Shown: positions 1-62,386 of the stretch, piece after piece
How positions within the stretch are numbered: the stretch's first letter is position 1
How the letters are laid out: each line of letters starts with the position of its first letter
DNA from: an uncultured Clostridia bacterium
GTDB lineage: Bacteria > Bacillota > Clostridia > UBA1381
Direction of reading: 5' to 3'
Length of the DNA stretch: 62,386 nucleotides
Assembly: GCA_934463455.1 (NCBI GenBank)
Contig: CAKSJU010000001.1
Coordinates: 1-62,386, forward strand
Made by a program: the position numbers and the translations under genes
The notes under the pieces: model-generated
Database searches by the model: none
What the model was told of the DNA's origin: nothing
The model's input: only the letters and a program-made list of their open reading frames with translations

Positions 1-170
1 TAAAAACCGTTAGGACAATGTTCACAAATGTAAAAAGCATACCCCCTTTTGAAGTCACCGCAATGAATCATTTTATCAACATTTTCAATAACAGTATCAC
101 GGATTTTAATGTTAGAATTAAGAAGTTTATGGAAATGATCTGAAAAAAATGTTTTGTAAAATACTCATAT
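1..170 (-). mobile_element. IS91-family (rolling-circle) transposase gene; only the N-terminal zinc-binding part is present and the gene continues past the left edge
   Basis: Reverse translation of 1-140 gives DHFHKLLNSNIKIRDTVIENVDKMIHCGDFKRGYAFYICEHCPNGF. This is the CGD-x-x-G-x-x-Y-x-C-x-x-C pattern I associate with the IS91 transposase Zn-binding N-terminus. The ATG at 168-170 reads MSILQNIFF and then goes out of frame by one base across the A7/T7 run at 144-150. Confidence 0.5.
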
Positions 171-277
171 GTATATTATACCACAGAATTAGAAAAAAGA
201 AAAGTCTACCCCTCAAGATTGAGGGGCAGGGGTGTTGAGGTGCGAGTCATCGCACTTTTTTATATACATTAATAATC

Positions 278-1144
278 TTAAGGTTTACACAAAATGAGGG
301 ATTGCCCCACAATTTTCCATTTCTTATCCGTTTTTGAAAACTCATCGTCAAGCCATTGCTTTTGTGTTTCCAAATCACTTTCCGTATTCAAAATAACAAA
401 ATGCGCATTTCCGTAGTCAAGCGAAGCTGTTGTTCCCTCGGGTATCGGAGAAGGTGCTTCGCTGCCGGGGGCATTCCCGAAATATTCTTTAAAAAGCTTT
501 GCATAGGTTGTGCTTTTTTGGTCATGGTTGCCTACAACCGGAATAAACGGCTTGTCTGTAAGATTTCCGCTGTTTTCATAAAGCATATCCATTTCAGCCG
601 CGTTATCGTTATTATCCGTAATATCGCCGGTATGAACGGTAAAATCATAATTTTCGTCTGCCAAAGCGCGGTAAGCCGTCCCCACTCGGCAAACTGATTG
701 CCGGTTGAAGCCTACGTATCCGATACGTGCAAAAAAGAAAATTCATTTTTGTCGGTGTCAATGTTAAGCGGCACGGCTTTGATTTCCTTATTTCTTTTAA
801 ATTCCGTATAAGTCCATTCACCGTCCCCGGAACAGCGCAGTCCGACCTCGCCGATGTCCGCGGTTCTGTAATCAATTTTTGCAAAATCCTTTGCATTATT
901 ATCCGTATCCGAAAAATTAACTCGTCTTATTGCTTTTTGTTCCGTCAACAGAAGCAAAAAGCTTTGCTGATGCCTGTATAATTCCCGATGTTGCATCGTA
1001 ACCGCTGTCTTTGTCGCCTGTCAGCGATGATGTATAATAAAAAGCAGCCAAAATTTCATCCGTTGCGGCAAAAGCCTGAAACGGTGTAAAACAACTTAAA
1101 ACAAATGTTAATGAAATAATGAAACTAAAGATTTTTTTCTGCAT
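278..1144 (-). pseudogene. Decayed secreted calcineurin-like metallophosphoesterase
   Basis: Three consecutive minus-strand ORFs in different frames reconstruct one protein: 1144-917 (signal peptide MQKKIFSFIISLTFVLSCFTPFQAFA), 996-712 (..FSFLHVSDT) and 685-278 (..DFTVHTGDITDNND..VVGNHDQ..). There is an in-frame TAG at 712-714 followed by still-sensible ASTGNQFAEWG. There are at least two frameshifts (about 925-950 and 670-690). The 3' end is truncated (..KWKIVG then unrelated residues) next to the IS91-like element. Confidence 0.75.
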
Positions 1145-1178
1145 AAAATTCATTCCTTCTTTTAGAATAAACAAATAT

Positions 1179-2684
1179 TTATTTGAAAGTAAAGTCCTCT
1201 GCACCGCTGTCATCCAAAAACAAATCGGAGACATCAAGCTTTTTGCCGTTGACAGATATATCCGAAATGCTTATGCCGCGGTATTTGATATTTTCGGCTT
1301 GCGAGATGAAATGAACGGCTATATAGGGCTTGTTATCCTTTAGCCATAATTTATCATCGTAATAAACATTTATATTTTTATAAGTAACATCGTGAACTCC
1401 GCGGGCTTCAAAATCAGAGGTATCTACATCGGGAGCCTCGGGCATGCCCCAAAGCTTGCGTGTTTCGGAGGTTCTGTACAGGCCGTTGTTTATATTAATT
1501 AAAATAGGTATCGCCTGAGTATTTTCTTTGTTATATTTCATCTCGTCCGTTTCCTGATACTGAGAATCGGTATCAAACGAATTGTATTCCACATTTATAT
1601 TTTCAAATACAACATTTGAAATTTCGGCATAATCTCCGTTGGATATGTCGAGAGCTATTCCGCCGCCGCGCAAAACATCGCAGTTTTTAAAGCCGATATT
1701 GTCATATGCTCGGCAGCAGGTTTCTATGCCCACTTCGCAGCATTTGCCCCAATCGCACCAAAGCACGCAGTTATCGGTGTGAATGTTTACATTATCGAGA
1801 TGAGCATAGCGGTCAATTCCTTTTATTGTGATGGTGTCGTCAAAGGAATGAATAAAAGAATTTTTTATAAATATATCGCGGCAATTCACAATATCGATTC
1901 CGTCGGTATTATAGCGCCATTGTCCGAATATTTTTATATTATCCGCTGTTACATTGCGGCATGCGAACAGATTAAGGCACCATATTGCCGAGTTTTTCAT
2001 GCCGACGCCCTCAATTTTTATGTTGTTACATTCATAAAATTTCATATTTCCGTTGGCATAATCTTCATAGCAATGTATGCAGAAGCGCTCTTCGTTGCTG
2101 TCATCCAAAATACCGTTTCCGAAAATATGTATGTTTTCGGCATTTTCGGCAAATAAGCATCCGAAAACAAGTGCGTCTTTATCAACATATACACTTTCGT
2201 TGCTTTTTAAAGTGATTTTGCCCGGGTAGTGAATACCGGCACCGAAAAAGTAGGTTACATCGCTTTCTTTCGGAGCGGCAATAGGTTTGCTGTTGAAGAT
2301 ATAAAGACAATGGTGATAGCTGTCGCACTCCAAAACAAACTGTCCGTTTTCTTTAAGCGAAAAGCTGATTTTTCCGTTTTCATCGGTGTATGAAACATTC
2401 TTTGAATACGGTTTTATAAGTATTTTTTCGTATTTGCGGTTTACAATAACCTCTAATTTTATTTCCTCATCGCTTACTATATTTACATATGAAGCAAGCT
2501 CGGTCTGCTCGATGGGTCTTTGAAATCCCGTCCAGACTCTGTTAAGCGGATATTGGGAGATACGGCAGGTATAAACGGGAATTTCCCCGCCGTTTACAAA
2601 TACTCTGTAATCCTCCGAAATCGGCTCGATATAGTTATAAACCGATTTTGTGTAGTTGTGTTCGAATTTTGAATAAGTATACAT
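1179..2684 (-). CDS. Glycoside hydrolase family 28-like (polygalacturonase/rhamnogalacturonase-type parallel beta-helix), cytoplasmic
   Basis: 501-aa ORF. It carries QWRYNTDGIDIVNC and HSFDDTITIKG motifs (the NTDG and DD signatures of GH28) and has no signal peptide. Confidence 0.7.
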   Translation of the reverse strand: MYTYSKFEHNYTKSVYNYIEPISEDYRVFVNGGEIPVYTCRISQYPLNRVWTGFQRPIEQTELASYVNIVSDEEIKLEVIVNRKYEKILIKPYSKNVSYTDENGKISFSLKENGQFVLECDSYHHCLYIFNSKPIAAPKESDVTYFFGAGIHYPGKITLKSNESVYVDKDALVFGCLFAENAENIHIFGNGILDDSNEERFCIHCYEDYANGNMKFYECNNIKIEGVGMKNSAIWCLNLFACRNVTADNIKIFGQWRYNTDGIDIVNCRDIFIKNSFIHSFDDTITIKGIDRYAHLDNVNIHTDNCVLWCDWGKCCEVGIETCCRAYDNIGFKNCDVLRGGGIALDISNGDYAEISNVVFENINVEYNSFDTDSQYQETDEMKYNKENTQAIPILININNGLYRTSETRKLWGMPEAPDVDTSDFEARGVHDVTYKNINVYYDDKLWLKDNKPYIAVHFISQAENIKYRGISISDISVNGKKLDVSDLFLDDSGAEDFTFK

Positions 2685-2748
2685 ACTTTTCCTCCAAATG
2701 ACTGTTTTAATTTAGTTATATAATATCATATTTAATTTACAATTTCTA

Positions 2749-2778
2749 TTGACTTTTAGACAAAAAATGTTGTATAAT
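2749..2778 (+). promoter_or_regulatory. Sigma-A type promoter for the AraC-family gene
   Basis: TTGACT (2749-2754), 18-nt spacer, TATAAT (2773-2778) with an upstream TG (extended -10). Confidence 0.55.
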
Positions 2779-2802
2779 CGTCATATAATATAATGGGGAG
2801 GA

Positions 2803-3624
2803 ATGAACGTGGAAGATAAAAGCTTTAGTCTCGGCGGTATCAAGCCGTTTGATTTTATGATAAAATATTCAAAGATGAACAAGTATAATCACACCGACGG
2901 AATAGACGCACATACGCACAGCGAATGTGAAATTTATATTAATTTGACGGGCGATATAGCATTCATGGTTGAGGACAATATTTACCAGGTTAAAAGAGGT
3001 AATGCAATAATAACGAGACCTAATGAATGGCATCATTGTATTTATAACAGCGATGCGGAGCAGCGGCTTTTCTGGATTTTGTTTTCATCGGACGGAAACG
3101 AAGCTTTTTTGGATAAGTTTTTCAAGAGAAAAAACGGAGAGAAAAATCTGATTGTGCTTTCGCAGGAAAAAAGTGAAGAGCTGATTGATTTATGTTATAA
3201 GCTGCTGGATAAAAAAAAGAGTGATATTAAAAGATATATGTACTTTTTTGAGCTTCTCGGATATTTGGAGGACAGTGAAGCGTCGGTGGCTTCGGATAAT
3301 TTGTTAGGTGCTGATGTTGAGCTTGCAATAGAGTACATAAACCACAATATGAGCCGAAATGTAAGTATAAAGGAGGCTGCCGCACACGCATTTGTGAGCG
3401 TAAAAACATTGGAAAGGCATTTTATAAAATGTCTTAACATGTCACCGGCGGAGTACATAAGGTACAAACGTCTTGTTCAGAGTGTTGAAATGCTCAGAGA
3501 GGGGAAGAGCGTTACCGAAGCGGCAATGGAGACGGGATTTTGCGATACTTCACATTTTATATATTCTTTTAAAAAGCATTTCAAAATGACACCGCTGGAG
3601 TATAAAAAGAAAGCAATAAAATAA
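2803..3624 (+). CDS. AraC-family transcriptional regulator (cupin sensor + double HTH)
   Basis: 273 aa. The C-terminus ..VKTLERHFIKCLNMSPAEYIRYKRL..ETGFCDTSHFIYSFKKHFKMTPLEYKK is typical of AraC HTH domains. The in-frame GTG at 2809 is better spaced from GGAGG (2797-2801). Confidence 0.85.
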   Translation: MNVEDKSFSLGGIKPFDFMIKYSKMNKYNHTDGIDAHTHSECEIYINLTGDIAFMVEDNIYQVKRGNAIITRPNEWHHCIYNSDAEQRLFWILFSSDGNEAFLDKFFKRKNGEKNLIVLSQEKSEELIDLCYKLLDKKKSDIKRYMYFFELLGYLEDSEASVASDNLLGADVELAIEYINHNMSRNVSIKEAAAHAFVSVKTLERHFIKCLNMSPAEYIRYKRLVQSVEMLREGKSVTEAAMETGFCDTSHFIYSFKKHFKMTPLEYKKKAIK

Positions 3625-3657
3625 TGGGCTGTTAAAAAGGTTAATAACAGCCCATTA
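3625..3657. terminator. Bidirectional hairpin between convergent genes
   Basis: ATGGGCTGTTA-aaaagg-TTAATAACAGCCCAT lies between the AraC stop and the transketolase stop. Confidence 0.6.
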
Positions 3658-3671
3658 GTCTTTAGAGGTAT

Positions 3672-4601
3672 TTATTTTAAAGCAACAGCTTCTTTTGCTT
3701 TAGCTGCGATATTTTCGGCAGTAAGTCCGTATGCTTTCAAAAGCTCGGCAGGTGTGCCGGATGCTCCGAAACGGTCGGTGCCGACAATTTTTACCGGTAC
3801 CGGTTTTGCAGCGGCAACAACTTCGCATACCGCACTTCCGAGACCGCCCATTATATAATGTTCTTCGGCGGTAACGATTGCTCCGGTTTCTTCTGCGGCT
3901 TTTGCGATTATTTCCGAATCAATCGGTTTGATTGTATGGATGTTGATAACCCTTGCGTCTATGCCGTCGGCTTTTAAAAGCTCTTTGGCTTTGAGTGCTT
4001 CGCCTACCATAAGTCCGGTAGCTATTATTGTTACATCCTTGCCGTCCGCAAGTGTTACGCCTTTTCCGAGTTCGAATTTATAATCTTCAGAATTTACGTC
4101 ATCGACAGCAAGTCTCCCGAAGCGCATGTATACGGGACCGTCATGGTCAATTGCCGCTTTTACGCATGCCATAGCTTCGATGTCATCGGCAGGGTTTAAT
4201 ATAACCATGTTGGGAATTGTTCTCATTAAGCCTATGTCTTCGAGGCATTGATGAGTTGCTCCGTCTTCGCCGACAGAAATTCCGGCATGTGTTGCACCGA
4301 TTTTTACATTGAGATTGGGATAAGCTATTGAATTGCGTATTTGTTCGAATGCTCTTCCTGCCGCAAACATTGCAAAGCTTGAAGCAAATGCGATTTTACC
4401 GGCAGCGGCAAGCCCTGCGGCAACGCTCATCATATTTCCCTCTGCAATTCCGCAGTTTATAAATCTTTCGGGGTATACCTTTTTGAACATTTCTGTTTTT
4501 GTTGATTTTGAAAGGTCGGCGTCAAGCACGACTATTCTTTCATCGGCACCGAATTTTGCCAGTGCCGCACCGTAGGATTCTCTTGTAGCTTTTCTTGCCA
4601 T
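3672..4601 (-). CDS. Transketolase, C-terminal subunit (split transketolase)
   Basis: 309 aa, containing ..FINCGIAEGNMMSVAAGLA.. and ..GEDGATHQCLEDIGLMR... Its start overlaps the stop of the upstream subunit (TAATG at 4601). Confidence 0.9.
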   Translation of the reverse strand: MARKATRESYGAALAKFGADERIVVLDADLSKSTKTEMFKKVYPERFINCGIAEGNMMSVAAGLAAAGKIAFASSFAMFAAGRAFEQIRNSIAYPNLNVKIGATHAGISVGEDGATHQCLEDIGLMRTIPNMVILNPADDIEAMACVKAAIDHDGPVYMRFGRLAVDDVNSEDYKFELGKGVTLADGKDVTIIATGLMVGEALKAKELLKADGIDARVINIHTIKPIDSEIIAKAAEETGAIVTAEEHYIMGGLGSAVCEVVAAAKPVPVKIVGTDRFGASGTPAELLKAYGLTAENIAAKAKEAVALK

Positions 4602-5458
4602 TATAACGCCGCCTCCTCTTTTGAAATTAATTCATCAAGCTCTTTTATCGCTGTATTGTACTGTTCTTCGTTCGGAGCAGCACCGTGCCAGCCCGCTTGA
4701 TTTTCCATATATGATACGTTTTTGCCTTTTATTGATTTCATAATTACAACAGTCGGTTTACCTTTGGTTGCTTTTGCTTCGTTCACAGCACTTTCAAGCG
4801 AATTGAAGTCGTGAGCGTCCGCCAAAATAACATGCCATCCGAAAGCACGGAATTTTTCGTCAATCGGAGTCGGATTCATAACGTCTTTTATATTACCGTC
4901 TATCTGCAAACCATTGTTATCAACAAAGGCAGTCAGGTTGTCCAGCTTATAGTGAGCGGCAAACATCGCCTGTTCCCAGACTTGTCCCTCTTCAAGCTCA
5001 CCGTCGCCGAGTGCTGCATATACTCTGTAGTCTTTTTTATCAAGCTTTGCAGCCAATGCCATACCTCCGGCAGCGGAAATCCCCTGACCGAGCGAGCCTG
5101 TTGACATGTCTACACCCGGAACTTTTTTCATTTCGGGATGCCCCTGAAGAATGCTTCCGTAGTGACGAAAAGTAGGAATTAAATCGGTGCTGAAATATCC
5201 TCTTTCAGCCAATACTCCGTAAAGCGCCGGTGCGGTATGTCCCTTTGAAAGAACAAATCTGTCGCGGTTTTCGGCTTTCGGATTTTTTGGGTCTATGTTC
5301 ATTACATCAAAATATAAGTAAGCGAGCAAATCGGCAATTGAAAGTGAGCCGCCGGGATGACCCGACTTTGCACTGTACACAGCCGTAAGAGCATGCTTTC
5401 TTACTTTGTTTCCAATGATAGAAAGCTCTGTTTGTCTTTTTTTCTCCATTGTATTCAA
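4601..5458 (-). CDS. Transketolase, N-terminal (TPP-binding) subunit
   Basis: 285 aa, containing ..SGHPGGSLSIADLLAYLY..RDRFVLSKGHTAPALY..GDGELEEGQVWE... Confidence 0.9.
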   Translation of the reverse strand: MNTMEKKRQTELSIIGNKVRKHALTAVYSAKSGHPGGSLSIADLLAYLYFDVMNIDPKNPKAENRDRFVLSKGHTAPALYGVLAERGYFSTDLIPTFRHYGSILQGHPEMKKVPGVDMSTGSLGQGISAAGGMALAAKLDKKDYRVYAALGDGELEEGQVWEQAMFAAHYKLDNLTAFVDNNGLQIDGNIKDVMNPTPIDEKFRAFGWHVILADAHDFNSLESAVNEAKATKGKPTVVIMKSIKGKNVSYMENQAGWHGAAPNEEQYNTAIKELDELISKEEAAL

Positions 5459-5504
5459 TCCTTTCTGATTTTTATAATATACTATTACTATTCGGGATAA
5501 CCGA

Positions 5505-5906
5505 TTAGCAGCAATTTTTTGCAGACTCGTAAGCTATTGACATAATTTCTTCAAGTCGTTTTTCTTCTTTGCCGAGATACAAATAACCGACAAGTGCCTC
5601 AAAACCGGTGGCTCGGCGATAATCGGTAAGGTCGGCGTTTTTCGGAACGGTTGCCGATTTTGCATTTCGCCCTCTTTTGTAGACGGCAAGCTCCGCTTCA
5701 CTTAGCAAAGGCTCCAAAACCGTCATGCTGTTGCTTTGAGCGTGAGCTTTAACATATTCTATAGTATGCCGATGGAGCTTGTACGCAGGCATATCCTCGT
5801 GCTCTGCGATAACTCTTGTGCGGACATATACTTCATATACGGCGTCACCTATATATGCAAGCACAAGCGGGGCATACTGCGACGGCTTTTTTTCAGGCTT
5901 GTTCAT
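5505..5906 (-). CDS. mrnC: Mini-ribonuclease 3
   Basis: 133 aa, containing LAYIGDAVYEVYVR..YKRGRN..ATGFEALVGYLYL. It sits in the conserved position downstream of cysS. Confidence 0.85.
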   Translation of the reverse strand: MNKPEKKPSQYAPLVLAYIGDAVYEVYVRTRVIAEHEDMPAYKLHRHTIEYVKAHAQSNSMTVLEPLLSEAELAVYKRGRNAKSATVPKNADLTDYRRATGFEALVGYLYLGKEEKRLEEIMSIAYESAKNCC

Positions 5907-5907
5907 T

Positions 5908-7314
5908 TTACTGCCCTCTTGTCCATTGTACTCCGGCGGGCGTATCTTTAAGCGTTATACCCATTTCGGAAAGCTTGTTCCGTATTTCGTCCGCTTTTGC
6001 CCAATCCTTGTTTTTTCTTGCTTCGGTACGGGCTTTGATAAGTTCTTCTATTTCCTCATCGGCATTGTTTTCGCGTTCCTTGTTGAAAAGACCGAGAACA
6101 CCGCCGAGTTCTTTGATTTCAGACAGAATTTTGTCAATTATTTTTATCGAATTTGAATGTTCTGCCGAAATTGTGGTATTTGCGGCATAGACAATATCGA
6201 ATATTGCAGCAATTGCGTCTGCTGTATTTAAGTCATCGTCCATAGCGGCGATGAATTTATCTTTCAGCTCATCGGCTTTTTCGGATAAAGCTTTTTCGGA
6301 AGCATTCAATTCTCTGTCTTCGGCACTTTTTTTGAGAAAATTCAAATTGTCGATACAGGTATAAACCCTTTCAACCGCTGATTTTGATTGCTCCATGAGT
6401 ACATCCGAGAAATTTACCGGGCTTCTGTAGTGTGCCGAAAGCATGAAAAATCTTACCACTTCGGGGTCATATTTTGCGGTAATATCACGTACGGTAAAGA
6501 AATTACCGAGAGATTTACTCATTTTTTGGTTGTTTATATTGATATATCCGTTGTGCATCCAATAGTGTGCAAACGGAGCATTGTTTGCACATTCGCTTTG
6601 CGCAATTTCATTTTCATGGTGGGGAAAAATCAAATCTCTTCCACCCGAATGAATGTCTATTGTTTTGCCGAGGTATTTGTTAGCCATTGCGGAACATTCT
6701 ATATGCCAGCCGGGACGTCCCAATCCCCAGGGGCTCTCCCAGGCAGGCTCACCTTCTTTTTGCTTTTTCCAGAGAGCAAAATCCATGGCATCTTTTTTGC
6801 TTTCGTTAACATCAATGCGTGCACCTGCCTCAAGGTCTTCAAGAGGCTGTTTTGAAAGCTTTCCGTAGCCGCTGAATTTTTTTGTGGAAAAGTATACGTT
6901 GCCGTCAACGTTATACGCATAACCGTTATCTATCAGCTTTTGCACAATTTCGATTATTGCGTCTATATTCTCGGTAGCCTTTGGGTGTACGGTAGCTTTT
7001 TTTATTCCGAGAGCTTCGGCATCTTTAAAGTATTCGCTTATAAATCTTTCACCGAGTTCTTTTACGGTAATGCCTTCACGGTTGGCACGATTAATCATTT
7101 TATCGTCAATGTCGGTAAAATTTTGTACAAATTTGACTTTGTATCCGATATACTCCAAATATCTTCTCATTGTATCAAAAATTATGAACGGGCGGGCGTT
7201 GCCTATGTGAAAATAATCATAGACGGTAGGACCGCAGGAGTACATTTTAACTTCGTTTTTGTCTATGGGGACAAAGTCTTCCTTTTTGCCGGTCATGGTA
7301 TTATATATTTTCAT
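5908..7314 (-). CDS. cysS: Cysteine--tRNA ligase
   Basis: 468 aa, with class I HIGN (FHIGNARP) and KMSKS (QKMSKSLGN) motifs. Confidence 0.95.
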
Positions 7315-7999
7315 TTGGATTATCTCCTTTGCTCATTTTACATTTATCTGTCAGTTTTTCTTCCAGCTCACGAATACGGCTTTCCAATTTTGAAATATGC
7401 ACGGACATGGTACACATCTGCATGGAAATAGGGTCGGGGATTTTAACCTGGTCAAGGTCGGCACAATGTTCTATGCGCTTTCCCTCACGTTTTATAATCC
7501 GTGCGGGAACTCCGACACAGGTCGAATCGGGAGGCACTTCTGCCAAAACGACCGCACCTGCTGCGATTTTTGAATTATCTCCGACGGTGAAAGGACCTAA
7601 AACCTTTGCTCCGCTCCCGACCATGACATTATTGCCGAGCGTCGGATGGCGCTTGCCCTTTTCCTTACCCGTTCCGCCGAGGGTAACTCCCTGATATATG
7701 GTACAATCATCACCGATGATTGTTGTTTCGCCTATCACAACGCCCGTTCCGTGGTCTATAAAAAGTCCCTTTCCGATTGTTGCACCGGGGTGAATTTCTA
7801 TTCCGGTCCAAAATCTGGCAAACTGCGAAATAAAACGCGCGATAAATTTACATTTATGTATAAAGAAAAAATGTGCAATTCTGTGAAATATCATAGCTTT
7901 GACACCGGGGTAAAGAAGTAAGACTTCAACGGGGTTTCTTGCTGCCGGGTCACGTTCGAGCACGGATTTTATGTCATATCTTAAATTTTTGAAAAACAT
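7301..7999 (-). CDS. cysE: Serine O-acetyltransferase
   Basis: Hexapeptide-repeat region [41 protein letters not shown] at 7999 is preceded by GGAGG. It overlaps cysS by 14 nt and the protein ends in ..NENI. Confidence 0.9.
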
Positions 8000-8233
8000 G
8001 GCATATATACCTCCTTTACGTACTATTAAATTATATCTTATTTTAAACAAAATTACAACCCGATTTTTTAAATTTTCTTAAAAATACCAAAACCGACGTG
8101 AATATACAACATTCATAAGTCAATTTAAACAAAATCATAAAAAAACATATTGCATTTTTTAAAAATAATTTGCATTTTTAACGATAGTATGGTAAAATTT
8201 TAATATCAGAAATTTTTTCGGAGGGAAAAAACT

Positions 8234-9094
8234 ATGAAAGCTATATTCGGTACTGCCGGAAACGGCGATTTATTTTATAAGGAAGGAAACAAAAAATCGG
8301 AGCAAATGCCACAATGGCTCAAAGGCTTCGGCTTGGACGCATACGAATATCAATGCGGCAACGGAGTGAGAATAGGTGAGACTTCGGCGCATAGTATAAA
8401 GGAAAATGCGGATGCAGCCGGAATTATTATGAGCGTGCATTCACCGTATTATATAAATCTTGCTACTCCGGAGGAGGAAAAAAGGATAAAAAGCGTAGAT
8501 TATATTATGCAGAGCGCAAATGCCGCAAAAATGCTGGGTGCGGAACGTGTTGTGGTACACAGCGGCGCACTCGGAAAGCTTACGCGAACAGAGGCAACGG
8601 ACTATGCAAAGCTTACATTGCGCATTGCGGCGGAAGAGCTGGAGAAAAACGGTTTCGGAGACATTCGTCTTTGCATAGAAACAATGGGCAAGATAAATCA
8701 GCTTGGTGATTTGGATGAAGTTATGGAGCTTTGTCTTTTAAATGAAAAATTTTTGCCGACAATAGACTTCGGACATCTTAATGCAAGGTGGCAGGGGACT
8801 GTCAAAACGGAAGATGATTATGATAAAATTGTCGGTACGATTGAAAATAAGCTTGGCGCGGAGAGAGCAAAGATTTTTCATGCGCATTTTAGCAAAATAG
8901 AGTATACAAAAGGGGGAGAAAAAAAACATCTCACCTTTGAAGATAATGTTTTCGGACCGGAATTTGAGCCGTTGGCAAAAGTTTTGGTAAAAAGAAAGCT
9001 TGCGCCGCATATAATCTGCGAATCCGCCGGGACACAGGCGGAGGATGCGCTTGAAATGAAACAAACATATAATAAATATTTGGGAGAGCAGTGA
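8234..9094 (+). CDS. TIM-barrel protein of the xylose isomerase-like / AP endonuclease family 2 fold
   Basis: 286 aa, containing ..[12 protein letters not shown].., ..RVVVHSG.., ..CIETMGK.. and ..IDFGHLNAR.., a pattern typical of Nfo-like TIM barrels. Confidence 0.55.
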
Positions 9095-9099
9095 TTGAC

Positions 9100-9972
9100 A
9101 TGGAAGAATTAATTAAAAAAGCGGGCATACTTATTGAAGCGTTGCCGTACATTCAGAAATTTTCGAATAAAACGGTTGTAATAAAGTACGGCGGAAACGC
9201 TATGATAAACGAAGAGCTTAAAAACTCGGTTATGGAGGATATAACCCTTTTGAAATTTATAGGTCTTAACCCTATTGTTGTTCACGGAGGGGGACCGGAT
9301 ATATCTGCCGCACTTAAACAAAATAATGTAAAAAGTGAATTTATAAACGGACTGCGTGTGACCGACAGCGAGACCATGCAAATAGCTCAAATGGTTTTGG
9401 TAGGTAAAACAAACAAAGAAATAGTTTCACTTTTAAACAGTAACGGAGGAAAAGCTGTCGGCTTCTGCGGAATTGACGGAAGCTTTATAAAGTGTAAAAA
9501 GCAGTATACAAAGGTAGACGGCAAGGATGTGGATTTGGGCTATGTCGGCGAAATTACCGAAATAAATCCGCATTTGATTAAGTATATATCCGAGGATGCG
9601 TATATTCCGGTAATTGCTCCGATAGGAACGGACGATGACGGACAAAGCTACAATATCAATGCCGATACTGCAGCCGCTGCGATTGCTGCCGCCGCATCGG
9701 CGGAAAAGCTTATTTTGCTTACGGATGTTGAGGGTGTTAAGGATTCTGACGGCAATGTTATTTTTGAAACAGGCAAGGAGGAAATATTTGACCTGATTGA
9801 TAAAGGAGTAATAAACGGCGGAATGATTCCGAAGGTGCTCGGCTGTGTGAATGCGATTAATGCAGGAGTCAAGGGCGTACATATTATAGACGGACGTGTT
9901 CCGCATTGCCTGTTATTGGAGATTTTCACAAAAACAGGAATAGGGACACTGATAAAGGGTACAAATTATTAA
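9100..9972 (+). CDS. argB: Acetylglutamate kinase
   Basis: ..[28 protein letters not shown]... ATG 9100 is better spaced from GGGAGAG than the GTG at 9091. Confidence 0.9.
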
Positions 9973-10084
9973 AAATACGTATAATCTCATATTTTAATGA
10001 ACATATTAGGGGCGGCCACACAGGACCGCCCCTACAAATATACGTTTTGCTTATACTCATTCAAAAACAAAAGTACGGAACTGC

Positions 10085-11383
10085 TTATACTAATTTTCCC
10101 ATAATTCCGTGCGGAGTGATTTCTTCCGGCAGTACATTATGATATTCTCCGGAAAGCTTTTGCTTTGTCGGCACTATTACGGTAAGGTAATTATCCGTTT
10201 TTCCCTCAAAGCAGCCGTCAAAGCTGTGGCAGGGCTGTTCGAACAAGACCTCGACGGTTTTCCCGAGAAAGCTTTTTTGATATTCTTCTTTTGTTTGATT
10301 GGTGATTTTTATGATCTCTTTGCTTCGCATTTCTTTTATTTCGGCAGGTACCTGGTCGGGACGCGCCGCAGCGGGAGTTCCCTGCCTTTGCGAGTATTGG
10401 AAAACATGTGCTTCGGCAAATTTTATTTTTTTCGCAAATTCGCACGTCTTTTTAAACTCTTCCTCGGTTTCGCCCGGAAAACCTACCATTATATCTGTAG
10501 TTATCGCAACCTCCGGGAAATTTTCTCTTAATCCTATTACAATATTTTCGTATTCGTCACATGTGTATTTTCTGTTCATGCGTCTTAGTGTTTCGTCACA
10601 GCCGCTTTGAAGTGAAATATGAAAATGGCGGCAAAGCTTATCACATGATTTAATACCGTCAATAAATTCTTTGTTAAGAGTCATCGGCTCAATAGAGCTT
10701 AATCGTATGCGCCGGATACCTTTTATTTTGTTTACTTCGTTAATAAGCTTTGATAAGCTGCAGTCTCCGAGGTCTGCTCCGTAGGAAGCGACATGTATTC
10801 CGGCAAGGATAACCTCTGTAAAGCCCTCGAGTGAAAGGCGGTTTACCTCCGCGAGAACTTCGCCGAACGGACGGCTTCTTATCGGACCTCTTGCGTAAGG
10901 AATAATGCAGTAGGAACAAAACTGATTGCAACCCTCCTGAATTTTTATATATGCTCTTGTACGCCCGTGATATGTTTTTACCGAAAGTTCTTCAAATTCA
11001 TGTGTGCTCATAATATCACTGACGGCATTTTTAAAAGTATCGGAGGAAATCTCCTCGACAAGAGAAACAATATTTTTTCTGTCCTTTGTACCGACAACAA
11101 GGTTTACTCCCTCTATGCTGCCGACAGCTTCGGGTGCGGTTTGAGCATAACAGCCGGTTACGGCGACAACCGCATTGGGGTTGTGCTTTTTTGCACGCCT
11201 TATTATTTGCCGCGATTTTCTGTCGCTCATGCTTGTTACAGTGCAGGTGTTTATAACATATATATCGGCATATCCGTCGAAATCACATATTTCATATCCT
11301 GCTTTTGAAAACAGCTCGGTCATCGCCTCTGTTTCGTATTGATTGACCTTGCAGCCGAGCGTATAAAAAGCTGCTTTTTTCAT
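10085..11383 (-). CDS. mtaB: Radical-SAM methylthiotransferase, MtaB-like (tRNA ms2t6A)
   Basis: 432 aa. It has an N-terminal MTTase domain (FYTLGCKVNQYE), a CNQFCSYCIIP radical-SAM cluster and a C-terminal TRAM-like region. Confidence 0.7.
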   Translation of the reverse strand: MKKAAFYTLGCKVNQYETEAMTELFSKAGYEICDFDGYADIYVINTCTVTSMSDRKSRQIIRRAKKHNPNAVVAVTGCYAQTAPEAVGSIEGVNLVVGTKDRKNIVSLVEEISSDTFKNAVSDIMSTHEFEELSVKTYHGRTRAYIKIQEGCNQFCSYCIIPYARGPIRSRPFGEVLAEVNRLSLEGFTEVILAGIHVASYGADLGDCSLSKLINEVNKIKGIRRIRLSSIEPMTLNKEFIDGIKSCDKLCRHFHISLQSGCDETLRRMNRKYTCDEYENIVIGLRENFPEVAITTDIMVGFPGETEEEFKKTCEFAKKIKFAEAHVFQYSQRQGTPAAARPDQVPAEIKEMRSKEIIKITNQTKEEYQKSFLGKTVEVLFEQPCHSFDGCFEGKTDNYLTVIVPTKQKLSGEYHNVLPEEITPHGIMGKLV

Positions 11384-11597
11384 GTAATTCCCCTCTCATA
11401 AATTTTACATTTTAGTAAGTTTTAATCAATTATTGGTATAAATAATAGTATTATTATATAAAAATTTTTAATAAACTTCAATAGTTCTTGACTAAATAAA
11501 AAAAAAGTTGTATTATATAAACAAGAAAAGGCATGTAATGTGCAAAACTTTTCTTAAAATCATAGTATAAATTTGCTGTTATTAAGGAGGACTAATT

Positions 11598-11828
11598 ATG
11601 AGGACATTTAATCTAATGTTAAATTCAATTAATGATGTAAAGGATTTTGTAAACATAGTATCGAAGTATGATTTTGATGTTGATTTGACATCGGGCAGAT
11701 ATGTTGTTGACGCTAAGTCAATAATGGGCATTTTCAGTCTTAATTTGTCAAAACCTATAAAGGTTGAAGTACACAGTGATGATTGCGACGCTTTCATTGA
11801 TGAATTGAAAAGATTTATCGTTGATTGA
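11598..11828 (+). CDS. HPr-like protein lacking the catalytic His15
   Basis: 76 aa. It aligns to HPr (..VSKYDFDVDL..VVDAKSIMGIFSLN..), but the His15 position reads ..NSINDVKDF... Confidence 0.6.
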   Translation: MRTFNLMLNSINDVKDFVNIVSKYDFDVDLTSGRYVVDAKSIMGIFSLNLSKPIKVEVHSDDCDAFIDELKRFIVD

Positions 11829-11854
11829 TTAAAAAAAGCTGTGAAAAGGACGGG

Positions 11855-11886
11855 GATTAAATTCCTCGTTTTTTTTGTGGATGAAT
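11855..11886 (+). terminator. Intrinsic terminator after the HPr-like gene
   Basis: GACGGGGA-ttaaa-TTCCTCGT followed by T8. Confidence 0.55.
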
Positions 11887-11986
11887 ACTTGAAATTTGTA
11901 TAATTGTATGGTATTATTAAATAAAAGTGTCTTATTCGTCTGCGGTAAGATAAAAAAAGTTTTGCAGGCAGAAAGGATTAATAAAG

Positions 11987-12787
11987 ATGGCAAGGAAAGC
12001 AAGAGAAAAAAGCAGTACCGGCATATATCATATATTGCTGCGGGCAAATAATAAATTGTTTTATGATGATAAAGACAGAGAGTATTTTGTGTCACTCATA
12101 AAACAATATTTTAAGGACGGAGTATCGGTTTACGGTTACAGAATTGAAGATGACAGAGTTCATTTGGTAATAAAAGAGGGAGATAAAACTATTTCTCAGG
12201 CTTTAAAGCCGTTTTGTACTTCATACGCAAGATTTTTCAACCGAGAGCACAATGCGGACGGAAAATTGTTTGACGGGCGTTTTAAAAGCGAGCCGATAGA
12301 GGATAATAAAATGCTTGCGCGTACGCTCGGATATTTGTACAGAGACAATCCGGACAGCTTTAAAAAGGATAAGATAATAGACCGTTCGGAGATTAAATCG
12401 GTAAAGCCGGATAAAGAAAAGCCGTACCTGGCTATGGATGAATATGTTTCGATGTCGGAAAAGGAAATAAAAGCTGTTGTTGATTTTCTGTGCAGCGGAA
12501 TTGAAAATTTCAAAGAACTTTCCGATGCGGAAAAATTCGCGGCGGTGCAGAATGCGGATACTGCATCGAGACTTAAAGGCACAACAATAAGAAAGACACT
12601 CGGGATAAAAGAGACGGCGAAAAAGAAAACCGAAGATAAAAAGGCACCGTCGCCGAAAAAGAAACCGGCAGTTCGCAAAAAAAGCCCGGAAAAGAAAAAA
12701 ACCACACCGACAGAAAAACCTGAAAAAACGGCAGAGGAAGCTCCGCAAAAGCCGGTAAAGAAAGAACTTCCCGTATGGCTTTTGTAA
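11987..12787 (+). CDS. IS200/RayT-like (Y1 HUH transposase fold) protein with degenerate HUH motif and Lys/Pro-rich C-terminal tail
   Basis: The N-terminus MARKAREKSSTGIYHILLRANN..DRVHLVIKEG..GKLFDGRFKSEPIEDNKML..LGYLYRDNP matches the COG1943-type transposase fold. The C-terminal 70 aa is KKK/P-rich. Confidence 0.6.
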   Translation: MARKAREKSSTGIYHILLRANNKLFYDDKDREYFVSLIKQYFKDGVSVYGYRIEDDRVHLVIKEGDKTISQALKPFCTSYARFFNREHNADGKLFDGRFKSEPIEDNKMLARTLGYLYRDNPDSFKKDKIIDRSEIKSVKPDKEKPYLAMDEYVSMSEKEIKAVVDFLCSGIENFKELSDAEKFAAVQNADTASRLKGTTIRKTLGIKETAKKKTEDKKAPSPKKKPAVRKKSPEKKKTTPTEKPEKTAEEAPQKPVKKELPVWLL

Positions 12788-12849
12788 ACGCAGCTTGATT
12801 ACCATACAAATTTCATGAAAAGGAGGCGGTATATACGGATGAGAAAAAA

Positions 12850-13398
12850 ATGATTGAGCTTATTCAATCGGGAGACGGAAAAGCGTTTTCATATCTTGTG
12901 GGTGAGTATCAGCAAAAAGTTATTAATATTTCGTTCGGTATGCTGTCCGACTATGAAGATGCCTGCGACGCAGCGCAGGAGGTGTTTGTAAAGGTATATC
13001 GTTCAATAGATAAATTCCGGGGAGAAAGCTCGCTTTCAACATGGATTTACAGAATAACAAAAAATGTATGCAGTGATTTTTTGCGAAAAAGGAAAGAGAC
13101 ATCGTTAAGTCTTGATGAGAAAAAAGAAGATTTTCCGAAAATAGAAGTGACCGACTGTACATATTCTCCTGAACATTCGGCTGAAAAGGGAGAAATGAAA
13201 AAAATAATCGGACAGGCAATTTCACAGCTTGACGAAAAATCAAGAGAGGTTATTATTCTTTACGAAGCGGAGGACTTAAGTTATGATGAAATTTCCGGGA
13301 TTTTGCAGCTGCCTGTCGGAACAGTAAAATCAAGGATTAACAGGGCAAGAGAAAAATTAAAAAAAATATTATTGCCAAACAGAGAACTTTTTTTGTAA
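12850..13398 (+). CDS. ECF-type RNA polymerase sigma-70 family factor
   Basis: 182 aa, with region 2 (..DACDAAQEVFVKVYRSIDKFRGESSLSTWIYRIT.N) and region 4 (..LSYDEISGILQLPVGTVKSRINRAREKL). Confidence 0.9.
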   Translation: MIELIQSGDGKAFSYLVGEYQQKVINISFGMLSDYEDACDAAQEVFVKVYRSIDKFRGESSLSTWIYRITKNVCSDFLRKRKETSLSLDEKKEDFPKIEVTDCTYSPEHSAEKGEMKKIIGQAISQLDEKSREVIILYEAEDLSYDEISGILQLPVGTVKSRINRAREKLKKILLPNRELFL

Positions 13399-13421
13399 AT
13401 ATACGTCTAATAATATGAAAA

Positions 13422-13459
13422 TTAGCTAATTGTAAAATTTACATTTTACAATTAACTAA
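13422..13459. repeat. AT-rich palindromic element, copy A
   Basis: TTAGCTAATTGTAAAAT-TTAC-ATTTTACAATTAACTAA, lying between the sigma and anti-sigma genes. Confidence 0.85.
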
Positions 13460-13487
13460 ATATGAAAATGAAAAGGAGGAGATGCCG

Positions 13488-14510
13488 ATGAAGGAATGTG
13501 AAAGAGCTTCCGAAAAAGCAGAAAAATACATTGATAACGAAATGACGGCGGAAGAAAAACAAGAATTTGAAGCACATGTTGCGGCATGTCCTTCATGCAG
13601 GGAAGAGTTGGAATTTGCAAAAGCCGTAAGAGCGGCTGTCGGAAGCATGGAAAAGCCAAAGGTACCCGAAAATTTCATGGATAATATCAATAAAGCGATA
13701 GACAAAAAGCCGGAAAAACATTACATAAGCCGATTTACAAATTTCAGATTTGTTTCTACCTTGGCGGCTTGCCTTTTGATAGCAATTGTGCTTTCTGTAA
13801 ACAATAACGGAAAAATAAACGATGAGCTTACCGAAAAAACAAGATTTCATGAAATTGCGAAACAGCCCGTCGGCGATATGATTTTGTCTAATGATACCGA
13901 TAAAACCTCGGAGGATGCAGCTGCCGAAGAAAAGACGGAAAAAGAAAAAGCTGTCAGCATAAACAAAAACACAAAAAAAGAGGTAAAAACCGATAAAAAA
14001 GAAGAGCAAGTCAAAGAAACAGAAACAGCTTCATTTGATAAAAAAGAGTATCCAAAAGCCGAAGATACCGCAATAGCAGAAACGGAAAATACAGCTGCAC
14101 CGGAGATGAAAAGCATTTCTTTAATCGAAGAGCATCAAGTTTTGTCGGAGAACAGTGTCGCAGATGCAGGAGCTGCGGATATGCAAGCCGAAAGTATGCC
14201 GCAAAATACATCGGAAAAATCTTCTGACAACGGTGATTTCGGTATAAGCGGAGCTGCATCCACGGGCGGTGGCGGCGGAGGAGACAGCGTGAGAATGTTT
14301 AAGGGCGAACAAGTAATGTATATAGATGAAGAACATTTCGAAAAAGCGAAAGAAGCCGCATTAAAATACGGTAAAGCTGCTGAGGAAGATTTTGAAATGG
14401 ACGAATACGGATACGGCGAATTTTTGAAATATTTGGATTCGATAGGTGCTGAGTACAATTTATTAAATTCGTACGGAGATACAATTGTATTCTCTTTGGA
14501 AATTAAATAG
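13488..14510 (+). CDS. Anti-sigma factor (zf-HC2), single-pass membrane protein
   Basis: H-x3-C-x2-C motif (AHVAACPSCREEL) and a TM segment FVSTLAACLLIAIVLSV. It lies directly downstream of the sigma factor. ATG 13488 is 8 nt after GGAGG. Confidence 0.8.
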   Translation: MKECERASEKAEKYIDNEMTAEEKQEFEAHVAACPSCREELEFAKAVRAAVGSMEKPKVPENFMDNINKAIDKKPEKHYISRFTNFRFVSTLAACLLIAIVLSVNNNGKINDELTEKTRFHEIAKQPVGDMILSNDTDKTSEDAAAEEKTEKEKAVSINKNTKKEVKTDKKEEQVKETETASFDKKEYPKAEDTAIAETENTAAPEMKSISLIEEHQVLSENSVADAGAADMQAESMPQNTSEKSSDNGDFGISGAASTGGGGGGDSVRMFKGEQVMYIDEEHFEKAKEAALKYGKAAEEDFEMDEYGYGEFLKYLDSIGAEYNLLNSYGDTIVFSLEIK

Positions 14511-14521
14511 CGGTTAAAAAA

Positions 14522-14556
14522 GGGATGTAAAAAAAGTCCGGAACGCAAAAAGGCAT
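14522..14556. repeat. 3'-intergenic repeat module (ATGTAAAAAAAGTCCGGAACGCAAAAAGGCA type), copy 1
   Basis: GGGATGTAAAAAAAGTCCGGAACGCAAAAAGGCAT, followed by the terminator hairpin at 14577-14608. Confidence 0.75.
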
Positions 14557-14576
14557 TTTTTTCTATCTCTTCAAAA

Positions 14577-14608
14577 GGCGGTGTACTTTTTATACACCGC
14601 CTTTTTTT
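14577..14608 (+). terminator. Intrinsic terminator (GGCGGTGTA-CTTTTTA-TACACCGCC + T7)
   Basis: Perfect 9-bp stem followed by a T-run after the anti-sigma gene. It is part of the repeat module at 14522-14608. Confidence 0.8.
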
Positions 14609-14750
14609 AATAAATGTATAAAAAGTCCACTAAAATTATCAAAAAAGCTGCTAAAAAAGCAGAATAGCCCACTGATTTTTTCTCTTTTTTATGATAAAAT
14701 TATAAAAAGAGTGAAAGCTCTGAACAATTAAAAAACAAAAGGTGGTATAT

Positions 14751-16880
14751 ATGATATTAAAAAACGGAAATGATGTTTTGGAATTATGCGAAAAATGCGG
14801 CTCTGTATTGTCGTATAAAATAAACGGCGGGGAGTTTATCGCAAAGGGTGCAAAACGTCCTTTGTTTACTTTTGCCTTGCTTGATAACGACGGCAGACAA
14901 ATCAGGGTTAATTCTTCCGAAGCGGAAAAAATTATTTTGGAAAAGAATGAAAACGGATGCAAGCTGATTTTTGACGGAATGAAAAATCTTATGCTTGGTG
15001 CTGCTATAACGGTTGAAAAGAACGGCGAGAACGGTTTTAAATGGCATATAGTTGCCGAAAATAACACCGGTATGCTTCTTGAATGGATAGAATTTCCGCA
15101 GATAACCGTCCCGGATTCACTTGTCGGAGAGGGAGGAGATTCGGAGCTTTTCTGGCCTGCTCTTGAGGGAATGTTAATTCAGGATAAAACGGTACGTGAA
15201 AAATCGTGGCTTAATTATAGGGAAATAGGCTATCAAAATGAAACCTTCGGCGGTTTTTATCCCGGAAGCTGCCCTATGCAGTTTATGGCATATTATAACA
15301 AAAACGGCGGACTTTATTTTGCGGCACACGACCCGCACAGAACTCCGAAAACGGTTGAATTTCATGCGGATGAATACGGAATAGCTCTTGAATATCGCTT
15401 GTTTTGCAGCGGAGCTGTCGGACATTACGACCCGAATTTTGACATGGTAACCTCGTCGTTTGACGGAGATTGGAATGATGCGGCGGAAATTTACCGCTCG
15501 TGGATGCAAAGCAATGCAAAAATGCCGAAGAAGCTCAGCGAAGAAGACACAATGCCGAAATGGTTTGAGGAGTCTCCGATTGTTATGATATATCCCATTA
15601 AGGGTACGATTGACCACGGAGATATGACGCCGAACATGTATTATCCGTATAAAAATATTCTTCCGGTAACAGAGGAATTTTCGGAAAAAACAAACAGCCG
15701 AATTATGGCACTTCCGATGCACTGGGAGGGAACTGCTCCGTGGGCGACACCGTATGTTTGGCCGCCTTACGGAGGGGAAAAAGAATTTTGCGATTTTGTT
15801 TCGGCGGTGCATGAACAGGGAAACCTTGTCGGTGTATATTGCAGCGGTATAGGCTGGACGCTGAAAAGTTACTTAAATCCCGAGCTTGATTTGTCGGATA
15901 AATATGATGAATCGCTTATCTGCCGTACTCCTGATAATAAAATAGTATTTTCAAAGGTTATAGGAAAGCCGATACGTGATGGGTATGATATGTGCCCGGT
16001 GAGCGATAAGGTGGGAGACATAGTCTCGGGAGAGGTGCTGTCAATTGCAAAGAGCGGTGTTGACTATGCTCAGTATTTTGACCAGAATCTCGGCGGCGAA
16101 AGCTGCATTTGCTATGCGAGAGACCACGGACATGCTCCCGGACCGGGAGTTTGGCAAAATGAAGCGATGATAAAAATATTTAAACGGTTGAAGCAAGAGC
16201 TCGGAAAAATTAATTCGGATATGCTCATTGGCTGCGAATGTGCGGGAAGTGAGCCGTTTATCGAATATTTGAAATTCAGCGATTTGAGATACCCGGCGGC
16301 ATTATTTATAGGCAAGCCTGTTCCGGCTTATGCATATTTGTTCCATGAATATTTGAATAATTTCATGGGAAATCAGTGCGTATGTGAAGCGGCGCTTGAT
16401 TTCGGAGAAAATCCGGATTGCTTGCTGTTCCGTATCGGATATTCGTTTGCTGCCGGAGATTTGATGACGGTAATCCTCGGAAAAGATAAGCAAGTAAACT
16501 GGGCGTGGGGAACCGAATGGACCGTTGAACTTCCGAAACAGGAACCCATATTCGAGCTTATCAAAAACCTTAACGCATGGAGAAAAGCATCCCCCGAATT
16601 TCTTCATTTGGGCAAAATGGTTAAACCGCATCTCTTAAAAGGTGTGGGTGAATATGTTCTGCACAGAAAAGACGGTACAGATATAGTATATCCGTCATTG
16701 CTTACAACTCGCTGGGCTGATAAGGATGGAAAAGAACGCCAGGTTGTGGTAAATTATCTTAACAAAGAACAGAGCTTTGAGGCAGATTACAGCAGAGTTT
16801 ATACCGCACCTGATTCCGAAGGAGAGGAATATACGGGAAAAATTACCGTAAAACCGCTTTCGGCTGTATGGTTTGAATAG
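14751..16880 (+). CDS. Uncharacterised cytoplasmic protein, probably glycoside-hydrolase-like
   Basis: About 709 aa from ATG 14751 (RBS AAAGGTGG), with no signal peptide. It sits in a carbohydrate-rich neighbourhood and I do not recognise a named catalytic family. Confidence 0.35.
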   Translation: MILKNGNDVLELCEKCGSVLSYKINGGEFIAKGAKRPLFTFALLDNDGRQIRVNSSEAEKIILEKNENGCKLIFDGMKNLMLGAAITVEKNGENGFKWHIVAENNTGMLLEWIEFPQITVPDSLVGEGGDSELFWPALEGMLIQDKTVREKSWLNYREIGYQNETFGGFYPGSCPMQFMAYYNKNGGLYFAAHDPHRTPKTVEFHADEYGIALEYRLFCSGAVGHYDPNFDMVTSSFDGDWNDAAEIYRSWMQSNAKMPKKLSEEDTMPKWFEESPIVMIYPIKGTIDHGDMTPNMYYPYKNILPVTEEFSEKTNSRIMALPMHWEGTAPWATPYVWPPYGGEKEFCDFVSAVHEQGNLVGVYCSGIGWTLKSYLNPELDLSDKYDESLICRTPDNKIVFSKVIGKPIRDGYDMCPVSDKVGDIVSGEVLSIAKSGVDYAQYFDQNLGGESCICYARDHGHAPGPGVWQNEAMIKIFKRLKQELGKINSDMLIGCECAGSEPFIEYLKFSDLRYPAALFIGKPVPAYAYLFHEYLNNFMGNQCVCEAALDFGENPDCLLFRIGYSFAAGDLMTVILGKDKQVNWAWGTEWTVELPKQEPIFELIKNLNAWRKASPEFLHLGKMVKPHLLKGVGEYVLHRKDGTDIVYPSLLTTRWADKDGKERQVVVNYLNKEQSFEADYSRVYTAPDSEGEEYTGKITVKPLSAVWFE

Positions 16881-16893
16881 TTGATGTAAAAAG

Positions 16894-16965
16894 GGGATGT
16901 TAAAAAACTCCGGAACAAAAAAAGGCATGTATTACTTGAAAAGTATATATGCCTTTTAACATCCC
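16894..16965. repeat. 3'-intergenic repeat module, copy 2, embedded in a nested hairpin
   Basis: GGGATGTTAAAAAACTCCGGAACAAAAAAAGGCATGTAT...ATATGCCTTTTAACATCCC. The outer 12-bp stem is GGGATGTTAAAA/TTTTAACATCCC. Confidence 0.75.
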
Positions 16966-16971
16966 AATCTG

Positions 16972-17739
16972 TTATTTTATGTTGTATTTCTCTATGGCAT
17001 CGGCGATTGCCCATGCAAGGCGGGATTGATAGTCCTCATTGTTAAGCTTTTTTTCTTCTTCCTCGTTGGACAGAAAACCGCATTCTACCAGAATTGCCGG
17101 TATCGGTGGATTTTTCATGAGAAAAAGAGTTTTATCCGCAGTTTTGACGGCTGTGGTTTTAGCTCCGGTAATTTCGCTCATTTTGAGTTGAATTTGCTCG
17201 GCAAGCGGTTTTATTTCACTGTGGTTTGCGGAATAGAATACGCGGAGACCGTTTATTTTTGAACTCGGGAAATAATTCATATGTATGCTGACAAAAAGGT
17301 CGGCATCGGATTTTTTCATTATTTCAAGTCTTTTTTTCATGTCTTTAACTTTCATTTCTCTTATCCCCGTGCCGTCCGAAAACAAACCGTTTTCGTCTGT
17401 TCTTGTCATGATTACTTTCATGCCCTTGCCCTCAAGAACTTCGCATAGCTTTTTTGAAATTGCGAGATTTATTTCCTGCTCTACGGTTCCGCGTGCTCCG
17501 ACTGCACCGCCGTCGGGTATACCGTGACCAGGGTCAATGACTATGCATGGGTTATCATCGGTTAAAAAGGTTTTTGAATACGGTGAAAACTTGATTACCA
17601 TGCCGAGAGAAATACCGACAACGGCAAAAATCAACCCCCATAGTATATTTTTGCGGGTAAAAAGAAAAAACAAGACAATCACTTCTTTGCATAATAAAAT
17701 AATAGGTATATTTATTATATGCCGAAACAGAAAGCACAA
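16972..17739 (-). CDS. cwlD: N-acetylmuramoyl-L-alanine amidase, CwlD-like (germination-specific type)
   Basis: ..VIDPGHGIPDGGAVG..EINLAIS..MTR..DLFVSIHMN.. (Amidase_3), with an N-terminal TM segment. The start codon is uncertain (TTG at 17739). Confidence 0.7.
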   Translation of the reverse strand: MCFLFRHIINIPIILLCKEVIVLFFLFTRKNILWGLIFAVVGISLGMVIKFSPYSKTFLTDDNPCIVIDPGHGIPDGGAVGARGTVEQEINLAISKKLCEVLEGKGMKVIMTRTDENGLFSDGTGIREMKVKDMKKRLEIMKKSDADLFVSIHMNYFPSSKINGLRVFYSANHSEIKPLAEQIQLKMSEITGAKTTAVKTADKTLFLMKNPPIPAILVECGFLSNEEEEKKLNNEDYQSRLAWAIADAIEKYNIK

Positions 17740-17753
17740 TTACAAAAGATAGT

Positions 17754-17805
17754 ATGTAAAAAAACTCCGGAACGCAAAAAGGCAGTGTACTTTTTATACA
17801 CTGCC
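17754..17805. repeat. 3'-intergenic repeat module, copy 3, with terminator hairpin
   Basis: ATGTAAAAAAACTCCGGAACGCAAAAAGGCAGTGTACTTTTTATACACTGCC. Read on the minus strand, the hairpin is followed by TTTTTG and terminates gene 17826-18911. Confidence 0.8.
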
Positions 17806-17825
17806 TCTTTTGGTTTATTGAATTA

Positions 17826-18911
17826 TCAGCCATTTATAACAACGGGTGTTGTATTGATATGAAGCTCGTTTGCTTCCGAAAGCGATACAATATTATCATC
17901 GTTGAAATCAATATCTATTGCCGTATCTTTGCCGAGCTTTGAATTTATTCTTGAAGAAATTGACAATTCTGCTTTTTCATCCGTCAAAACTTTGAAAGAA
18001 ACTTTTGCGATATGTCCGTCGGTAAGTGCATTTCTTTCGGAATTTTGAAGTGAAGCAACCGAGGCAATTTTTAAACTGTCGGCACTGAATTGGTCATTTG
18101 CCGCATCCAAAACGCCGCGGTATTCCTTGTCGCCGCTTAAGTATGTATATCCGTTATACTCGAGCTTTGAGTGGTCGTATATAAGACCGAGAGTCATTGT
18201 GGAAAGATACATATCTTTATCCGAATATTTTTTCAGATTTGAAAGGTCAACATATACATCTATTATATCGTCCTTTTTTGCGGTTTTTGTATCACATGAG
18301 AGTGAAATTGACGGAATGTCTTCGCTTGCGTTATATGTCTTGTCCTCTGTTCCTTCGGGAGCTGTGTCAAATGTAACATTTCCGCCGGAAAGGGGATAAT
18401 TTACCTCATAGCCGTCTGCACCCATATCACGCAAATATCTTGTATATGCTCTTGATGTGATGTTGATTGTTTGATTTTCCTGATTCCAATCAACCTTTGC
18501 GCCGATTGCTTCGAGTACGGCACGTACGGGAATCATTGTACGGTCGTTCATAACAACGGGAGGTTGATCAAGCTTTTGAACGTCGGTTTTTACATTCTGA
18601 ACAGACGGATAATAGTAAAGATTCATCTCGTCGCTGCCTATTGTCAAAACTACAGCATTACGGTTGTCTCCGGAGGTGACGGTAACCTTTTTTTCTTCAC
18701 CGTTCCAGTCTACTTTTGCACCTGCCGATGCGCAGACAAAACGGAGCGGAATGAGTGTTCTGTTGGTTTCTTCCATAATTACGGGACCCTGGTCTTCAAA
18801 AACCAGCTCGCGCTCGTCCACTATTATTTTTGGGGAAGTTTGTGCATTTGCCGCCGCAGCCGATAAAATCAGCATAACAGACGCGACCGCACCAATAATT
18901 TTTTTATTCAT
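17826..18911 (-). CDS. Secreted protein with two copper-amine-oxidase-N (stalk) repeats and a cohesin-like C-terminal domain
   Basis: Signal peptide MNKKIIGAVASVMLILSAAAANA. It has the repeats RTLIPLRFVCASAGAKVDWNGEEKKVTV and RTMIPVRAVLEAIGAKVDWNQENQTINI, and a C-terminal beta-rich domain resembling cohesin. Confidence 0.55.
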   Translation of the reverse strand: MNKKIIGAVASVMLILSAAAANAQTSPKIIVDERELVFEDQGPVIMEETNRTLIPLRFVCASAGAKVDWNGEEKKVTVTSGDNRNAVVLTIGSDEMNLYYYPSVQNVKTDVQKLDQPPVVMNDRTMIPVRAVLEAIGAKVDWNQENQTINITSRAYTRYLRDMGADGYEVNYPLSGGNVTFDTAPEGTEDKTYNASEDIPSISLSCDTKTAKKDDIIDVYVDLSNLKKYSDKDMYLSTMTLGLIYDHSKLEYNGYTYLSGDKEYRGVLDAANDQFSADSLKIASVASLQNSERNALTDGHIAKVSFKVLTDEKAELSISSRINSKLGKDTAIDIDFNDDNIVSLSEANELHINTTPVVING

Positions 18912-19120
18912 TTAAGTTCATGACCTTTCTGCCCGGAAAATATGTTTGCCGATTTACTCTCGGGCATGTAAATCGGATAATATCGAATATATTATATCAC
19001 ATATTTTATAAATAAACAATAAAAATTTTGTTTTTTTTAAAAATATACTGGAATTATTATAAAAAATATAGTATAATAGAAGAAAAATGTGCCGGGAGGG
19101 CTGTTGGTTTGGAAGTATTA

Positions 19121-19954
19121 ATGACATATATATCGGATTTTTTGAAAATGTTTAAAATAACCGACGCAATTGACATTATAATTGTTGCGGTAATTATATA
19201 TAATCTGCTTAAAATGATAAAGGAAACACGGGCAATTCAGCTTATCAAGGGAATTGTACTGGTATTTTTGGGCTGGCAGATAAGTGCGCTTTTAAATTTG
19301 ACAACGATTAATTTTTTGCTGAGAAATACTATGCAGATAGGCTTGTTTGCAATTGTGGTTATATTTCAGCCGGAGCTTAGAAACGTGCTTGAAAGACTCG
19401 GTCGCTCCACTGCGGGAAATCTTCTTGCATTTAACGTAAATCAGACCGGCAGTGAAGAAACAGAAGAGGCAATTGAGGAAATAACCGAGGCATGCGTAAA
19501 TATGTCCCATACCAAAACCGGTGCGCTTATAGTAATGGAAAGAAAAACAAAACTCGGAGATGTTATAAAAACAGGAACATATATCGGAGCGGAAACCACT
19601 TCTGCTCTTTTGGAGAATATATTTGTTCCGAACACCCCTCTTCATGACGGTGCTGTTGTAATAAGAGACGGCAAAATAAATGCTGCGGGCTGTCTTTTAC
19701 CGCTCACCTCAAATATAAATCTGTCGCGCGAGCTGGGAACGCGTCACAGAGCTGCTATCGGAATGTCGGAAAATTCCGATGCGATTGTAATAGTTGTAAG
19801 CGAAGAAACGGGGAAAATATCTTTGGCGGTAAACGGAACGCTTACAAGAAACCTTAACGGCTCGACGTTAAAGCTTGCGCTTGTAAAAGCAATTTCCGCA
19901 CAGCAAAATACGGATTTGGAAAAAATGAAATTTTGGAAGGGGAGTTCAAAATGA
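19121..19954 (+). CDS. cdaA: Diadenylate cyclase CdaA
   Basis: Three N-terminal TM helices followed by the DAC domain ..GALIVMERK..PLHDGAVVIRDGKINAAGCLLPL..LGTRHRAAIGMSE.. Confidence 0.9.
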   Translation: MTYISDFLKMFKITDAIDIIIVAVIIYNLLKMIKETRAIQLIKGIVLVFLGWQISALLNLTTINFLLRNTMQIGLFAIVVIFQPELRNVLERLGRSTAGNLLAFNVNQTGSEETEEAIEEITEACVNMSHTKTGALIVMERKTKLGDVIKTGTYIGAETTSALLENIFVPNTPLHDGAVVIRDGKINAAGCLLPLTSNINLSRELGTRHRAAIGMSENSDAIVIVVSEETGKISLAVNGTLTRNLNGSTLKLALVKAISAQQNTDLEKMKFWKGSSK

Positions 19955-21135
19955 AAAATACGAAACCTCTTTTTGAACAGAAGATATTGCTTCAGATAAT
20001 CTCGATTATTGCCGCAATTGTCCTTTGGTTCGCCGTAGTATATTCCGAAAACCCGTCTACCACGAGATTGATTACGAATATTAATATTTCTTTCAGCGGG
20101 GAAAAGGCTCTTGAAAAGAATGGCTTGATTTTTGTAAACCGTGATGAGTTGCCGGGAATTACAATTGAAGTGAGAGGAAAAAGAAGCGAGGTACAGAGTA
20201 TTCTCAATTCCGTATCCGCAAAGGTTGACCTTACCGATATTACCGAAGCGGGTGAATATACGCGTGATGTAAGCTACGAAATTCCGAATTCGTCGGTTAT
20301 GATAACAAAAAAAAGAACGACCTCGGTGAATATTGTTATAGAAAAATCCGTATCTAAGGAAATTCCGGTTGTTGTAAAGCAAAGCGGTGCGGATAAAAAT
20401 AAGGATTATATAATAAAAAGCAGTGCTGAAATAAATAAACTTAAAATTTCCGGAACAGCGGAAGATTTGGCTAAAATCGGTACGGCGGTTGTGACTGTGG
20501 ATGTATCGGAAATGAATGAAACCAATACCGGAAGTTATCCTATGAGCTTTGCCGACGGAAACTACAGCAGTGTTACGGCTTCAAACCATATTTCCGGAGC
20601 AAAACAGAGTATTGCTGTTGAAAATGAAGTTTATTTTAAGCAGACAGCCGAAATAAAGCTGTCGCCGAAGTATAACGACAGCGGGAAAAAAATAACCGTA
20701 AAAAGCTTTTCGCAGGATAAAATCGATGTGGGAGTTAAGGACGAAAATACCGAGACGACGGTTGTGTATGCTGAATTTAAAGATGAAAGTACTGCCGGCG
20801 GCAATGGGAAATATGAAATGACACTGATAATTCCCGAGGAAATATATTGTCCGGAAATACCGAAAGAGCTTACAATGGTGGCTGAAATAGCGGATATTGT
20901 AACAAGAGAAGTTCAGGTGACGCCGGGATATGAAAATGCCGCTTCCGGTACAACGGTGAATTTGTTTCCGATTTCTTTCCCTGTTTCGGCTACAGGTACC
21001 GAAGCGGAGCTTGCAGCGATAAAAGCGGAGGTTGATCTGTCAGGTCTGGAAAAAGGTTCGTATACGCTCCCGGTAGTGTTTAAAGGTACTGCAAAAATTA
21101 ATGGGGAATACAGCGTGAATGTTACTATAGACTGA
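19951..21135 (+). CDS. cdaR: CdaR (YbbR-domain) regulator of CdaA
   Basis: ATGA overlap with the cdaA stop, an N-terminal TM segment and repeated YbbR-like beta domains, in the conserved position after cdaA. Confidence 0.75.
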   Translation: MKNTKPLFEQKILLQIISIIAAIVLWFAVVYSENPSTTRLITNINISFSGEKALEKNGLIFVNRDELPGITIEVRGKRSEVQSILNSVSAKVDLTDITEAGEYTRDVSYEIPNSSVMITKKRTTSVNIVIEKSVSKEIPVVVKQSGADKNKDYIIKSSAEINKLKISGTAEDLAKIGTAVVTVDVSEMNETNTGSYPMSFADGNYSSVTASNHISGAKQSIAVENEVYFKQTAEIKLSPKYNDSGKKITVKSFSQDKIDVGVKDENTETTVVYAEFKDESTAGGNGKYEMTLIIPEEIYCPEIPKELTMVAEIADIVTREVQVTPGYENAASGTTVNLFPISFPVSATGTEAELAAIKAEVDLSGLEKGSYTLPVVFKGTAKINGEYSVNVTID

Positions 21136-21150
21136 TCGTACAAAAGACAT

Positions 21151-21186
21151 TAATTAATTGTGAAAATTTAGTTTTACAACCAGTTA
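21151..21186. repeat. AT-rich palindromic element, copy B
   Basis: TAATTAATTGTGAAAA-TTTA-GTTTTACAACCAGTTA, upstream of the ECF S component gene. Confidence 0.8.
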
Positions 21187-21213
21187 AAAAAGATATTGAA
21201 AGGATGAAGCAAA

Positions 21214-21759
21214 ATGAATAATACAAAAAAACTGACAATCTTGGGTGTACTCGGAGCTTTGTCGGTAATCCTTGTTACTCTGATACATTTTCCGATTTTT
21301 CCCGCAGCATCATTTTTGGAATATGACCCGGCAGATATACCTATTTTTGTTGCGGCATTTTTGATAGGACCGCTGTCGGGATTTGTTCTGACGGTTGTTG
21401 TATCGGTAATTCAGGGAGTGACGGTGAGCTCGGCAAGCGGATATATAGGAATATTGATGCATATATTTTCAACCGGTGCCTTTGTGCTTGCAGCAGGGAA
21501 TATTTACAGAATAAACAGAACAAAAAAAGGTGCGATGGCAGGACTTGCAGTTGGAGTGGCGGTTATGACCGCAGTGATGACCTTGTGGAATTTGCTGCTG
21601 ACTCCGATATTTATGGGAGTGCCGAGACAGGCTGTTGCGGAATTGCTTCTTCCCGCAATTCTTCCTTTTAACATTATAAAATCGGGAGTAAATGCAATCG
21701 TTACCATGTTTGTTTATAAAAAAATATCAACCTTTGTCAATAAGCATATATCAAAGTAA
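21214..21759 (+). CDS. ECF transporter S component (RibU-like; substrate not assignable)
   Basis: 181 aa with about 6 TM segments, containing ..FLEYDPADIPIFVAAFLIGPLSG.. typical of ECF S components. I found no recognisable riboswitch upstream. Confidence 0.65.
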   Translation: MNNTKKLTILGVLGALSVILVTLIHFPIFPAASFLEYDPADIPIFVAAFLIGPLSGFVLTVVVSVIQGVTVSSASGYIGILMHIFSTGAFVLAAGNIYRINRTKKGAMAGLAVGVAVMTAVMTLWNLLLTPIFMGVPRQAVAELLLPAILPFNIIKSGVNAIVTMFVYKKISTFVNKHISK

Positions 21760-21837
21760 TATTTTGTATTTGACAATCGTAAAAAAATGGTATATAATAA
21801 ATCAGTAGTAAAAAGAGCGGAAAGGATTTGTTTTAAT

Positions 21838-23187
21838 ATGGGTAGATTATTCGGCACAGACGGGATAAGAGGCATAGCGAATACAGAGCTTACTGCGGAG
21901 CTTGCTTTTAAAACCGGGCAGAGCGGAGCATATGTTCTGACAAAAACATCAAACAAAAGACCGAGAATTCTTATCGGAAAAGATACAAGAAAATCGGGAG
22001 ATATGCTGGAAGCGGCACTTACGGCGGGACTTTGTTCGGTGGGAGCGAAGGTTATATCGCTCGGAGTGATTCCGACTCCTGCGGTTGCATATCTTACAAG
22101 ACTTTATAAAGCTGATGCGGGTGTTGTTATATCAGCTTCACATAATCCGTGCGAATACAACGGTATAAAATTTTTCAACAGTGAGGGTTATAAATTAAAG
22201 GACGAAATCGAAGATGAAATCGAAGATTATATAACGGGCCGTAAAACAATAGAAAATCTGCCTACTCACGGTGCGGTCGGATATGTTGCAAAAAACCATG
22301 ATGCTGTTGAAGATTATGTTAAATTTGCAATTTCAACAATTGATGTAAATCTTGAGGGTATGAAAATTGCAATCGATTGTGCAAACGGAGCAAGCTACCG
22401 GACGGCATTCACAGCACTTAATAAACTCGGCGCAAACGTTGAGGCAATTCACAATACCCCGGACGGAGTTAATATTAACGATAAATGCGGTTCGACTCAT
22501 ATGGAAAGCCTTTGCGAATATGTTAAATTAATCGGCGCGGATGTCGGACTTGCTTTTGACGGCGACGCGGACAGAATGCTGGCTGTTGACGAAAACGGTA
22601 AAATTATTGACGGAGACCAGATAATGGCTGCGTGTGCTTACCGGATGATGAAAGAAAACCGTCTCGAAAAGAATGCGCTTGTAGCTACTGTTATGAGTAA
22701 TTTGGGATTGTTTATTGCGGGAGAAAAGCTCGGGATAAATATTCCTAAAACAAAAGTCGGAGACAGATACGTTTTGGAGGAAATGCTTGACAAAGGATAT
22801 GTTATCGGAGGAGAACAATCCGGACATATAATTTTCCTTGACTATAATACCACGGGGGACGGACTTGTAAGTGCGCTTCAATTCTTGTCGGTACTAAAAA
22901 AGACTGGCAAAAAAGCTTCGGAAGCGGCTTCGATAGTTAATGTACTTCCGCAGGTTTTGTGCAATGCAAAGGTTAAAAACGAGCATAAAGAAGATTATAT
23001 GAGCTTTGAAGAAATTGCGAATGAAATAAAGAAGCTTGAGGACGAATTTGCGGGAGAGGGCAGAGTACTGATACGTCCTTCGGGAACAGAGCCGCTGGTA
23101 AGAGTTATGATAGAGGGTAAGGACAAAGAATATATCGGCAGGAAAGCATTGGAGCTTGCGAAGCTTATTGAAAAAACCTGTTCGTAA
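21838..23187 (+). CDS. glmM: Phosphoglucosamine mutase
   Basis: [12 protein letters not shown].., active-site ..ISASHNP.. and ..FDGDADR... Confidence 0.95.
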
Positions 23188-23213
23188 TAAAAACGGAAAC
23201 GAGGGTCATAAAA

Positions 23214-23846
23214 TTGGATTTTGTTTCTATAGATTTTGAGACAGCGACTTCGTATCCCAACAGTATTTGCAGCATGGGTATTGCTGTTGTGCACAATAAT
23301 ATTGTCACCGATACAAAAGAAATATTAATCAGACCGGAGCCGTTTGAATTTAACGATTATAATATAATGATACACGGAATAACTCCCGAGCTTGTTTCGG
23401 ACAAGCCTAAATTCTGCGATATTTGGGAGGAAGTTAAGCCGATTTTGGACAATAATGTGGTTGCTGCGCATAATGCGAGCTTTGATATAGGCGCATTAAG
23501 AGCGACCCTTGATATGTTTGGGATTGAGTATCCCACGTTTGATTATCTGTGTACAGTAAAGCTTTCACAAAAAGCTTATCCCGAGCTGCCGAGTCATAAG
23601 CTTAATTTTATGGCAGAAGCACTCGGAATAGATTTCAATCATCATCGCGCGGGTGATGACGCATATGTATGCGCAAAGCTTTTGATTAGGATATTGGAGG
23701 ATTTTGGAATAGATTCGGTAGAAGAAACCGAAGAAAAATTTGAAATAGGAATCGGCAGACTTTATCCCGGCTGCTACGTACCGTGTACAAAATCAAAGAA
23801 GAGCAAGGCGCGGAAAGTACATATGACAAGCGGAGTTCATAAATAA
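23214..23846 (+). CDS. DEDDh 3'-5' exonuclease (DnaQ/epsilon-like domain protein)
   Basis: FVSIDFETA (ExoI), ..VVAAHNASFDIGAL.. (ExoII) and ..HHRAGDDA.. (ExoIII, H-x4-D). The start is TTG, 8 nt after GAGGG. Confidence 0.8.
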   Translation: MDFVSIDFETATSYPNSICSMGIAVVHNNIVTDTKEILIRPEPFEFNDYNIMIHGITPELVSDKPKFCDIWEEVKPILDNNVVAAHNASFDIGALRATLDMFGIEYPTFDYLCTVKLSQKAYPELPSHKLNFMAEALGIDFNHHRAGDDAYVCAKLLIRILEDFGIDSVEETEEKFEIGIGRLYPGCYVPCTKSKKSKARKVHMTSGVHK

Positions 23847-23945
23847 GTAACAAAATCTTCACAGCAAATCTATTGCTTTGAAGATTTTATTGTGATAGAA
23901 TAAAAAATATATAGACAATACATAAATAATAGAGGATTGATATAT

Positions 23946-25385
23946 ATGAAAAAAACAATAGCACTTATATGCGCGGCATTGCTTCTTTCGGGGAATGTTC
24001 AAGCTTCCGATTTGAGCGGATGGGCGGAAACCGAATATGAGCTTGCTTCCGGAGCCGGGCTTTTGTCTTATGATATTGCGCAAAACTCATTCAGAGAAGA
24101 TATAACCCGTGCGGAATTTTGCGAGCTTGCAATGAATTTGTTTAAGCAGATTTCAGATAAAGAAGTCTATACTCCGGAGGTGAATCCGTTTGAGGATTGT
24201 GACAGCCCGGCAGTAGAACAGGCATACGCTCTCGGAATTATAAGCGGAAAAAGCGAAAATGAGTTTGACCCGGACGGATATGTCACAAGAGAAGAAATGG
24301 CAAAAATGATTGTGAATACATTAAAAGCAGCAGAGATAAATATTGTTACGCTGCGTTCCGAGGCGGAAGAGCTGACGGATGGATTTGAAGACAAGGAACT
24401 GATTGCCCCGTGGGCATACGGTGAGGTTGCGTCTGCGCTTAAATATTCCGTGATGAGCGGTACTGCGGACAATCTTCTTTCCCCTAAAGAGGGAGCGGCA
24501 CGCGAACAGGCTGTTGCGATGATAAGCCGTACGTATACGCAGTTTGCTCCCGAGAAAAATATTTACGAAATTCCCGAATTTATTTCTTTGGCTCAGGACA
24601 CTGCCGCGGATATAAATTCAAATATAGAATTGACCACGGTGGACGGTGCGTATAAGTACATGGTGATAATCAAGGATTCCGACGGAAAAACGGTTGACTC
24701 TTTCACATCGGATAGTCCTAAAGTAAAGGCAGCTTTTGATAAATTAAACGAGAATATAAAATATACGTTATCGGCAGGCGTGGAATACAAATCCGGAATA
24801 CAGGTTTTTTCCATACCGGTTGATGTGGTTTATAAGCATGACGCAAAGGTCATAACAGAAATAAAAAAAGACAGCCGGACACTGACCGCAAAAGAATTGA
24901 GGGTATTTCCGGGAGGAAATATATTTGAAACCGAGGAAGATGCTGCGCTGAATATGACTAATGTTACGGTTGATGTTTGGTGCGTAAATGACAAAGGCGA
25001 AAAATATGCCGCAAAAAAGACCCTTTCGGTTAATAAATATCTGGCAGAGGATGTTGTAAATATTTTCAAGGAAATATTTGAAGATCCGTCACGATTTCCT
25101 ATAAAAAGTGTGGGCGGATATTATTGGAGAACTACCGCATTCGGAAGTATATCCCAGCATAGTTACGGTACTTGTATAGACATTAATCCGGATGAAAACT
25201 ACTACTGCTATTCGGAAAACGGCGACGCGATAGTCGGAAACGGCTGGTACCCTTATGAAAATATGTATTCAATTACGCCCGACGGAGCCGTTGTTGCCGC
25301 ATTTGCAAAATATGGCTGGATTTGGGGCGGAAGCTGGGACGGAAAAGTGAAAGACTATATGCACTTCACATATTTGGGAAAATAA
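23946..25385 (+). CDS. Cell-wall anchored (3 SLH-like repeats) M15-family metallopeptidase (VanY/D-Ala-D-Ala carboxypeptidase-like)
   Basis: It has a signal peptide and three repeats of the SLH type (..W.....A...G...G......F.P....TREE.A..). The C-terminus carries ..HSYGTCIDINPDEN.. and ..DYMHFTY... Confidence 0.65.
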   Translation: MKKTIALICAALLLSGNVQASDLSGWAETEYELASGAGLLSYDIAQNSFREDITRAEFCELAMNLFKQISDKEVYTPEVNPFEDCDSPAVEQAYALGIISGKSENEFDPDGYVTREEMAKMIVNTLKAAEINIVTLRSEAEELTDGFEDKELIAPWAYGEVASALKYSVMSGTADNLLSPKEGAAREQAVAMISRTYTQFAPEKNIYEIPEFISLAQDTAADINSNIELTTVDGAYKYMVIIKDSDGKTVDSFTSDSPKVKAAFDKLNENIKYTLSAGVEYKSGIQVFSIPVDVVYKHDAKVITEIKKDSRTLTAKELRVFPGGNIFETEEDAALNMTNVTVDVWCVNDKGEKYAAKKTLSVNKYLAEDVVNIFKEIFEDPSRFPIKSVGGYYWRTTAFGSISQHSYGTCIDINPDENYYCYSENGDAIVGNGWYPYENMYSITPDGAVVAAFAKYGWIWGGSWDGKVKDYMHFTYLGK

Positions 25386-25429
25386 GCAGAATACGATTGC
25401 TGTAAATGTAAAAACTTAAGGGAGAGAAT

Positions 25430-27607
25430 ATGAAATTCGGAAAATGGATAACAGAAAAAAACGGGTGTGAAAGTCCTGTATTCAGAAAAAAGTTTTCGTG
25501 CGGTGATATAAAAAGCGCAGGCATTAAAATATGCGGCTTGGGTTGGTTTGAATTGTTTGTAAACGGGAAAAAGGTAACCGACGCATTGTTTACTCCTGCT
25601 GTTTCAACATATGAAAAATTGAACGGGCGGCAGCTTTTATATCCGCTTTCGGATGATTTTGTATCTCCGAGAATTTATTATTGCCGATATGATATAACAA
25701 AGTATTTGAAGAACGGGGAAAATTTAATATCCGTTCAGCTGGGCAACGGTTGGTATAATCAGACTCGAAGAGATGTCGAGGGCGATTTTTCCTACGGAAA
25801 GCCGAAGCTGCGGTTTTGTGCTGAAATTGAAAAGATAAACGGGGAAAAGCAAATCGTAATAAGCGATGAAACCGTTAAATGCAACGAAAGTGCGCTTGTG
25901 GAAAACAGCCTGTTTTTCGGTGAAAAATGGGATTTTTCAAAGCCGCATAATTACCATGATACGGATTTTGACGATTCTTCTTTTGAGAATGCGGTGTGTG
26001 CCGAACAACCTAAAGGCGAGCTTACCGAATTTGTATATCCGGAGGATAAGGTAATACGTACGATTGTTCCGAAATATCTTGGTATGTTCGAGGGAAAGCA
26101 TGTTTATGACGCAGGCGAAAATATATCCGGAGCGGTACGGCTTGATACCTTGTCGGATAAAGTAACAATTACTCATGCAGAGGAGATTTACGAAAACGGA
26201 GCTTTGAATTTCAGCTCATCCCTGAATGAGCAAATTCAAAAATGTGAATATATCGGAAAAGAAAAAAATGTCCATCCTCACTTTTCATGGCAGGGCTTCA
26301 GATATTTTGCGGTAGAGGGTGAAGCGGAAAATGTAGTTTGCGACGTTATACATACAGAGCTTAAAGAAACGGCGGATTTTTATTGCGAGGACGGAGTTAT
26401 AAATAAAATATATGAAATGTACAAACGCACTCAGCTGATGAATATACACGGATGTGTTCCGCTGGATTGCCCGCACAGGGAAAGACTCGGTTATACCGGA
26501 GACGGACAGATAACCTGCGAAACGGTTATGCACTTGTTCGACGCAAGGGGACTTTATAAAAAGTGGATGCAGGACATAGAGGATTGCAGTGACAGTATAA
26601 GCGGACATATTCAGCACAGCGCGCCGTTCGGAGGCGGCGGAGGAGGACCTGCCGGCTGGGGAGGTGCGGCTGTGGTTGTGCCTTACACGTATTATAAAAT
26701 GTACGGTGATGAAAATTTTGTGAAAAAATATCTTCACTGTATGACGCATTGGCTTGATTATATGGAATCAAGATGTGAAAACGGCTTGGTAACACATGAA
26801 GAAAAAGACGGATGGTGTCTGGGTGATTGGTGCTATTCGGGACGCGGAAGCGAAGAGGATATTCTTTCGCCGGAATATGTGAATACCGCATACCTCATTG
26901 AATTTTACGATAAAATCCTCGAATTGGACAGTGAAATAGGTCTCGGACTTCCGAAAAATGAATATAAAGCGAGAAAAGCACAGCATATAAGTGCGATTAC
27001 AGACAAATATTTTGATTCGGATACGGGCGATTTTTGCAAAAACTACAGGGGTGCAAATGTATTTGCGATATGTGCCGGATTGGGCGATGAAAGAACACTG
27101 AATAATTTGATTGATATGTACAGAAGCTTCGGCGGGCTTGACACCGGAATATTTGCAACCGAAAAGCTTATCGGTATATTAACCGAAAAAGGGTATTCCG
27201 AATTGGTTTATAATCTGCTCTCGTCCAAAAAAGCGGAGCATTCGTTTTATTATATGTACGAAAAAGGAGCAACAACCTTCTGGGAAAGCTGGGACGGAGG
27301 AGAAAGCCATAATCATCCGATGTTCGGAGGCTGCATGAAAGCCTTGTGGAAGTGCTTTTTGGGAATTAATCCGCAGGAGGCGGGATACAAAAAAGTTAAA
27401 ATTTCTCCGTGCAATGTAAAAGAACTCGGAAACTTCGGAGGTTATATCACAATAAACAAATCAAAGCTTTCGGTAAAACTGTCAAGAGGTGAAGAAAAAA
27501 TAAAAATACAGATTGAAATGCCGAAAAATATTGAGGGTATCTTATCTTTTGAAAATAAAAATATTAAATTGAAAGATGGGTTTAATGAAATTGTTTTTGA
27601 AGCGTAG
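25430..27607 (+). CDS. Alpha-L-rhamnosidase (GH78-like)
   Basis: 725 aa. The N-terminus is ..PVFRKKFS....A.IKICGLGWFELFVNGKKV.., followed by a central six-hairpin region ..DCPHRERLGYTGDGQ.., as in GH78 enzymes. Confidence 0.75.
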   Translation: MKFGKWITEKNGCESPVFRKKFSCGDIKSAGIKICGLGWFELFVNGKKVTDALFTPAVSTYEKLNGRQLLYPLSDDFVSPRIYYCRYDITKYLKNGENLISVQLGNGWYNQTRRDVEGDFSYGKPKLRFCAEIEKINGEKQIVISDETVKCNESALVENSLFFGEKWDFSKPHNYHDTDFDDSSFENAVCAEQPKGELTEFVYPEDKVIRTIVPKYLGMFEGKHVYDAGENISGAVRLDTLSDKVTITHAEEIYENGALNFSSSLNEQIQKCEYIGKEKNVHPHFSWQGFRYFAVEGEAENVVCDVIHTELKETADFYCEDGVINKIYEMYKRTQLMNIHGCVPLDCPHRERLGYTGDGQITCETVMHLFDARGLYKKWMQDIEDCSDSISGHIQHSAPFGGGGGGPAGWGGAAVVVPYTYYKMYGDENFVKKYLHCMTHWLDYMESRCENGLVTHEEKDGWCLGDWCYSGRGSEEDILSPEYVNTAYLIEFYDKILELDSEIGLGLPKNEYKARKAQHISAITDKYFDSDTGDFCKNYRGANVFAICAGLGDERTLNNLIDMYRSFGGLDTGIFATEKLIGILTEKGYSELVYNLLSSKKAEHSFYYMYEKGATTFWESWDGGESHNHPMFGGCMKALWKCFLGINPQEAGYKKVKISPCNVKELGNFGGYITINKSKLSVKLSRGEEKIKIQIEMPKNIEGILSFENKNIKLKDGFNEIVFEA

Positions 27608-27676
27608 CAGAATAAACAATAAATTAACTGTATGCCGGAAAAAACTTGTTAATACAAGAAATTTTTTCGTGCAGGC

Positions 27677-27705
27677 TTGAAATAGCGGGAAAAGTAATAT
27701 ATAAT
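27677..27705 (+). promoter_or_regulatory. Sigma-A type promoter upstream of purF
   Basis: TTGAAA (27677-27682), 17 nt, TATAAT (27700-27705). Confidence 0.5.
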
Positions 27706-27772
27706 TATATTGTAGGTATAGACTAAACTGTATTGTCTATAGGCTTTGGTTTGCGAATAAAGGAGTGGCATT

Positions 27773-29170
27773 GTGAGTTATACGGATAAAATGGGAGAAG
27801 AATGCGGAGTATTTGCGGTATACGACCCAAAAGGCGAGGTTGCACATACAACATATTATGCGCTTTATGCACTTCAGCACAGAGGTCAGGAAAGCTGCGG
27901 AATAGCGATAAACAACGGCGGAGACATATCGCAGTATAAAGATATGGGCTTGGTAAACGAAGTTTTCAATGAGAAAATACTTTCGGAAATGCAGGGAACT
28001 ATGGCTGTCGGGCATGTGCGTTATTCCACTACGGGACAATCAAGAAGAGAGAATGCACAGCCTCTTGTTATAAGATATATAAAAGGCAACCTTGCGCTTG
28101 CTCATAACGGAAACCTCTTAAACAGCGGAGAGCTTTGGCATGAATTGAGCAAAAACGGTGCTATATTTCAAACAACAACCGATACCGAGGCGATTGCATA
28201 TATGATTGCACGCGAGCGCGTGGAAGCGGGAAGCGTAGAAGCAGCGGTAGAACGCGCAATGTATCATCTCAAGGGTGCGTATTCTCTTATTGTGATGAGT
28301 GCAAAAAAGCTTATAGCAGTGCGTGACCCATGGGGTTTCAGGCCGCTTTCTGTAGGAAAGTGCGGAGATGCGATAATGTTTTCCTCGGAGACTTGCGCAT
28401 TTGACAGTATAGGTGCAGAATTTGTACGTGAATTGGAGCCGGGAGAAATAGTGGTTGTTGAAAACGGAAAGATGCGCACTATTGACACTCATATGAAAAA
28501 GGCGACATCAAATATGTGCATATTCGAGTATTTGTATTTTTCGCGCCCGGACAGCGTTGTGGCGGGACAAGTGGTGCATGATTCGAGAATGCTTGCCGGT
28601 GCCTATCTTTCAAAAGAACATCCTGTTGATGCGGATGTGGTTATAGGAGTTCCGGATTCCGGGATAAGCGCGGCTATGGGTTACAGTAAATGCTCGGGAA
28701 TACCTTACGGACTGGGATTTGTAAAAAATAAGTATATAGGAAGAACTTTTATTCAGCCGACTCAATCTATGCGTGAAAATTCAGTGAGAATAAAGCTGAA
28801 TGTATTAAAAAGTACGGTTGAGGGAAAGAGAGTTGTTATGGTTGACGATTCGATTGTGAGAGGAACTACTTCAAGACGAATTGTAAGCCTGCTGAGAAAA
28901 GCGGGAGCAACCGAAGTTCATGTCCGCTCCTCTGCACCGCCTTTTATGCATCCGTGCTTTTTCGGTACGGATGTTCCGTCTAAGGAAAATCTGATTGCAT
29001 GGAATCGTTCGAACAGCGAAATGTGTGATATGATTGGGGCGGACAGCTTGGGATTTTTAAGCCTTGAAGCTCTTATGAAAATTGCCCCGGAAGCGAAATG
29101 CGGATTTTGTACCGGATGCTTTACCGGAAAATATCCGATAGATGTATCGGAAAATAAAGATATGTTTTAG
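27773..29170 (+). CDS. purF: Amidophosphoribosyltransferase
   Basis: ..ECGVFAVY.. N-terminal nucleophile Cys, a PRPP loop ..VVMVDDSIVRGTT.. and C-terminal Fe-S cysteines. The start is GTG. Confidence 0.95.
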   Translation: MSYTDKMGEECGVFAVYDPKGEVAHTTYYALYALQHRGQESCGIAINNGGDISQYKDMGLVNEVFNEKILSEMQGTMAVGHVRYSTTGQSRRENAQPLVIRYIKGNLALAHNGNLLNSGELWHELSKNGAIFQTTTDTEAIAYMIARERVEAGSVEAAVERAMYHLKGAYSLIVMSAKKLIAVRDPWGFRPLSVGKCGDAIMFSSETCAFDSIGAEFVRELEPGEIVVVENGKMRTIDTHMKKATSNMCIFEYLYFSRPDSVVAGQVVHDSRMLAGAYLSKEHPVDADVVIGVPDSGISAAMGYSKCSGIPYGLGFVKNKYIGRTFIQPTQSMRENSVRIKLNVLKSTVEGKRVVMVDDSIVRGTTSRRIVSLLRKAGATEVHVRSSAPPFMHPCFFGTDVPSKENLIAWNRSNSEMCDMIGADSLGFLSLEALMKIAPEAKCGFCTGCFTGKYPIDVSENKDMF

Positions 29171-29175
29171 ATAAC

Positions 29176-29227
29176 AAATACGCCCTCATACAGACAAAAT
29201 TGTTTATATGAAGGCGTATTTGTTTTT
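29176..29227 (+). terminator. Intrinsic terminator after purF
   Basis: AATACGCC...GGCGTATT stem followed by TGTTTTT. Confidence 0.65.
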
Positions 29228-29276
29228 GCTGTATAGGAAAATTGCGTTTTTTGAAAAAGTATGATATAATAGAAAA

Positions 29277-29408
29277 CAAGTCAAAAAAGGCATAACAAAA
29301 AGAGGTAGTGCAAATTATGACCGCACTTGCACAAGAGAGGGTCGAAATGAAATGACAGGGAAACAGACGTTCTCCATGAATTGCGAAGAATATGGAAACG
29401 TCTTTTTT
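29277..29408 (+). ncRNA. Candidate orphan small transcript / leader (promoter 29242-29270 to terminator 29366-29408)
   Basis: TTGCGT-17-TATAAT with an extended TG. About 130 nt downstream lies a long hairpin, GACGTTCTCCAT..ATGGAAACGTC + T6. The unit contains a 12-codon ORF (29317-29355, MTALAQERVEMK) behind AAGAGG. Confidence 0.3.
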
Positions 29409-29471
29409 CGTTGATAACATATAAATCATAAAAAACAAAGAAATTTGATTTTTTTTTAGATAATATTGCTC

Positions 29472-29500
29472 TTGACACATTCCTATATTTTAGGTATAAT
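29472..29500 (+). promoter_or_regulatory. Consensus sigma-A promoter for the panT-like/coaX unit
   Basis: TTGACA (29472-29477), 17 nt, TATAAT (29495-29500). Confidence 0.6.
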
Positions 29501-29573
29501 TTTAAAAGGATACAGTTTGTCCTATTTGAGAATATAATACTCGTTTAAAAGCGGGGGAACAGGAGATTTTATT

Positions 29574-30161
29574 ATGAACGAAACAAAAAACGGAATTTCC
29601 ACTCAATCTATCGTGCTTAGCGCGATTTTAACGGCGATTGTGGTTTTGCTTCAATTTATGGGCTCTTTTATACATTTGGGACCGTTTTCGGTCTCGCTTG
29701 TGCTGCTTCCTATAGTAATCGGCGCGGCAATCTGCGGCGTCGGAACGGGGGCATGGCTCGGCTTGGTATTCGGATTTGTAGTGCTTTTGAGCGGTGATGC
29801 GTCGGCATTCCTGGCGGTAAATGCACCGGGTACCATATTGACGGTACTGCTGAAAGGACTTGCGTGCGGAGCGGTTTCAGGACTTGTTTACAAGCTTATC
29901 GAGCCGAAAAACAGATATGCCGCAACAGCTGCTGCTGCGGTTGTTTGTCCGATTGTAAACACCGGGATATTTTTGATAGGATGTTTTTTGTTTTTTATGA
30001 ATACCATAACCGAATGGGCAGCCGGAACGGGATTCGGAGAGGATGTAGGTAAATATATTCTTTTCGTGATTGTCGGCGGAAATTTTTTGTTCGAATTTAT
30101 TTTAAATATTGTTATCAGCCCGGTAATTGTACGTCTTATAAATATCCGAGAAAAAGGCTGA
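29574..30161 (+). CDS. ECF transporter S component, pantothenate-type (PanT-like) by context
   Basis: 195 aa, multi-TM and Gly/Ala-rich as in an S component. It lies immediately upstream of coaX. Confidence 0.55.
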   Translation: MNETKNGISTQSIVLSAILTAIVVLLQFMGSFIHLGPFSVSLVLLPIVIGAAICGVGTGAWLGLVFGFVVLLSGDASAFLAVNAPGTILTVLLKGLACGAVSGLVYKLIEPKNRYAATAAAAVVCPIVNTGIFLIGCFLFFMNTITEWAAGTGFGEDVGKYILFVIVGGNFLFEFILNIVISPVIVRLINIREKG

Positions 30162-30186
30162 TAAAAAACGGAGGAATACAAAAGCT

Positions 30187-30951
30187 ATGATACTCGCTCT
30201 TGATGTCGGAAACACAAATATTGTTCTCGGCTGTATTGATGATAAAAATATATACTTTGAAGGAAGAGTTGCAACCGATTTAAACAAAACCGAAATGGAA
30301 TATGCGGTCATGTTCAAAAATATTCTTGATATTTATGATGTTGACCAGACATTGCTCGAGGGAGCAATTATTTCGTCGGTTGTACCGCCGCTTAATACGG
30401 CTCTTTCACGCGCGGTGCATGCTGTTACCGGATTTGAACCGATTGAAGTGAACATTCACAAAAATACGGGCTTGAAGATAGACGTTGACAATGCCGACGA
30501 AATAGGAAACGACCTTATAGTTGCGACAGTTGCGGCAATGGCGGAATTTAAGCCGCCGATGACCATAATAGATATGGGTACGGCAACCACGTTTTGGGTA
30601 ATAGATAAAGACGGAACTCCGTGCGGCGGAGCTTTTATGCCGGGTGTGAAAATATCGCAGGAGGCTCTTTCGGGACGCACTTCACAGCTGCCGAGCATAA
30701 GCTTTTCGGGAATGAAAAGCGTTATAGGCAGAAACACCGTCGATTGTATGAAAAGCGGTATGATATACGGAACAGCCGCGATGATTGACGGCATGATAGA
30801 AAGAATTGACGATGAAATCGGCGCAAAAACAACGGTCATAGCTACCGGCGGCTTGGCGGGCGGAATAATTCCTTATTGCAAAAAAGAAATTATTTACCGT
30901 GATGATTTGCTGATTCGAGGGTTGTGGATAATATATGAGAAAAACAAATAG
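30187..30951 (+). CDS. coaX: Type III pantothenate kinase
   Basis: MILALDVGNTNIVLG.. and ..IDMGTATT.., with an ASKHA fold typical of CoaX. Confidence 0.9.
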   Translation: MILALDVGNTNIVLGCIDDKNIYFEGRVATDLNKTEMEYAVMFKNILDIYDVDQTLLEGAIISSVVPPLNTALSRAVHAVTGFEPIEVNIHKNTGLKIDVDNADEIGNDLIVATVAAMAEFKPPMTIIDMGTATTFWVIDKDGTPCGGAFMPGVKISQEALSGRTSQLPSISFSGMKSVIGRNTVDCMKSGMIYGTAAMIDGMIERIDDEIGAKTTVIATGGLAGGIIPYCKKEIIYRDDLLIRGLWIIYEKNK

Positions 30952-30971
30952 ACGGGATTGATTAATAAAAT

Positions 30972-31841
30972 ATGTGGATTGCTGATAAATGGACAGATTA
31001 CCGTCTTTTGGATTCGGCGGGAGGAGAAAAGCTTGAATACTGGGGGAGCATACTTTTAAGGCGTCCCGACCCGCAGGCAATATGGACGGAAAAGTCAGAA
31101 AAAAAGCTATGGGATAAAACCGACGCATGGTATCACAGGAGTAATTCAGGCGGAGGTCACTGGCAGTTTTTTAACAAAAAAATGCCGCAAAGCTGGACAG
31201 TTAACTACAGAGAGCTTACATTTAACATTAAACCCATGGGCTTTAAGCATACCGGGCTGTTCCCGGAGCAGGCGGTAAACTGGGACTGGTTTTCCGAGCT
31301 TATAAAAAATGCAAAAAGACCGATAAAGGTGCTTAATCTTTTTGCTTATACCGGAGGAGCTACCACGGCGGCACTTTCGGCAGGTGCGGAGGTTGTTCAT
31401 GTTGACGCGTCAAAAGGCATGGTAACCTGGGCAAAGGAAAATGTTATTGCTTCCGGCCTGGGAGAAAAACCGGTAAGATATATAGTAGACGACGTGGTAA
31501 AATTCGTTAAAAGAGAAATAAGACGCGGCAAAAAATATGACGCGGTTATAATGGACCCGCCATCCTACGGAAGAGGACCTAACGGAGAAATGTGGAAAAT
31601 TGAAAATGAGCTTTATCCGCTCATTGAAGATTGCATGACTGTTTTGTCGGATGACCCGCTTTTCTTTTTGATTAACTCATATACTACGGGATTGAGCTGC
31701 ACAATTTTGAATAATGTGCTTAATTATACGTTGGTGAAAAAATACGGAGGAATTTCCGAAACCGACGAAATAGGACTTAAGATGATTTCGAACGGCATGG
31801 TGCTGCCTTGCGGAATATCGGCTCGGTGGAGCAAAAGATAA
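30972..31841 (+). CDS. Class I SAM-dependent methyltransferase (RlmI/RlmK-like catalytic domain, no PUA)
   Basis: ..KHTGLFPEQ..VLNLFAYTGGAT..VVHVDASKG..IMDPPSYGRG.. Confidence 0.7.
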   Translation: MWIADKWTDYRLLDSAGGEKLEYWGSILLRRPDPQAIWTEKSEKKLWDKTDAWYHRSNSGGGHWQFFNKKMPQSWTVNYRELTFNIKPMGFKHTGLFPEQAVNWDWFSELIKNAKRPIKVLNLFAYTGGATTAALSAGAEVVHVDASKGMVTWAKENVIASGLGEKPVRYIVDDVVKFVKREIRRGKKYDAVIMDPPSYGRGPNGEMWKIENELYPLIEDCMTVLSDDPLFFLINSYTTGLSCTILNNVLNYTLVKKYGGISETDEIGLKMISNGMVLPCGISARWSKR

Positions 31842-31903
31842 CCTGAGTACAAATGCTTCTTGTAAATAAAGAAACATTGCTTCAATTTTAAAGGAAGATA
31901 GAA

Positions 31904-32755
31904 ATGATAAAAACCGAAAATCTGACATACTCTTATAAAACAGAGGATGACAGTAACCAAAAGCTTGTTTTGGACAATTTGAATATAGAAATAGAAGACG
32001 GAAGCTTTGTTGCGGTACTTGGGCATAACGGCTCGGGAAAATCCACTCTTGCAAAGCACATGAATGCGATTTTGCTGCCGGTCGGCGGAAGAGTTATTGT
32101 GTTCGGCATGGACACGGCAGATGAAAACCTTTTGTACGATATAAGAAGCTCGGTAGGTATGGTTTTTCAAAATCCGGATAATCAGATTGTTACTTCCGTA
32201 GTTGAGGATGAAGTGGCATTTGCTCCGGAAAATCTGGGCACAGAGCCGAAAGAAATAAGACGAAGAGTGGATGAAGCACTTGAAATTGTCGGAATGTCGG
32301 AATACAAAAACGCTTCTCCGTCAAAGCTGTCCGGCGGTCAGAAACAGAGGATTGCCATAGCTTCGGCACTGGCAATGGAGCCGCGGTGCATAGTTTTGGA
32401 CGAGCCTACCGCAATGCTTGACCCGAGAGGCAGGCAGGAAATAATGGCGACGGTGCACAGGCTAAACAAAGAAAAGAAAATGACGGTTGTTCTTATTACT
32501 CATTACATGGATGAAGCCGCACAGGCAGACCGTGTTATAGTAATGAAAAAGGGCAGCGTTGTATTTGACGATATACCGGAAAAGGTATTTTCACATGTTG
32601 AGGAAATAAAAGAGATAGGATTGGACGTGCCGCAGGTTACCGAGCTTATGTATCTTTTAAGAAAAGACGGAATTGATTTGCCGGATGATATAATTTCAAT
32701 TGACAAAGGTGTGGCAGTATTGTATGATATATTAAAAACGGATGGGAAAGGATGA
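31904..32755 (+). CDS. ecfA1: ECF transporter ATPase EcfA1
   Basis: Walker A GHNGSGKST, signature LSGGQKQR and Walker B IVLDEPT. Confidence 0.9.
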   Translation: MIKTENLTYSYKTEDDSNQKLVLDNLNIEIEDGSFVAVLGHNGSGKSTLAKHMNAILLPVGGRVIVFGMDTADENLLYDIRSSVGMVFQNPDNQIVTSVVEDEVAFAPENLGTEPKEIRRRVDEALEIVGMSEYKNASPSKLSGGQKQRIAIASALAMEPRCIVLDEPTAMLDPRGRQEIMATVHRLNKEKKMTVVLITHYMDEAAQADRVIVMKKGSVVFDDIPEKVFSHVEEIKEIGLDVPQVTELMYLLRKDGIDLPDDIISIDKGVAVLYDILKTDGKG

Positions 32756-32762
32756 ATGGTTG

Positions 32763-33623
32763 ATGATTAGGACGGAAAATCTTAATTTTGTATATCAATC
32801 GGATATGCCTTTTTCCACGGCAGCGCTTCATAATGTTAATATAGAAATAAAAGACGGAAGCTTTACCGCTTTAATAGGACATACAGGCTCCGGAAAATCC
32901 ACACTTATACAGACTTTTAATGCTCTTATAAAACCGACATCGGGCAGAATATATGTCGATGATTACGATGTTTGCGCGGAAAATGCCGATTTGAAAGAAA
33001 TAAGGAAAAAAGTGGGACTTGTTTTCCAATATCCCGAGCATCAGCTTTTTGAGGAAACAGTTGAAAAAGATATTGCTTTCGGACCTAAGAATATGGGCTT
33101 TTCAGAAGAAGAAATCATGCAAAAGGTAAAAAAAGCGGCAAAGGATGTCGGATTGGCTGATGAACTGCTGAAAAAATCACCTTTTGAGCTTTCGGGCGGA
33201 CAGCGCAGAAGAGCGGCGATTGCGGGGGTGCTTGCAACAGAGCCGAAAATATTGATACTTGACGAGCCGATGGCGGGACTTGACCCGCACGGCAGAGATG
33301 AGCTTATAAAGCTGTTAAAGGATATTCACCGCAAAGATGAAGAAAAAACCATTATTTTTGTTTCGCACAGCATGGAGGATGTGGCAAAGCTTGCGGAAAA
33401 TGTAATAGTTTTGAACAAGGGTGAAGTTTTTGCTTCGGGGAGTGTTCGGGAAGTTTTTTCAAAAGGCACCGAGCTTATGAAAATAGGCTTGAATGTTCCG
33501 GAAATAACTCGGCTTATCATTAAATTAAGGGAAAAAGGCATTGATTTGCCGACGGATATATATACCGTAGAAGCCGCAGAAGCAATAATAAAAGAAAAAA
33601 TTTCAGGGGGTAAAAATGCTTAA
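32763..33623 (+). CDS. ecfA2: ECF transporter ATPase EcfA2
   Basis: GHTGSGKST, LSGGQRRR and ILILDEP. The start could alternatively be 32742. Confidence 0.9.
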   Translation: MIRTENLNFVYQSDMPFSTAALHNVNIEIKDGSFTALIGHTGSGKSTLIQTFNALIKPTSGRIYVDDYDVCAENADLKEIRKKVGLVFQYPEHQLFEETVEKDIAFGPKNMGFSEEEIMQKVKKAAKDVGLADELLKKSPFELSGGQRRRAAIAGVLATEPKILILDEPMAGLDPHGRDELIKLLKDIHRKDEEKTIIFVSHSMEDVAKLAENVIVLNKGEVFASGSVREVFSKGTELMKIGLNVPEITRLIIKLREKGIDLPTDIYTVEAAEAIIKEKISGGKNA

Positions 33624-34431
33624 AGATATAACAATAGGTCAGTATGTTGATACAAATTCAATTATTCATAAGCTTGACCCGAGAACAAAAATATTGCTGC
33701 TTTTTGTATTTTTGGTTGTGCTGTTTTCGACAGCAAACCCTGTAGGCTATGTTATATTGGCGGCATTTACCTTTTTGGTTGTAATATTGAGCAAAATCCC
33801 CATAAAATATATACTTCGCGGTATGAAAGCGATTATGTTTATTTTGGTTTTCACAATGATGCTTAATTTGTTTGTGACTCCGGGCAGAATTGTTTGGAGC
33901 ATGAAAATACTTCCGTCATGGACTGTTGAAATAACGGCGGAGGGAATAAAAATGGCAATTCTTTTATTTTTCAGATTGCTGTTTTTGGTAGTGATGTCAT
34001 CACTTTTAACGCTCACAACATCGCCTGTCAGCTTGACGGACGGTATAGAAAAGCTGTTAAAACCGTTTGAAATAATAAAAGTCCCGGCACATGAAATAGC
34101 TATGATGATGACTATAGCAATAAGATTTATTCCGACTCTTGCGGAGGAAGCCGATAAAATAATGAAAGCTCAAATGGCAAGAGGTGCGGATTTTTCGAGC
34201 GGTAATATTATAAACCGAACAAAAGCGCTTCTGCCGCTTTTGGTGCCGCTTTTCGTAAGTGCTTTCAGACGTGCGGACGACCTTGCCACCGCTATGGATG
34301 CAAGATGCTATCACGGTGGGAAAAATCGTACGCGAATGAAAGAAATTAAAATGAGCAGGATTGACCTTGCTGCGGCATTGTGCATGGCAGGTTTATGTGT
34401 TTTGGTATTTTTTGCGGATAAAATAGTATAA
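33616..34431 (+). CDS. ecfT: ECF transporter transmembrane component EcfT
   Basis: 271 aa, multi-TM, with ..ARGAD.. and ..A.A...R.. coupling-helix motifs. It overlaps the ecfA2 stop. Confidence 0.85.
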   Translation: MLKDITIGQYVDTNSIIHKLDPRTKILLLFVFLVVLFSTANPVGYVILAAFTFLVVILSKIPIKYILRGMKAIMFILVFTMMLNLFVTPGRIVWSMKILPSWTVEITAEGIKMAILLFFRLLFLVVMSSLLTLTTSPVSLTDGIEKLLKPFEIIKVPAHEIAMMMTIAIRFIPTLAEEADKIMKAQMARGADFSSGNIINRTKALLPLLVPLFVSAFRRADDLATAMDARCYHGGKNRTRMKEIKMSRIDLAAALCMAGLCVLVFFADKIV

Positions 34432-34446
34432 GCCGGAGGGGATATT

Positions 34447-35181
34447 TTGAAAAATATAAAATTAACCCTGCTATTTGACGGAGCGAACTATCACGGATGG
34501 CAAATACAGAAAAACGGTATCACAATTCAGGAAATAATGGAGAATACCGTTTCGAAAATTGTCGGCTGCAAGACGCATGTGGTAGGCTGCGGACGTACCG
34601 ACGCGGGAGTTCATGCAAAGGGATTTGTATGTAATTTTACTGCAGATACAGACATTCCGGGCGATAAATTTTTCTATGCCTTAAACTCGCGCTTGCCAAA
34701 GGATATTATCTGCATAAATTCAAAAGAGGTTTCCGAGAACTTTCACTCAAAGAAATCGTGCATAAAAAAAACATACTCGTATTATATAACAAACGGGAAA
34801 TTCCCGGATATATTTAATCATTCGTGGCATTATCCGCATCCTTTGGATATTGACAAAATGAACAAGGCAGCAAGGGCTTTTTTGGGAACACATGATTTTG
34901 TGGGATTTGCGGCAAGCGGTTTTACGGTAAAAACCACTGTCAGGACAATATATGCCCTGGAAGTATCGAGAAATGAAGAGCTTGTAAGAATAGACGTAAC
35001 AGGAAACGGATTTTTATATAATATGGTAAGGATAATTGCCGGAACACTTGCTTTTGTCGGTTCGGGAAAAATAAATCCCGAAGAAATGCAGGATATAATT
35101 GCTTCGCGCGACAGAACGCGTGCGGGAATGACTGCTCCGGCTGACGGATTGTTTTTATCGGAGGTTTTTTATGAAGAATAA
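34447..35181 (+). CDS. truA: tRNA pseudouridine(38-40) synthase
   Basis: ..YDGANYHGWQIQ..GCGRTDAGVHA.. It sits in the conserved position after ecfT and starts at TTG. Confidence 0.9.
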   Translation: MKNIKLTLLFDGANYHGWQIQKNGITIQEIMENTVSKIVGCKTHVVGCGRTDAGVHAKGFVCNFTADTDIPGDKFFYALNSRLPKDIICINSKEVSENFHSKKSCIKKTYSYYITNGKFPDIFNHSWHYPHPLDIDKMNKAARAFLGTHDFVGFAASGFTVKTTVRTIYALEVSRNEELVRIDVTGNGFLYNMVRIIAGTLAFVGSGKINPEEMQDIIASRDRTRAGMTAPADGLFLSEVFYEE

Positions 35182-36451
35182 ATACAAAATATTGCTTCTT
35201 GCAATAATAATGATAGCCGTTGCATGCTTTGCTGTGACTGCATCCGGAGTGAAAATTCCGTATCTTCAAAATTACGGTACGAATTTCAGACGGAATGTGA
35301 AAAATATAGCCGAAACTATAGGCTTGAATTTGCCCGAGGGGGTACAAAATTATCTGAATAAAACGCCAAAGCCGCTTACTACAGAGGAAAAGCTTGATTT
35401 GATAGAAAAAATGGAAGCGGATAATCAAAATGAACAAGCGTCTCCGACGCCGTCCATACAGGTGGAGGAACAGCCGCTGATGTCTGCAAAATCAAAGATT
35501 GTTGCACTCAAAAACGCATATTCCGCGGCATACATAAGCTATAATTCGCATCTTATTTGTGCGGCGGATACCGCTCTTATTTGTTACGACGCAAACGGAA
35601 ACGAACTGTGGAGTACGGATATAAGCTTGTCCGATCCGATTCTCAAGACCTCCGGCAGATATATTATTGCTGCGGAAAAAGGAGGTACAAAAGCATATTT
35701 GTTTTCCGGGAAAAAGAAAATTTGGGAATATGCTACCGAAAGTCCGATTATGTCGGCGGATGTTTCGGAAAACGGTGACGGAGTGATAATAACCGATAAA
35801 CCTCATTATAAAGGTGAAGTTAATGTTATAAACCGAAAAGGCGAATTGGTGTATCAGTGGAATTCGGGAAAATATGAAGTTTTGGACGCCGATATATCGG
35901 CTGCATCGAGAAAGCTTGCGGTATCGCTTTTGAATACGGAAAACGGAGCAGATACAAAAATATCATTTTTTGATTTAAAGCAAAGCGAAAGCTATGCTTC
36001 GGCAGACCTTACCGATACGATTGCGTTTGATATAGAATTTTGCGGCGAAACACTGAATGCGGTATGCGACAATAAGACAGTCGGAATAAATACAAAAGGT
36101 CATATATCCTGGCAAAAAGATTTTGAAAATAAAAATCTTACAAAATATTTTGTTGAAAACAGCGGATATAAACTGCTTGTTTTTGATAACAGCAATGTAT
36201 CGCAAATGAGCGTTATATCGGGCAGAGGCGGCGAAAAATCCAATATAGAAACGCAAACCTTCCCCGACTGTATTTACGTTTTTGAAGGACATCTTCTCTA
36301 CAATAACGGCAGGAGACTTATATACACTTCTCTTTCGGGAAGAAATCAACAGGAATATAATTGTACCCGTGATGTATATAATTTATTGATACTGGATTCT
36401 TCCAATCTTTTGGTTGTTTACAATTCCAGTATTGAATTTATTAACTTATAG
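35171..36451 (+). CDS. Membrane-anchored hypothetical protein with predicted beta-propeller-like ectodomain (DUF5711-like by recollection)
   Basis: 426 aa, with an N-terminal TM segment followed by repetitive beta-strand-rich sequence. No catalytic motifs were recognised. Confidence 0.4.
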   Translation: MKNKYKILLLAIIMIAVACFAVTASGVKIPYLQNYGTNFRRNVKNIAETIGLNLPEGVQNYLNKTPKPLTTEEKLDLIEKMEADNQNEQASPTPSIQVEEQPLMSAKSKIVALKNAYSAAYISYNSHLICAADTALICYDANGNELWSTDISLSDPILKTSGRYIIAAEKGGTKAYLFSGKKKIWEYATESPIMSADVSENGDGVIITDKPHYKGEVNVINRKGELVYQWNSGKYEVLDADISAASRKLAVSLLNTENGADTKISFFDLKQSESYASADLTDTIAFDIEFCGETLNAVCDNKTVGINTKGHISWQKDFENKNLTKYFVENSGYKLLVFDNSNVSQMSVISGRGGEKSNIETQTFPDCIYVFEGHLLYNNGRRLIYTSLSGRNQQEYNCTRDVYNLLILDSSNLLVVYNSSIEFINL

Positions 36452-36501
36452 GCATATGCCGAAAAGGGACGTGCTTTTGCACGGCAGAACGGAGGTACTG
36501 T

Positions 36502-37209
36502 ATGAAATTGTGGATTTTGGCAGACATTGCATTGCTTGCACTTGTGGCACTTTTGGGGAACAAATCGTTTAAAAAAGGATTTTTAAAATCATCCTATGCC
36601 GGTATTTCATCATTTGCGGCACTGATTTTGGTTTTTACTCTTCATATTCCTTTTCAGGGATATGTGGAAAATTCGGTAATCGGAGATACTGTGAGGGAAA
36701 AAATCAGAATAAGCGTGGAAAATTCGGTTTATGCCGGCGGAAATGTGAAAGCGGAAAACGATGCCGACACGGCAAAGGAAGCGATAGACGGTCTTAAGCT
36801 GCCGGAATTTATGACCGGATGGATAAAGAACGCTATAGATACGCAAAAGCAAAATGTTGATTTGTTTAAGGATAATCTGATAGGCAGTCTTACAGATATG
36901 ATTTTTCCGTTTGTGATGCAGATTTTGTCGGTACTGCTTTTGTACTTGGTAATAAGAATAGGCATGTGGCTAATCTTTTCGGCATTCAGACTTATTTTTG
37001 AAATTCCGATACTTGGTATGGCAGATAAGCTTTTGGGGGCTGTTGTAGGCGGCGTGAATGCGCTTTTGATTATATATATAGCATCGGCTCTTTTAATGCT
37101 GCTTACGCCGGTAAATTCCATGGAAGCTTTGGAAAAGGGAATAAATTCAACTTATTTGTATAAATATTTTTATTATAATAATATAATAACAAATTTATTT
37201 TTCGGATAA
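36502..37209 (+). CDS. CvpA-family membrane protein
   Basis: 235 aa with 4 TM segments and an inserted soluble loop. The N-terminal ..ILADIALLALVALLG..KGF.. pattern matches CvpA. Confidence 0.55.
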   Translation: MKLWILADIALLALVALLGNKSFKKGFLKSSYAGISSFAALILVFTLHIPFQGYVENSVIGDTVREKIRISVENSVYAGGNVKAENDADTAKEAIDGLKLPEFMTGWIKNAIDTQKQNVDLFKDNLIGSLTDMIFPFVMQILSVLLLYLVIRIGMWLIFSAFRLIFEIPILGMADKLLGAVVGGVNALLIIYIASALLMLLTPVNSMEALEKGINSTYLYKYFYYNNIITNLFFG

Positions 37210-37257
37210 AATTGAAAATAAAATTTGATTTAAAAAGCTAATTTTTATTTCTACTCA

Positions 37258-37297
37258 AGAGTTTTAATTGTGAAACTTTAGTTTTACAATTAGCTGA
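37258..37297. repeat. AT-rich palindromic element, copy C
   Basis: AGAGTTTTAATTGTGAAAC-TTTA-GTTTTACAATTAGCTGA, upstream of fhs. It is identical to copy F over 40 nt. Confidence 0.9.
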
Positions 37298-37325
37298 ATT
37301 TAAAAATCACAAAGGAGGAATATTT

Positions 37326-38996
37326 GTGCTGACGGATATTGAAATAGCTCAAAATGCGAAAATGCTGCCGATTAAAGAGGTGGCGGAAAAAATAGGAATA
37401 GACGAGGAATATTTGGAATATTACGGAAAATATAAGGCGAAAATTTCTTCGGACTATATTAAAAAGACAAAAAATAGCAAAAACGGAAAGCTCATTTTGG
37501 TTACGGCAATAAATCCAACTCCGGCAGGAGAGGGAAAAACCACTACTACCGTAGGCTTGGGCGATGCTCTTTCGAGAATCGGGAAAAAGTGTGTGCTTGC
37601 TCTTCGTGAGCCTTCGCTCGGTCCTGTTATGGGAATTAAAGGCGGAGCTGCGGGAGGCGGCTACAGCCAGGTTGTTCCGATGGAGGATATTAACCTGCAC
37701 TTTACCGGTGACATGCACGCCATAACCGCGGCAAACAACTTGTTGTCCGCGATGATAGATAACCACATACATCAGGGCAATGAGCTTGATATAGATGTTT
37801 CGAATATTGTCTGGAAGAGAGTGCTTGATATGAATGACCGTGCTTTGAGGAGTACGGTGGTTGCACTTGGGGGAAAAATTAACGGAGTACCGAGAGAAGA
37901 CGGATTTATGATAACCGTCGCATCGGAAATAATGGCGATTTTGTGCCTTGCGGAGGATATTAATGATTTAAAGGCAAGGCTCGGAAATATTATTATCGGG
38001 TATAATCGTTCGGGACAGCCGGTTTTTGCGCGGGATTTGAAAGCAGACGGCGCGATGACGGCACTTTTGAAAGATGCGATAAAGCCTAACCTTGTACAAA
38101 CTCTTGAAAATACTCCATGCTTTGTACATGGCGGACCTTTTGCAAATATTGCACACGGCTGCAACAGTGTAACGGCAACAAAGCTTGCATTGAAAGCAGG
38201 CGATTACACGGTTACCGAAGCAGGCTTCGGAGCGGATTTGGGTGCGGAAAAATTTATGGACATTAAGTGTCGGTTTGCGGGACTTAAGCCGGATGCGGTG
38301 GTGATTGTAGCTACCGTAAGAGCACTTAAATATAACGGCGGGATAAGCAAAGCGGATTTGAAAACTCCCAATGTTGACGCTCTTTTAAAGGGACTTGTAA
38401 ATTTGGAAAAGCATATAGAAAATATGCAGAAATACGGTGTTGGTGTAGTTGTTGCGATTAACAGATTTGAAAGCGATTCGGAGGAAGAACTTGAAACCGT
38501 AATAAAAGCATGTGCTAAATATAATGTGGAATGTTCACTTTCGGAAGTGTTTGCAAAAGGCGGAGAGGGCGGAATTGACCTTGCCGAAAAGGTGCTTAAT
38601 AAAATCGAAGAGCAACCGTCATGCTATAAACCGCTTTATGATGAAAAGCTTCCGATAAAAGAAAAAATAAATAAAATCGTTACCGAAATATACGGAGGAG
38701 AAAAAGCGGTATATACAAAAAAAGCGGAAAAGGAAATCAAAAAACTCGAAGAGCTGGGACTTGATAAAATGCCGGTATGTATGGCAAAAACTCAGTACTC
38801 GCTTTCCGATGACCCTACGCTTTTGGGACGACCGGAGAATTTTACGGTCACGGTATCAAGAGTGAGAGTATCTAACGGAGCGGGATTTATTGTAGCGGAA
38901 ACAGGCGATATTATGGTAATGCCGGGTCTCCCGAAGGTTCCTGCGGCAACTAAAATCGATATTGATGAAAACGGCGTAATAAGCGGATTGTTCTAA
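37326..38996 (+). CDS. fhs: Formate--tetrahydrofolate ligase
   Basis: 556 aa, containing ..[20 protein letters not shown].. and ..[18 protein letters not shown]... GTG start after AAAGGAGG. Confidence 0.95.
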
Positions 38997-39020
38997 TTTA
39001 TATCGGGAAAGGAAAAATGT

Positions 39021-39452
39021 ATGGAGTATCATTCCAACAGTCCGAAAGAGACTGAAAATATTGCGGCTGCTTTTGCGAAAAAGCTTACTGTCGGCGATGT
39101 TGTTACGCTTGACGGAGATTTGGGGGCAGGCAAAACCGCATTCACTCAAGGTCTTGCAAGGGGATTGGGTGCCGACGGTTATGTCAGCAGCCCTACGTTT
39201 ACCATAGTTAATTGTTACAGCGGCAGAGTGCCGATATATCATTTTGATGTCTACAGGATAGAAGACAGCGAGGAAATGTACGATATAGGTTTTGATGAAT
39301 ATGTCGGCGGTGACGGAATTGCGGTAATTGAATGGGCGGATAAAATTAAAGATATTCTTCCCGTGCCCAGATACCGCGTAATAATCGAAAAATGCCTTGA
39401 AAAGCACGATGATTACAGAACAATAACAATAGAAAGGATAGAAAACCAATGA
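39021..39452 (+). CDS. tsaE: tRNA t6A biosynthesis ATPase TsaE
   Basis: ..LDGDLGAGKTAFTQG..SPTFTIV..HFDVYR.. Confidence 0.9.
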   Translation: MEYHSNSPKETENIAAAFAKKLTVGDVVTLDGDLGAGKTAFTQGLARGLGADGYVSSPTFTIVNCYSGRVPIYHFDVYRIEDSEEMYDIGFDEYVGGDGIAVIEWADKIKDILPVPRYRVIIEKCLEKHDDYRTITIERIENQ

Positions 39453-40165
39453 ATATTTTAGCGGTGGATACCTCGGCAAATGTTGCGGCGGCAGCGCTTG
39501 TGAGCGGAGGAAAACTGCTTGCGGAAAGTATGCTTAACAATAAAACGACACATTCGGAAAAGCTTATGCCGATGATAGACTTTGTTTTAAAAAACAGCGG
39601 TATGGATATAACCGATATAGATTTGTTTGCGGTTGCGAACGGACCCGGCTCCTTTACCGGACTCAGAATAGGAGTTTCGACGGTGAAAGGGCTCGCACAC
39701 GCTGTAAATAAACCGATAGTGGGAATAAGCACGCTTGCGGGACTGGCGTACAATTTGTTTGAAACGGACGGCTTGATTTCGCCTATTATGGACGCAAGAC
39801 GTTCCCAGGTTTACAATGCGGTTTATAAATGGGAAAAAGGCGTCTTTAGAGAAATTGCGCCGCCGAGGGCAATTGCTCTTGACGATTGTATAAAAGAATT
39901 TGAAAACGAGAAAAAAGTATATTTTTTGGGTGACGGTGTACCGGTACACAAAGAAGCAATAAAAGAAAAAATGGGTGACAGAGCGGTTTTTGTGCCGGAG
40001 AACAATCTTAACCAGAGAGCGTCATCACTTGCTGTTCTTGCTGAGAAAAAGGCTGCCTTAAGCGAGACGGAGGATTATAACTCCCTTATGCCGTTTTATT
40101 TGAGAAAGCCTCAGGCAGAGAGGGAATATGAAGAAAAACATAACAGAAAGGAAACAGAAAAATGA
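39449..40165 (+). CDS. tsaB: tRNA t6A biosynthesis protein TsaB
   Basis: MNILAVDTS.. and ..GPGSFTGLRIG.., with an ATGA overlap with tsaE. Confidence 0.85.
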   Translation: MNILAVDTSANVAAAALVSGGKLLAESMLNNKTTHSEKLMPMIDFVLKNSGMDITDIDLFAVANGPGSFTGLRIGVSTVKGLAHAVNKPIVGISTLAGLAYNLFETDGLISPIMDARRSQVYNAVYKWEKGVFREIAPPRAIALDDCIKEFENEKKVYFLGDGVPVHKEAIKEKMGDRAVFVPENNLNQRASSLAVLAEKKAALSETEDYNSLMPFYLRKPQAEREYEEKHNRKETEK

Positions 40166-40596
40166 TAGTAATAGGAAGCGACCACGGCGGTTACGAATTG
40201 AAAACTTACATAATAAAGTATTTTGAGGAAAATAATATTGAATATAAGGATGTGGGATGCTACAGCGAAGATAGCGTTGATTATCCGGACATAGCCGAAA
40301 AGCTTTGCAAAGAAATAACAGGCGGCAATGCGGAAAGAGGAATACTTATTTGCGGAACAGGGATAGGAATATCGATTGCCGCAAATAAAATAAAGGGAAT
40401 AAGAGCTGCTGTTTGCACAGATGAATACTGCGCAAGGATGTGCAGACATCATAACAATGCAAATGTTCTTTGTCTCGGCGGAAGAGTTGTGGGCAGAGAA
40501 CTGGCTTTGTCAATTACCGAGACCTATCTTAACGGAGAATTTGAAGGAGGCAGACACCAAAACAGAATTGACAAAATTCATGCGCTGGAGAAATAA
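40162..40596 (+). CDS. rpiB: Ribose-5-phosphate isomerase B
   Basis: ..IGSDHGGYELK..ICGTGIGISIAANK.. Confidence 0.9.
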   Translation: MIVIGSDHGGYELKTYIIKYFEENNIEYKDVGCYSEDSVDYPDIAEKLCKEITGGNAERGILICGTGIGISIAANKIKGIRAAVCTDEYCARMCRHHNNANVLCLGGRVVGRELALSITETYLNGEFEGGRHQNRIDKIHALEK

Positions 40597-40608
40597 AAGG
40601 AGAAATAT

Positions 40609-41109
40609 ATGGATTCATTTGTGGAAATTATAGCAAATTCGCTGATGGGGATTTGCCCGCCGTATGTAATTGTTGCGATAATATCGATGATACCCGTTTT
40701 GGAACTGAGGGGAAGTATTCTTGTAGCACTTCCGATACTTCATACGCAAGTGCTGCTGACATATATTGTTGCGGTAATAGCGAATATGATTCCTATACCG
40801 TTTATAATATTCTTCATCGAAAAAATATTTGCATTTCTGAAGCGTTTTAAACATATAGGTAAGCTTATAATTAAGCTGGAAGAAAAAACTCTTGCAAAAA
40901 GCGACCAGATAAATAAATACGGTATTTGGGGCTTGTATTTGTTTGTTGCGATTCCTTTGCCGGGAACGGGAGCATGGACGGGAGCTTTGCTTTCGGTTTT
41001 GCTGGGAATAAAGCCTAAAAAAGCACTTCCCGCAATTTTTGCCGGTGTTGCCACGGCGGGAATTATTATGTCAATCGTAGGTTACGGATTGGGAATGTTT
41101 ACCGCATAA
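40609..41109 (+). CDS. Small membrane protein of the putative small multidrug export (COG2426-like) family
   Basis: 166 aa with 4-5 TM segments, containing ..PVLELRGSI.. and ..IPLPGTGAWTGAL... Confidence 0.55.
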   Translation: MDSFVEIIANSLMGICPPYVIVAIISMIPVLELRGSILVALPILHTQVLLTYIVAVIANMIPIPFIIFFIEKIFAFLKRFKHIGKLIIKLEEKTLAKSDQINKYGIWGLYLFVAIPLPGTGAWTGALLSVLLGIKPKKALPAIFAGVATAGIIMSIVGYGLGMFTA

Positions 41110-41140
41110 GATTGTACAACAAAAGTAAAAATGCACAAAA

Positions 41141-41181
41141 AAGTGATGATATATTCTTGCAATATGTCATCACTTTTTTTG
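41141..41181 (+). terminator. Intrinsic terminator
   Basis: AAGTGATGATATAT-tcttgca-ATATGTCATCACTT followed by T7. Confidence 0.75.
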
Positions 41182-41224
41182 ATTAAGAATATTGTTAGAG
41201 TGGTATATATTATATAAATATAAA

Positions 41225-41264
41225 TTTAGCTAATTGTAAAACTAAAGTTGCACAATTAACTAAA
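41225..41264. repeat. AT-rich palindromic element, copy D
   Basis: TTTAGCTAATTGTAAAAC-TAAA-GTTGCACAATTAACTAAA, upstream of the EF-G paralogue. Confidence 0.85.
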
Positions 41265-41290
41265 ATATAAATTAGTTTGGAGGATTGTTT

Positions 41291-43357
41291 ATGCGAGATT
41301 ATGCAATGGATACAATAAGAAATGTGGCTGTTATGGGACATGGTAAGTGCGGAAAAACTTCAATGGTTGAAGCTATGCTGTATAACAGCGGATGTATTGA
41401 CCGTATGGGTACTGTTGCCGAGGGAAATACCACAACAGACTATGATGCGGACGAAATAAAAAGACAATGTTCGATTTCAATGTCGCTGGCTCCGATTGAG
41501 TGGAAAGACATGAAATATAATATATTGGATACACCGGGATTTTTTGATTTTGCGGGTGAAGTAAAAGAGGGTATACGTGCGGCTGATTCGGCACTTATTG
41601 TACTTTCCGGGCGCAGCGGAGTTTCCGTCGGAACGGAGCAGGTTTTTAAATATGCAAAACAAAAGAATGTTCCGATAATGTTTTTTGTTAATAAAATTGA
41701 CGACCATCGTGCGGATTATCAGCGTACGCTTGAAGAAATGAAGCAAGTATTCGGCAAGGCTGTTACGCCTTTTGTGTATCCCATACGCGAAGGGGATGAG
41801 TTTAAAGGCTTTGTCGATATTGTTGATATGACCGCGCGCCGTTATGAGGGAAAAGACAGAGTTGATATTCCCGTTCCGGAGGGCATGGACGAGATTGTTG
41901 CGCCTCTCCGCGAGATGATTATGGAAGCTGTTGCCGAAACGGATGAGGCTTTGATGAACAAATATTTTAACGGAGAGGAATTCACTTTTGATGAAATAAA
42001 AAAGGCTATCCGAAAAGGTGTAAAGGACGGCAGTATATATCCTGTGTACTGTGGCTCGGGCGCGGAAAATATAGGTGTAAGAAGTCTTATGGACGGAATA
42101 GGCAAATATCTGCCGAATCCGAACGAGATTGCCGAAATTGCTCATGACGCAAAAACCGGAGAGCCTATAGAAGTTGTTCAGGACGCAGCCGATACCACGG
42201 CGGCAATAGTATTTAAAACCATAACCGACCCATATGTCGGAAAAATGTCTTTGTTCAGAGTATACTCGGGCAAAGTAAAGGCGGATTCGGTTTTGTATAA
42301 TCCAAATAAAGGCGTAAATGAAAAAATAGGTAAAATATTTATGCTCCGCGGAAAAAAACAAATTGACGCAAAAGAAATAAATGCCGGTGATATAGGCGTT
42401 GTTGCGAAGCTTGACGCTACAAAAACAGGCGATACCTTGTGCGATGAAAATAAAAATATTATTCTGAGCGGAATTGAATTTCCGTCACCGGTATTGTCGA
42501 TGGCAATTCTTCCACTTGCTAAAGGCGATGAAGAAAAGATAGTATCGGGACTTAATAAACTGACGGACGAGGACCCGACATTCAACATAAATCAAAACAG
42601 TGAAACAAAGCAAACCTTGATAAACGGACAGGGAGAGCAGCATATAGATGTTATAAGACAAAAACTGAAAGCAAAGTACGGCGTGGATATGAAGCTTGAA
42701 GAGCCTATAGTTCCTTACAGAGAAACAATACAGGCAAAGGTTAAAGCGGAGGGCAAGCACAAAAAGCAATCCGGCGGTCATGGTCAGTACGGGCATGTAT
42801 GGATTGAGTTTGAGCCGGGCAGCAATGAAAAAATGACCTTTGAAGAAAAGGTATTCGGCGGAAGCGTGCCGAAGAACTATTTCCCGGCTGTCGAAAAAGG
42901 CTTAAGGGAAGCATGCGAACACGGAGTTTTGGCGGGGTATCCGGTAGTTAATCTGAAAGCCACGCTTTTGGACGGCTCGTATCACCCGGTGGATTCTTCA
43001 GAAATGGCATTTAAAATGGCTGCGGCAATAGCATATAAAGAGGGATTGAAACAGGCAAAACCGGTACTTTTGGAGCCGATTGGATATTTGAAGGTTTATG
43101 TTCCGGAAAGCATAATGGGAGATATAATCGGAGATATAAACAAACGCAGAGGTCAGATAATGGGCATGGGAGAAAGCGAAAAAGAAGGACTTAACCTGGT
43201 TGAAGCGGAAGTCCCGATGTCTGAGATGTTTAAATATGCAACAGATTTAAGGTCGATGAGTCAGGGCAGAGGAATTTTCACCTTTGATTTTGCTCGTTAC
43301 GATAAAGCTCCCGAAGCGGTTGCGCAAAAGGTTATAGAGAGCAGGAAAGCTGAATAA
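41291..43357 (+). CDS. Elongation factor G paralogue with atypical P-loop
   Basis: About 688 aa. G1 is GHGKCGKTS (canonical EF-G has AHIDAGKTT). G3 DTPGFFDF, G4 NKID and the domain IV loop KKQSGGHGQYGHV are retained. Confidence 0.75.
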   Translation: MRDYAMDTIRNVAVMGHGKCGKTSMVEAMLYNSGCIDRMGTVAEGNTTTDYDADEIKRQCSISMSLAPIEWKDMKYNILDTPGFFDFAGEVKEGIRAADSALIVLSGRSGVSVGTEQVFKYAKQKNVPIMFFVNKIDDHRADYQRTLEEMKQVFGKAVTPFVYPIREGDEFKGFVDIVDMTARRYEGKDRVDIPVPEGMDEIVAPLREMIMEAVAETDEALMNKYFNGEEFTFDEIKKAIRKGVKDGSIYPVYCGSGAENIGVRSLMDGIGKYLPNPNEIAEIAHDAKTGEPIEVVQDAADTTAAIVFKTITDPYVGKMSLFRVYSGKVKADSVLYNPNKGVNEKIGKIFMLRGKKQIDAKEINAGDIGVVAKLDATKTGDTLCDENKNIILSGIEFPSPVLSMAILPLAKGDEEKIVSGLNKLTDEDPTFNINQNSETKQTLINGQGEQHIDVIRQKLKAKYGVDMKLEEPIVPYRETIQAKVKAEGKHKKQSGGHGQYGHVWIEFEPGSNEKMTFEEKVFGGSVPKNYFPAVEKGLREACEHGVLAGYPVVNLKATLLDGSYHPVDSSEMAFKMAAAIAYKEGLKQAKPVLLEPIGYLKVYVPESIMGDIIGDINKRRGQIMGMGESEKEGLNLVEAEVPMSEMFKYATDLRSMSQGRGIFTFDFARYDKAPEAVAQKVIESRKAE

Positions 43358-43363
43358 ATGAGA

Positions 43364-43441
43364 ATGTAAAAAAGTTCGGAACTTTTTTACAGCTTATAAA
43401 AAAATAGCGGTGTAATTCATTTTATACACCACTATTTTTTT
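43364..43441. repeat. 3'-intergenic repeat module, copy 4 (two hairpins)
   Basis: ATGTAAAAAAGTTCGGAACTTTTTTACA (12-bp stem), then ATAGCGGTGTAATTCATTTTATACACCACTAT + T7 after the EF-G paralogue. Confidence 0.7.
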
Positions 43442-43593
43442 ACTGTATAGGAAATTGCGTTTTTTGTGTCTGATATAACAGAATAATATTCTCCGTTTAA
43501 AAATGCTTGATATGTGTCGTCGTAATAAGCATTCATTTCTTTATACTTTTTATTGTTATCGCTAATTGTGAAAGCACCTATCAAAATACACAT
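43432..43593 (-). CDS. Small hypothetical ORF (53 aa) at the edge of the prophage remnant
   Basis: MCILIGAFTISDNNKKYKEMNAYYDDTYQAFLNGEYYSVISDTKNAISYTVKK. It is below the ORF-track cutoff and has a weak RBS. Confidence 0.25.
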   Translation of the reverse strand: MCILIGAFTISDNNKKYKEMNAYYDDTYQAFLNGEYYSVISDTKNAISYTVKK

Positions 43594-43610
43594 AAACACC
43601 GCCCAACACG

Positions 43611-44026
43611 CTATTTAACATACTCAATATGCTCGGAGGTCAGCTTTAACAGCTTTGATTTCACGATTGCCGCCGGGTAGGTATCACCGGCAATGACAAA
43701 ATCAGCGACAAAATCCCTTTTGACTTTAATGATAAACTTCTGTCCTTTAAGTGAAAGTTTGACATCACGGTGTAGTCGCGCGTTTTGTTTATTTTGAAAA
43801 CTGCCGTTACAAAAAATCTCCTTTCCTGAAATTAAAAAAGCACCGGGATTTTTTATCAATCCTGACGCTCTCGGTCTGTATTTTCTTTTAACGGTTTGAA
43901 CATTGCGCAGCCTGTTCCTTTGTGGCAATGAATGTACGGGCAAAACGGACTTTTATTATCGAGTAAATATGTGTCATAGCCCGTCTGACATTTGGGGCAT
44001 AGCTGCTCATTATTTTTCTGTTTCAT
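43611..44026 (-). pseudogene. Frameshifted zinc-ribbon phage-type gene
   Basis: ATG 44026 (RBS AAAGGAA) gives MKQKNNEQLCPKCQ...CPYIHCH... The overlapping out-of-frame ORF 43943-43611 continues the reading, consistent with a single gene broken by a frameshift near 43860-43940. Confidence 0.4.
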
Positions 44027-44343
44027 TTTCAAAATTCCTTTCAAAAATTTTGTAGTTGTATCTATCTGTTTTGAGGTAAAAAAATAGCTCCGATTTTTAA
44101 TATCGAAGCGTATTTTGAAAAGAAAAATATTTAATTTTTAGGTTAATACCGTTTATCGACTGTCTGAAACCCTTGATTTTACTGCGTTTTTCATTAAATT
44201 CCATAAGAACCCTCGCACCATACCTATATTATCCGAACTATTTATGTTCGCGATAATGTTAAACTCTGTGATAGATAATTATTGCAGAGTTTTTTTGTGT
44301 GCAGATGAAAAAAAGGCGGTTTAGTCCCGTCCTCAATTATTCA

Positions 44344-44890
44344 TTAATCATACAATCCCGCTCTATCATTTATGACGAGCTGCTTTAAGTCGCTGTCGGT
44401 CAAATGCAGACAGTTCTCATCGCCTTTTAATATTCCTTTATTATCGTATTTCGCCGTCATTGTCTATATATAAAAGCTCTGCGCCGTGACCGAATACCGA
44501 AATATCTTTACCAAGCTGTGTATTAATTGTCTGCTCTGCGCTGTCGGCGAATGTATTGTTCACAAATCCATATTCGCTTATTACGGCTTTTTTGAATTTA
44601 TCATACATAGCGTCCACATATTCTACAGGCTGCCCCGCTGCCTTTAAAGACTATGATTTCAGAATGTACATATTTGTGAATGTTTTATCTATTCCCATGG
44701 CAACAAACGCATGATTTGACTTGTTCCCGCCAAAGTCTACGCCGATATTTATGCATGTCAGCTTCGGCACATCCTCTTTTTTGATAATATACTTTTTCGG
44801 GTCGTTTGCAAACATCGGATATATAAGCCCCTCGGCAACACACCGTTCGCCTAAGATGTCGCGGCGATAAAACACACTTCCGACAGTATA
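44344..44890 (-). pseudogene. Remnant of a phage terminase large subunit (C-terminal nuclease part only)
   Basis: ..VFYRRDILGERCVAEGLIYP..INIGVDFGGNKSNHAFVAMGID.., then an in-frame TAG (44651-44653), then still-coherent ..AAGQPVEYVDAMYDKFKK..FADSAEQT.., then a further frameshift. The N-terminal ATPase half is absent. Confidence 0.6.
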
Positions 44891-45006
44891 TTTTATTTTA
44901 AAACTGATGTTTCTGTTACATTTTTTTGCAAATACAACAAATTTTATAAAATCACATAAATATTTATGTTTAAAATAACAAAAATTAAAAAATATATAAG
45001 AAAGTA

Positions 45007-45035
45007 TTGACAAAAACGATTAGTTATGCTAAACT
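45007..45035 (+). promoter_or_regulatory. feo operon promoter
   Basis: TTGACA (45007-45012), 17 nt, TAAACT (45030-45035). Confidence 0.6.
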
Positions 45036-45097
45036 AACTCATGAAAGTTAGCGAAAGCTAACTGTATATATTGTGTTTGGGTTAGCACAATCTAACC
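45021..45097. promoter_or_regulatory. Three DtxR/IdeR-like inverted repeats (candidate metalloregulator operators)
   Basis: TAGTTATGCTAAACTAACT (45021-45039, overlapping the -10), AGTTAGCGAAAGCTAACT (45046-45063) and GGTTAGCACAATCTAACC (45080-45097). All contain GTTAG-N-CTAAC, as in the DtxR consensus TTAGGTTAGCCTAACCTAA. Confidence 0.55.
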
Positions 45098-45115
45098 GGA
45101 ATGGAGGTCAGAAAA

Positions 45116-45328
45116 ATGATGCCGCTCAGCTTAGCGAATGTGGGAGAAAATAATATCATTAAAAAAATCGGCGGTTTGCCGGAGGTAAAAAAACATCTTG
45201 AAAATCTGGGATTTGTCGTTGGCGGAAATGTACAAGTTGTCAGCACACTCAGCGGAAATGTCATTGTAAATGTCAAGGAAGCGAGAGTTGCCATAAGTGA
45301 AGAAATGGCAAGAAAGATTTATATTTAA
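45116..45328 (+). CDS. feoA: FeoA-family protein (copy 1)
   Basis: 70 aa SH3-like FeoA (..LSLANVGENNIIKKIGG..LENLGFVVGGNVQVVS..). ATG 45116 is 8 nt after GGAGG. Confidence 0.8.
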   Translation: MMPLSLANVGENNIIKKIGGLPEVKKHLENLGFVVGGNVQVVSTLSGNVIVNVKEARVAISEEMARKIYI

Positions 45329-45387
45329 AAAGTTAAATAATGCTTCGAAAAATGCCGGGCGTTTGTCGGAGTATAAAAATTTATATC

Positions 45388-45416
45388 AGTTAATTGTAAA
45401 ATTTGCAATTAACTAA
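45388..45416. repeat. AT-rich palindromic element, copy E (centre-deleted variant)
   Basis: AGTTAATTGTAAAATTTGCAATTAACTAA, between feoA copy 1 and copy 2. Confidence 0.7.
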
Positions 45417-45446
45417 AAAAATCTATATTTATGGGAGGAAGAAAGA

Positions 45447-45668
45447 ATGACAACATTGAAAGAAGCTAAAATCGGCGATACCGTGACGGTTGTTAAGCTG
45501 CACGGAGAAGGTGCGGTAAAGCGGAGACTTATGGATATGGGTATAACAAAGGGCGTATTGGTATACATAAGAAAAGTTGCTCCGCTCGGCGATCCGGTTG
45601 AAGTTACGGTAAGAGGCTATGAGCTTTCTTTAAGAAGAGCAGATGCCGAAATGATAGAAGTACAATAA
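45447..45668 (+). CDS. feoA: FeoA-family protein (copy 2)
   Basis: 73 aa, containing ..LKEAKIGDTVTVVKL.GEGAVKRRLMDMGITKG.. Confidence 0.85.
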   Translation: MTTLKEAKIGDTVTVVKLHGEGAVKRRLMDMGITKGVLVYIRKVAPLGDPVEVTVRGYELSLRRADAEMIEVQ

Positions 45669-45703
45669 TTAATATTTTATAAGCGGGAAAGAGAGGAAGA
45701 AGT

Positions 45704-48208
45704 ATGAATATCAGAATTGCCCTTGCAGGTAATCCGAACTGCGGTAAAACCACATTATTTAACGCATTGACCGGCTCAAATCAGTTTGTAGGAAACTGGC
45801 CGGGCGTTACTGTTGAAAAAAAGGAAGGAAAACTTAAAAAGCATGACGGCGTAATTATAACCGACCTTCCGGGTATTTATTCACTGTCTCCGTATACTTT
45901 GGAGGAAGTTGTTGCAAGAAATTACCTTATCGGTGAAAGACCTGATGCGGTGCTTAACATTATCGACGGTACAAACCTTGAGAGAAACTTATATCTTACA
46001 ACTCAGCTTACAGAGCTTGGCATACCGGTTGTAATTGCAATCAACATGATTGACGTTGTAAGGAAAAACGGCGATAAGATTAATATTGCGGAGCTGTCGA
46101 GAGAACTCGGATGCAAAATTGTTGAAATATCAGCATTAAAAGGCGACGGAGTTATGCAGGCGGCTGAGGAAGCGATAAAAGCGGCACAAAACGGAAAAAC
46201 CGTTCCGATGCACACTTTCAGCGGAGCCGTGGAGCATGCGATAGCACATATCGAAGAAGCTGTTCTTCACAATATGCCGGAGGACGAACAAAGATGGTAT
46301 GCTATAAAAATCTTTGAACGCGATGAAAAGGTTATAGAAAAGCTGGATATTAAACCGGAGGTCATGAAGCATATCGAAGCCGATATTAAAGCGGCTGAGG
46401 AGGAGCTTGATGATGACGCCGAAAGTATTATCACAAATGAAAGATACATATACATTGCGGAAATAATCAAAAGCTGCTACAAAAAGAAAAATGCGGGACA
46501 GCTTTCGAATTCGGATAAAATTGACCGAATTGTTACAAACAGATGGCTCGGACTTCCGATTTTTGCGGTTGTTATGTTCTTGGTTTACTATATCTCAATG
46601 GTTACAATCGGCTCAATGGCAACCGATTGGGCAAATGACGGTCTGTTCGGTGACGGATGGCATTTGTTCGGAATAGGATCTGCCGAGTACGGAGAAGTTT
46701 CCGAGGAATTCGGCGGAGCGGCTGAGGTTGTGAACGGATATATCGAATATGCCGCAGGCAAAGGTGTTGACACCGAGGCTGTCACAGAAGCACTTGATAC
46801 CGAATCGGACAGCTTTGATGCAGCCGCAGCAAAGTCTGCTTTGACGGAATTTGCCGATGAAGCAAAGACTTTGGGCGATGCAACTTACACAGTTGTTGAT
46901 GAAGAGACAATGGCAGATGAAGAGGTTACATCAACATACGATGACTTAACCGAAGCAATTGCAACATATGAAAAATATGATTGTACAGAGCCGGACCCTG
47001 CCGAATACGGAGTTTGGGTACCCGGTGTACCGGTACTTGTCGGAGATGCTTTGGAAAAGGCAAATTGTGCCGAATGGCTTTCGGGCTTGGTTTTGGACGG
47101 TATTGTTGCCGGTGTCGGAGCTGTTTTGGGATTTGTACCTCAAATGCTGGTATTGTTCCTGCTTCTGGCATTCCTGGAGGCTTGCGGATATATGTCAAGA
47201 ATTGCGTTCGTACTTGACCGTGTGTTCAGAAAGTTCGGACTTTCGGGAAAATCATTCATTCCTATGCTTATAGGTACAGGCTGCGGTGTTCCGGGTATTA
47301 TGGCTTCGAGAACGATAGAAAATGACCGTGACCGCAAAATGACTATTATGACGACAACATTTATCCCCTGCGGAGCAAAGGTTCCGTTTATCGCAATGAT
47401 TGCGGGTGCTATATTCGGAGGAAGTGCTTGGGTATCAACTTCTGCTTACTTCATAGGAATGGCAGCAATTGTAATTTCGGGAATTATGCTTAAAAAGACT
47501 GCTATGTTTGCAGGTGACCCGGCTCCGTTCGTTATGGAGCTGCCGGCATACCATATGCCTACTCTCTTGAATGTATTGCGCAGCATGTGGGAACGCGGTT
47601 GGTCATTCATTAAAAAAGCGGGTACAATCATTTTGCTTTCTACAATACTTGTATGGTTTACATCATATTTCGGATTTGTAGGCGGAAAGTTTACAATGCT
47701 TACTGATGAACAGCTTGATATGAGTATACTTGCTGTAGTCGGAAATGCTATAGCGTGGATATTCAAGCCTCTCGGCTGGGGTACATGGCAGGCAGCGGTT
47801 GCATCGATTACCGGTCTTGTTGCAAAGGAAAATATTGTCGGAACAATGGGTATACTCTACGGCGGCGGAGACGGCACCGTTTATGCAAATCTGGCACAGG
47901 CATTTACAGGCATTACGGGATATTCATTCTTGGTATTTAACCTGCTTTGCGCACCGTGCTTTGCGGCAATCGGAGCTATTAAACGTGAAATGAATAATGC
48001 AAAATGGACATGGTTTGCGATTGGTTATCAATGCTTGTTTGCTTATGCTGTAGCTTTGGTTATTAACCAAATCGGAAATGCGTTTACGGGAAACGTAAAT
48101 GTAATAGGCATTATTGCTGCGGTATTGGTAATTGCGGGCATAATATATATGCTGTTCAAGCCCTATAAGGAAGCAAATACACTTAAGGCGAACGTTAAAG
48201 TAAAGTAA
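45704..48208 (+). CDS. feoB: Ferrous iron transporter FeoB (with a long acidic extracytoplasmic insert)
   Basis: N-terminal G domain IALAGNPNCGKTTLFN..DLPG..NMID, followed by a polytopic membrane domain. An acidic insertion of about 120 aa follows the first TM segment. Confidence 0.95.
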   Translation: MNIRIALAGNPNCGKTTLFNALTGSNQFVGNWPGVTVEKKEGKLKKHDGVIITDLPGIYSLSPYTLEEVVARNYLIGERPDAVLNIIDGTNLERNLYLTTQLTELGIPVVIAINMIDVVRKNGDKINIAELSRELGCKIVEISALKGDGVMQAAEEAIKAAQNGKTVPMHTFSGAVEHAIAHIEEAVLHNMPEDEQRWYAIKIFERDEKVIEKLDIKPEVMKHIEADIKAAEEELDDDAESIITNERYIYIAEIIKSCYKKKNAGQLSNSDKIDRIVTNRWLGLPIFAVVMFLVYYISMVTIGSMATDWANDGLFGDGWHLFGIGSAEYGEVSEEFGGAAEVVNGYIEYAAGKGVDTEAVTEALDTESDSFDAAAAKSALTEFADEAKTLGDATYTVVDEETMADEEVTSTYDDLTEAIATYEKYDCTEPDPAEYGVWVPGVPVLVGDALEKANCAEWLSGLVLDGIVAGVGAVLGFVPQMLVLFLLLAFLEACGYMSRIAFVLDRVFRKFGLSGKSFIPMLIGTGCGVPGIMASRTIENDRDRKMTIMTTTFIPCGAKVPFIAMIAGAIFGGSAWVSTSAYFIGMAAIVISGIMLKKTAMFAGDPAPFVMELPAYHMPTLLNVLRSMWERGWSFIKKAGTIILLSTILVWFTSYFGFVGGKFTMLTDEQLDMSILAVVGNAIAWIFKPLGWGTWQAAVASITGLVAKENIVGTMGILYGGGDGTVYANLAQAFTGITGYSFLVFNLLCAPCFAAIGAIKREMNNAKWTWFAIGYQCLFAYAVALVINQIGNAFTGNVNVIGIIAAVLVIAGIIYMLFKPYKEANTLKANVKVK

Positions 48209-48399
48209 AATAAAATATGATCTTAGTGCTCTAAGGTTGTGGGTTTCGTTTCGGAATTTCGGTGGGAGTTTTAATATCCTGCTGAAATTCTGAGGAGCCG
48301 GAGCTATCCCTCGGAACAGGCTGCAATCTGCCAAAGACTTTGCTTCTTGCGAGCAAAGCGGGGGTGCTGCTCCGATTTAAAATTAAAGGAGGATTTTGT

Positions 48400-48588
48400 A
48401 TGAGTTGGTTATTAGATAATATAGGAACAATTGTAGTATTGGCTGTATTGATTGCCATCGTCGCGCTTATTATCCGGCATATCAGAAAGGATAAAGCTGC
48501 GGGAAAATCCTCCTGCGGCTGCGGCTGCGCCAATTGTGCGCTTCACGGAAAATGTCACGGCACGAAGAAAGAGCAGATAACGAAATGA
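48400..48588 (+). CDS. FeoB-associated Cys-rich membrane peptide
   Basis: 62 aa from ATG 48400 (RBS AAAGGAGG), with one TM segment followed by ..SSCGCGCANCALHGKCHG... Confidence 0.7.
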   Translation: MSWLLDNIGTIVVLAVLIAIVALIIRHIRKDKAAGKSSCGCGCANCALHGKCHGTKKEQITK

Positions 48589-48671
48589 TTATTGACATTT
48601 TGGCAGCTGCAGCTGTAAGTGCGGCGGTAATTGCATTGATTTCATGGGTGAAAAAATTATGCGGAAGATAA
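48585..48671 (+). CDS. Candidate 28-aa hydrophobic mini-protein, translationally coupled
   Basis: An ATGA overlap with the preceding stop. The product MIIDILAAAAVSAAVIALISWVKKLCGR is a single predicted TM helix. It is not in the ORF track (under 60 aa). Confidence 0.35.
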   Translation: MIIDILAAAAVSAAVIALISWVKKLCGR

Positions 48672-48853
48672 GATGGGATGTGAAAAAGGCCGAAGCTTTT
48701 TTAATTTGTAGGAAATTGCGTAAAACGCAATGACGGAAAATCAAAAATGCTACCTTATTCCTATGCCCGCAGGCGGAGCTTTTATCAAAAGCTTTTTTAC
48801 TATCCCATCAGGCGCATATAAATAACTGTAGATTTAAAGAAAGGATGTTAGTT

Positions 48854-49087
48854 ATGAAAATTTTGGATTTGGTAAAAAATGAAAAAGTATTGTGCTTTGT
48901 GGGCGGAGTTGTTGCAGCAACCTACGGAGTAAAGGCGTTAAAGAGCGAAAAAGCAAGAAAAGCTTGTGTTTCGGGATTGGCAAAATGTATTAAATTGCAG
49001 AATGATGCCCAGGAAACTTTTAAAAATATGAAAGAAGAAGCGCAGGACATTTGCTACGATGCGAATAAAGAAGCTAATAACGAATAA
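48854..49087 (+). CDS. Small conserved-looking protein preceding the P-type ATPase (DUF6110-like by recollection)
   Basis: 77 aa, MKILDLVKNEKVLCFVGGVVAATYGVKALKSEKARKA.., with one amphipathic/TM segment. It sits 17 nt upstream of the ATPase. Confidence 0.45.
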   Translation: MKILDLVKNEKVLCFVGGVVAATYGVKALKSEKARKACVSGLAKCIKLQNDAQETFKNMKEEAQDICYDANKEANNE

Positions 49088-49104
49088 CAAAGAGGGCACC
49101 GAAA

Positions 49105-51201
49105 ATGAAATTCAGAATAGTTTACGATTCTCCGGGCAGATTACGCTTGAGATGCGGTGCGGGCACTTTTAAAAAAGAACAGGAAGCAAGCCTGGTAAAA
49201 GCTGTGACAGGCATAGACGGAGTCTGTTCGGCGGAGGTATCGAGCATAAACGGTGGAATTTTGATATATTATAAGCCGGATATAAGAAAATTTATTCTTG
49301 ATACAGTCGGGCAAATTAATGCCGCGTCACTGCCAAGCGGAGAGTTATCACAAATTACGGTAATAGACGAGGAATTTAAGTGTGATTTTAAAAAAATAGT
49401 TGGAAAAGCATTGCTTATGAAGCTTTTTGTGCCATCTTTTATAAAGCTTCCGCTGACAATATTGAGAGCTGTGCCGTTTGTAAAAGAAGGACTTAAAAGC
49501 TTGTCGGAGGGAAAGCTGAATGTCAGTGTTTTGGATGCTGTTTCAATTTCGGCTTCCGTAATAAGCGGCTCGCCGTCTACGGCATCTTCTGTGATGACCC
49601 TTTTAAACATTTCTTCTTTGCTTGAAGGATATACAAAGAAAAAGGCTAAAACAGCACTTTCGGACAGCCTTAAGATTAATATAGACAAGGTTTGGAAAGT
49701 GACCGAAAAAGGTGAAGAAAGCGTTCCTCTTTCGCAGATTAAAATCGGTGATGTTGTAAGAGTCAGAAGCGGAAGCATGATTCCGACAGACGGTGTCGTA
49801 AGGAGCGGCTCTGCGGGAGTAAACGAAGCATCTATGACGGGTGAATCGGAACTCAGATTTAAATCGGAGGGAATAAGCGTTTACGCCGGAACCGTCATAG
49901 AGGAGGGATGTCTTGACATAGAAGCGGTCAAGCTTCCGGATGACAGCAGAATACATAACATTATTGAATTGATTGATAATTCCGAGGATTTAAAATCAAC
50001 AGTTCAGACAAAGGCGGAAAAGTTTGCCGACAGCCTGGTACCGTTCAGCTTTTTTTCAAGCGTGGCGGCATATCTGCTTACAGGTAATATAACAAAGGCT
50101 TTGTCGGTGCTCATGGTTGATTATTCATGTGCAATAAAATTATCAACTCCGATTTGTGTTATTTCGGCAATGAAAGAAGCAACAAACTATGATATTATGA
50201 TAAAAGGCGGCAGATATTTGGAAAATTACGCTTTTGCGGATACCATATTGTTTGATAAAACCGGAACACTTACCGTTTCATGCCCTAATTTGGCAAAAAT
50301 TGAGGCATTGGAAGGATATAATGAAGATACTATATTGCGGATTGCAGCATGTCTTGAAGAGCATTTTCCGCACAGTGTTGCAAAAGCTATTGTACATGCA
50401 GCCGCTGCCCGCGGCATTGAGCATACGGAAGAGCATGCCGAAGTGGAATATATTGTTGCCCACGGAATTGCATCATTTTTAAAAGGTGAAAGAGTTTTGA
50501 TAGGAAGTACGCATTTTATATTCGATGATGAGCATATTGCGATTGACGAAAAACAAGCCGAACTGATAAAAAAACTCGGTGAAAAATATTCTATGGTTTA
50601 TTTGGCAATAGGCGGAAAATTATGCGGAATTTTGTGCATAGAAGACCCGATAAGAGAGGACGCCGAAAAAGTAATTGCCAAGCTAAAAGCAGAGGGTATG
50701 CGCAATATTGTAATGATAACCGGAGACGGTGAAAGTACAGCGGCAAATGTATGCAGTGAATTGGGAATAGAAAAGTATTATGCGACGGTACTTCCCGAGG
50801 ACAAGCTTAATATAGTTAATTCTTATAAAGAGAACAATCATAAGGTTGTAATGGTAGGCGACGGTATAAACGATTCCCCGGCGCTTGCGGCTGCGGATGT
50901 TTCGATTGCAATGAAGGATGCTTCGGATATTGCGCGTGAAGTGGCGGATATTACGCTGCTGTCCTCCGACCTTGAAAAATTGATTGTTTTGAGAGATTTG
51001 AGTGAAAAGCTGTTTAAACGTATTCACTCTAACTATCGGTTTATTACATTATTTAACAGCGGGCTGCTGCTTATGGGATTGTGCGGAGTTATTTCTCCTG
51101 TATCAAGTGCGCTTTTGCACAATTTATCGACCATGGGCATATGTGCCGGAAGTATGAGACCTTTTATTTCGCGGGAGGTGGAAGATGCTGCTTTCGACTA
51201 A
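49105..51201 (+). CDS. P1B-type (heavy-metal) ATPase with SCA transmembrane motif and Cys-less HMA-like N-domain
   Basis: DKTGTLT, TGD, GDGINDSPAL. The TM metal-site position reads VDYSCAIKLSTP, where CopA/ZntA have CPC. The N-terminal ferredoxin-like domain has no CxxC. Confidence 0.85.
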   Translation: MKFRIVYDSPGRLRLRCGAGTFKKEQEASLVKAVTGIDGVCSAEVSSINGGILIYYKPDIRKFILDTVGQINAASLPSGELSQITVIDEEFKCDFKKIVGKALLMKLFVPSFIKLPLTILRAVPFVKEGLKSLSEGKLNVSVLDAVSISASVISGSPSTASSVMTLLNISSLLEGYTKKKAKTALSDSLKINIDKVWKVTEKGEESVPLSQIKIGDVVRVRSGSMIPTDGVVRSGSAGVNEASMTGESELRFKSEGISVYAGTVIEEGCLDIEAVKLPDDSRIHNIIELIDNSEDLKSTVQTKAEKFADSLVPFSFFSSVAAYLLTGNITKALSVLMVDYSCAIKLSTPICVISAMKEATNYDIMIKGGRYLENYAFADTILFDKTGTLTVSCPNLAKIEALEGYNEDTILRIAACLEEHFPHSVAKAIVHAAAARGIEHTEEHAEVEYIVAHGIASFLKGERVLIGSTHFIFDDEHIAIDEKQAELIKKLGEKYSMVYLAIGGKLCGILCIEDPIREDAEKVIAKLKAEGMRNIVMITGDGESTAANVCSELGIEKYYATVLPEDKLNIVNSYKENNHKVVMVGDGINDSPALAAADVSIAMKDASDIAREVADITLLSSDLEKLIVLRDLSEKLFKRIHSNYRFITLFNSGLLLMGLCGVISPVSSALLHNLSTMGICAGSMRPFISREVEDAAFD

Positions 51202-51583
51202 AAAGAAATATATGTTTACAATATATGAGCTTGCCTCAAACGGCAGCACTGTAAGAAGTATTGATATATCAAAATTGCTCGGAGTAAAAAAGGCAAGTGT
51301 TTCGCTTATGCTTCCGAATTTAATAAAAGAAAATCTTATTGAACGTACAGAAAACGGAAATATAGCTTTGACAAAAGAAGGAGCGGTTTTTGCAGGTGAA
51401 TTGTATGCGAAATATCTGACTGTTTACAATTTTTTTAAAGAAGATTTAAAAAGCGACGGTGAAAACGCGCGCAGGGACGCAATTTGCTGCCTGTGCTCGA
51501 TTTCTGATGATAATGCCGAAAGAATGACTGAATATATGCTTGAGTATCGGCATTGTACCTCCGGAGCAGGGCGTACAGATTGA
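51185..51583 (+). CDS. DtxR/MntR-family metal-dependent transcriptional repressor (HTH + dimerisation domain, no SH3)
   Basis: 132 aa, containing ..YMFTIYELASNGSTVRSIDISKLLGVKKASVSLMLPNLIKENLIE.. It overlaps the ATPase stop by 17 nt. Confidence 0.7.
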   Translation: MLLSTKKKYMFTIYELASNGSTVRSIDISKLLGVKKASVSLMLPNLIKENLIERTENGNIALTKEGAVFAGELYAKYLTVYNFFKEDLKSDGENARRDAICCLCSISDDNAERMTEYMLEYRHCTSGAGRTD

Positions 51584-51634
51584 AAAATCTGTATGCCTGC
51601 CTTTAAAGGTATTACAAAGAAAGGATTTGATAAA

Positions 51635-51925
51635 ATGAGTGTAGTTATTGTAGGCGGGCATGACCGCATGCAATGCAAATATAAGGAAATATGTAAAAAA
51701 TACGGATGTAAATGCAAGGTTTTTACGCAGTGTCCGGCAGATTTCAGAAATCAGATAGGCTCTCCCGATATGGTTGTGGTATTTACAGGGACCGTAGCGC
51801 ATAAAATGGTATCTATAGCGTCAAAACAGGCGGAAAAAACCGGCGCATATATAAGACATTGCAATTCCTCCAGCGGAAATGCGTTAAACGAAGCACTGAA
51901 AGAATATTTTACGGTAGAAACTTAA
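51635..51925 (+). CDS. DUF2325-like small protein
   Basis: 96 aa, MSVVIVGGHDRM...DMVVVFTGTVAHKMV... RBS AAAGAAAGGA. Confidence 0.5.
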   Translation: MSVVIVGGHDRMQCKYKEICKKYGCKCKVFTQCPADFRNQIGSPDMVVVFTGTVAHKMVSIASKQAEKTGAYIRHCNSSSGNALNEALKEYFTVET

Positions 51926-51937
51926 ATTTTTTTGGAG

Positions 51938-51961
51938 TATAGTTAGTCTAAACTAACTATA
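51938..51961. promoter_or_regulatory. Perfect DtxR-like palindrome TATAGTTAGT-CTAA-ACTAACTATA
   Basis: 10-bp perfect arms. Its core TAGTTAGTCTAAACTAACT matches the feo-promoter box TAGTTATGCTAAACTAACT at 17 of 19 positions. Confidence 0.55.
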
Positions 51962-51978
51962 CCGGCAAGGAGAACAAT

Positions 51979-52542
51979 ATGGTTGAAAATATAATTGAAA
52001 ATATGATTGCAAAGCATTGTGCACCTGCTCTGGCAGGGATAAAACCGAGCAATTTAATGGCGATTGAAAAAAATAAAACAACTGATATAAAAGAGAATAT
52101 AATAAGGCTCAATAGGGAACTGAATAATAAGGATATTTATATAGATATTTTATGCGAATGCAGCAAGCGGATTTTACTGCTGGTATATCGCAGAAAAAAA
52201 CTCGAGGAATATCTTCGCGGTAACGAAATAAAGCTGTTGCTCGACAAATACGGATATAAAAAATGCAATACTCTCGAGAGCATGATAAAAAGATTGAAAA
52301 CAAGATTAAAAAATTCCGAGTTTCCGCATGAAATAGGAGCATTTTTAGGTTATCCCATAGATGATATATACGGATTTATAAATCATAAAAACAGCGGATG
52401 TCTTTTTGCGGGGGAATGGCGCGTTTACAAAAATGTCAGTGAAGCGAAAGAGCTTTTTAAAAGATATAAAGCCTGCCGTGCGGCACTTGTGAAAAGAATG
52501 ATGCAGGGAAAAACGCTTGCACAGATTTTTTGCGCGGCATAA
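51979..52542 (+). CDS. DUF3793-like protein
   Basis: 187 aa, containing ..KHCAPALAGIKPSNL.. and ..FPHEIGAFLGYP..DI.GF.., as I recall for DUF3793. Confidence 0.5.
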   Translation: MVENIIENMIAKHCAPALAGIKPSNLMAIEKNKTTDIKENIIRLNRELNNKDIYIDILCECSKRILLLVYRRKKLEEYLRGNEIKLLLDKYGYKKCNTLESMIKRLKTRLKNSEFPHEIGAFLGYPIDDIYGFINHKNSGCLFAGEWRVYKNVSEAKELFKRYKACRAALVKRMMQGKTLAQIFCAA

Positions 52543-52593
52543 AAACTACATAAACAATATTGTCAAAAGGCAATTTGTTAAAAAAAATACTTT

Positions 52594-52633
52594 AGAGTTT
52601 TAATTGTGAAACTTTAGTTTTACAATTAGCTGA
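52594..52633. repeat. AT-rich palindromic element, copy F
   Basis: AGAGTTTTAATTGTGAAAC-TTTA-GTTTTACAATTAGCTGA, upstream of flavodoxin. Confidence 0.9.
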
Positions 52634-52661
52634 TCATTATTTTAAAAGGAGGTTTTACAAT

Positions 52662-53090
52662 ATGAGTAAAACAGCAATTATTTATTGGAGCGGTACAGGC
52701 AACACAGAAGCAATGGCAGCGGCGGTACTGGAGGGGGCAAAAGAAGTTAACTCAGATGTGGGATTTTTCACTGTTTCGGAAATTACTTCGGATAAAGCGG
52801 CTGAATATGACACTCTTATATTAGGCTGCCCCGCAATGGGCTCTGAGGTTTTGGAAGAAAGCGAATTTGAGCCGTTCTTTACAGAGCTTGAATCTAAATT
52901 ATCCGGCAAAAAAGTTGCGCTTTTCGGCTCATACGGCTGGGGAGACGGCGAATGGATGAGAGATTGGGAAGAAAGAGTTATAGCGGCAGGCGCAACGCTT
53001 GCAGGCGGCGAGGGAGTTATCGCAAATGAAGCTCCCGACGATGAAGCGTGCGAAAAATGCAAGGAATTGGGCAAAACAGCAGCGCAATAA
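52662..53090 (+). CDS. Short-chain flavodoxin
   Basis: 142 aa, MSKTAIIYWSGTGNTEAMA.. (FMN phosphate loop) and ..LFGSYGWGDGEWM... Confidence 0.9.
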   Translation: MSKTAIIYWSGTGNTEAMAAAVLEGAKEVNSDVGFFTVSEITSDKAAEYDTLILGCPAMGSEVLEESEFEPFFTELESKLSGKKVALFGSYGWGDGEWMRDWEERVIAAGATLAGGEGVIANEAPDDEACEKCKELGKTAAQ

Positions 53091-53103
53091 TAAAAAAATG
53101 ACG

Positions 53104-53150
53104 GGGATTGCAAGGTAAAAATATTTTGCAATCCCTTGTCTTTTTTTTGT
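53104..53150 (+). terminator. Intrinsic terminator after flavodoxin
   Basis: GGGGATTGCAA..TTGCAATCCC stem, then TTGTCTTTTTTTT. Confidence 0.8.
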
Positions 53151-53252
53151 GTCTATGATAAAATACAATTTGTGAACGGATAGTGGATTGAAACGAACGG
53201 CTTATCGGTTTATAATAAAACTGCGGAATAAATAAAAGAAGGGAAGATAAAA

Positions 53253-54689
53253 ATGAATTTAGAAAAAAGCGGAGAGCTTCTTTACAATTTGAGAAAAGCA
53301 AAGAAAATGACGCAGAAGCAGGTTGCCGACAGGCTCGGAGTTTTGCCGAAAACAATTTCGAAATGGGAAACGGGGCACGGTTTCCCGGATATTTCCTGCG
53401 TTCCGGATTTGGCAAAAATTTTAGGAGTAAGTACCGATACAATTTTATCCGGCAGCCTTACCGCAAACATTGAGGAGGTCGGAAATATGAAAAAAACAAA
53501 ATTTTATGTGTGTCCGCAGTGCAGAAGCTTTATGCAGGGGGTTGGAGAATGTAAAATTTCCTGCTGCGGGAAAGAATTAAAACCGTTAAAGGCGGCATTG
53601 GGTGAGGGAGACGTAAAAATTTCGGAAATTGAAAACGATTATTACATTACCTTTTCTCATGAAATGAACAAGGAGCATTTTATAGCGTTTGCAGCTTATG
53701 TGACCTTTGACAAAGTGCTTACAGTAAGGCTTTACCCCGAGCAGGATTCTTCGGTAAGATTTCCGAAGCTTTACGGAGGAAAGTTATATTATTATTGTAA
53801 TAAGCACGGACTTTTTGAATATGTACCGCCGGAAAAGGACAGCAATTCTTCAAATGGCGGACTTACGTCATTAATGTCTGCATTTGCAAGAGCATATCAC
53901 GGTAAAAACAGTCGGAATCCTATATTTTATGACGGTTTTGCGGAAAAGCTTTTAACCGATGAAGAGTATGAAAATATTTTAAATTTTATTTCGGCAGAAA
54001 AAGAAAATGCAGATGATTATATAAACAAAAACCTTGTCCCCACCCCGGCAGCACGTGCGGCTTTTTTTGAAGAAAGTATTGAAAACGCAATTCAAATCGG
54101 CACGCGGCAGTATGTAATTCTCGGCAGCGGTTTGGATACCTTTGCACTGAAAAAGGACAGTTCGGGTATTAAGATATTTGAACTTGACAAAAAAACAACT
54201 GTTGAAGATAAAAAGAAAAGAATTGAGCGTGCCGGATTAAAAAGCGGAAGCAGTATTTTGGCGGCAGATTTATCCTGCGATAATATTGAAAAAATATTAT
54301 GTGAGAACGGATTTGACAAAAACAAAAAAACAATATTTTCCTGCATGGGACTTCTGTATTATCTCACAAAAGAGGAAATTGACAAGCTTCTGGAACAAAT
54401 TTCGGGAATTTGTGCCGAAGGCAGTTCGCTGGTGTTTGATTTCGGAGACAGTCATTTGTTTTCCTCCGAAGTCCCGCGGGTGAAGGATATGGTGAAAATG
54501 GCACAGAAAAGCGGCGAGCCTATGAAATCATGTTTTGGTTACGGCGAACTCGAAAAATTGCTTGAAAAGCATGGATTTTTAATCTATGAATTTTTAAATC
54601 GTGACGATATTCAAAGGAGATTTTTTGAAGGTAACGAAGAAACGACCGCATTCGAACATATAAATTATGTACTTGCGGTGAAAAAATAA
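53253..54689 (+). CDS. Three-domain fusion: XRE-family HTH + desulfoferrodoxin/SOR-like domain + LCM/TIGR00027-type SAM-dependent O-methyltransferase
   Basis: aa 1-70: ..MTQKQVADRLGVLPKTISKWETGHGFPD... aa 80-190: YVCPQCRSF..CCGKEL.. then ..FSHEMNKEHFIAF..YYYCNKHGLFEY (compare SOR HPM..EHYI.. and ..YCNLHGLW). aa 200-478: ..RQYVILGSGLDTFA..ELD...DL..CMGLLYYL... Confidence 0.65.
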   Translation: MNLEKSGELLYNLRKAKKMTQKQVADRLGVLPKTISKWETGHGFPDISCVPDLAKILGVSTDTILSGSLTANIEEVGNMKKTKFYVCPQCRSFMQGVGECKISCCGKELKPLKAALGEGDVKISEIENDYYITFSHEMNKEHFIAFAAYVTFDKVLTVRLYPEQDSSVRFPKLYGGKLYYYCNKHGLFEYVPPEKDSNSSNGGLTSLMSAFARAYHGKNSRNPIFYDGFAEKLLTDEEYENILNFISAEKENADDYINKNLVPTPAARAAFFEESIENAIQIGTRQYVILGSGLDTFALKKDSSGIKIFELDKKTTVEDKKKRIERAGLKSGSSILAADLSCDNIEKILCENGFDKNKKTIFSCMGLLYYLTKEEIDKLLEQISGICAEGSSLVFDFGDSHLFSSEVPRVKDMVKMAQKSGEPMKSCFGYGELEKLLEKHGFLIYEFLNRDDIQRRFFEGNEETTAFEHINYVLAVKK

Positions 54690-54797
54690 AAGCGGCGGAT
54701 AAAAACACTTGACAAAATGTATCGCATATGATAAACTGTGTTCACTAAAAAATAAAATCGCGGTGTAATAATTTCTTATCATTTCTTTGTGACAGAA

Positions 54798-55691
54798 CTA
54801 ATCTTTCTTTTCATAGTAAGCGGAGAAATTCTGCAAATCGTTTTCTTTAACTCTTGCCGATATATATTCTTTTGGTGTCATGCCGTATTTTTTTTGAAAA
54901 CATTTATAAAACCAGCTTAAATTCTGAAAACCGCTTTGATAAATTAAATCCGTTATATTTACTCCTTTGTTCAAAAGCATACTGCATATATAGTTTAATC
55001 TGTTATCGATAATGAAATCCGTAGGCGTGGTATTATAGTATTTTTTAAAGCTGCGTGATAAATGCTCCTGCGATTTATTGCTTATTTTGAGCATTTGAGG
55101 AAAGCCTTTTGAAAAGTTCTCCGCTTTTTTCATTTCTTCATATGTATATGAAAGCCAAATAGGAATATTGCTTTCCGGCACAAGTGAAGTATAGCTGCTG
55201 AAATACTCCGCAAAAAGCTTTATGAGCAAAACCTTTGCATGCAGCTTTTTGGAAATAAAATTATCGATTGTAACATCTTCAAGAGATGATAAATTCAGCG
55301 AAAGCTTGTTGAGCTTTTGAGAGTCAAGCGTAACGGTAGGAGGCATGGGAGACTCTAAAAGCAAATCAAAATCGTAACAATCCGAAAGATATTCCTTTAC
55401 CGCTTCAATAAAATCAATTGAAATAGAAAAGTTAATAAATGAGAAATTGTTTTTTGAACGCTCAAATGTGTGTCTGTCATCGGGACGGATAAAGACAAGC
55501 GTTCCGCGGGGCAGAACCATTCGCGACTCATTTATTAAATGTGCTATGTTATCGTCAAGAGTCAAAAACACTTCGTAATATTCATGGCTGTGAACAAAAA
55601 AAATCTCTGTTTCGGAATATGAGTGCTTGCATGTGAACTTCAAACTTGAATTAATAAACAGAGAGGCGGGTAAAACAGGAATACGATTCAT
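54798..55691 (-). CDS. AraC-family transcriptional regulator
   Basis: A cupin-like N-terminus and the C-terminal HTH ..LSRSFKKYYNTTPTDFI..QSGFQNLSWFYKCFQKKYGMTPKEY... ATG 55691 is 10 nt after AAGAGG. Confidence 0.85.
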   Translation of the reverse strand: MNRIPVLPASLFINSSLKFTCKHSYSETEIFFVHSHEYYEVFLTLDDNIAHLINESRMVLPRGTLVFIRPDDRHTFERSKNNFSFINFSISIDFIEAVKEYLSDCYDFDLLLESPMPPTVTLDSQKLNKLSLNLSSLEDVTIDNFISKKLHAKVLLIKLFAEYFSSYTSLVPESNIPIWLSYTYEEMKKAENFSKGFPQMLKISNKSQEHLSRSFKKYYNTTPTDFIIDNRLNYICSMLLNKGVNITDLIYQSGFQNLSWFYKCFQKKYGMTPKEYISARVKENDLQNFSAYYEKKD

Positions 55692-56017
55692 ATAAATAAG
55701 ACCTCTTTTCAATACAAATAAACTATCATAATATCATTATACGATAGTTTTTGTATCATGTCAATGCTTTTTTTGATAATAAAATAATGTTATAATAAAT
55801 TTAAAGAAAAGGTTGGATTTATGGAAATAATTACTAAATAAACGAGAAAAAATGCAGCATGTAAATAAAATTACGCGGTTTTTATAAAAAAATGAAGTTT
55901 GGTTTTTTATAAAAGATTATATCAATAAAAGAAAAAAACAGTGTTCGGTAAATATCTGCATGAGGTGCACCTCGGCGGAATTTATATAAAAAATAAAAGT
56001 AGAAAGGAAATGAAAAA

Positions 56018-58558
56018 ATGAAAAAAATGAAAGAAAAAATTGTAGCGTTGTGCAGTATGATTGCGATACTGGCATCTGTGTTTGTTGCTCCCGCAGCGGC
56101 GGAAACAGCAGAGACTATCAGTATTTTGTGTAAGGATCAGGCGGCAAGTAATCCGCAGATATATCGCGGATGGGGTCATGGCGACGCTTTGGGCAATCAA
56201 ACTGACGACATAACCGGGACTATTTCCGCAAAATTTGATTTTACGGTGGAAAAAGCAGGTTGGTATGATGCGGAATTTATAATAGCGTCTAATTCAAGCT
56301 ATCGTTATTCTGCCGGTAATTTTTCGAAGGTTAATTATTGGTTTGACAGCGATAGCCCGAAATGGCTTTCGGATTCGTCTGTAAATGCTGCTTCGCCTAC
56401 GGTGGAAACCTTGAATTATGACCCGCTGAGCACTGCGGAAAACTTTGAACAGACAAAGCTTTTGGAGCCTTTATATTTTGAGGCGGGCAGCCATTCAATT
56501 AATTTTATTACTGACGGAGTAAACAGAAGTAACATTGTTATGGCAGGATTTTATTCAATAAAGCTTAATTATGTTGATTTTTCTGTTATTAATGTTATGT
56601 GCCGAGACCAAAAGGCAGCAAACAGTTCTTTGGAAGAATGGGGAATAGGCGGAAATTACGGAGCTGCGCTGGGTAAAAGAATAAATAATAATAACAATGC
56701 TCAGAAGATTAACGCATCTTTTAAATTTAACATAAAAAACGAGGGTTGGTATTCCGCGAACTTTATTATAGCATCCAATTCCGGCAATGAATATTCTGCC
56801 GGAAATTTTTCGAAGGTCAATTATTGGTTTGACAGTGATAGCCCGAAATGGCTTTCGGATTCAGCGGTAAATCCTTCGTCGCCGACGGTAACAACGGTGA
56901 ATATAGACCCGTTGAATACGTCTCGAAATTATGAACAGACAAAGCTTTTGGAGCCGGTTTATTTTGCGGCGGGAGAGCATACAATTAGTTTTGAAACCTT
57001 TGAGGATAGCAGAGACGGAGCGGCACATGCAGCATTTTATTCGATTAAGCTCGAAAACATTGATGTAAGCTCATTAAATGATATTACGCTTCACGGCGGA
57101 GATTATCCGAATGTAGCTATTGAGGATAAGGATGGCAATGTAAGCTATGTGCAGGCGGAAACAGATAGATATAATTTAAAAGACAAAGGAAAAATAGCCT
57201 TGATATACCGTAACTCATCTAAAGACGGAGCGGAAAACGGATACAAATTCACAATTCCGTTTAAGGTTTATACGGATGGCTACTATGACTGTAATATAAA
57301 GATGTGTTCCTACGCTCGTTTGCCGATAAGTAAATACGGATGGAGTTCACCGGCATATGTTGGAATTGACGCTGAAGCGCCGACATGGATAAAATCATTT
57401 GCGACCGATGAAGATATTGAAGTGACTGCTGAAATTGTTAAAACATTCGGTGATGATACTTATAATTTTGAACCCGGACAGTGGCAGGAATGTGCTCTTA
57501 AACCTATGCACTTGGCAGCGGGAAATCATACTATGACAATTCACATTCCCGAACAGGCACCGAATCAGGAGAGCAACCTTTATATTTTTGCACTTGACAG
57601 CATTCACATCCGCCCGGCAGAAGCTCGGACGAGCTTTACAGCTGAGGGTGAAGAGCTCTGGATTAAAGATAAGAGTGACGTTGTTGAGGACAGTGTATAT
57701 TCAAACGGCTCGGCTGTGAAATATACACAAACAGGTACTGTGAGCGTTCCGTTCTATCTTTCGAGTGACGGAAACTACAATTTCGGGGCAATCGCAAAAG
57801 GAACAGCTTCGTATAGAGTAGACGGAACAGCTGTTTCGGGAATTTCGTCTATCGAGGATTTGCAGGCGACAGTCGGCAGCGGCTGGAACAGATACAAATC
57901 ATCGGTTATGCAGCTTAATGCGGGAGTACATACTCTTGAAATTGACGTAAACGACTCGTATATGCTTGATAAAATAGATATAATAAAAGCAATTAATGTG
58001 ACAGATATTTCCTTGCAGGGAGATGACGTTATATCTGAGGGTCAAAGCAAACTGATGAAAGTCATTAACCAAGACGGAGAAGAAGTGTCTTTGTATGATG
58101 TTGATTCTCTGTGCTTCGAAAGCAACGATGAAAATATTGCCGCGGTAGACGGTTACGGCAATGTCACAGCTGTAAATGCGGGCACGGCCGTAATTACTGT
58201 CGGAGCGGCAGCAGGCGGAAAAAATATGACTGCTTCAAAGAAGATTTATGTACCGGGTAAAACCGGCTTATATCTTAAGGATGCTGCAATAAACGGAAAT
58301 GATGTAACGGTTACGCTTGCGGCAGCTTCGGATGCTGCGGCATCAAAAGTGATAGTTGCTTCGTATGGCGCAGTAAACGGAGTTCCGACATCATTTAAAG
58401 CAGTTAATTTTGCGGATTTCGGTGCAATTTCCGCAAATACAAGCGATACAAAAACAATATCATTAACTTCAATAGAAGCGTCGGATCATGTATGTGTATT
58501 TGTATTTGACGGTCTTGATACAATGGTACCATTGTATGCAAAAACAATCGTAAGATAA
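56018..58558 (+). CDS. Secreted 846-aa protein with tandem CBM-like modules and a Big_2 (bacterial Ig-like) domain
   Basis: It has a signal peptide, two repeats of about 162 aa (56117-56602 and 56603-57089), further beta-sandwich-like modules, and a Big_2-like segment ..ENIAAVDGYGNVTAVNAGTAVITV... Confidence 0.6.
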   Translation: MKKMKEKIVALCSMIAILASVFVAPAAAETAETISILCKDQAASNPQIYRGWGHGDALGNQTDDITGTISAKFDFTVEKAGWYDAEFIIASNSSYRYSAGNFSKVNYWFDSDSPKWLSDSSVNAASPTVETLNYDPLSTAENFEQTKLLEPLYFEAGSHSINFITDGVNRSNIVMAGFYSIKLNYVDFSVINVMCRDQKAANSSLEEWGIGGNYGAALGKRINNNNNAQKINASFKFNIKNEGWYSANFIIASNSGNEYSAGNFSKVNYWFDSDSPKWLSDSAVNPSSPTVTTVNIDPLNTSRNYEQTKLLEPVYFAAGEHTISFETFEDSRDGAAHAAFYSIKLENIDVSSLNDITLHGGDYPNVAIEDKDGNVSYVQAETDRYNLKDKGKIALIYRNSSKDGAENGYKFTIPFKVYTDGYYDCNIKMCSYARLPISKYGWSSPAYVGIDAEAPTWIKSFATDEDIEVTAEIVKTFGDDTYNFEPGQWQECALKPMHLAAGNHTMTIHIPEQAPNQESNLYIFALDSIHIRPAEARTSFTAEGEELWIKDKSDVVEDSVYSNGSAVKYTQTGTVSVPFYLSSDGNYNFGAIAKGTASYRVDGTAVSGISSIEDLQATVGSGWNRYKSSVMQLNAGVHTLEIDVNDSYMLDKIDIIKAINVTDISLQGDDVISEGQSKLMKVINQDGEEVSLYDVDSLCFESNDENIAAVDGYGNVTAVNAGTAVITVGAAAGGKNMTASKKIYVPGKTGLYLKDAAINGNDVTVTLAAASDAAASKVIVASYGAVNGVPTSFKAVNFADFGAISANTSDTKTISLTSIEASDHVCVFVFDGLDTMVPLYAKTIVR
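56117..57089 (+). repeat. Intragenic tandem duplication (2 x ~486 nt)
   Basis: For example, 56308-56400 and 56794-56886 are nearly identical at nucleotide level (..ttctgccgg.aatttttcgaaggt.aattattggtttgacag.gatagcccgaaatggctttcggattc..). Confidence 0.85.
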
Positions 58559-58633
58559 ATATTGTCTGCACGGCGGAATTTAGAAATGCGTTTTAGAATA
58601 ATTCCGCCGTGCAATTCCTAATGGAGGGCAGAA

Positions 58634-61600
58634 ATGAAAAAAACAATACGTTTTTTGTTTATTATGACGGCAGTTCTTTTTATTGCAGTGCTGCCGGCAA
58701 GTGCGGAAAGTGTAAGAACAGAGGGGGAAAACTACTCCGATATAAGCTTTGACGGAGGGTATATAAGAAACAATTCGAATTTCAGCGAAAAAAAAGCTTT
58801 ATATGCGGATGTTGATGCGTTAATCGGCGAATGCCGCATAACATATAATATTGACGCTCCGAAAGACGGAAATTATAATTTAACAGGTGTGACCAGTGTA
58901 TTTGACGCGTATTATACCACAGATTTTGACATACGGATAAACGACGGTGATTTGTACATGCCGCAGGTAAAGGTTCTTGAAAAATATTCATGGACAATTG
59001 CCGGAAGAAACGACTATATGGCGCGCCAGGATTTCGGAAGCGTAAGGCTGAACAAGGGACAAAACAAATTGGAAATAATTCTCAGAAGAGATGATCCTCA
59101 TGTTACCGATGCGAGATTTATAACAATTATAGATTACTTGGAATTTACATCGGTTACGGAGGAATTTAAAATAAAAGAAATTAAAGCACTGACAGATGCA
59201 GCCAATGTTTTTTCGAAAGGCAGCAATGCGGAATTTAAAATAAAATTTACCGATGCGGCACAGACGAAAAAAACGGTCATGTTCAATCTGTATGATATGA
59301 CCGGCAGAAAAGTCAGGAACGGGTATGTTTCGGCGGCAAAAGGTAAAACCGAATGTATGCTTAATTTGGGTGCTATGCTTTGCGGTTGGTATAAGCTGGA
59401 GATTTCGGGAATTGAAACGGATAATATTTTAAATCCGATATTTTTCAGTATTGTGGACAGTGCAAAAAACAGCTCAAAAAACAGTCCTTTCGGTATTGAT
59501 AAATTTAAAAGCAATTTATATGACAGTAAAAAAATGTATAAGGCCGCGGGATATATGGGAATTGATATGGTAAGAATCGGAAATGACCCTTATCTTGCGA
59601 TGAATAATGAAAACTATCTTGAAACTCATGAAGATTTATATAGAGACGCGGAATATGCCGAAGGAATGAAAACGCTTGTAGGATATGAGCATTTGGGTGC
59701 AAATTGGTCAAGAAAGAGTCCGGATAATTTGCTTGAAGCTTATGAAATGAATAAAAATCTTGCGTCTCATTATAAGGGCAGAGGGTATGCGTATGAAATA
59801 TGGAATGAAGAAGAAGCGCAGTTTTACGAGCAGCCGGCAGACACGTATGCCTCATTTTTTAAGGCAGCGGCGATAGGCATATCGGACGGCGACCAAGCTG
59901 CTTTCAAAATGCCGGGCGGTTACGGCGGAACGCCGGAAAATTTCTTTGTACGACTTCTTTTGAGAAACGGAGTTACCGATTATGCGGACGCATACGCCTA
60001 CCATAATCATACTTCCGTTTTAAGAGGTAAATCATACAGTAAATTCGTTGAATCGGTAGCAAAAAAACATATGAATGCAGCGTTGGCATATGATGCTTTT
60101 CAGCCTGTGTGGGTAACCGAAGCGGGGATAAATATGGCTGTGGACGGTAATGAAATTCCTGCGGACGATACTCTTTCTTCACAGGCAAGATATTATGTGG
60201 TAGGTACTGTTCAGCAGCTGGCATACGGAGCGAAAAAATCGTTTTGGTTCAGAATGGGTCATTTTATGGAGGACGGAAACGAATGGGGAACATATAACAA
60301 AGAAAGTCAGCCGTACCCGGCAGTAAATTCAATTGCCATGCTCACGAAAATTCTTAAAAAAGGAGAATTTAAGGGAACACTAAACACTGTCGGAGATGTA
60401 GAGGGATATTTGTTTGATACCGGTGACAGCGACGCAGCGGTTGTCTGGTCAGACTCAGAGGGAAGGTGTCAGCTCTATACCGATTTGCCCGTTAAGGTTA
60501 CAAGTCTTGATCGGGAAACAAAGGAATATAAACCGACGGTTATGAACGGCGGCGGTATGGTAAATATTCCGGTGTCATATTTTCCGATATTTATAGAATT
60601 TGTCGGCAGGTCGGACGAAAGAAACTATTTTGGGATAAAGGGTTTTGAAAAAAATACTGCCGCAAAAACCTATACTGCCGCGGACAGGATTGTTCTTCAG
60701 CAGCTTTGGGAAGGACAAGACGAATATCAATCAAAGGTACGCGGGTATAAGCTTTCGTACGGACAAAAGCAGAAGATTAAGTTCAATGTGTACAATTTTA
60801 ATGATACGCAGCAAAGAGGAACATTGAATATTGTTTCGGAATCCGCTGTAAGAGAGACCGAAATTATTAATTTGAGCGGCCGAAGCTTTGAATTTAATAT
60901 TGCACCGATGTCTTCGCAGAGCTTTGAAGCGGAAGTAGTATGCAATTCAAATGCGGAAGCGGGAGAAACAGGATTTTTGATGCTATCGGCAAAGCTTTCG
61001 GACGGAAGTGAAATATCAAAATCCATAGCGGCATTTTATGCGGATGACAGCGAAAGGGTGTTATCCGGTTATGATTATTTCGAAAATTATTCGGATATAA
61101 CAAAATGGAATGAAAAAAATTGCGGCGACGGAATTACAATAAAGAAAAGCAGCCCGTCGGACGGTGTGGTACGTTTTGATGTAACGAGCAAAAATAATAA
61201 TGTGTGGTATTGGCCGAGCATAGGTTTAACAAATTATGTCGGTGACGAAGCGGGACTCACTTTTAAAATCCGTTCGACAAAAGGAAACGAGCAGAATGTA
61301 AATGTGTATGCTTACTGTACAGACGGAGCATATTGGCTCGGGATAACAAATGCGGTTTCGTATGACGGAGAATGGAAGCAGGTTATTATTCCCTGGCACA
61401 GATTTCTTGTATTTTCGGGTACAAGCACGGAATTTGACCCGAAAAAAATAAGAAGCATAGGAATTGGAAGCTATGCTCCCGCGGGAGAAAGCTCCTATGA
61501 ATTAAAGGAATTGGGTTTTTACCGGTCGGACAGTCCGGCCGACATGAGCGATAAGGGACAGCCGATAAGGATAAGCGGTATAACGCCGGATAAAAAATAT

Positions 61601-61819
61601 AACAGAAATACGAGATTTCATATTGAGGCAAACGTTAATCAGACAAACGAAATCTCTGTAAGATTGGGAGACCGGTATATAAACGACTATTCTTTAAATG
61701 ACGGTAAGCTTGTATTTGATTTCACCGTGAATGAGCGGGGAAAATATGATTTACAAATTACAAACACCGATAAATGGAATTACAAAAATACATCGTTGAT
61801 TAATTTTTATGTAAAATAG
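58634..61819 (+). CDS. Secreted 1061-aa clan GH-A-like glycoside hydrolase with flanking CBM-like modules
   Basis: It has a signal peptide. The (beta/alpha)8-type motifs are ..YAYEIWNEEE.. (acid/base NE) and ..PVWVTEAGI.. (nucleophile TE), flanked by N- and C-terminal beta-sandwich-like regions. Confidence 0.6.
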   Translation: MKKTIRFLFIMTAVLFIAVLPASAESVRTEGENYSDISFDGGYIRNNSNFSEKKALYADVDALIGECRITYNIDAPKDGNYNLTGVTSVFDAYYTTDFDIRINDGDLYMPQVKVLEKYSWTIAGRNDYMARQDFGSVRLNKGQNKLEIILRRDDPHVTDARFITIIDYLEFTSVTEEFKIKEIKALTDAANVFSKGSNAEFKIKFTDAAQTKKTVMFNLYDMTGRKVRNGYVSAAKGKTECMLNLGAMLCGWYKLEISGIETDNILNPIFFSIVDSAKNSSKNSPFGIDKFKSNLYDSKKMYKAAGYMGIDMVRIGNDPYLAMNNENYLETHEDLYRDAEYAEGMKTLVGYEHLGANWSRKSPDNLLEAYEMNKNLASHYKGRGYAYEIWNEEEAQFYEQPADTYASFFKAAAIGISDGDQAAFKMPGGYGGTPENFFVRLLLRNGVTDYADAYAYHNHTSVLRGKSYSKFVESVAKKHMNAALAYDAFQPVWVTEAGINMAVDGNEIPADDTLSSQARYYVVGTVQQLAYGAKKSFWFRMGHFMEDGNEWGTYNKESQPYPAVNSIAMLTKILKKGEFKGTLNTVGDVEGYLFDTGDSDAAVVWSDSEGRCQLYTDLPVKVTSLDRETKEYKPTVMNGGGMVNIPVSYFPIFIEFVGRSDERNYFGIKGFEKNTAAKTYTAADRIVLQQLWEGQDEYQSKVRGYKLSYGQKQKIKFNVYNFNDTQQRGTLNIVSESAVRETEIINLSGRSFEFNIAPMSSQSFEAEVVCNSNAEAGETGFLMLSAKLSDGSEISKSIAAFYADDSERVLSGYDYFENYSDITKWNEKNCGDGITIKKSSPSDGVVRFDVTSKNNNVWYWPSIGLTNYVGDEAGLTFKIRSTKGNEQNVNVYAYCTDGAYWLGITNAVSYDGEWKQVIIPWHRFLVFSGTSTEFDPKKIRSIGIGSYAPAGESSYELKELGFYRSDSPADMSDKGQPIRISGITPDKKYNRNTRFHIEANVNQTNEISVRLGDRYINDYSLNDGKLVFDFTVNERGKYDLQITNTDKWNYKNTSLINFYVK

Positions 61820-61854
61820 TTAGTTGTAAAACTTTAGTTTTACAATTAGCTAGT
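61817..61854. repeat. AT-rich palindromic element, copy G
   Basis: TAGTTAGTTGTAAAAC-TTTA-GTTTTACAATTAGCTAGT, between the GH-A-like gene and the SBP gene. Confidence 0.85.
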
Positions 61855-61883
61855 TATGTAAAATAAAAGGAGGAGCATTAACA

Positions 61884-62386
61884 ATGAAAATTAAGAAAGA
61901 AATGGCATTGGTTTTGGCTTTGGCAGCATTGACCGGAGGTTGTGCAAAACAGGCGGATGACGGAAAAATAACCCTAAAGGTCGGGAATTGGCCGGATGAA
62001 ACAAACGCAGAGTCTCTTACAAAGCAAAATGAATTAAAGGATAAATTTACGGAGGCAAATCCGGGAATTAATATTGTTCCGGACACTTATACGTTTGATA
62101 CAAAAACATTCACTATGAAAGCATCAGCGGATCAGCTTCCGAATTTGTACTCTACATGGTTTACGGAAATAGATAACATAATAAAACAAGGCTATGCAGC
62201 GGACATTACCGAGCAGATGAAAAAGCACGGTTTTGACACTGCAATAAACTCCGAGCTTTTGAATCTTGTAAAGGATGAAAACGGAAAAATATACGGAGTA
62301 CCTACAGACGCATATGCGCAGGGACTTTATATAGATAAAAAGCTGTTTAAAGAAGCGGGGCTTGTAACTGCCGACGGAAGCATAAA
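61884..62386 (+). CDS. ABC transporter extracellular solute-binding lipoprotein (sugar type), 5' partial at the window edge
   Basis: MKIKKEMALVLALAALTGGC lipobox, then ..ITLKVGNWPDE.. RBS AAAGGAGG. The ORF runs off the window. Confidence 0.75.
   Translation, partial: MKIKKEMALVLALAALTGGCAKQADDGKITLKVGNWPDETNAESLTKQNELKDKFTEANPGINIVPDTYTFDTKTFTMKASADQLPNLYSTWFTEIDNIIKQGYAADITEQMKKHGFDTAINSELLNLVKDENGKIYGVPTDAYAQGLYIDKKLFKEAGLVTADGSI

Follow-up and report, generated by a model that had tools for sequence, protein, structure and literature searches.

Short palindromes that recur just upstream of unrelated genes in uncultured gut Clostridia are probably the ends, or the collapsed remnants, of a family of non-autonomous DNA transposons (MITEs) whose insertion was directed to the Shine-Dalgarno (SD) motif and whose copies subsequently decayed. 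On the sequence evidence presented here, we place the probability of this reading at roughly 0.7. The palindromes were noticed in a stretch of 62,386 nucleotides from an uncultured Clostridia bacterium, hereafter the window, and were then followed into related metagenome-assembled genomes (MAGs) and metagenomes. The signatures that would be expected of a mobile element are present: terminal inverted repeats (TIRs), target-site duplications (TSDs), a series of deletion derivatives and one orthologous site that is occupied in one genome and empty in another. The elements also keep a strict positional relationship to the SD motif of the adjacent gene, measured not from the palindrome itself but from the edge of the duplicated target.

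Palindromes in the window

The preliminary description of this DNA reported seven palindromes at 13422-13459, 21151-21186, 37258-37297, 41225-41264, 45388-45416, 52594-52633 and 61817-61854 (copies A to G, in that order), and exactly seven were confirmed. A profile built from the solo copies of other genomes recovers the same seven in the window and nothing more above noise, and the 12-nt half-site TAATTGTRAAAC occurs 13 times with at most one mismatch, where 1.9 occurrences are expected and none of 100 shuffles reaches 13. A stretch of 34 nt is the same in copies C and F (37264-37297 and 52600-52633), and copy E has lost its centre, as had been claimed. Pfam assignments for the downstream genes (zf-HC2 anti-sigma, ECF S component, FTHFS, EF-G-like, FeoA, flavodoxin and SBP_bac_1) bear out their lack of functional relationship. 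Using starts supported by an SD motif (Table 1), we reproduced the reported distances from palindrome centre to start codon, which are 47.5, 45.5, 47.5, 46.5, 46, 47.5 and 49.5 nt for copies A to G. The statement that at least three of the downstream genes are internal cistrons also holds, in that copies A, B and E are internal to operons and occupy what were originally short intergenic gaps.

Table 1. Palindromic elements of the window, their target-site duplications (TSD) and the adjoining gene starts.
Copy	Feature	Span	Strand	Components
A	Left TSD	13412-13422	+	AATATGAAAAT; identical 11-mer at 13459-13469
A	Solo palindrome	13423-13458	none	arm TAGC; core 13427-13454 TAATTGTAAAATTTACATTTTACAATTA; arm ACTA
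A	Right TSD and gene side	13459-13490	+	TSD 13459-13469; 5-nt gap GAAAA; SD GGAGG 13475-13479; ATG 13488 (zf-HC2 anti-sigma)
B	Element with TSDs	21142-21216	+	TSD AAAAGACATT 21142-21151; element 21152-21187; core 21155-21182; TSD AAAAGATATT 21188-21197
B	Gene side		+	SD AAGGATG 21200-21206; ATG 21214 (ECF S component)
C	Truncated MITE with TSDs	37228-37328	+	TSD ATTTAAAAA 37228-37236; truncated MITE 37237-37297; TSD ATTTAAAAA 37298-37306
C	Parts of truncated MITE			degenerate left end GCTAATTTTTATTTCTACTCAAGAGTTT; core 37265-37292; arm GCTGA
C	Gene side		+	GGAGG 37314-37318; GTG 37326 (fhs)
D	Element with TSDs	41216-41293	+	TSD AAATATAAATT 41216-41226; arm TAGC; core 41231-41258; arm ACTA; exact TSD repeat 41263-41273
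D	Gene side		+	gap AGTTT; GGAGG 41279-41283; ATG 41291 (EF-G paralogue)
E	Centre-deleted element with TSDs	45375-45449	+	TSD AAAAATTTATAT 45375-45386; element 45387-45416; TSD AAAAATCTATAT 45417-45428
E	Gene side		+	gap TTATG; GGAGG 45434-45438; ATG 45447 (feoA)
F	One-ended remnant	52588-52664	+	13 nt of MITE interior; core 52601-52628; arm GCTGA
F	Gene side		+	GGAGG 52648-52652; ATG 52662 (flavodoxin)
G	Element with TSDs	61807-61886	+	TSD TTATGTAAAA 61807-61816; arm TAGT; core 61821-61848; arm GCTAG; exact TSD repeat 61854-61863
G	Gene side		+	gap TAAAA; GGAGG 61869-61873; ATG 61884 (sugar SBP)

The copies differ in how much of the parent element described below they retain. Copy A is a right-end-type solo, and its core agrees at every position with the palindrome at the right end of the 216-bp MITE from other genomes. 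Copy C gives an nhmmer match to MITE positions 2-57 on the minus strand, over 37240-37295, and copy F a match to positions 2-44. The duplication is imperfect at copy B, where it reads AAAAGA[C/T]ATT with one mismatch, and at copy E, where the pair reads AAAAAT[T/C]TATAT; no TSD is recognisable in the flanks of copy F. Copy G adjoins the stop codon of the upstream open reading frame (ORF), its left arm containing that codon (TAG, 61817-61819) at the junction of duplication and element; before insertion the same codon would have read TAA, in frame.

As RNA, each of the seven copies folds into a hairpin, with energies between -7 and -17 kcal/mol (-11.5 kcal/mol for copy A), and a promoter-like site lies directly upstream of copy D at 41183-41211. 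The preliminary description knew no Rfam family for the motif and suggested a search; we likewise found no match to Rfam covariance models in the window at the gathering threshold, nor at the elements of eight related loci at E<=0.1. No intrinsic terminator, that is, a G+C-rich stem followed by a U tract, was flagged at copies C to F or at one full-length MITE, and the stems are A+T-rich with no T run after them.

The window is 99.8% identical to human-gut metagenome contigs. At 56362-56674 it differs from one metagenome contig (L001, 13701-13800) by an indel or replacement of about 313 nt against about 100 nt, the remainder being 99.9-100% identical; this is a strain-level difference in which no palindrome is involved. 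Some 1.7 kb at 43358-45100, which separate the EF-G paralogue from the first feoA, hold only short overlapping ORFs, mostly on the minus strand, with a weak DUF6017 match among the public gene calls, and look like decayed or foreign DNA. An inverted repeat at 29173-29224, with 25-nt arms that are 88% complementary and a 2-nt loop, directly follows an amidophosphoribosyltransferase-like gene and is unrelated to the palindromes.

A 216-bp parent element and its deletion derivatives

Genomes, one per species, were scanned for AATTGTRAAA-N6-TTTYACAATT, and the figures that follow refer to the matches listed. Most of these come from CAKSFT01 and CAKSDE01, a pair of MAGs from the Hadza gut that bear the label "uncultured Clostridia bacterium", and a few from other Clostridia MAGs. 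Matches in other phyla look like chance. The sampled loci were selected for strict palindrome matches, and the copies of one family are related by descent and statistically non-independent. The window organism is distinct from CAKSFT01, with feoB only 77% and the YbbR protein 32% identical between them.

In the related MAGs, at least 43 pairs of palindromes stand 173-185 nt apart with a conserved interior between them. Their consensus is 216 nt long with perfect 15-nt TIRs; it starts TAGGTAATTGTAAAA (also written TAGGTAATTGTAAAAC), ends TTTTACAATTACCTA (termini also given as YAGGTAATTGTAAAA...TTTTACAATTACCTR), and is bounded as YAGG-TAATTGTAAAA...TTTTACAATTA-CCTR. Each end of the element is a complete 28-nt palindrome, and by our reading of the fold the interior forms four more hairpins, giving six in a chain overall. 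The whole consensus folds at -72.7 kcal/mol (z = -7.7). No consensus promoter, outward promoter or terminator was matched within the element, and a search of the 216-nt consensus against a plasmid database returned no match.

Shorter forms constitute a nested deletion series in which the palindromes are spaced at about 121, 88 and 43 nt, followed by solo palindromes. Profile matches in the series cover positions 1-42 with 102-212, 2-50 with 108-215, 1-44 with 178-216 and 2-36 with 127-214 of the element, and then solos, with breakpoints that by reading fall at hairpin boundaries. As read from the matches listed, the solo palindromes are of left-end, right-end and chimeric types, which are the expected products of deletion between the two terminal palindromes, and they retain both arms. 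In all, the elements measure 36-326 bp and are non-coding. The 326-bp form (L034) is a composite that has an unrelated interior between two bounding palindromes, carries a 13-bp duplication and obeys the same positional rule, so that other DNA can evidently be carried between palindromes.

These elements are dense, with seven in the 62-kb window and more than 60 in about 45 sampled 8-kb blocks of CAKSFT01, counts that are lower bounds because centre-deleted or degenerate solos such as copy E escape the 7-mismatch search. Further solos of that kind were seen at L075:4925, L078:2421 and L069:3071. Fifteen matches in viral contigs (L100-L114, IMG/VR) were set aside as chance, nearly all of them falling at one conserved coding position of a phage gene, where the 26-nt pattern occurs without arms, duplications or a ribosome-binding-site (RBS) context. 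A first metagenome scan returned nothing for the exact 28-mer that copies C and F share. In higher-GC Clostridia MAGs (L044:1270, L080:265, L018:5049 and L079:5326), a variant of the form CAATTGTAAAAC-N4-GTTTTACAATTG stands by a G+C-rich repeated segment, with an SD motif roughly 14-20 nt away on one side; it is possibly a sister element family.

Target-site duplications and evidence of mobility

Duplications of at least 9 bp flank 61 of 96 elements, compared with 4 of 96 when the flanks are re-paired at random. They are 9-15 bp long with a mode of 12 (with the 4-nt arms, YAGG...CCTR, the peak is at 11-12), AT-rich and without consensus, and they vary in sequence between copies. In the window they accompany six of the seven palindromes (A, B, C, D, E and G). 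The preliminary description had observed that the 15-20 nt between palindrome and SD motif are not conserved; the observation stands, and the spacer is now explained as the duplicated target plus a 5-nt gap. A single case of an occupied and an empty orthologous site was found, beside a gene beginning MEGYNVY that we take to be spoIVA-like: in CAKSDE01 (L069) a degenerate solo palindrome precedes AAAGGAGG by 13 nt, and the corresponding site in CAKSFT01 (L061) is empty.

A search for the source of mobility took in the window together with 96 genome loci and 28 metagenome loci, about 0.8 Mb in all, and found no autonomous element or transposase with these ends. The same loci held no long intragenomic repeats, no half-sites standing alone at the ends of longer elements and, apart from the 326-bp composite, no pairs of palindromes 0.3-6 kb apart that share a TSD. 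A transposase domain was likewise absent from ten large ORFs of the window. One shared segment of about 3.2 kb was considered as a candidate transposon and rejected, as its products are a secreted protein of 887 aa and a second protein of 376 aa, presumably a lipase/esterase-type hydrolase by its look, neither of which is transposase-like on inspection. This segment, which also contains a full-length MITE, is 94-98% identical across MAGs of different assigned species (L015:1-3258, L038:4486-7811, L096:1-3190, L021:6455-8000 and L133), a pattern that indicates either recent horizontal transfer or cross-binning.

Position relative to the Shine-Dalgarno motif

Gene calls for the statistics in this section came from a simple, home-made ORF-based caller and are crude. 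Across 57 flanks, the distance from the end of the core to the start codon peaks at 32-33 nt (range 27-37), or about 47 nt from the palindrome centre. The fixed distance to the starts of unrelated genes that was first described in the window therefore holds outside it as well, in a form that is both more general and more precise; a lack of any genome-wide peak in distance, which the preliminary description had named as the outcome that would count against it, is the reverse of the very sharp peak observed. An RBS-like signal (an SD-like motif, a start and an open frame) is found at the expected offset on one side of 81 of 98 elements, compared with 9.5% of 4,796 random intergenic positions drawn from the same loci. 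When each element is instead placed uniformly within its own intergenic region, 12.8 would be expected to be RBS-adjacent, and 51 are. Even with 150-300 nt of other space free, 13 of 22 elements remain RBS-adjacent, at 25-40 nt from the start. Gaps of less than 80 nt hold 29 of 79 elements, and regions downstream of genes are avoided.

The typical flank reads outward from the core as CCTA, about 13 AT-rich nt, AAAA, GGAG, about 8 nt and ATG, and the most exact relationship within it is between the duplication and the SD motif. A clean TSD is present in 58 elements. In 45 of them GGAG follows it on one side at a distance of 5 nt (in a few cases 4 nt), and 7 of the other 13 have GGAT or GGAC at +5. 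A set of 108 de-duplicated flanks has GGAG at +5 in 39 and at +4 in 3, with no instance elsewhere in the range from -2 to about +14. The standard deviation of the gap between TSD and GGAG is 0.28 nt, whereas that of TSD length is 1.3 and that of the distance from core to GGAG is 1.4; accordingly, it is the gene-proximal boundary of the TSD that is fixed to the SD motif, while the distal boundary floats. Comparison of the variances of the core-to-SD and core-to-start distances did not separate the two reference points, but anchoring on the TSD boundary did so. Within the window, copies A and D fit the +5 rule by automated test and copies C, E and G by reading, and copy B has GGAT at +4.

The motif AAAGGAG accompanies 41% of element-adjacent genes and 7% of other genes. 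Full-length elements show no orientation bias in the end that faces the gene (18 versus 10, with four of the 18 representing one shared site), and full-length, truncated and solo forms follow the same rule in both orientations. A further metagenome scan yielded 28 loci, mostly from one sample with another related organism, in which the same duplications recur and GGAG lies at +5 in nine of nine GGAG flanks. The evidence for the exact rule comes from the window, from several MAGs, two of which contribute most of it, and from a single additional metagenome.

Alternative explanations

Three other accounts of these palindromes deserve consideration. It is improbable, in our estimation, that a leader hairpin at about -47 acts as a stabiliser, processing site, insulator or translation modulator and that positive selection for this role keeps the copies where they are. 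The folding of all seven window copies would suit such a role, as would the promoter-like sites directly upstream of copies D and F, which would bring the hairpin close to the transcript's 5' end, and the persistence of solo hairpins though the element interior is lost. A copy in CAKSFT01 (L049:7048) also occupies the same place upstream of the orthologous feoA as copy E, though the feo locus and its palindrome may have been transferred horizontally: across feoA-feoA-feoB (window 45001-46344, L049:6671-7983) the DNA is 76-77% identical and the FeoA protein 84-89%, in comparison to 32% for YbbR. A functional hairpin does not account for a ruler that is fixed to GGAG and not to the start codon, nor for a hairpin-to-SD distance that follows TSD length, and forms ranging from the 216-bp element through truncated versions to solos with 28-nt cores share the rule in either orientation. 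The enrichment of AAAGGAG at adjacent genes is a prediction of targeting and not of a hairpin model, and no Rfam family is matched. The preliminary description had weakly favoured a sense-strand RNA hairpin, on the strength of G:T mismatches in the arms, over a protein operator or a REP/MITE-like element. The mismatch argument is not borne out by a larger sample, in that 77 gene-oriented palindromes give 22 core mismatches that are G:U-compatible in the sense strand and 12 in the antisense strand by our own tally, a difference that is not significant among copies that are non-independent. The MITE-like alternative is supported by the TSDs, the element of about 216 bp, the deletion series and the occupied/empty site. 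A secondary, RNA-level effect of the transcribed hairpin is possible.

It is decidedly unlikely that a MITE inserts randomly in AT-rich intergenic DNA and that purifying selection alone spares the copies lying between the transcription start and the SD motif. The AT-rich duplications without consensus speak for this account, as do the compact genomes with their many short intergenic gaps. Yet most elements stay close to the RBS where ample space is free (13 of 22), 51 elements are RBS-adjacent where uniform placement predicts 12.8, and the exact 5-nt offset (39 of 42 GGAG flanks) is far sharper than limits of tolerance would yield; selection alone is unlikely to produce a 5-nt ruler. REPs and MITEs usually find refuge downstream of genes, and selection alone would not empty the downstream regions that these elements avoid. 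Very unlikely indeed is an operator for a dimeric regulator of the Rex, CRP/FNR or LacI kind, with the unrelated genes as its regulon, although the core resembles boxes of the TTGTGAA...TTCACAA type and forms a perfect dyad near the promoters of some genes. Rex and CRP-FNR dyads take the form TTGTGAA-N4-6-TTCACAA or TGTGA-N6-TCACA, are non-mobile and serve a functionally coherent regulon. Here the half-site spacing, TTGTGAA-N8-TTTACAA, does not fit the Rex or CRP consensus, the copies are flanked by TSDs and belong to a 216-bp mobile element, three to four of those in the window lie inside operons, their density is far above that of known regulons and the downstream genes have no common functional theme. 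We rejected a Rex/CRP-type operator on its spacing, mobility, operon-internal copies and copy density.

Proposed mechanism and implications

Under the preferred reading of a MITE family with SD-directed insertion, insertion would duplicate 9-15 bp of AT-rich target and be directed to the SD motif as DNA, such that the duplicated stretch stops 5 bp short of GGAG (typically within AAAGGAG) on the side nearer the gene. Both strands would serve as targets, and the element could point either of its ends at the gene. An edge so fixed would leave about 47 nt between the start codon and the middle of the nearer palindrome. The choice of target was presumably made by a transposase acting in trans, and selection would then have removed insertions beside GGAG sites inside genes. 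Stepwise, palindrome-mediated deletions between or at hairpins would shrink the element to a solo palindrome of 36-40 bp, the form of most window copies. The transcribed hairpin would be tolerated in 5' leader or intercistronic RNA and would not be the reason for the position. Several observations sit less comfortably with this reading: the autonomous element or transposase did not turn up in the related sequence searched, TSD lengths of 9-15 bp span a wider range than a single DDE transposase usually produces, the combination of a fixed with a variable boundary departs from textbook geometry, selection could in principle sharpen positional precision, and copy F has no TSD.

A stronger form of the proposal, to which we give even odds on sequence data, is a transposition system addressed by the SD DNA motif, in which one strand-transfer point would be fixed 5 bp upstream of GGAG and the other would float 9-15 bp further upstream, leaving solo-hairpin relics that mark, and may tune, the 5' leaders of at least a tenth of the genes in these genomes. 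With one cut precise and the other variable, the geometry would differ from that of the classical DDE transpososome, which raises the mechanistic question of how one duplication boundary can be exact and the other variable. If the rule reflects target choice, it would add a second class of expression signal that serves as a transposon safe harbour, after the sigma-A promoters used by TnGBS and ISLre2, and if the SD-address reading is true this would be the first RBS-targeting transposon known to us. A transposase that reads a 4-7-bp motif and cuts at a fixed 5-bp offset could, moreover, be useful for the precise placing of cargo between promoter and RBS. For annotation, the palindromes point to true start codons in these Clostridia and should be labelled as relics of mobile elements, not as operators or riboswitch-like motifs. 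They also provide a natural experiment on how expression responds to a hairpin in leader or intercistronic RNA, repeated across many unrelated genes, seven of them within the 62-kb window.

Comparison with known systems

No description of this sequence or of an RBS-directed transposon or MITE was found in the literature searched, and searches with the motif and terminal sequences returned only chance matches. Among MITEs, Correia/NEMIS of Neisseria, RUP of S. pneumoniae and bcr1 of B. cereus are likewise short, non-coding and multi-copy, with TIRs, TSDs and a highly structured interior, and are likewise intergenic and co-transcribed with their neighbours. The elements described here share with this class their TIRs, copy-specific TSDs, small size, non-coding nature, multiple copies and one site of presence and absence. 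They differ in that each end is a complete 28-nt palindrome, decay proceeds to solo palindromes of 36-40 bp, the TSD is long and variable (9-15 bp) and insertion is tied to the base to the SD motif. REP and REPIN sequences, which are associated with RAYT Y1 transposases, also take the form of dispersed hairpin palindromes of 30-40 nt in high copy, singly or as doublets. REPs are not known to have TSDs, occur chiefly downstream of genes and go together with a RAYT gene, whereas here insertion is accompanied by clear duplications and the copies lie upstream of RBSs.

The REP2 (CREN) repeats of Neisseria and the IR repeats of Borrelia each bring a promoter, an RBS and an ATG with them (PMC3184786). 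They resemble the present family as hairpin-containing repeats immediately upstream of many unrelated genes; in contrast, the RBS and start used here belong to the host and lie beyond a variable duplicated target, and there is no promoter-like site within the element. The closest precedent for the behaviour is that of TnGBS, ISLre2 and ISKra4, elements with prokaryotic Mutator-like DDE transposases. Their insertions fall 15-17 bp ahead of the -35 box of sigma-A promoters, and with symmetric inverted repeats the signal may lie on either side of the element (PMC3942029). As in those systems, the elements of the Clostridia keep a fixed distance from a gene-expression signal without a unique site, find a "safe harbour" upstream of genes and may have the signal on either side. 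The signal here is the RBS and not the promoter, the start codon lying only about 33 nt from the core (27-37 nt from its end) and the SD motif 5 nt past the TSD, and several copies, including A, B and E in the window, have settled inside operons.

Follow-up and report, generated by a model that had tools for sequence, protein, structure and literature searches.

Three inverted repeats at the feo promoter of this gut Clostridia bacterium most likely shut off its ferrous-iron importer by way of a small DtxR-type iron sensor, and that sensor is probably encoded elsewhere in the genome, not by the odd regulator gene 6 kb downstream. The promoter lies in the window, by which we mean the whole 62,386-nucleotide stretch of DNA analysed, in a genome assembly (labelled G000) of 2.25 Mb in 196 contigs, with 40% G+C and 99% completeness. 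We consider it likely that the repeats are operators, one dimer each, of an Fe2+-loaded two-domain repressor of the DtxR/MntR family, the best candidate being a protein encoded on contig C62. This operator reading is drawn from what was observed across Clostridia, namely the enrichment of the boxes, their position over -10 elements or start sites, their conservation and their linkage to a canonical regulator gene, together with an IdeR-like geometry and the lack of an evident rival iron regulator. A switch of this kind is itself familiar; what is particular here is the clean three-box array and a ferrosome-linked paralogue of the regulator that lacks the classical metal ligands.

Iron control on the Fur model of Clostridium and C. 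difficile is the usual assumption for the gut's dominant Clostridia (Oscillospiraceae, Lachnospiraceae and uncultured relatives). The data presented here indicate that many gut Clostridia use a small DtxR-type sensor instead of Fur, with a box that is easily searched for and is thus a ready means to annotate the iron regulons of these organisms. They also add DUF2325, DUF3793 and a Cys-rich/HMA membrane protein to the iron-starvation response, and they single out the ligand-less paralogue of the ferrosome cluster as a puzzle of its own. In the literature available to us, a search for a DtxR-feo-flavodoxin regulon of Clostridia, or for DUF3793, found no description.

Three boxes at the feo promoter

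The earlier note had described a TTGACA-17-TAAACT promoter overlapped and followed by three inverted repeats, and both the coordinates and the sequences of these elements agree with our own reading (Table 1). The promoter scores 10/12, and TAAACT (45030-35) has TG in front of it and forms an extended -10. The same layout was found again in the feoA upstream regions of many relatives. The operon under its control contains two feoA genes and feoB, and the gene for a FeoB-associated Cys-rich membrane protein that follows is probably the last member of the feo unit.

The three repeats, which we call O1, O2 and O3, are of one 18-bp type, RGTTAG-N6-CTAACY. O1 can be read in two ways with one mismatch each, either as GTTAT-N6-CTAAC (45023-38) or as an N10 form beginning with ATTAG. 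In the second reading it is a 20-bp composite of the GTTAG-N10-CTAAC type with degenerate inner repeats. Two overlapping dimers on O1, in the style of the classical box, seem doubtful, as the inner repeats lack the key positions; the conserved N10 spacing does not fit a single standard dimer. O2 would span about +4 to +21 of the feo transcript and O3 about +38 to +55, just ahead of the ribosome-binding site, ending 5 nt before the Shine-Dalgarno sequence. From centre to centre, O1 and O2 are 24 bp apart and O2 and O3 34 bp. Because these spacings set neighbouring dimers on different helical faces, the geometry does not predict the strong cooperativity that the earlier note had expected, although the conserved phasing of the boxes suggests some higher-order arrangement. 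The spacer between the two feoA genes holds a further palindrome, AGTTAATTG-N9-CAATTAACT, at 45388-45414; it has GTTAA arms at a different spacing and is not of the operator type.

Table 1. Coordinates of the promoter, boxes and genes discussed; positions are those of the window unless a contig is named.
Feature	Position	Strand	Details
feo promoter	45007..45035	+	-35 TTGACA (45007-12), 17-nt spacer, extended -10 TGCTAAACT
O1	45022-39		AGTTATGCTAAACTAACT = AGTTAT-GCTAAA-CTAACT; one arm mismatch; weight matrix 13.3 bits
O1, composite form	45019..45039		aTTAG-TTATGCTAAA-CTAAC(T); encloses -10
O2	45046-63		AGTTAGCGAAAGCTAACT = AGTTAG-CGAAAG-CTAACT; perfect box; weight matrix 22.3 bits
O3	45080-97		GGTTAGCACAATCTAACC = GGTTAG-CACAAT-CTAACC; weight matrix 21.5 bits
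Shine-Dalgarno sequence	45103-07		GGAGG; first feoA ATG at 45116
feoA-feoA-feoB, controlled operon	45116..48208	+	feoA 45116-45328; feoA 45447-45668; feoB 45704-48208; Pfam FeoA, FeoB_N, FeoB_Cyto, Gate, FeoB_C
FeoB-associated Cys-rich membrane protein	48400..48588	+	Pfam PF12669
fez (ferrosome-type) genes	48845..51201	+	FezA-like DUF6110 48845-49087; P1B-6 ATPase FezB 49105-51201
Cys-rich DtxR-like paralogue in fez cluster	51185..51583	+	PF01325, 34 bits
Fourth box	51938..51961		TATAGTTAG-TCTAAA-CTAACTATA; 24.8 bits; overlaps weak -10
DUF3793 and flavodoxin genes	51979..53090	+	DUF3793 51979-52542; flavodoxin 52662-53090; Pfam
Small membrane protein with FeoB-associated-like Cys-rich stretch and C-terminal HMA domain	G000:C8:31250-31630 (L001:6250-6629)	-	

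The boxes mark three promoters of an iron-limitation gene set

Within the 62-kb window, GTTAG-N6-CTAAC with at most one mismatch has four matches, against 1.19 expected. The contrast is sharper across the genome, where the two half-sites are rare (266 copies of GTTAG and 278 of CTAAC in 2.25 Mb), so that only ~0.03 exact pairs at this spacing are expected by chance; four are present. All other spacings from N0 to N30 yield at most one pair each, and GTTAG-N6-CTAAC is the most enriched of all 1024 pentamer-N6-palindromes in the genome. Each of the four exact boxes lies at a promoter, two at feo, one before the DUF3793-flavodoxin genes (51942) and one on contig C8. Using a weight matrix made from 50 distinct boxes of relatives and a threshold of 12 bits, we found only five sites in the whole genome (O1, O2, O3, 51938-61 and C8:31577-31600), belonging to these three promoters. 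A genome search to define the regulon had been proposed in the earlier note; when run, it recovered feo, DUF3793-flavodoxin and the Cys-rich/HMA gene.

The box at 51942 sits in the 53-nt spacer ahead of the DUF3793 and flavodoxin genes, while the C8 box begins 4 nt past the -10 of a promoter with a 12/12 match to consensus, TTGACA-17-TATAAT, ahead of the gene for the small Cys-rich/HMA membrane protein. At all three promoters a box thus covers the -10 or the start of transcription, as the site of a repressor would. The left arm of O1 lies upstream of the transcript, and reading it must therefore take place on DNA. The two feoA genes, feoB, the FeoB-associated Cys-rich protein, DUF3793 and flavodoxin are an iron-limitation gene set, of which DUF3793 and flavodoxin are the iron-sparing members. 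Homologues of the C8 protein come after feoB in Enterocloster citroniae (L158) and in one other relative (G016, L076).

A second flavour of operator, GTTCG-N6-CGAAC, has no copy in this genome. Several short words are scarce: CTAG is nearly absent (8–26 copies of CTAG-containing 5-mers against 3000–4900 expected), GATC and GGCC words are depleted ~10-fold over the whole genome, and TTAG/CTAA words 4–9-fold, a pattern that suggests strong restriction or repair avoidance.

Conservation of the boxes in relatives

A pattern search of 40 relatives from four families of the order found the box in 37, a count that overstates independence since the genomes are kin. When 30 loci from four families were chosen by motif alone, their neighbours were mostly feoA/feoB or (DUF2325)-DUF3793-flavodoxin. 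Boxes occur ahead of feoAB and of DUF3793-flavodoxin in Oscillospiraceae, Lachnospiraceae and other Clostridia, often 24–25 and 34–35 bp apart. DtxR-type boxes on feo, which had been put forward as a noteworthy wiring, are by this survey the common wiring across many Clostridia.

The 50 distinct boxes give the consensus RGTTAG-YNNNNR-CTAACY, with constant arms and variable spacers that show a weak Y...R preference beside the arms. Aligned feoA upstream regions share one order of elements: TTGACA, then a box round TGnTAAACT that is usually GTTAG-N10-CTAAC, then an N6 box ~24–25 bp downstream of the first and often a third box 34–35 bp beyond. The GTTAG-N10-CTAAC form round TGnTAAACT is kept in nine loci (L022, L023, L025, L036, L041, L043, L048, L104 and L159). 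Over all loci the box-to-box distance has two modes, at 20–29 bp and 33–35 bp, with 34 bp the commonest value, and the 34–35 bp spacing recurs in G002, G003, G016, G022, G023, G024, L117, L156 and L159. The full O1-O2-O3 triple is found again in G024, in an uncultured rabbit-gut Clostridia MAG (L117), in Cuneatibacter sp. NSJ-177 (L156) and in the human-gut contigs L159-161, and L159 has a box identical to O2 at the same place. At the second promoter, the position of the DUF3793-flavodoxin box is shared by L010, L013, L016, L027, L033, L104, L147, L150-152 and L156. Ten loci (L036, L041, L046, L048, L089, L108, L110, L117, L156 and L158) have an extra box in the short feoA2-feoB spacer; the corresponding spacer of the window (45669-45703) has none.

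A canonical DtxR/MntR-family protein encoded on contig C62

The genome contains two full DtxR-family genes, the one at 51185-51583 in the window and another at G000:C62:10826-11197, which encodes 124 amino acids. The C62 protein matches both PF01325 (35.7 bits) and PF02742 (50.1 bits) above the cut-offs, and it has orthologues in 40 of the 41 genomes searched, at 46–81% identity. In about 12 of 40 relatives, the C62-type gene and feoA(A)B are divergent neighbours, or a box lies in the spacer upstream of the regulator gene. A wider scan, with one genome per species, returned more than 590 relatives. Among the best 80 loci, ~30 place the regulator beside feoAB and/or DUF2325-DUF3793-flavodoxin with boxes between, for example in Enterocloster citroniae, Cuneatibacter, Flavonifractor, Faecalispora jeddahensis, Intestinimonas, Hominicoprocola and Congzhengia. 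Such adjacency is not expected by chance where a ~2-Mb genome has one to nine exact boxes, though the genomes are kin. In the present genome the C62 gene is unlinked to feo, and the weight matrix found no box ahead of it or ahead of the fez genes.

DtxR Met10, Cys102, Glu105 and His106 correspond in the C62 protein to N9, which some orthologues replace by Met, and to C100, E103 and H104. A comparison of 22 orthologues shows C100, E103 and H104 to be invariant, together with E12 and H78, the counterparts of the MntR ligands E11 and H77. The ancillary ligands E83 and H98, judged by eye, are not conserved. In an ungapped phmmer match of residues 29–67 to IdeR 30–68, T36, P38 and S39 fall at IdeR Ser37, Pro39 and Thr40, and P38 and S39 are nearly invariant among orthologues; the position of IdeR Gln43 is Val. 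There is no C-terminal SH3-like domain, and the 124 residues correspond to the two-domain architecture of MntR. The protein scores best against the Mn-sensing MntR but lies under every NCBIfam cut-off, so the case for iron rests on the ligand pattern and the target genes, which together point to Fe2+ over Mn2+.

Variants of the recognition helix (SVSVAMK vs. SVSRAMS) showed no clear pattern of covariation with variants of the box. One relative (G037) has boxes at feo and no regulator that we could find; its feo contig is only 2.3 kb long and ends just upstream of feoA. In another (G024), the canonical gene (L078:6023-6384, G024:C11) is in two pieces that overlap in different frames, which could be a frameshift or an assembly error; this genome retains a triple feo operator and an intact Cys-rich paralogue.

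Alternative readings of the boxes

The earlier note had named a Fur box as a possible alternative, and none was found near the feo promoter: within 44800-45200, TGATAATNATTATCA-like sequences had no match with three or fewer mismatches. The only two Fur-family genes in the genome are G000:C2:45304-45648 and G000:C38:17302-17640. One, whose best score is against clostridial PerR, adjoins a rubrerythrin gene, the other adjoins a ZnuA-family (zinc-uptake) gene, and neither reaches the NCBIfam cut-off for Fur. By their sequences and neighbours they look like PerR-like and Zur-like proteins, and the 99% complete genome appears to have no clear iron-sensing Fur. With neither a Fur box near feo nor a clear Fur gene, Fur control of feo was rejected. 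Mobile, MITE-like palindromes were rejected too, as in different families the boxes hold the same place at orthologous promoters and are conserved in their arms alone. That the boxes belong to an unrelated transcription factor, and are linked to DtxR genes merely through a shared iron theme, is very improbable. The canonical gene does lie away from any box in about two thirds of genomes, but the half-site and phasing agree with the one-dimer site of IdeR, the regulator's own upstream spacer contains boxes in several families, and a search of the loci for a few gene families turned up no other regulator gene that recurred beside boxes. We give even less credence to the idea that O2 and O3 are not DNA operators but RNA hairpins of the feo 5' leader with an effect on stability, attenuation or ribosome access. 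The leader does fold as two hairpins (z-score -3.4), and that of O2 has a GAAA tetraloop and a terminator-like score. Such folding is expected of any palindrome, however, and between boxes it is the loops that differ, the arms being fixed in sequence and free of compensatory changes. Full transcription is not possible for O1, the 51942 box or the C8 box, each of which straddles a -10 or a start site; boxes also occur in divergent spacers beside the regulator gene, and Rfam gave no match at E values up to 1 in 44850-45250.

A closer rival to the C62 protein is the regulator that the earlier note had favoured, the product of 51185-51583, which might bind the three boxes alone or as a second sensor beside the canonical protein; we regard this as unlikely. 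It has a DtxR-type winged helix with a helix-turn-helix stretch near the canonical one (RSIDI..KK-ASVS), its gene always lies within a feo-fez-DUF2325 cluster flanked by boxes, and in G024, with its triple operator, it is the paralogue that is intact and the canonical gene that looks split. Only the N-terminal Pfam domain is recognised, however, with no PF02742 match; Ala occupies the position of IdeR Pro39. In an alignment to SloR/ScaR the ligand positions read K, Y, I, L and C, the first four in place of classical ligands, and an invariant CCxC replaces the E-x-x-E-H motif. The boxes are also far more widespread than the paralogue, which has clear orthologues in only 2 of 40 relatives (G024, 63% identity, and G003, 77%, partial) and forms only 34 clusters in a database of 5.8 billion proteins. 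In G010 the copy at the same position (L027:1860-2240, G010:C30) has five in-frame stops and is a pseudogene, yet fezB, DUF2325 and DUF3793 are intact and the boxes persist. We conclude from these sequence comparisons that the paralogue is unlikely to be a general reader of the boxes. The earlier proposal of DtxR-type control of feo is in this way upheld in one part and revised in another: the boxes are DtxR-type and mark an iron regulon, and the regulator is more likely to be the C62 protein than the product of 51185-51583.

Proposed mechanism

We therefore describe the switch with the C62 protein as its reader. This protein combines a winged helix bearing the T-x-P-S recognition signature with DtxR-like residues at its metal site (Asn/Met, Cys, Glu, His). 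When iron is sufficient, a dimer on O1 would enclose the extended -10 and exclude RNA polymerase, a dimer on O2 would block initiation or escape, and one on O3, ahead of the ribosome-binding site, would be a roadblock. Under iron limitation the apo-protein would come off the DNA, allowing transcription of feoA-feoA-feoB and likewise of DUF3793-flavodoxin and the Cys-rich/HMA gene, where single boxes overlap the -10 or the transcription start. Binding, the identity of the metal and the sign of regulation are what we infer in this scheme. Most likely the C62-type protein fills the place that Fur usually holds in Firmicutes, and the feo boxes function as single-dimer versions of the actinobacterial iron box, with a two-domain reader.

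Comparison with known systems

The half-site likeness to the IdeR/DtxR box that the earlier note had pointed out is real, and it includes the phasing with which a single IdeR dimer reads its site (PMC8464063). The iron box of Actinobacteria (TTAGGTTAGSCTAACCTAA) has the TTAG/CTAA pentamer half-sites in common with the present boxes. [quoted passage not shown] Repeats 1 and 3 of that box form TTAGG-N4-SCTAA (TTAGG-TTAG-SCTAA), and the present box, TTAGY-N4-RCTAA, has the same phasing. Further likenesses, here predicted, are a repressor of iron uptake with a Ser/Thr-x-Pro-Ser/Thr recognition helix and a Cys-Glu-His site, acting on boxes over the -10 or start. The two systems differ in repeat number, which is two, presumably for one dimer, in O2, O3 and the boxes at 51942 and on C8, and four, for two dimers, in the IdeR box. 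The boxes described here also have an extra conserved outer G/C, R rather than C at pentamer position 1, and phased arrays of up to three. The protein, for its part, is without the SH3-like third domain, and IdeR Gln43 is replaced by Val or Arg.

The closest solved relative of the C62 protein is MntR of Bacillus subtilis (PDB 1on1; E value 6e-15). The two share a two-domain size of ~125–142 amino acids, and MntR H77, E102 and H103 are conserved in the C62 protein. In contrast, MntR D8 is replaced by Asn/Met and E99 by Cys, as at the DtxR M10 and C102 positions, the targets are feo and flavodoxin instead of Mn transporters, and the operator sequence differs. Fur of Clostridium acetobutylicum and Clostridioides difficile (PMC6311696) has the same feo and flavodoxin targets and the same logic of an iron-loaded repressor with boxes at the promoter, but it belongs to another protein family and reads another box, and in the genome studied here feo lacks a Fur box and no clear Fur is encoded.

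The fez genes of the window begin a cluster (48845-51925) in which FezA-like and FezB are followed by the translationally coupled paralogue and then DUF2325, an order shared by the human-gut contigs L159-161. Wherever the paralogue was found, the gene order was constant: feoA-feoA-feoB-Cys-rich peptide-small proteins-P-type ATPase-[paralogue]-DUF2325. The ATPase has the motifs RLRLR, DYSCA and HNLST, and a GxxxG protein (DUF6110) precedes it, features by which we assign the paralogue to a ferrosome cluster. Described fez clusters share the R-rich N-terminus (RxRxR), DYSCA, HNxxT and the small upstream GxxxG protein, and their frequent neighbours include FeoA, FeoB, Fur and DtxR (bioRxiv 10.1101/2020.01.10.902569). 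The cluster described here differs in the ligand-less, Cys-rich DtxR-like gene translationally coupled to fezB and in having no box ahead of the fez genes; nor is there a palindrome upstream of the FezA-like gene that is shared between the window and L159.

Since its helix-turn-helix stretch is near the canonical one, despite the change of Pro to Ala, the paralogue may share the boxes. A specific version of this idea, in which it is a second sensor of the GTTAG boxes through Fe-S cluster or thiol chemistry or through mixed dimers with the canonical protein, seems to us quite unlikely. If this were true, iron storage in ferrosomes would be tied to feo import and to flavodoxin expression, and the three-box array would serve to integrate two regulators. 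In human-gut contigs that have no DUF3793-flavodoxin downstream, a box is retained directly after DUF2325 (L159:8748-8763), and an asparagine synthase gene lies ~170 bp after it.

Follow-up and report, generated by a model that had tools for sequence, protein, structure and literature searches.

A tri-domain HTH-desulforedoxin-superoxide reductase protein with a C-terminal OPCMT-like methyltransferase in an uncultured Clostridia bacterium: a possible autoregulated redox-sensing transcription factor

The gene at positions 53253..54689 of the window (the whole analysed stretch of 62,386 nucleotides; all coordinates given here are on its + strand) encodes a protein of 478 aa which, according to domain scans, joins an XRE-type helix-turn-helix (HTH, residues 7-67), a desulforedoxin-superoxide reductase module (Dx-SOR, residues approx. 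81-192) and a TIGR00027/LCM methyltransferase (residues 204-478). We suggest, with confidence slightly short of even, that it is an autoregulated one-component transcription factor of the HTH-Dx-SOR type carrying an iron/redox-sensing module, to which an OPCMT-like methyltransferase has been added C-terminally. The preliminary description of this DNA had proposed a DNA-binding protein whose iron/redox sensor is tied to a methyltransferase, and this is still the best reading that we can infer.

The reading frame agrees exactly with the one described earlier, and is supported by the ORF list and by full-length homologues. Approximately 100 full-length homologue clusters from Clostridia metagenome assemblies share the architecture at 50-65% identity, all of them annotated only as “SAM-dependent methyltransferase”, and the same ORF is present on three independent contigs (relative P0001, 96% identity); therefore, the fusion is confirmed as one real gene, and the joining error that had been raised as a possible artefact was not borne out. 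Some odd relatives do look artefactual or rearranged: P0114, a protein fused to radical SAM and represented by one 3-kb contig of 1.8x coverage, which we treat as unverified; P0104, where a helicase fragment replaces the HTH and Dx domains and which looks like a rearranged remnant; and the truncated copy L206. They lend something to the explanation that the fusion arose from an assembly or frameshift error, or is a non-functional remnant of a decaying gene, but the identical architecture of the roughly 100 clusters with functional residues kept in all three domains, the three contigs and the confident full-length model (pLDDT 88) stand against it, and this explanation is already effectively refuted, with a negligible chance of being correct. 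The only stretch of that model with pLDDT <50 is a flexible linker (residues 194-202, 53832..53858), whose length and sequence are variable in the alignment.

The N-terminal domain (53271..53453), with the recognition helix PKTISKWETG, scores above the curated Pfam cut-offs of HTH_19 (residues 7-67, E 6e-13, 48.9 bits, cut-off 30.2), HTH_3 (residues 10-63, E 1.7e-11, 44.4 bits, cut-off 23) and HTH_31, which places it in the XRE/Cro-C1 type, as first described. In the homologue alignment T34, S36, K37, W38, E39 and G41 are invariant.

Single-sequence searches of the middle region were weak. PF01880 gave E 0.086 and 13.8 bits (cut-off 22.2), while TIGR00320 matched over model positions 4-123 of 125 with E 8.8e-5 and 22.7 bits (cut-off 146.9), and the window protein reaches the threshold of neither curated 2Fe-SOR model. 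Despite these scores, homology to 2Fe-SOR is clear, since a profile made of 29 family members matches the solved desulfoferrodoxins (Dfx) 2ji2, 2ji1, 1vzg and 1dfx with E values from 2e-11 to 6e-10, in a full-length alignment in which every metal ligand is paired. With the full-length model, Foldseek returned mainly matches to the methyltransferase domain, and the SOR fold was therefore tested on an AlphaFold model of the Dx-SOR module by itself. Its pLDDT was 91.9, and the best nine matches were all superoxide reductases (TM 0.72-0.79), with those of Desulfoarculus baarsii (2ji1), D. desulfuricans (1dfx) and T. pallidum (1y07), as well as 1vzg, among them; the predicted module has the same two-domain fold, a Dx domain followed by an immunoglobulin-like beta-sandwich. 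The preliminary description had called this region SOR-like on account of a cysteine knuckle and several motifs, all of which are present in the sequence, and the relationship holds at the level of profile and fold; the region is, however, not merely SOR-like but a complete desulforedoxin and SOR two-domain unit. Unlike the 2Fe-SORs, it has a DNA-binding domain on one side and a methyltransferase on the other.

The desulforedoxin-like domain (residues approx. 81-115, 53493..53597) carries the motif CPQC...CC, with C87, C90, C104 and C105 aligned to Dfx Cys9, Cys12, Cys28 and Cys29; the spacing C87-x2-C90-x13-C104-C105 corresponds to the centre I motif CxxC-x15-CC with a loop two residues shorter than in Dfx. 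In the neelaredoxin-type SOR domain (residues approx. 116-192, 53598..53828), the profile match to solved Dfx, Foldseek and the ligand census point to H136 and H142 (motif SHEMNKEH) and C182 and H185 (motif YCNKHG) as the candidate ligands that are left. In Dfx, His49 is the first equatorial Fe ligand, and the window protein lacks its equivalent because three residues have been deleted in frame between G119 and D120 (53607..53612); the alignments display this deletion, which is common to P0001. The absence of this His had been remarked on before. The centre II ligand set of 2Fe-SORs, (E)(K)H ... H-x5-H ... C-x2-H (PMC11980386), is consequently incomplete here, with H-x5-H and C-x2-H in their aligned places. 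Because one His ligand is lost, the iron site of centre II in the window copy is, judging by the alignment, altered or weaker than in most family members. This is a peculiarity of the window lineage and not a general feature, as the first SOR His is present in 78 of the 83 tri-domain homologues. By our own reading of the alignments, other lineages have also lost the His49 equivalent, on at least three to five occasions, a hint that the protein may be able to do without centre II.

The family as a whole retains all nine metal ligands, i.e., the Fe(Cys)4 and Fe(His)4Cys sets. In a census of 75 species proteins, the Dx cysteines are kept in 74-75, the H69, H75 and C116 equivalents in all 75, the H119 equivalent in 71 and the H49 equivalent in 66. 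Such conservation of the Fe ligands is equally expected of a working SOR enzyme, and it is one of the points in favour of a second explanation, in which the protein would be an active superoxide reductase and carboxyl methyltransferase, with an HTH that merely autoregulates the gene and an iron centre that has no role in sensing. The 2Fe-SOR fold (profile and Foldseek), the conserved catalytic landmarks of the methyltransferase and the fact that the only candidate operator detected is at the gene's own promoter agree with this explanation as well. It is known from established SOR enzymology, however, that Lys48 is important for superoxide capture and for protonation of the intermediate; its equivalent is Lys in only 5 of the 75 proteins, which argues against selection for fast SOR catalysis. 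Additionally, the Glu47 equivalent is kept only in part across the family, the His49 equivalent is lost repeatedly (the window copy included), the protein remains far under the cut-offs of curated SOR models, and no gene for rubredoxin or another electron donor is conserved near the tri-domain or standalone loci. We therefore consider this explanation unlikely, and in the reading that we prefer, the Dx-SOR module would bind iron and act mainly as a sensor of redox state, superoxide or O2, and less as an efficient detoxifying enzyme.

The C-terminal domain (residues 204-478, 53862..54686) is a SAM-dependent methyltransferase of the TIGR00027/LCM fold, as had been claimed, with scores above the curated cut-offs of TIGR00027 (residues 204-459, 162.1 bits, cut-off 93.55) and of Pfam LCM PF04072 (residues 207-383, E 2e-41, 142.3 bits, cut-off 22.3). 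Its best PDB matches by structure and sequence are the recently characterised OPCMT-like small-molecule carboxyl methyltransferases, represented by ML2640c, Rv0731c and MnMT4 (PMC10193983), with which it shares the LCM fold with an N-terminal helical sub-domain; the best Foldseek matches of the full-length model are 2uyq and 6id6. In ML2640c, Thr20 and Tyr/Phe194 position the substrate carboxylate, and a double mutation of Thr20 and Tyr194 abolished activity (PMC10193983). According to the alignments to ML2640 and Rv0731c, T205 and Y370 are the corresponding residues, and they are invariant in 83 homologues. The SAM contacts of ML2640c are Arg28, Arg90, Ala113, Ser114, Gly115, Asp135, Asp164, Leu165, Glu189 and Gly190 (PMC10193983), and nine of the ten are matched in the window protein (R213, R268, G291, S292, G293, D312, D339, L340 and G366), while Glu189 is replaced by M365 here and by Leu in most homologues. 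At 23-24%, the identity to 2uyq and 6id6 falls short of the >30% identity to ML2640c that the OPCMT survey used (PMC10193983), and unlike those actinobacterial enzymes the domain belongs to a Clostridia host and is fused to a regulator. We expect that the methyltransferase would be catalytically competent and would methyl-esterify a small carboxylic acid; the protein would then be bifunctional, an enzyme and a regulator at once, as BirA and PutA are. The fusion ties the class to a newly recognised group of microbial enzymes, the small-molecule carboxyl methyltransferases, of which some accept cholic acid; for gut Clostridia this is a lead, and no more than a lead.

The author of the preliminary description was not aware of a characterised example of the three-way architecture. 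The methyltransferase fusion is indeed unreported, but the HTH-Dx-SOR part was already catalogued in 2011 as a class in SORGOdb by Lucchetti-Miganeh et al. (PMC3116461), defined by bioinformatics only, with no function or operator reported. The window protein has the same order of HTH, desulforedoxin and SOR in one polypeptide, and over residues 1-190 its identity with standalone members of the class reaches 68%; those members end after the SOR domain at approx. 194 aa, whereas the window protein adds a methyltransferase of 280 aa. In our literature search, no experimental study of any HTH-Dx-SOR member was found. The HTH-Dx-SOR pair is a known, uncharacterised class, and what is new is the C-terminal methyltransferase only. 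Two possible characterised relatives turned out to be unrelated: OseR of C. difficile is a member of the Spx/YusI family, and TrtA of T. denticola, an XRE protein of 104 aa, has no SOR module.

The family comprises 562 representatives at 50% identity (E up to 1e-10), 542 relatives were found among species genomes, and the methyltransferase fusion is a restricted sub-group of the family. The standalone form is present in cultured bacteria such as Terrisporobacter muris DSM 29186, Propionispora sp. 2/2-37 and Gracilibacillus ureilyticus. Since most members are standalone and others have TipAS or DUF2087, effector domains of the regulator type, in the place where the methyltransferase is found here, HTH-Dx-SOR behaves as an autonomous unit. 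It is already known that 2Fe-SORs are homodimers and that an XRE HTH requires a dimerisation domain. A third explanation would be, then, that Dx-SOR has no redox function and serves as a dimerisation scaffold stabilised by metal (Fe or Zn), while sensing falls to the C-terminal domain: here the methyltransferase, with SAM, SAH or a carboxylate as the signal that it binds, and in other members TipAS or DUF2087. The different effector-type domains on one chassis, the gain or loss of the methyltransferase among close relatives, and the persistence of the gene despite repeated loss of the His49 equivalent would all fit. Most members have no C-terminal domain, however, which leaves Dx-SOR as their only candidate sensor, and three or four His and the Cys of centre II are kept over phyla-level divergence, which a pure scaffold would not need; we find the scaffold improbable, to about the same degree as the purely enzymatic explanation.

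Upstream of the gene, an intrinsic terminator of the flavodoxin gene (53103..53146; inverted repeat I1, a 15-pair stem followed by a T run) precedes a sigma-70-type promoter (53188..53216) with TTGAAA, a 17-nt spacer and TATAAT, which matches 11 of 12 consensus positions, is the best in the region, and has a counterpart in the TTG-N17-TATAAT-like layout of orthologous loci. Because this terminator and the fusion gene's own promoter lie between them, the flavodoxin gene is separate and the fusion gene is its own transcription unit. Immediately before the promoter lies the conserved element GTGAACGGATAGTGGATTG (53172..53190) with the core ACGGATAGTGGATTG at 53176-53190, the last three bases of which are the first bases of the -35 hexamer. 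The element is seen in an alignment of the upstream regions of approx. 75 species; it is 15-20 bp long and strongly conserved, and in dozens of species, in the form ACGGAnnGTGGATTG, it directly adjoins the -35 box of the unit in which the HTH-Dx-SOR gene is transcribed. A pattern of 13 specified bases was matched at 31 of the 92 loci, with a single match in each of these, on the same strand and approx. 45-65 nt before the start codon, whereas by our estimate approx. 0.02 matches would be expected by chance (approx. 650 kb, both strands). The position weight matrix (PWM) of the element gave 0 matches in shuffled DNA, and the only exact match within the 62-kb window is at the gene's own promoter. 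From the motif counts, upstream alignments and PWM, we predict that ACGGAnnGTGGATTG is a probable auto-operator of HTH-Dx-SOR genes, i.e., that the XRE HTH would bind it and autoregulate the gene; it could alternatively be a site of another conserved factor or an element of promoter strength. In either case it gives a concrete DNA target which makes the regulation of the gene testable.

Two variants of the element track a change at HTH residue 32, which is Pro/Ala with one variant and Asp with the other and which corresponds, in a phmmer alignment, to the base-contacting Gln28 of 434 repressor; this co-variation is confounded by phylogeny. The dyad symmetry of the element, T-N2-AC-N5-GT-N2-A, is weak and atypical of an XRE dimer site. 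Of the known signals compared with it, a Rex box matches by eye only in its left half (TTGTGAA), a sigma-B promoter does not fit because the -10 is TATAAT-like, and no Rfam family reaches its gathering score. The lineage L075-L080 does not have the element immediately before the gene; there it lies 2.9 kb away, at the promoter of an operon in which HTH-Dx-SOR is the last gene.

A DNA-binding domain joined to a catalytic or metallo-cofactor domain has precedents. BirA, PutA and NadR are bifunctional enzyme/repressors, with PutA switching on the redox state of its cofactor, and PerR, SoxR and FNR are iron-based redox-sensing regulators; by analogy, the state of such a domain would control DNA binding here too, although their sensor and enzyme domains are not homologous to those of the window protein. 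We know of no demonstrated case of transcriptional sensing by a mononuclear Fe(His)4Cys SOR centre. In a possible mechanism, oxidation of centre II and a rearrangement of its loop and ligands beside the HTH-proximal Dx domain would alter DNA binding. The most specific form of our hypothesis, that the SOR fold was recruited as the sensor of a transcription factor, in which superoxide or O2 at Fe(His)4Cys would toggle the HTH on ACGGAnnGTGGATTG in a switch that gates or is gated by the methyltransferase, we consider doubtful, if somewhat less so than either the enzymatic or the scaffold explanation. Counted against the preferred reading as a whole are the weak dyad of the element, the replaced Glu189, the low identity to OPCMT enzymes, the one His ligand gone here, and the lack of conserved neighbours and of additional target sites in our searches.

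Superoxide and oxygen sensing in strict anaerobes is only partly understood, with PerR, Rex, sigma-B and recently OseR (C. difficile) as known players. HTH-Dx-SOR proteins, a widespread family that a database has included since 2011, have the appearance of ready-made one-component sensors of superoxide or redox state. If the SOR-sensor reading is true, they would represent an iron-based superoxide/redox sensor of a new type, with a wide distribution in Clostridia, Negativicutes and some spirochaetes, and the fusion would couple oxidative stress to methyl-esterification of metabolites in gut anaerobes; if the protein is merely an autoregulated SOR, the result is a modest improvement over the annotation “SAM-dependent methyltransferase”.

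Searches of neighbouring genes and of additional target sites gave no regulon candidates. In the window, the element had no further sites beyond two 2-mismatch matches inside ORFs, which is within chance expectation, and the PWM scan of approx. 650 kb of homologue loci returned own-promoter sites only. The exact 15-mer had 120 matches in the metagenome collection, nearly all of them chance matches on unrelated contigs, and only one adjoins a Dx-SOR gene, a degraded one. The preliminary description had placed the gene next to a metal island (Feo, P-type ATPase, DtxR and flavodoxin genes); this link is unsupported and a partnership with the flavodoxin or the island was rejected, since the adjacency is not conserved in more distant homologues and the terminator and own promoter intervene. 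Four distant tri-domain loci had no neighbour in common with the window or with one another. No methyltransferase gene was present within approx. 4 kb of any standalone HTH-Dx-SOR, so the fusion is not mirrored by an operon. Neighbour clustering of 57 standalone loci found nothing conserved apart from a rhodanese gene, which recurs in six of them and is located just downstream in four of these six.

The tri-domain protein is encoded by an ORF of 478 aa at 53253..54689 of the forward strand, as the preliminary description had it, and this is one gene, not two. In a protein search, about 100 clusters (90% identity) from Clostridia, Oscillospiraceae, Lachnospiraceae and Christensenellales MAGs cover 100% of it at 50–65% identity with the same Pfam content, every named full-length cluster being annotated merely as "SAM-dependent methyltransferase", and a protein 96% identical to it (P0001) is found on three independent contigs with identical gene order, which excludes two genes joined by a sequencing error. 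The full-length model (pLDDT 88.3) has a single disordered linker, residues 194–202. The three-domain interpretation was right: the N-terminal XRE-type HTH is matched by HTH_19 (residues 7–67, E 6e-13) and HTH_3 (residues 10–63) of Pfam, and the C-terminal methyltransferase by the LCM family of Pfam (residues 207–383, E 2e-41) and by TIGR00027 of NCBIfam (residues 204–459, 162 bits vs a cut-off of 93.55). The domain scan that had been proposed was clear for these two domains, but the middle region was weak with the single sequence (PF01880, E 0.086; TIGR00320, E 8.8e-5, spanning 4–123 of the 125-position desulfoferrodoxin model) and needed a family profile.

Such a profile, built from a module alignment of 29 homologues (A3) and searched against the sequences of solved structures, gave significant matches to desulfoferrodoxins (Dfx) only, each over full length (2ji2, 2ji1, 1vzg and 1dfx, E 2e-11 to 6e-10; the T. 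pallidum protein 1y07 also matched, E 4e-4), with Cys9, Cys12, Cys28, Cys29, the His49 position, His69, His75, Cys116 and His119 in register. An AlphaFold model of the module had a pLDDT of 91.9, and its best nine PDB matches in Foldseek were 2Fe-type superoxide reductase (SOR) chains (TM 0.72–0.79), followed by 1Fe-SORs. Profile matches and modeled fold together assign residues ~81–115 to a desulforedoxin (Dx) domain and residues ~116–192 to the SOR beta-sandwich. Measured against curated HMM cut-offs, the protein falls outside the SOR family, and the proposed SOR-like middle region is, judging from profile and model, a true but divergent 2Fe-SOR homologue.

C87, C90, C104, C105, H136, H142 and C182 are invariant in 83 tri-domain sequences, and H185 is kept in at least 90% of them. 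Most homologues have an extra His, in a D-E-x-H context, at the aligned position of Dfx His49, which is the first of the equatorial ligands. Alignments confirm that this first SOR ligand is absent from our protein, as from P0001 and P0083, through a short in-frame deletion; in P0108 and P0109 it is lost with the whole hairpin. Centre II of our copy has three His and Cys only, so that it may be an attenuated variant. In a census of 75 proteins from different GTDB species, standalone HTH-Dx-SOR forms included, the equivalents of His69, His75 and Cys116 were present in all 75, the Dx cysteines in 74–75, that of His119 in 71 and that of His49 in 66, while the Glu47 equivalent was acidic in 47 and the Lys48 equivalent was Lys in 5. 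In SOR, Lys48 aids superoxide capture and protonation of the peroxo intermediate; since its equivalent is mostly absent, the residue pattern suggests that the module is not tuned for catalysis. Dx-SOR might instead be a metal-stabilised dimerisation scaffold, with sensing done by the C-terminal domain, a rival reading that we regard as rather unlikely.

The closest PDB relatives of the methyltransferase domain, by sequence and fold, are ML2640c and Rv0731c, then LCMT-1, PPM1 and TYW4. A 2023 study describes ML2640c, Rv0731c and MnMT proteins as broad-range, OPCMT-like carboxyl methyltransferases of small molecules, in which Thr20 and Tyr/Phe194 are the landmarks and ten residues are listed as SAM contacts (PMC10193983). 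On alignment, T205 and Y370 correspond to Thr20 and Tyr194, both invariant in 83 homologues, and the SAM contacts Arg28, Arg90, Ala113-Ser114-Gly115, Asp135, Asp164-Leu165 and Gly190 correspond to R213, R268, G291-S292-G293, D312, D339-L340 and G366; the sole changed contact is Glu189, replaced by Met in this protein and by Leu in most homologues. As identity to ML2640c and Rv0731c is just 23–24%, we grade the domain as OPCMT-like and probably catalytic. An enzyme-first protein with simple autoregulation would make use of these same residues, and we give this explanation a small share of the probability. The closest standalone relatives of the domain (loci L090 and L091) are ~300 aa long and 48–52% identical; they are flanked by TetR-family and MerR-family regulator genes in a Lachnospira genome (L090, 1120–3574, and L091) or stand alone, a setting that fits weakly with small-molecule handling.

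The gene forms a transcription unit of its own, preceded by a terminator after the flavodoxin gene (53103–53136 plus a T run) and by the promoter TTGAAA-17-TATAAT (53188–53216), no other promoter match in the region being as good. Aligned upstream regions of orthologues share GTGAACGGATAGTGGATTG directly before, and extending into, the -35 hexamer (53172–53190, forward strand, about -51 to -36), and standalone HTH-Dx-SOR genes carry the same element at the same place. Such a position would suit repression as well as lambda-cI-like activation. In 31 of 92 loci the pattern ACGGANNGTGGATTG has a single occurrence, on the coding strand and 45–65 nt ahead of the start codon, and the 62-kb window has one as well (53176–53190), against our chance expectation of ~0.02 matches (13 specified bases, ~650 kb, both strands). 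Dyad symmetry is partial (T-N2-AC-N5-GT-N2-A), and no Rfam family explains the element.

Across L001–L092, from dozens of species, the element has two variants, ACGGAnnGTGGATTG (type A) and CTCTACGGAGCGTTTATTG (type B). Type A, (g/a)tg(a/t)ACGGA(T/G)(A/C)GTGGATTG, is paired with HTHs reading (P/A)KTVSKWETGxGFPD, all tri-domain proteins among them, and type B, aCTCTACGGAGCGTTTATTG, with HTHs reading SD(K/R)TISKWERGLGCPD. Residue 32 of the HTH tracks the variant (Pro/Ala in type A vs Asp in type B), a correlation confounded by phylogeny; by phmmer (query 19–73 vs chain 15–68) it corresponds to Gln28 of the 434 repressor, which contacts bases. Position matrices gave 0 matches on shuffled DNA and own-promoter sites only on real loci, with one exception: in L075–L078 and L080 the stretch directly upstream of the HTH-Dx-SOR gene has no site, which is found instead at an operon promoter 2.9 kb upstream; the operon has four genes (a 123-aa protein, DUF6530, a 677-aa AAA_5+VWA protein and HTH-Dx-SOR last). 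By this placement the element follows the transcription unit, as would be expected of an auto-operator. This operon (L075, 1060–4597) belongs to a Metalachnospira-like lineage, and its HTH-Dx-SOR proteins are without the His49 equivalent.

A link to the metal island was not borne out. The upstream metal/redox cluster (45704–53090) contains FeoB, a P-type ATPase (49105–51201) overlapping a DtxR-like regulator (51185–51583), DUF2325, DUF3793 and a short-chain flavodoxin, and a convergent AraC regulator lies downstream; this order is conserved in the same species only, and four distant orthologue loci shared no neighbours with it, theirs being entirely different. FeoA genes were seen just before FeoB in L001. 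Further downstream, 56018–58558 (846 aa) and 58634–61819 (1061 aa) encode two large, probably secreted proteins, the former with an internally duplicated ~170-aa module, the motif NFSKVNYWFDSDSPKWLSDS twice and a weak Big_2 match.

Starting from the established architecture, the conservation of ligands and catalytic residues, the gene's own promoter and the element conserved there, we propose that the HTH would bind the element, that the iron centres would be occupied and that oxidation of centre II would alter DNA affinity. In SOR, the Glu47-Lys48-His49 loop moves onto the iron when centre II is oxidised. The methyltransferase would work as an enzyme, with regulation tied to its activity or ligand state, by analogy with BirA, PutA and NadR. 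The earlier idea of a redox- or metal-responsive regulator with enzymatic output is plausible from sequence.

The HTH-Dx-SOR core is a class catalogued in SORGOdb but uncharacterised, defined by sequence alone and with no mention of a methyltransferase (PMC3116461); full-text literature searches found no experimental work on it. The suggestion that the three-way architecture has no characterised example stands for the methyltransferase fusion, but its core was already catalogued; the fusion and the conserved predicted operator are, as far as we found, undescribed. Two regulators of the oxygen response, OseR (an Spx/YusI protein) and TrtA (a 104-aa XRE protein), were rejected as characterised relatives, being unrelated.

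A scan in which each species was represented by one genome gave 542 relatives; among the best 80, 15 are tri-domain (L008–L022, all MAGs or uncultured) and most of the remainder match residues 1–190 only, being mostly proteins of ~190–212 aa that end directly after the SOR domain. Cultured carriers of the standalone form include Terrisporobacter muris, Propionispora sp. and Gracilibacillus ureilyticus. When a profile was run exhaustively against 1.84 billion representatives, it returned 562 matches at E up to 1e-10, the full-length ones mostly of ~194–200 aa, with the tri-domain family present as one representative (P0033). Other C-terminal additions are a TipAS antibiotic-recognition domain (P0209, P0180), DUF2087 (P0233) and extensions without an assigned domain (P0169, 275 aa; P0167, 356 aa). 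When the N-terminal modules are placed on a neighbour-joining tree, tri-domain proteins group together, with standalone proteins nested among them; this means repeated gain or loss of the methyltransferase, or else a lack of resolution in the tree. No methyltransferase gene was found near standalone loci.

An apparent HTH-Dx-SOR and radical-SAM fusion (P0114; L092, 237–1607) is carried by a 3-kb contig at a coverage of 1.8x and is possibly an assembly chimera; L005 has a convergent radical-SAM gene just downstream of a tri-domain gene. The only recurrent neighbour found among standalone loci is a small rhodanese-domain gene, present in six and directly downstream in four (e.g., L034, 4597–5007; see also L206, 866–1207). 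In L206 (732–1160), a degraded copy has the conserved promoter element followed by a truncated Dx-SOR without HTH, running into a rhodanese fragment, and an integrase-like gene adjoins it.
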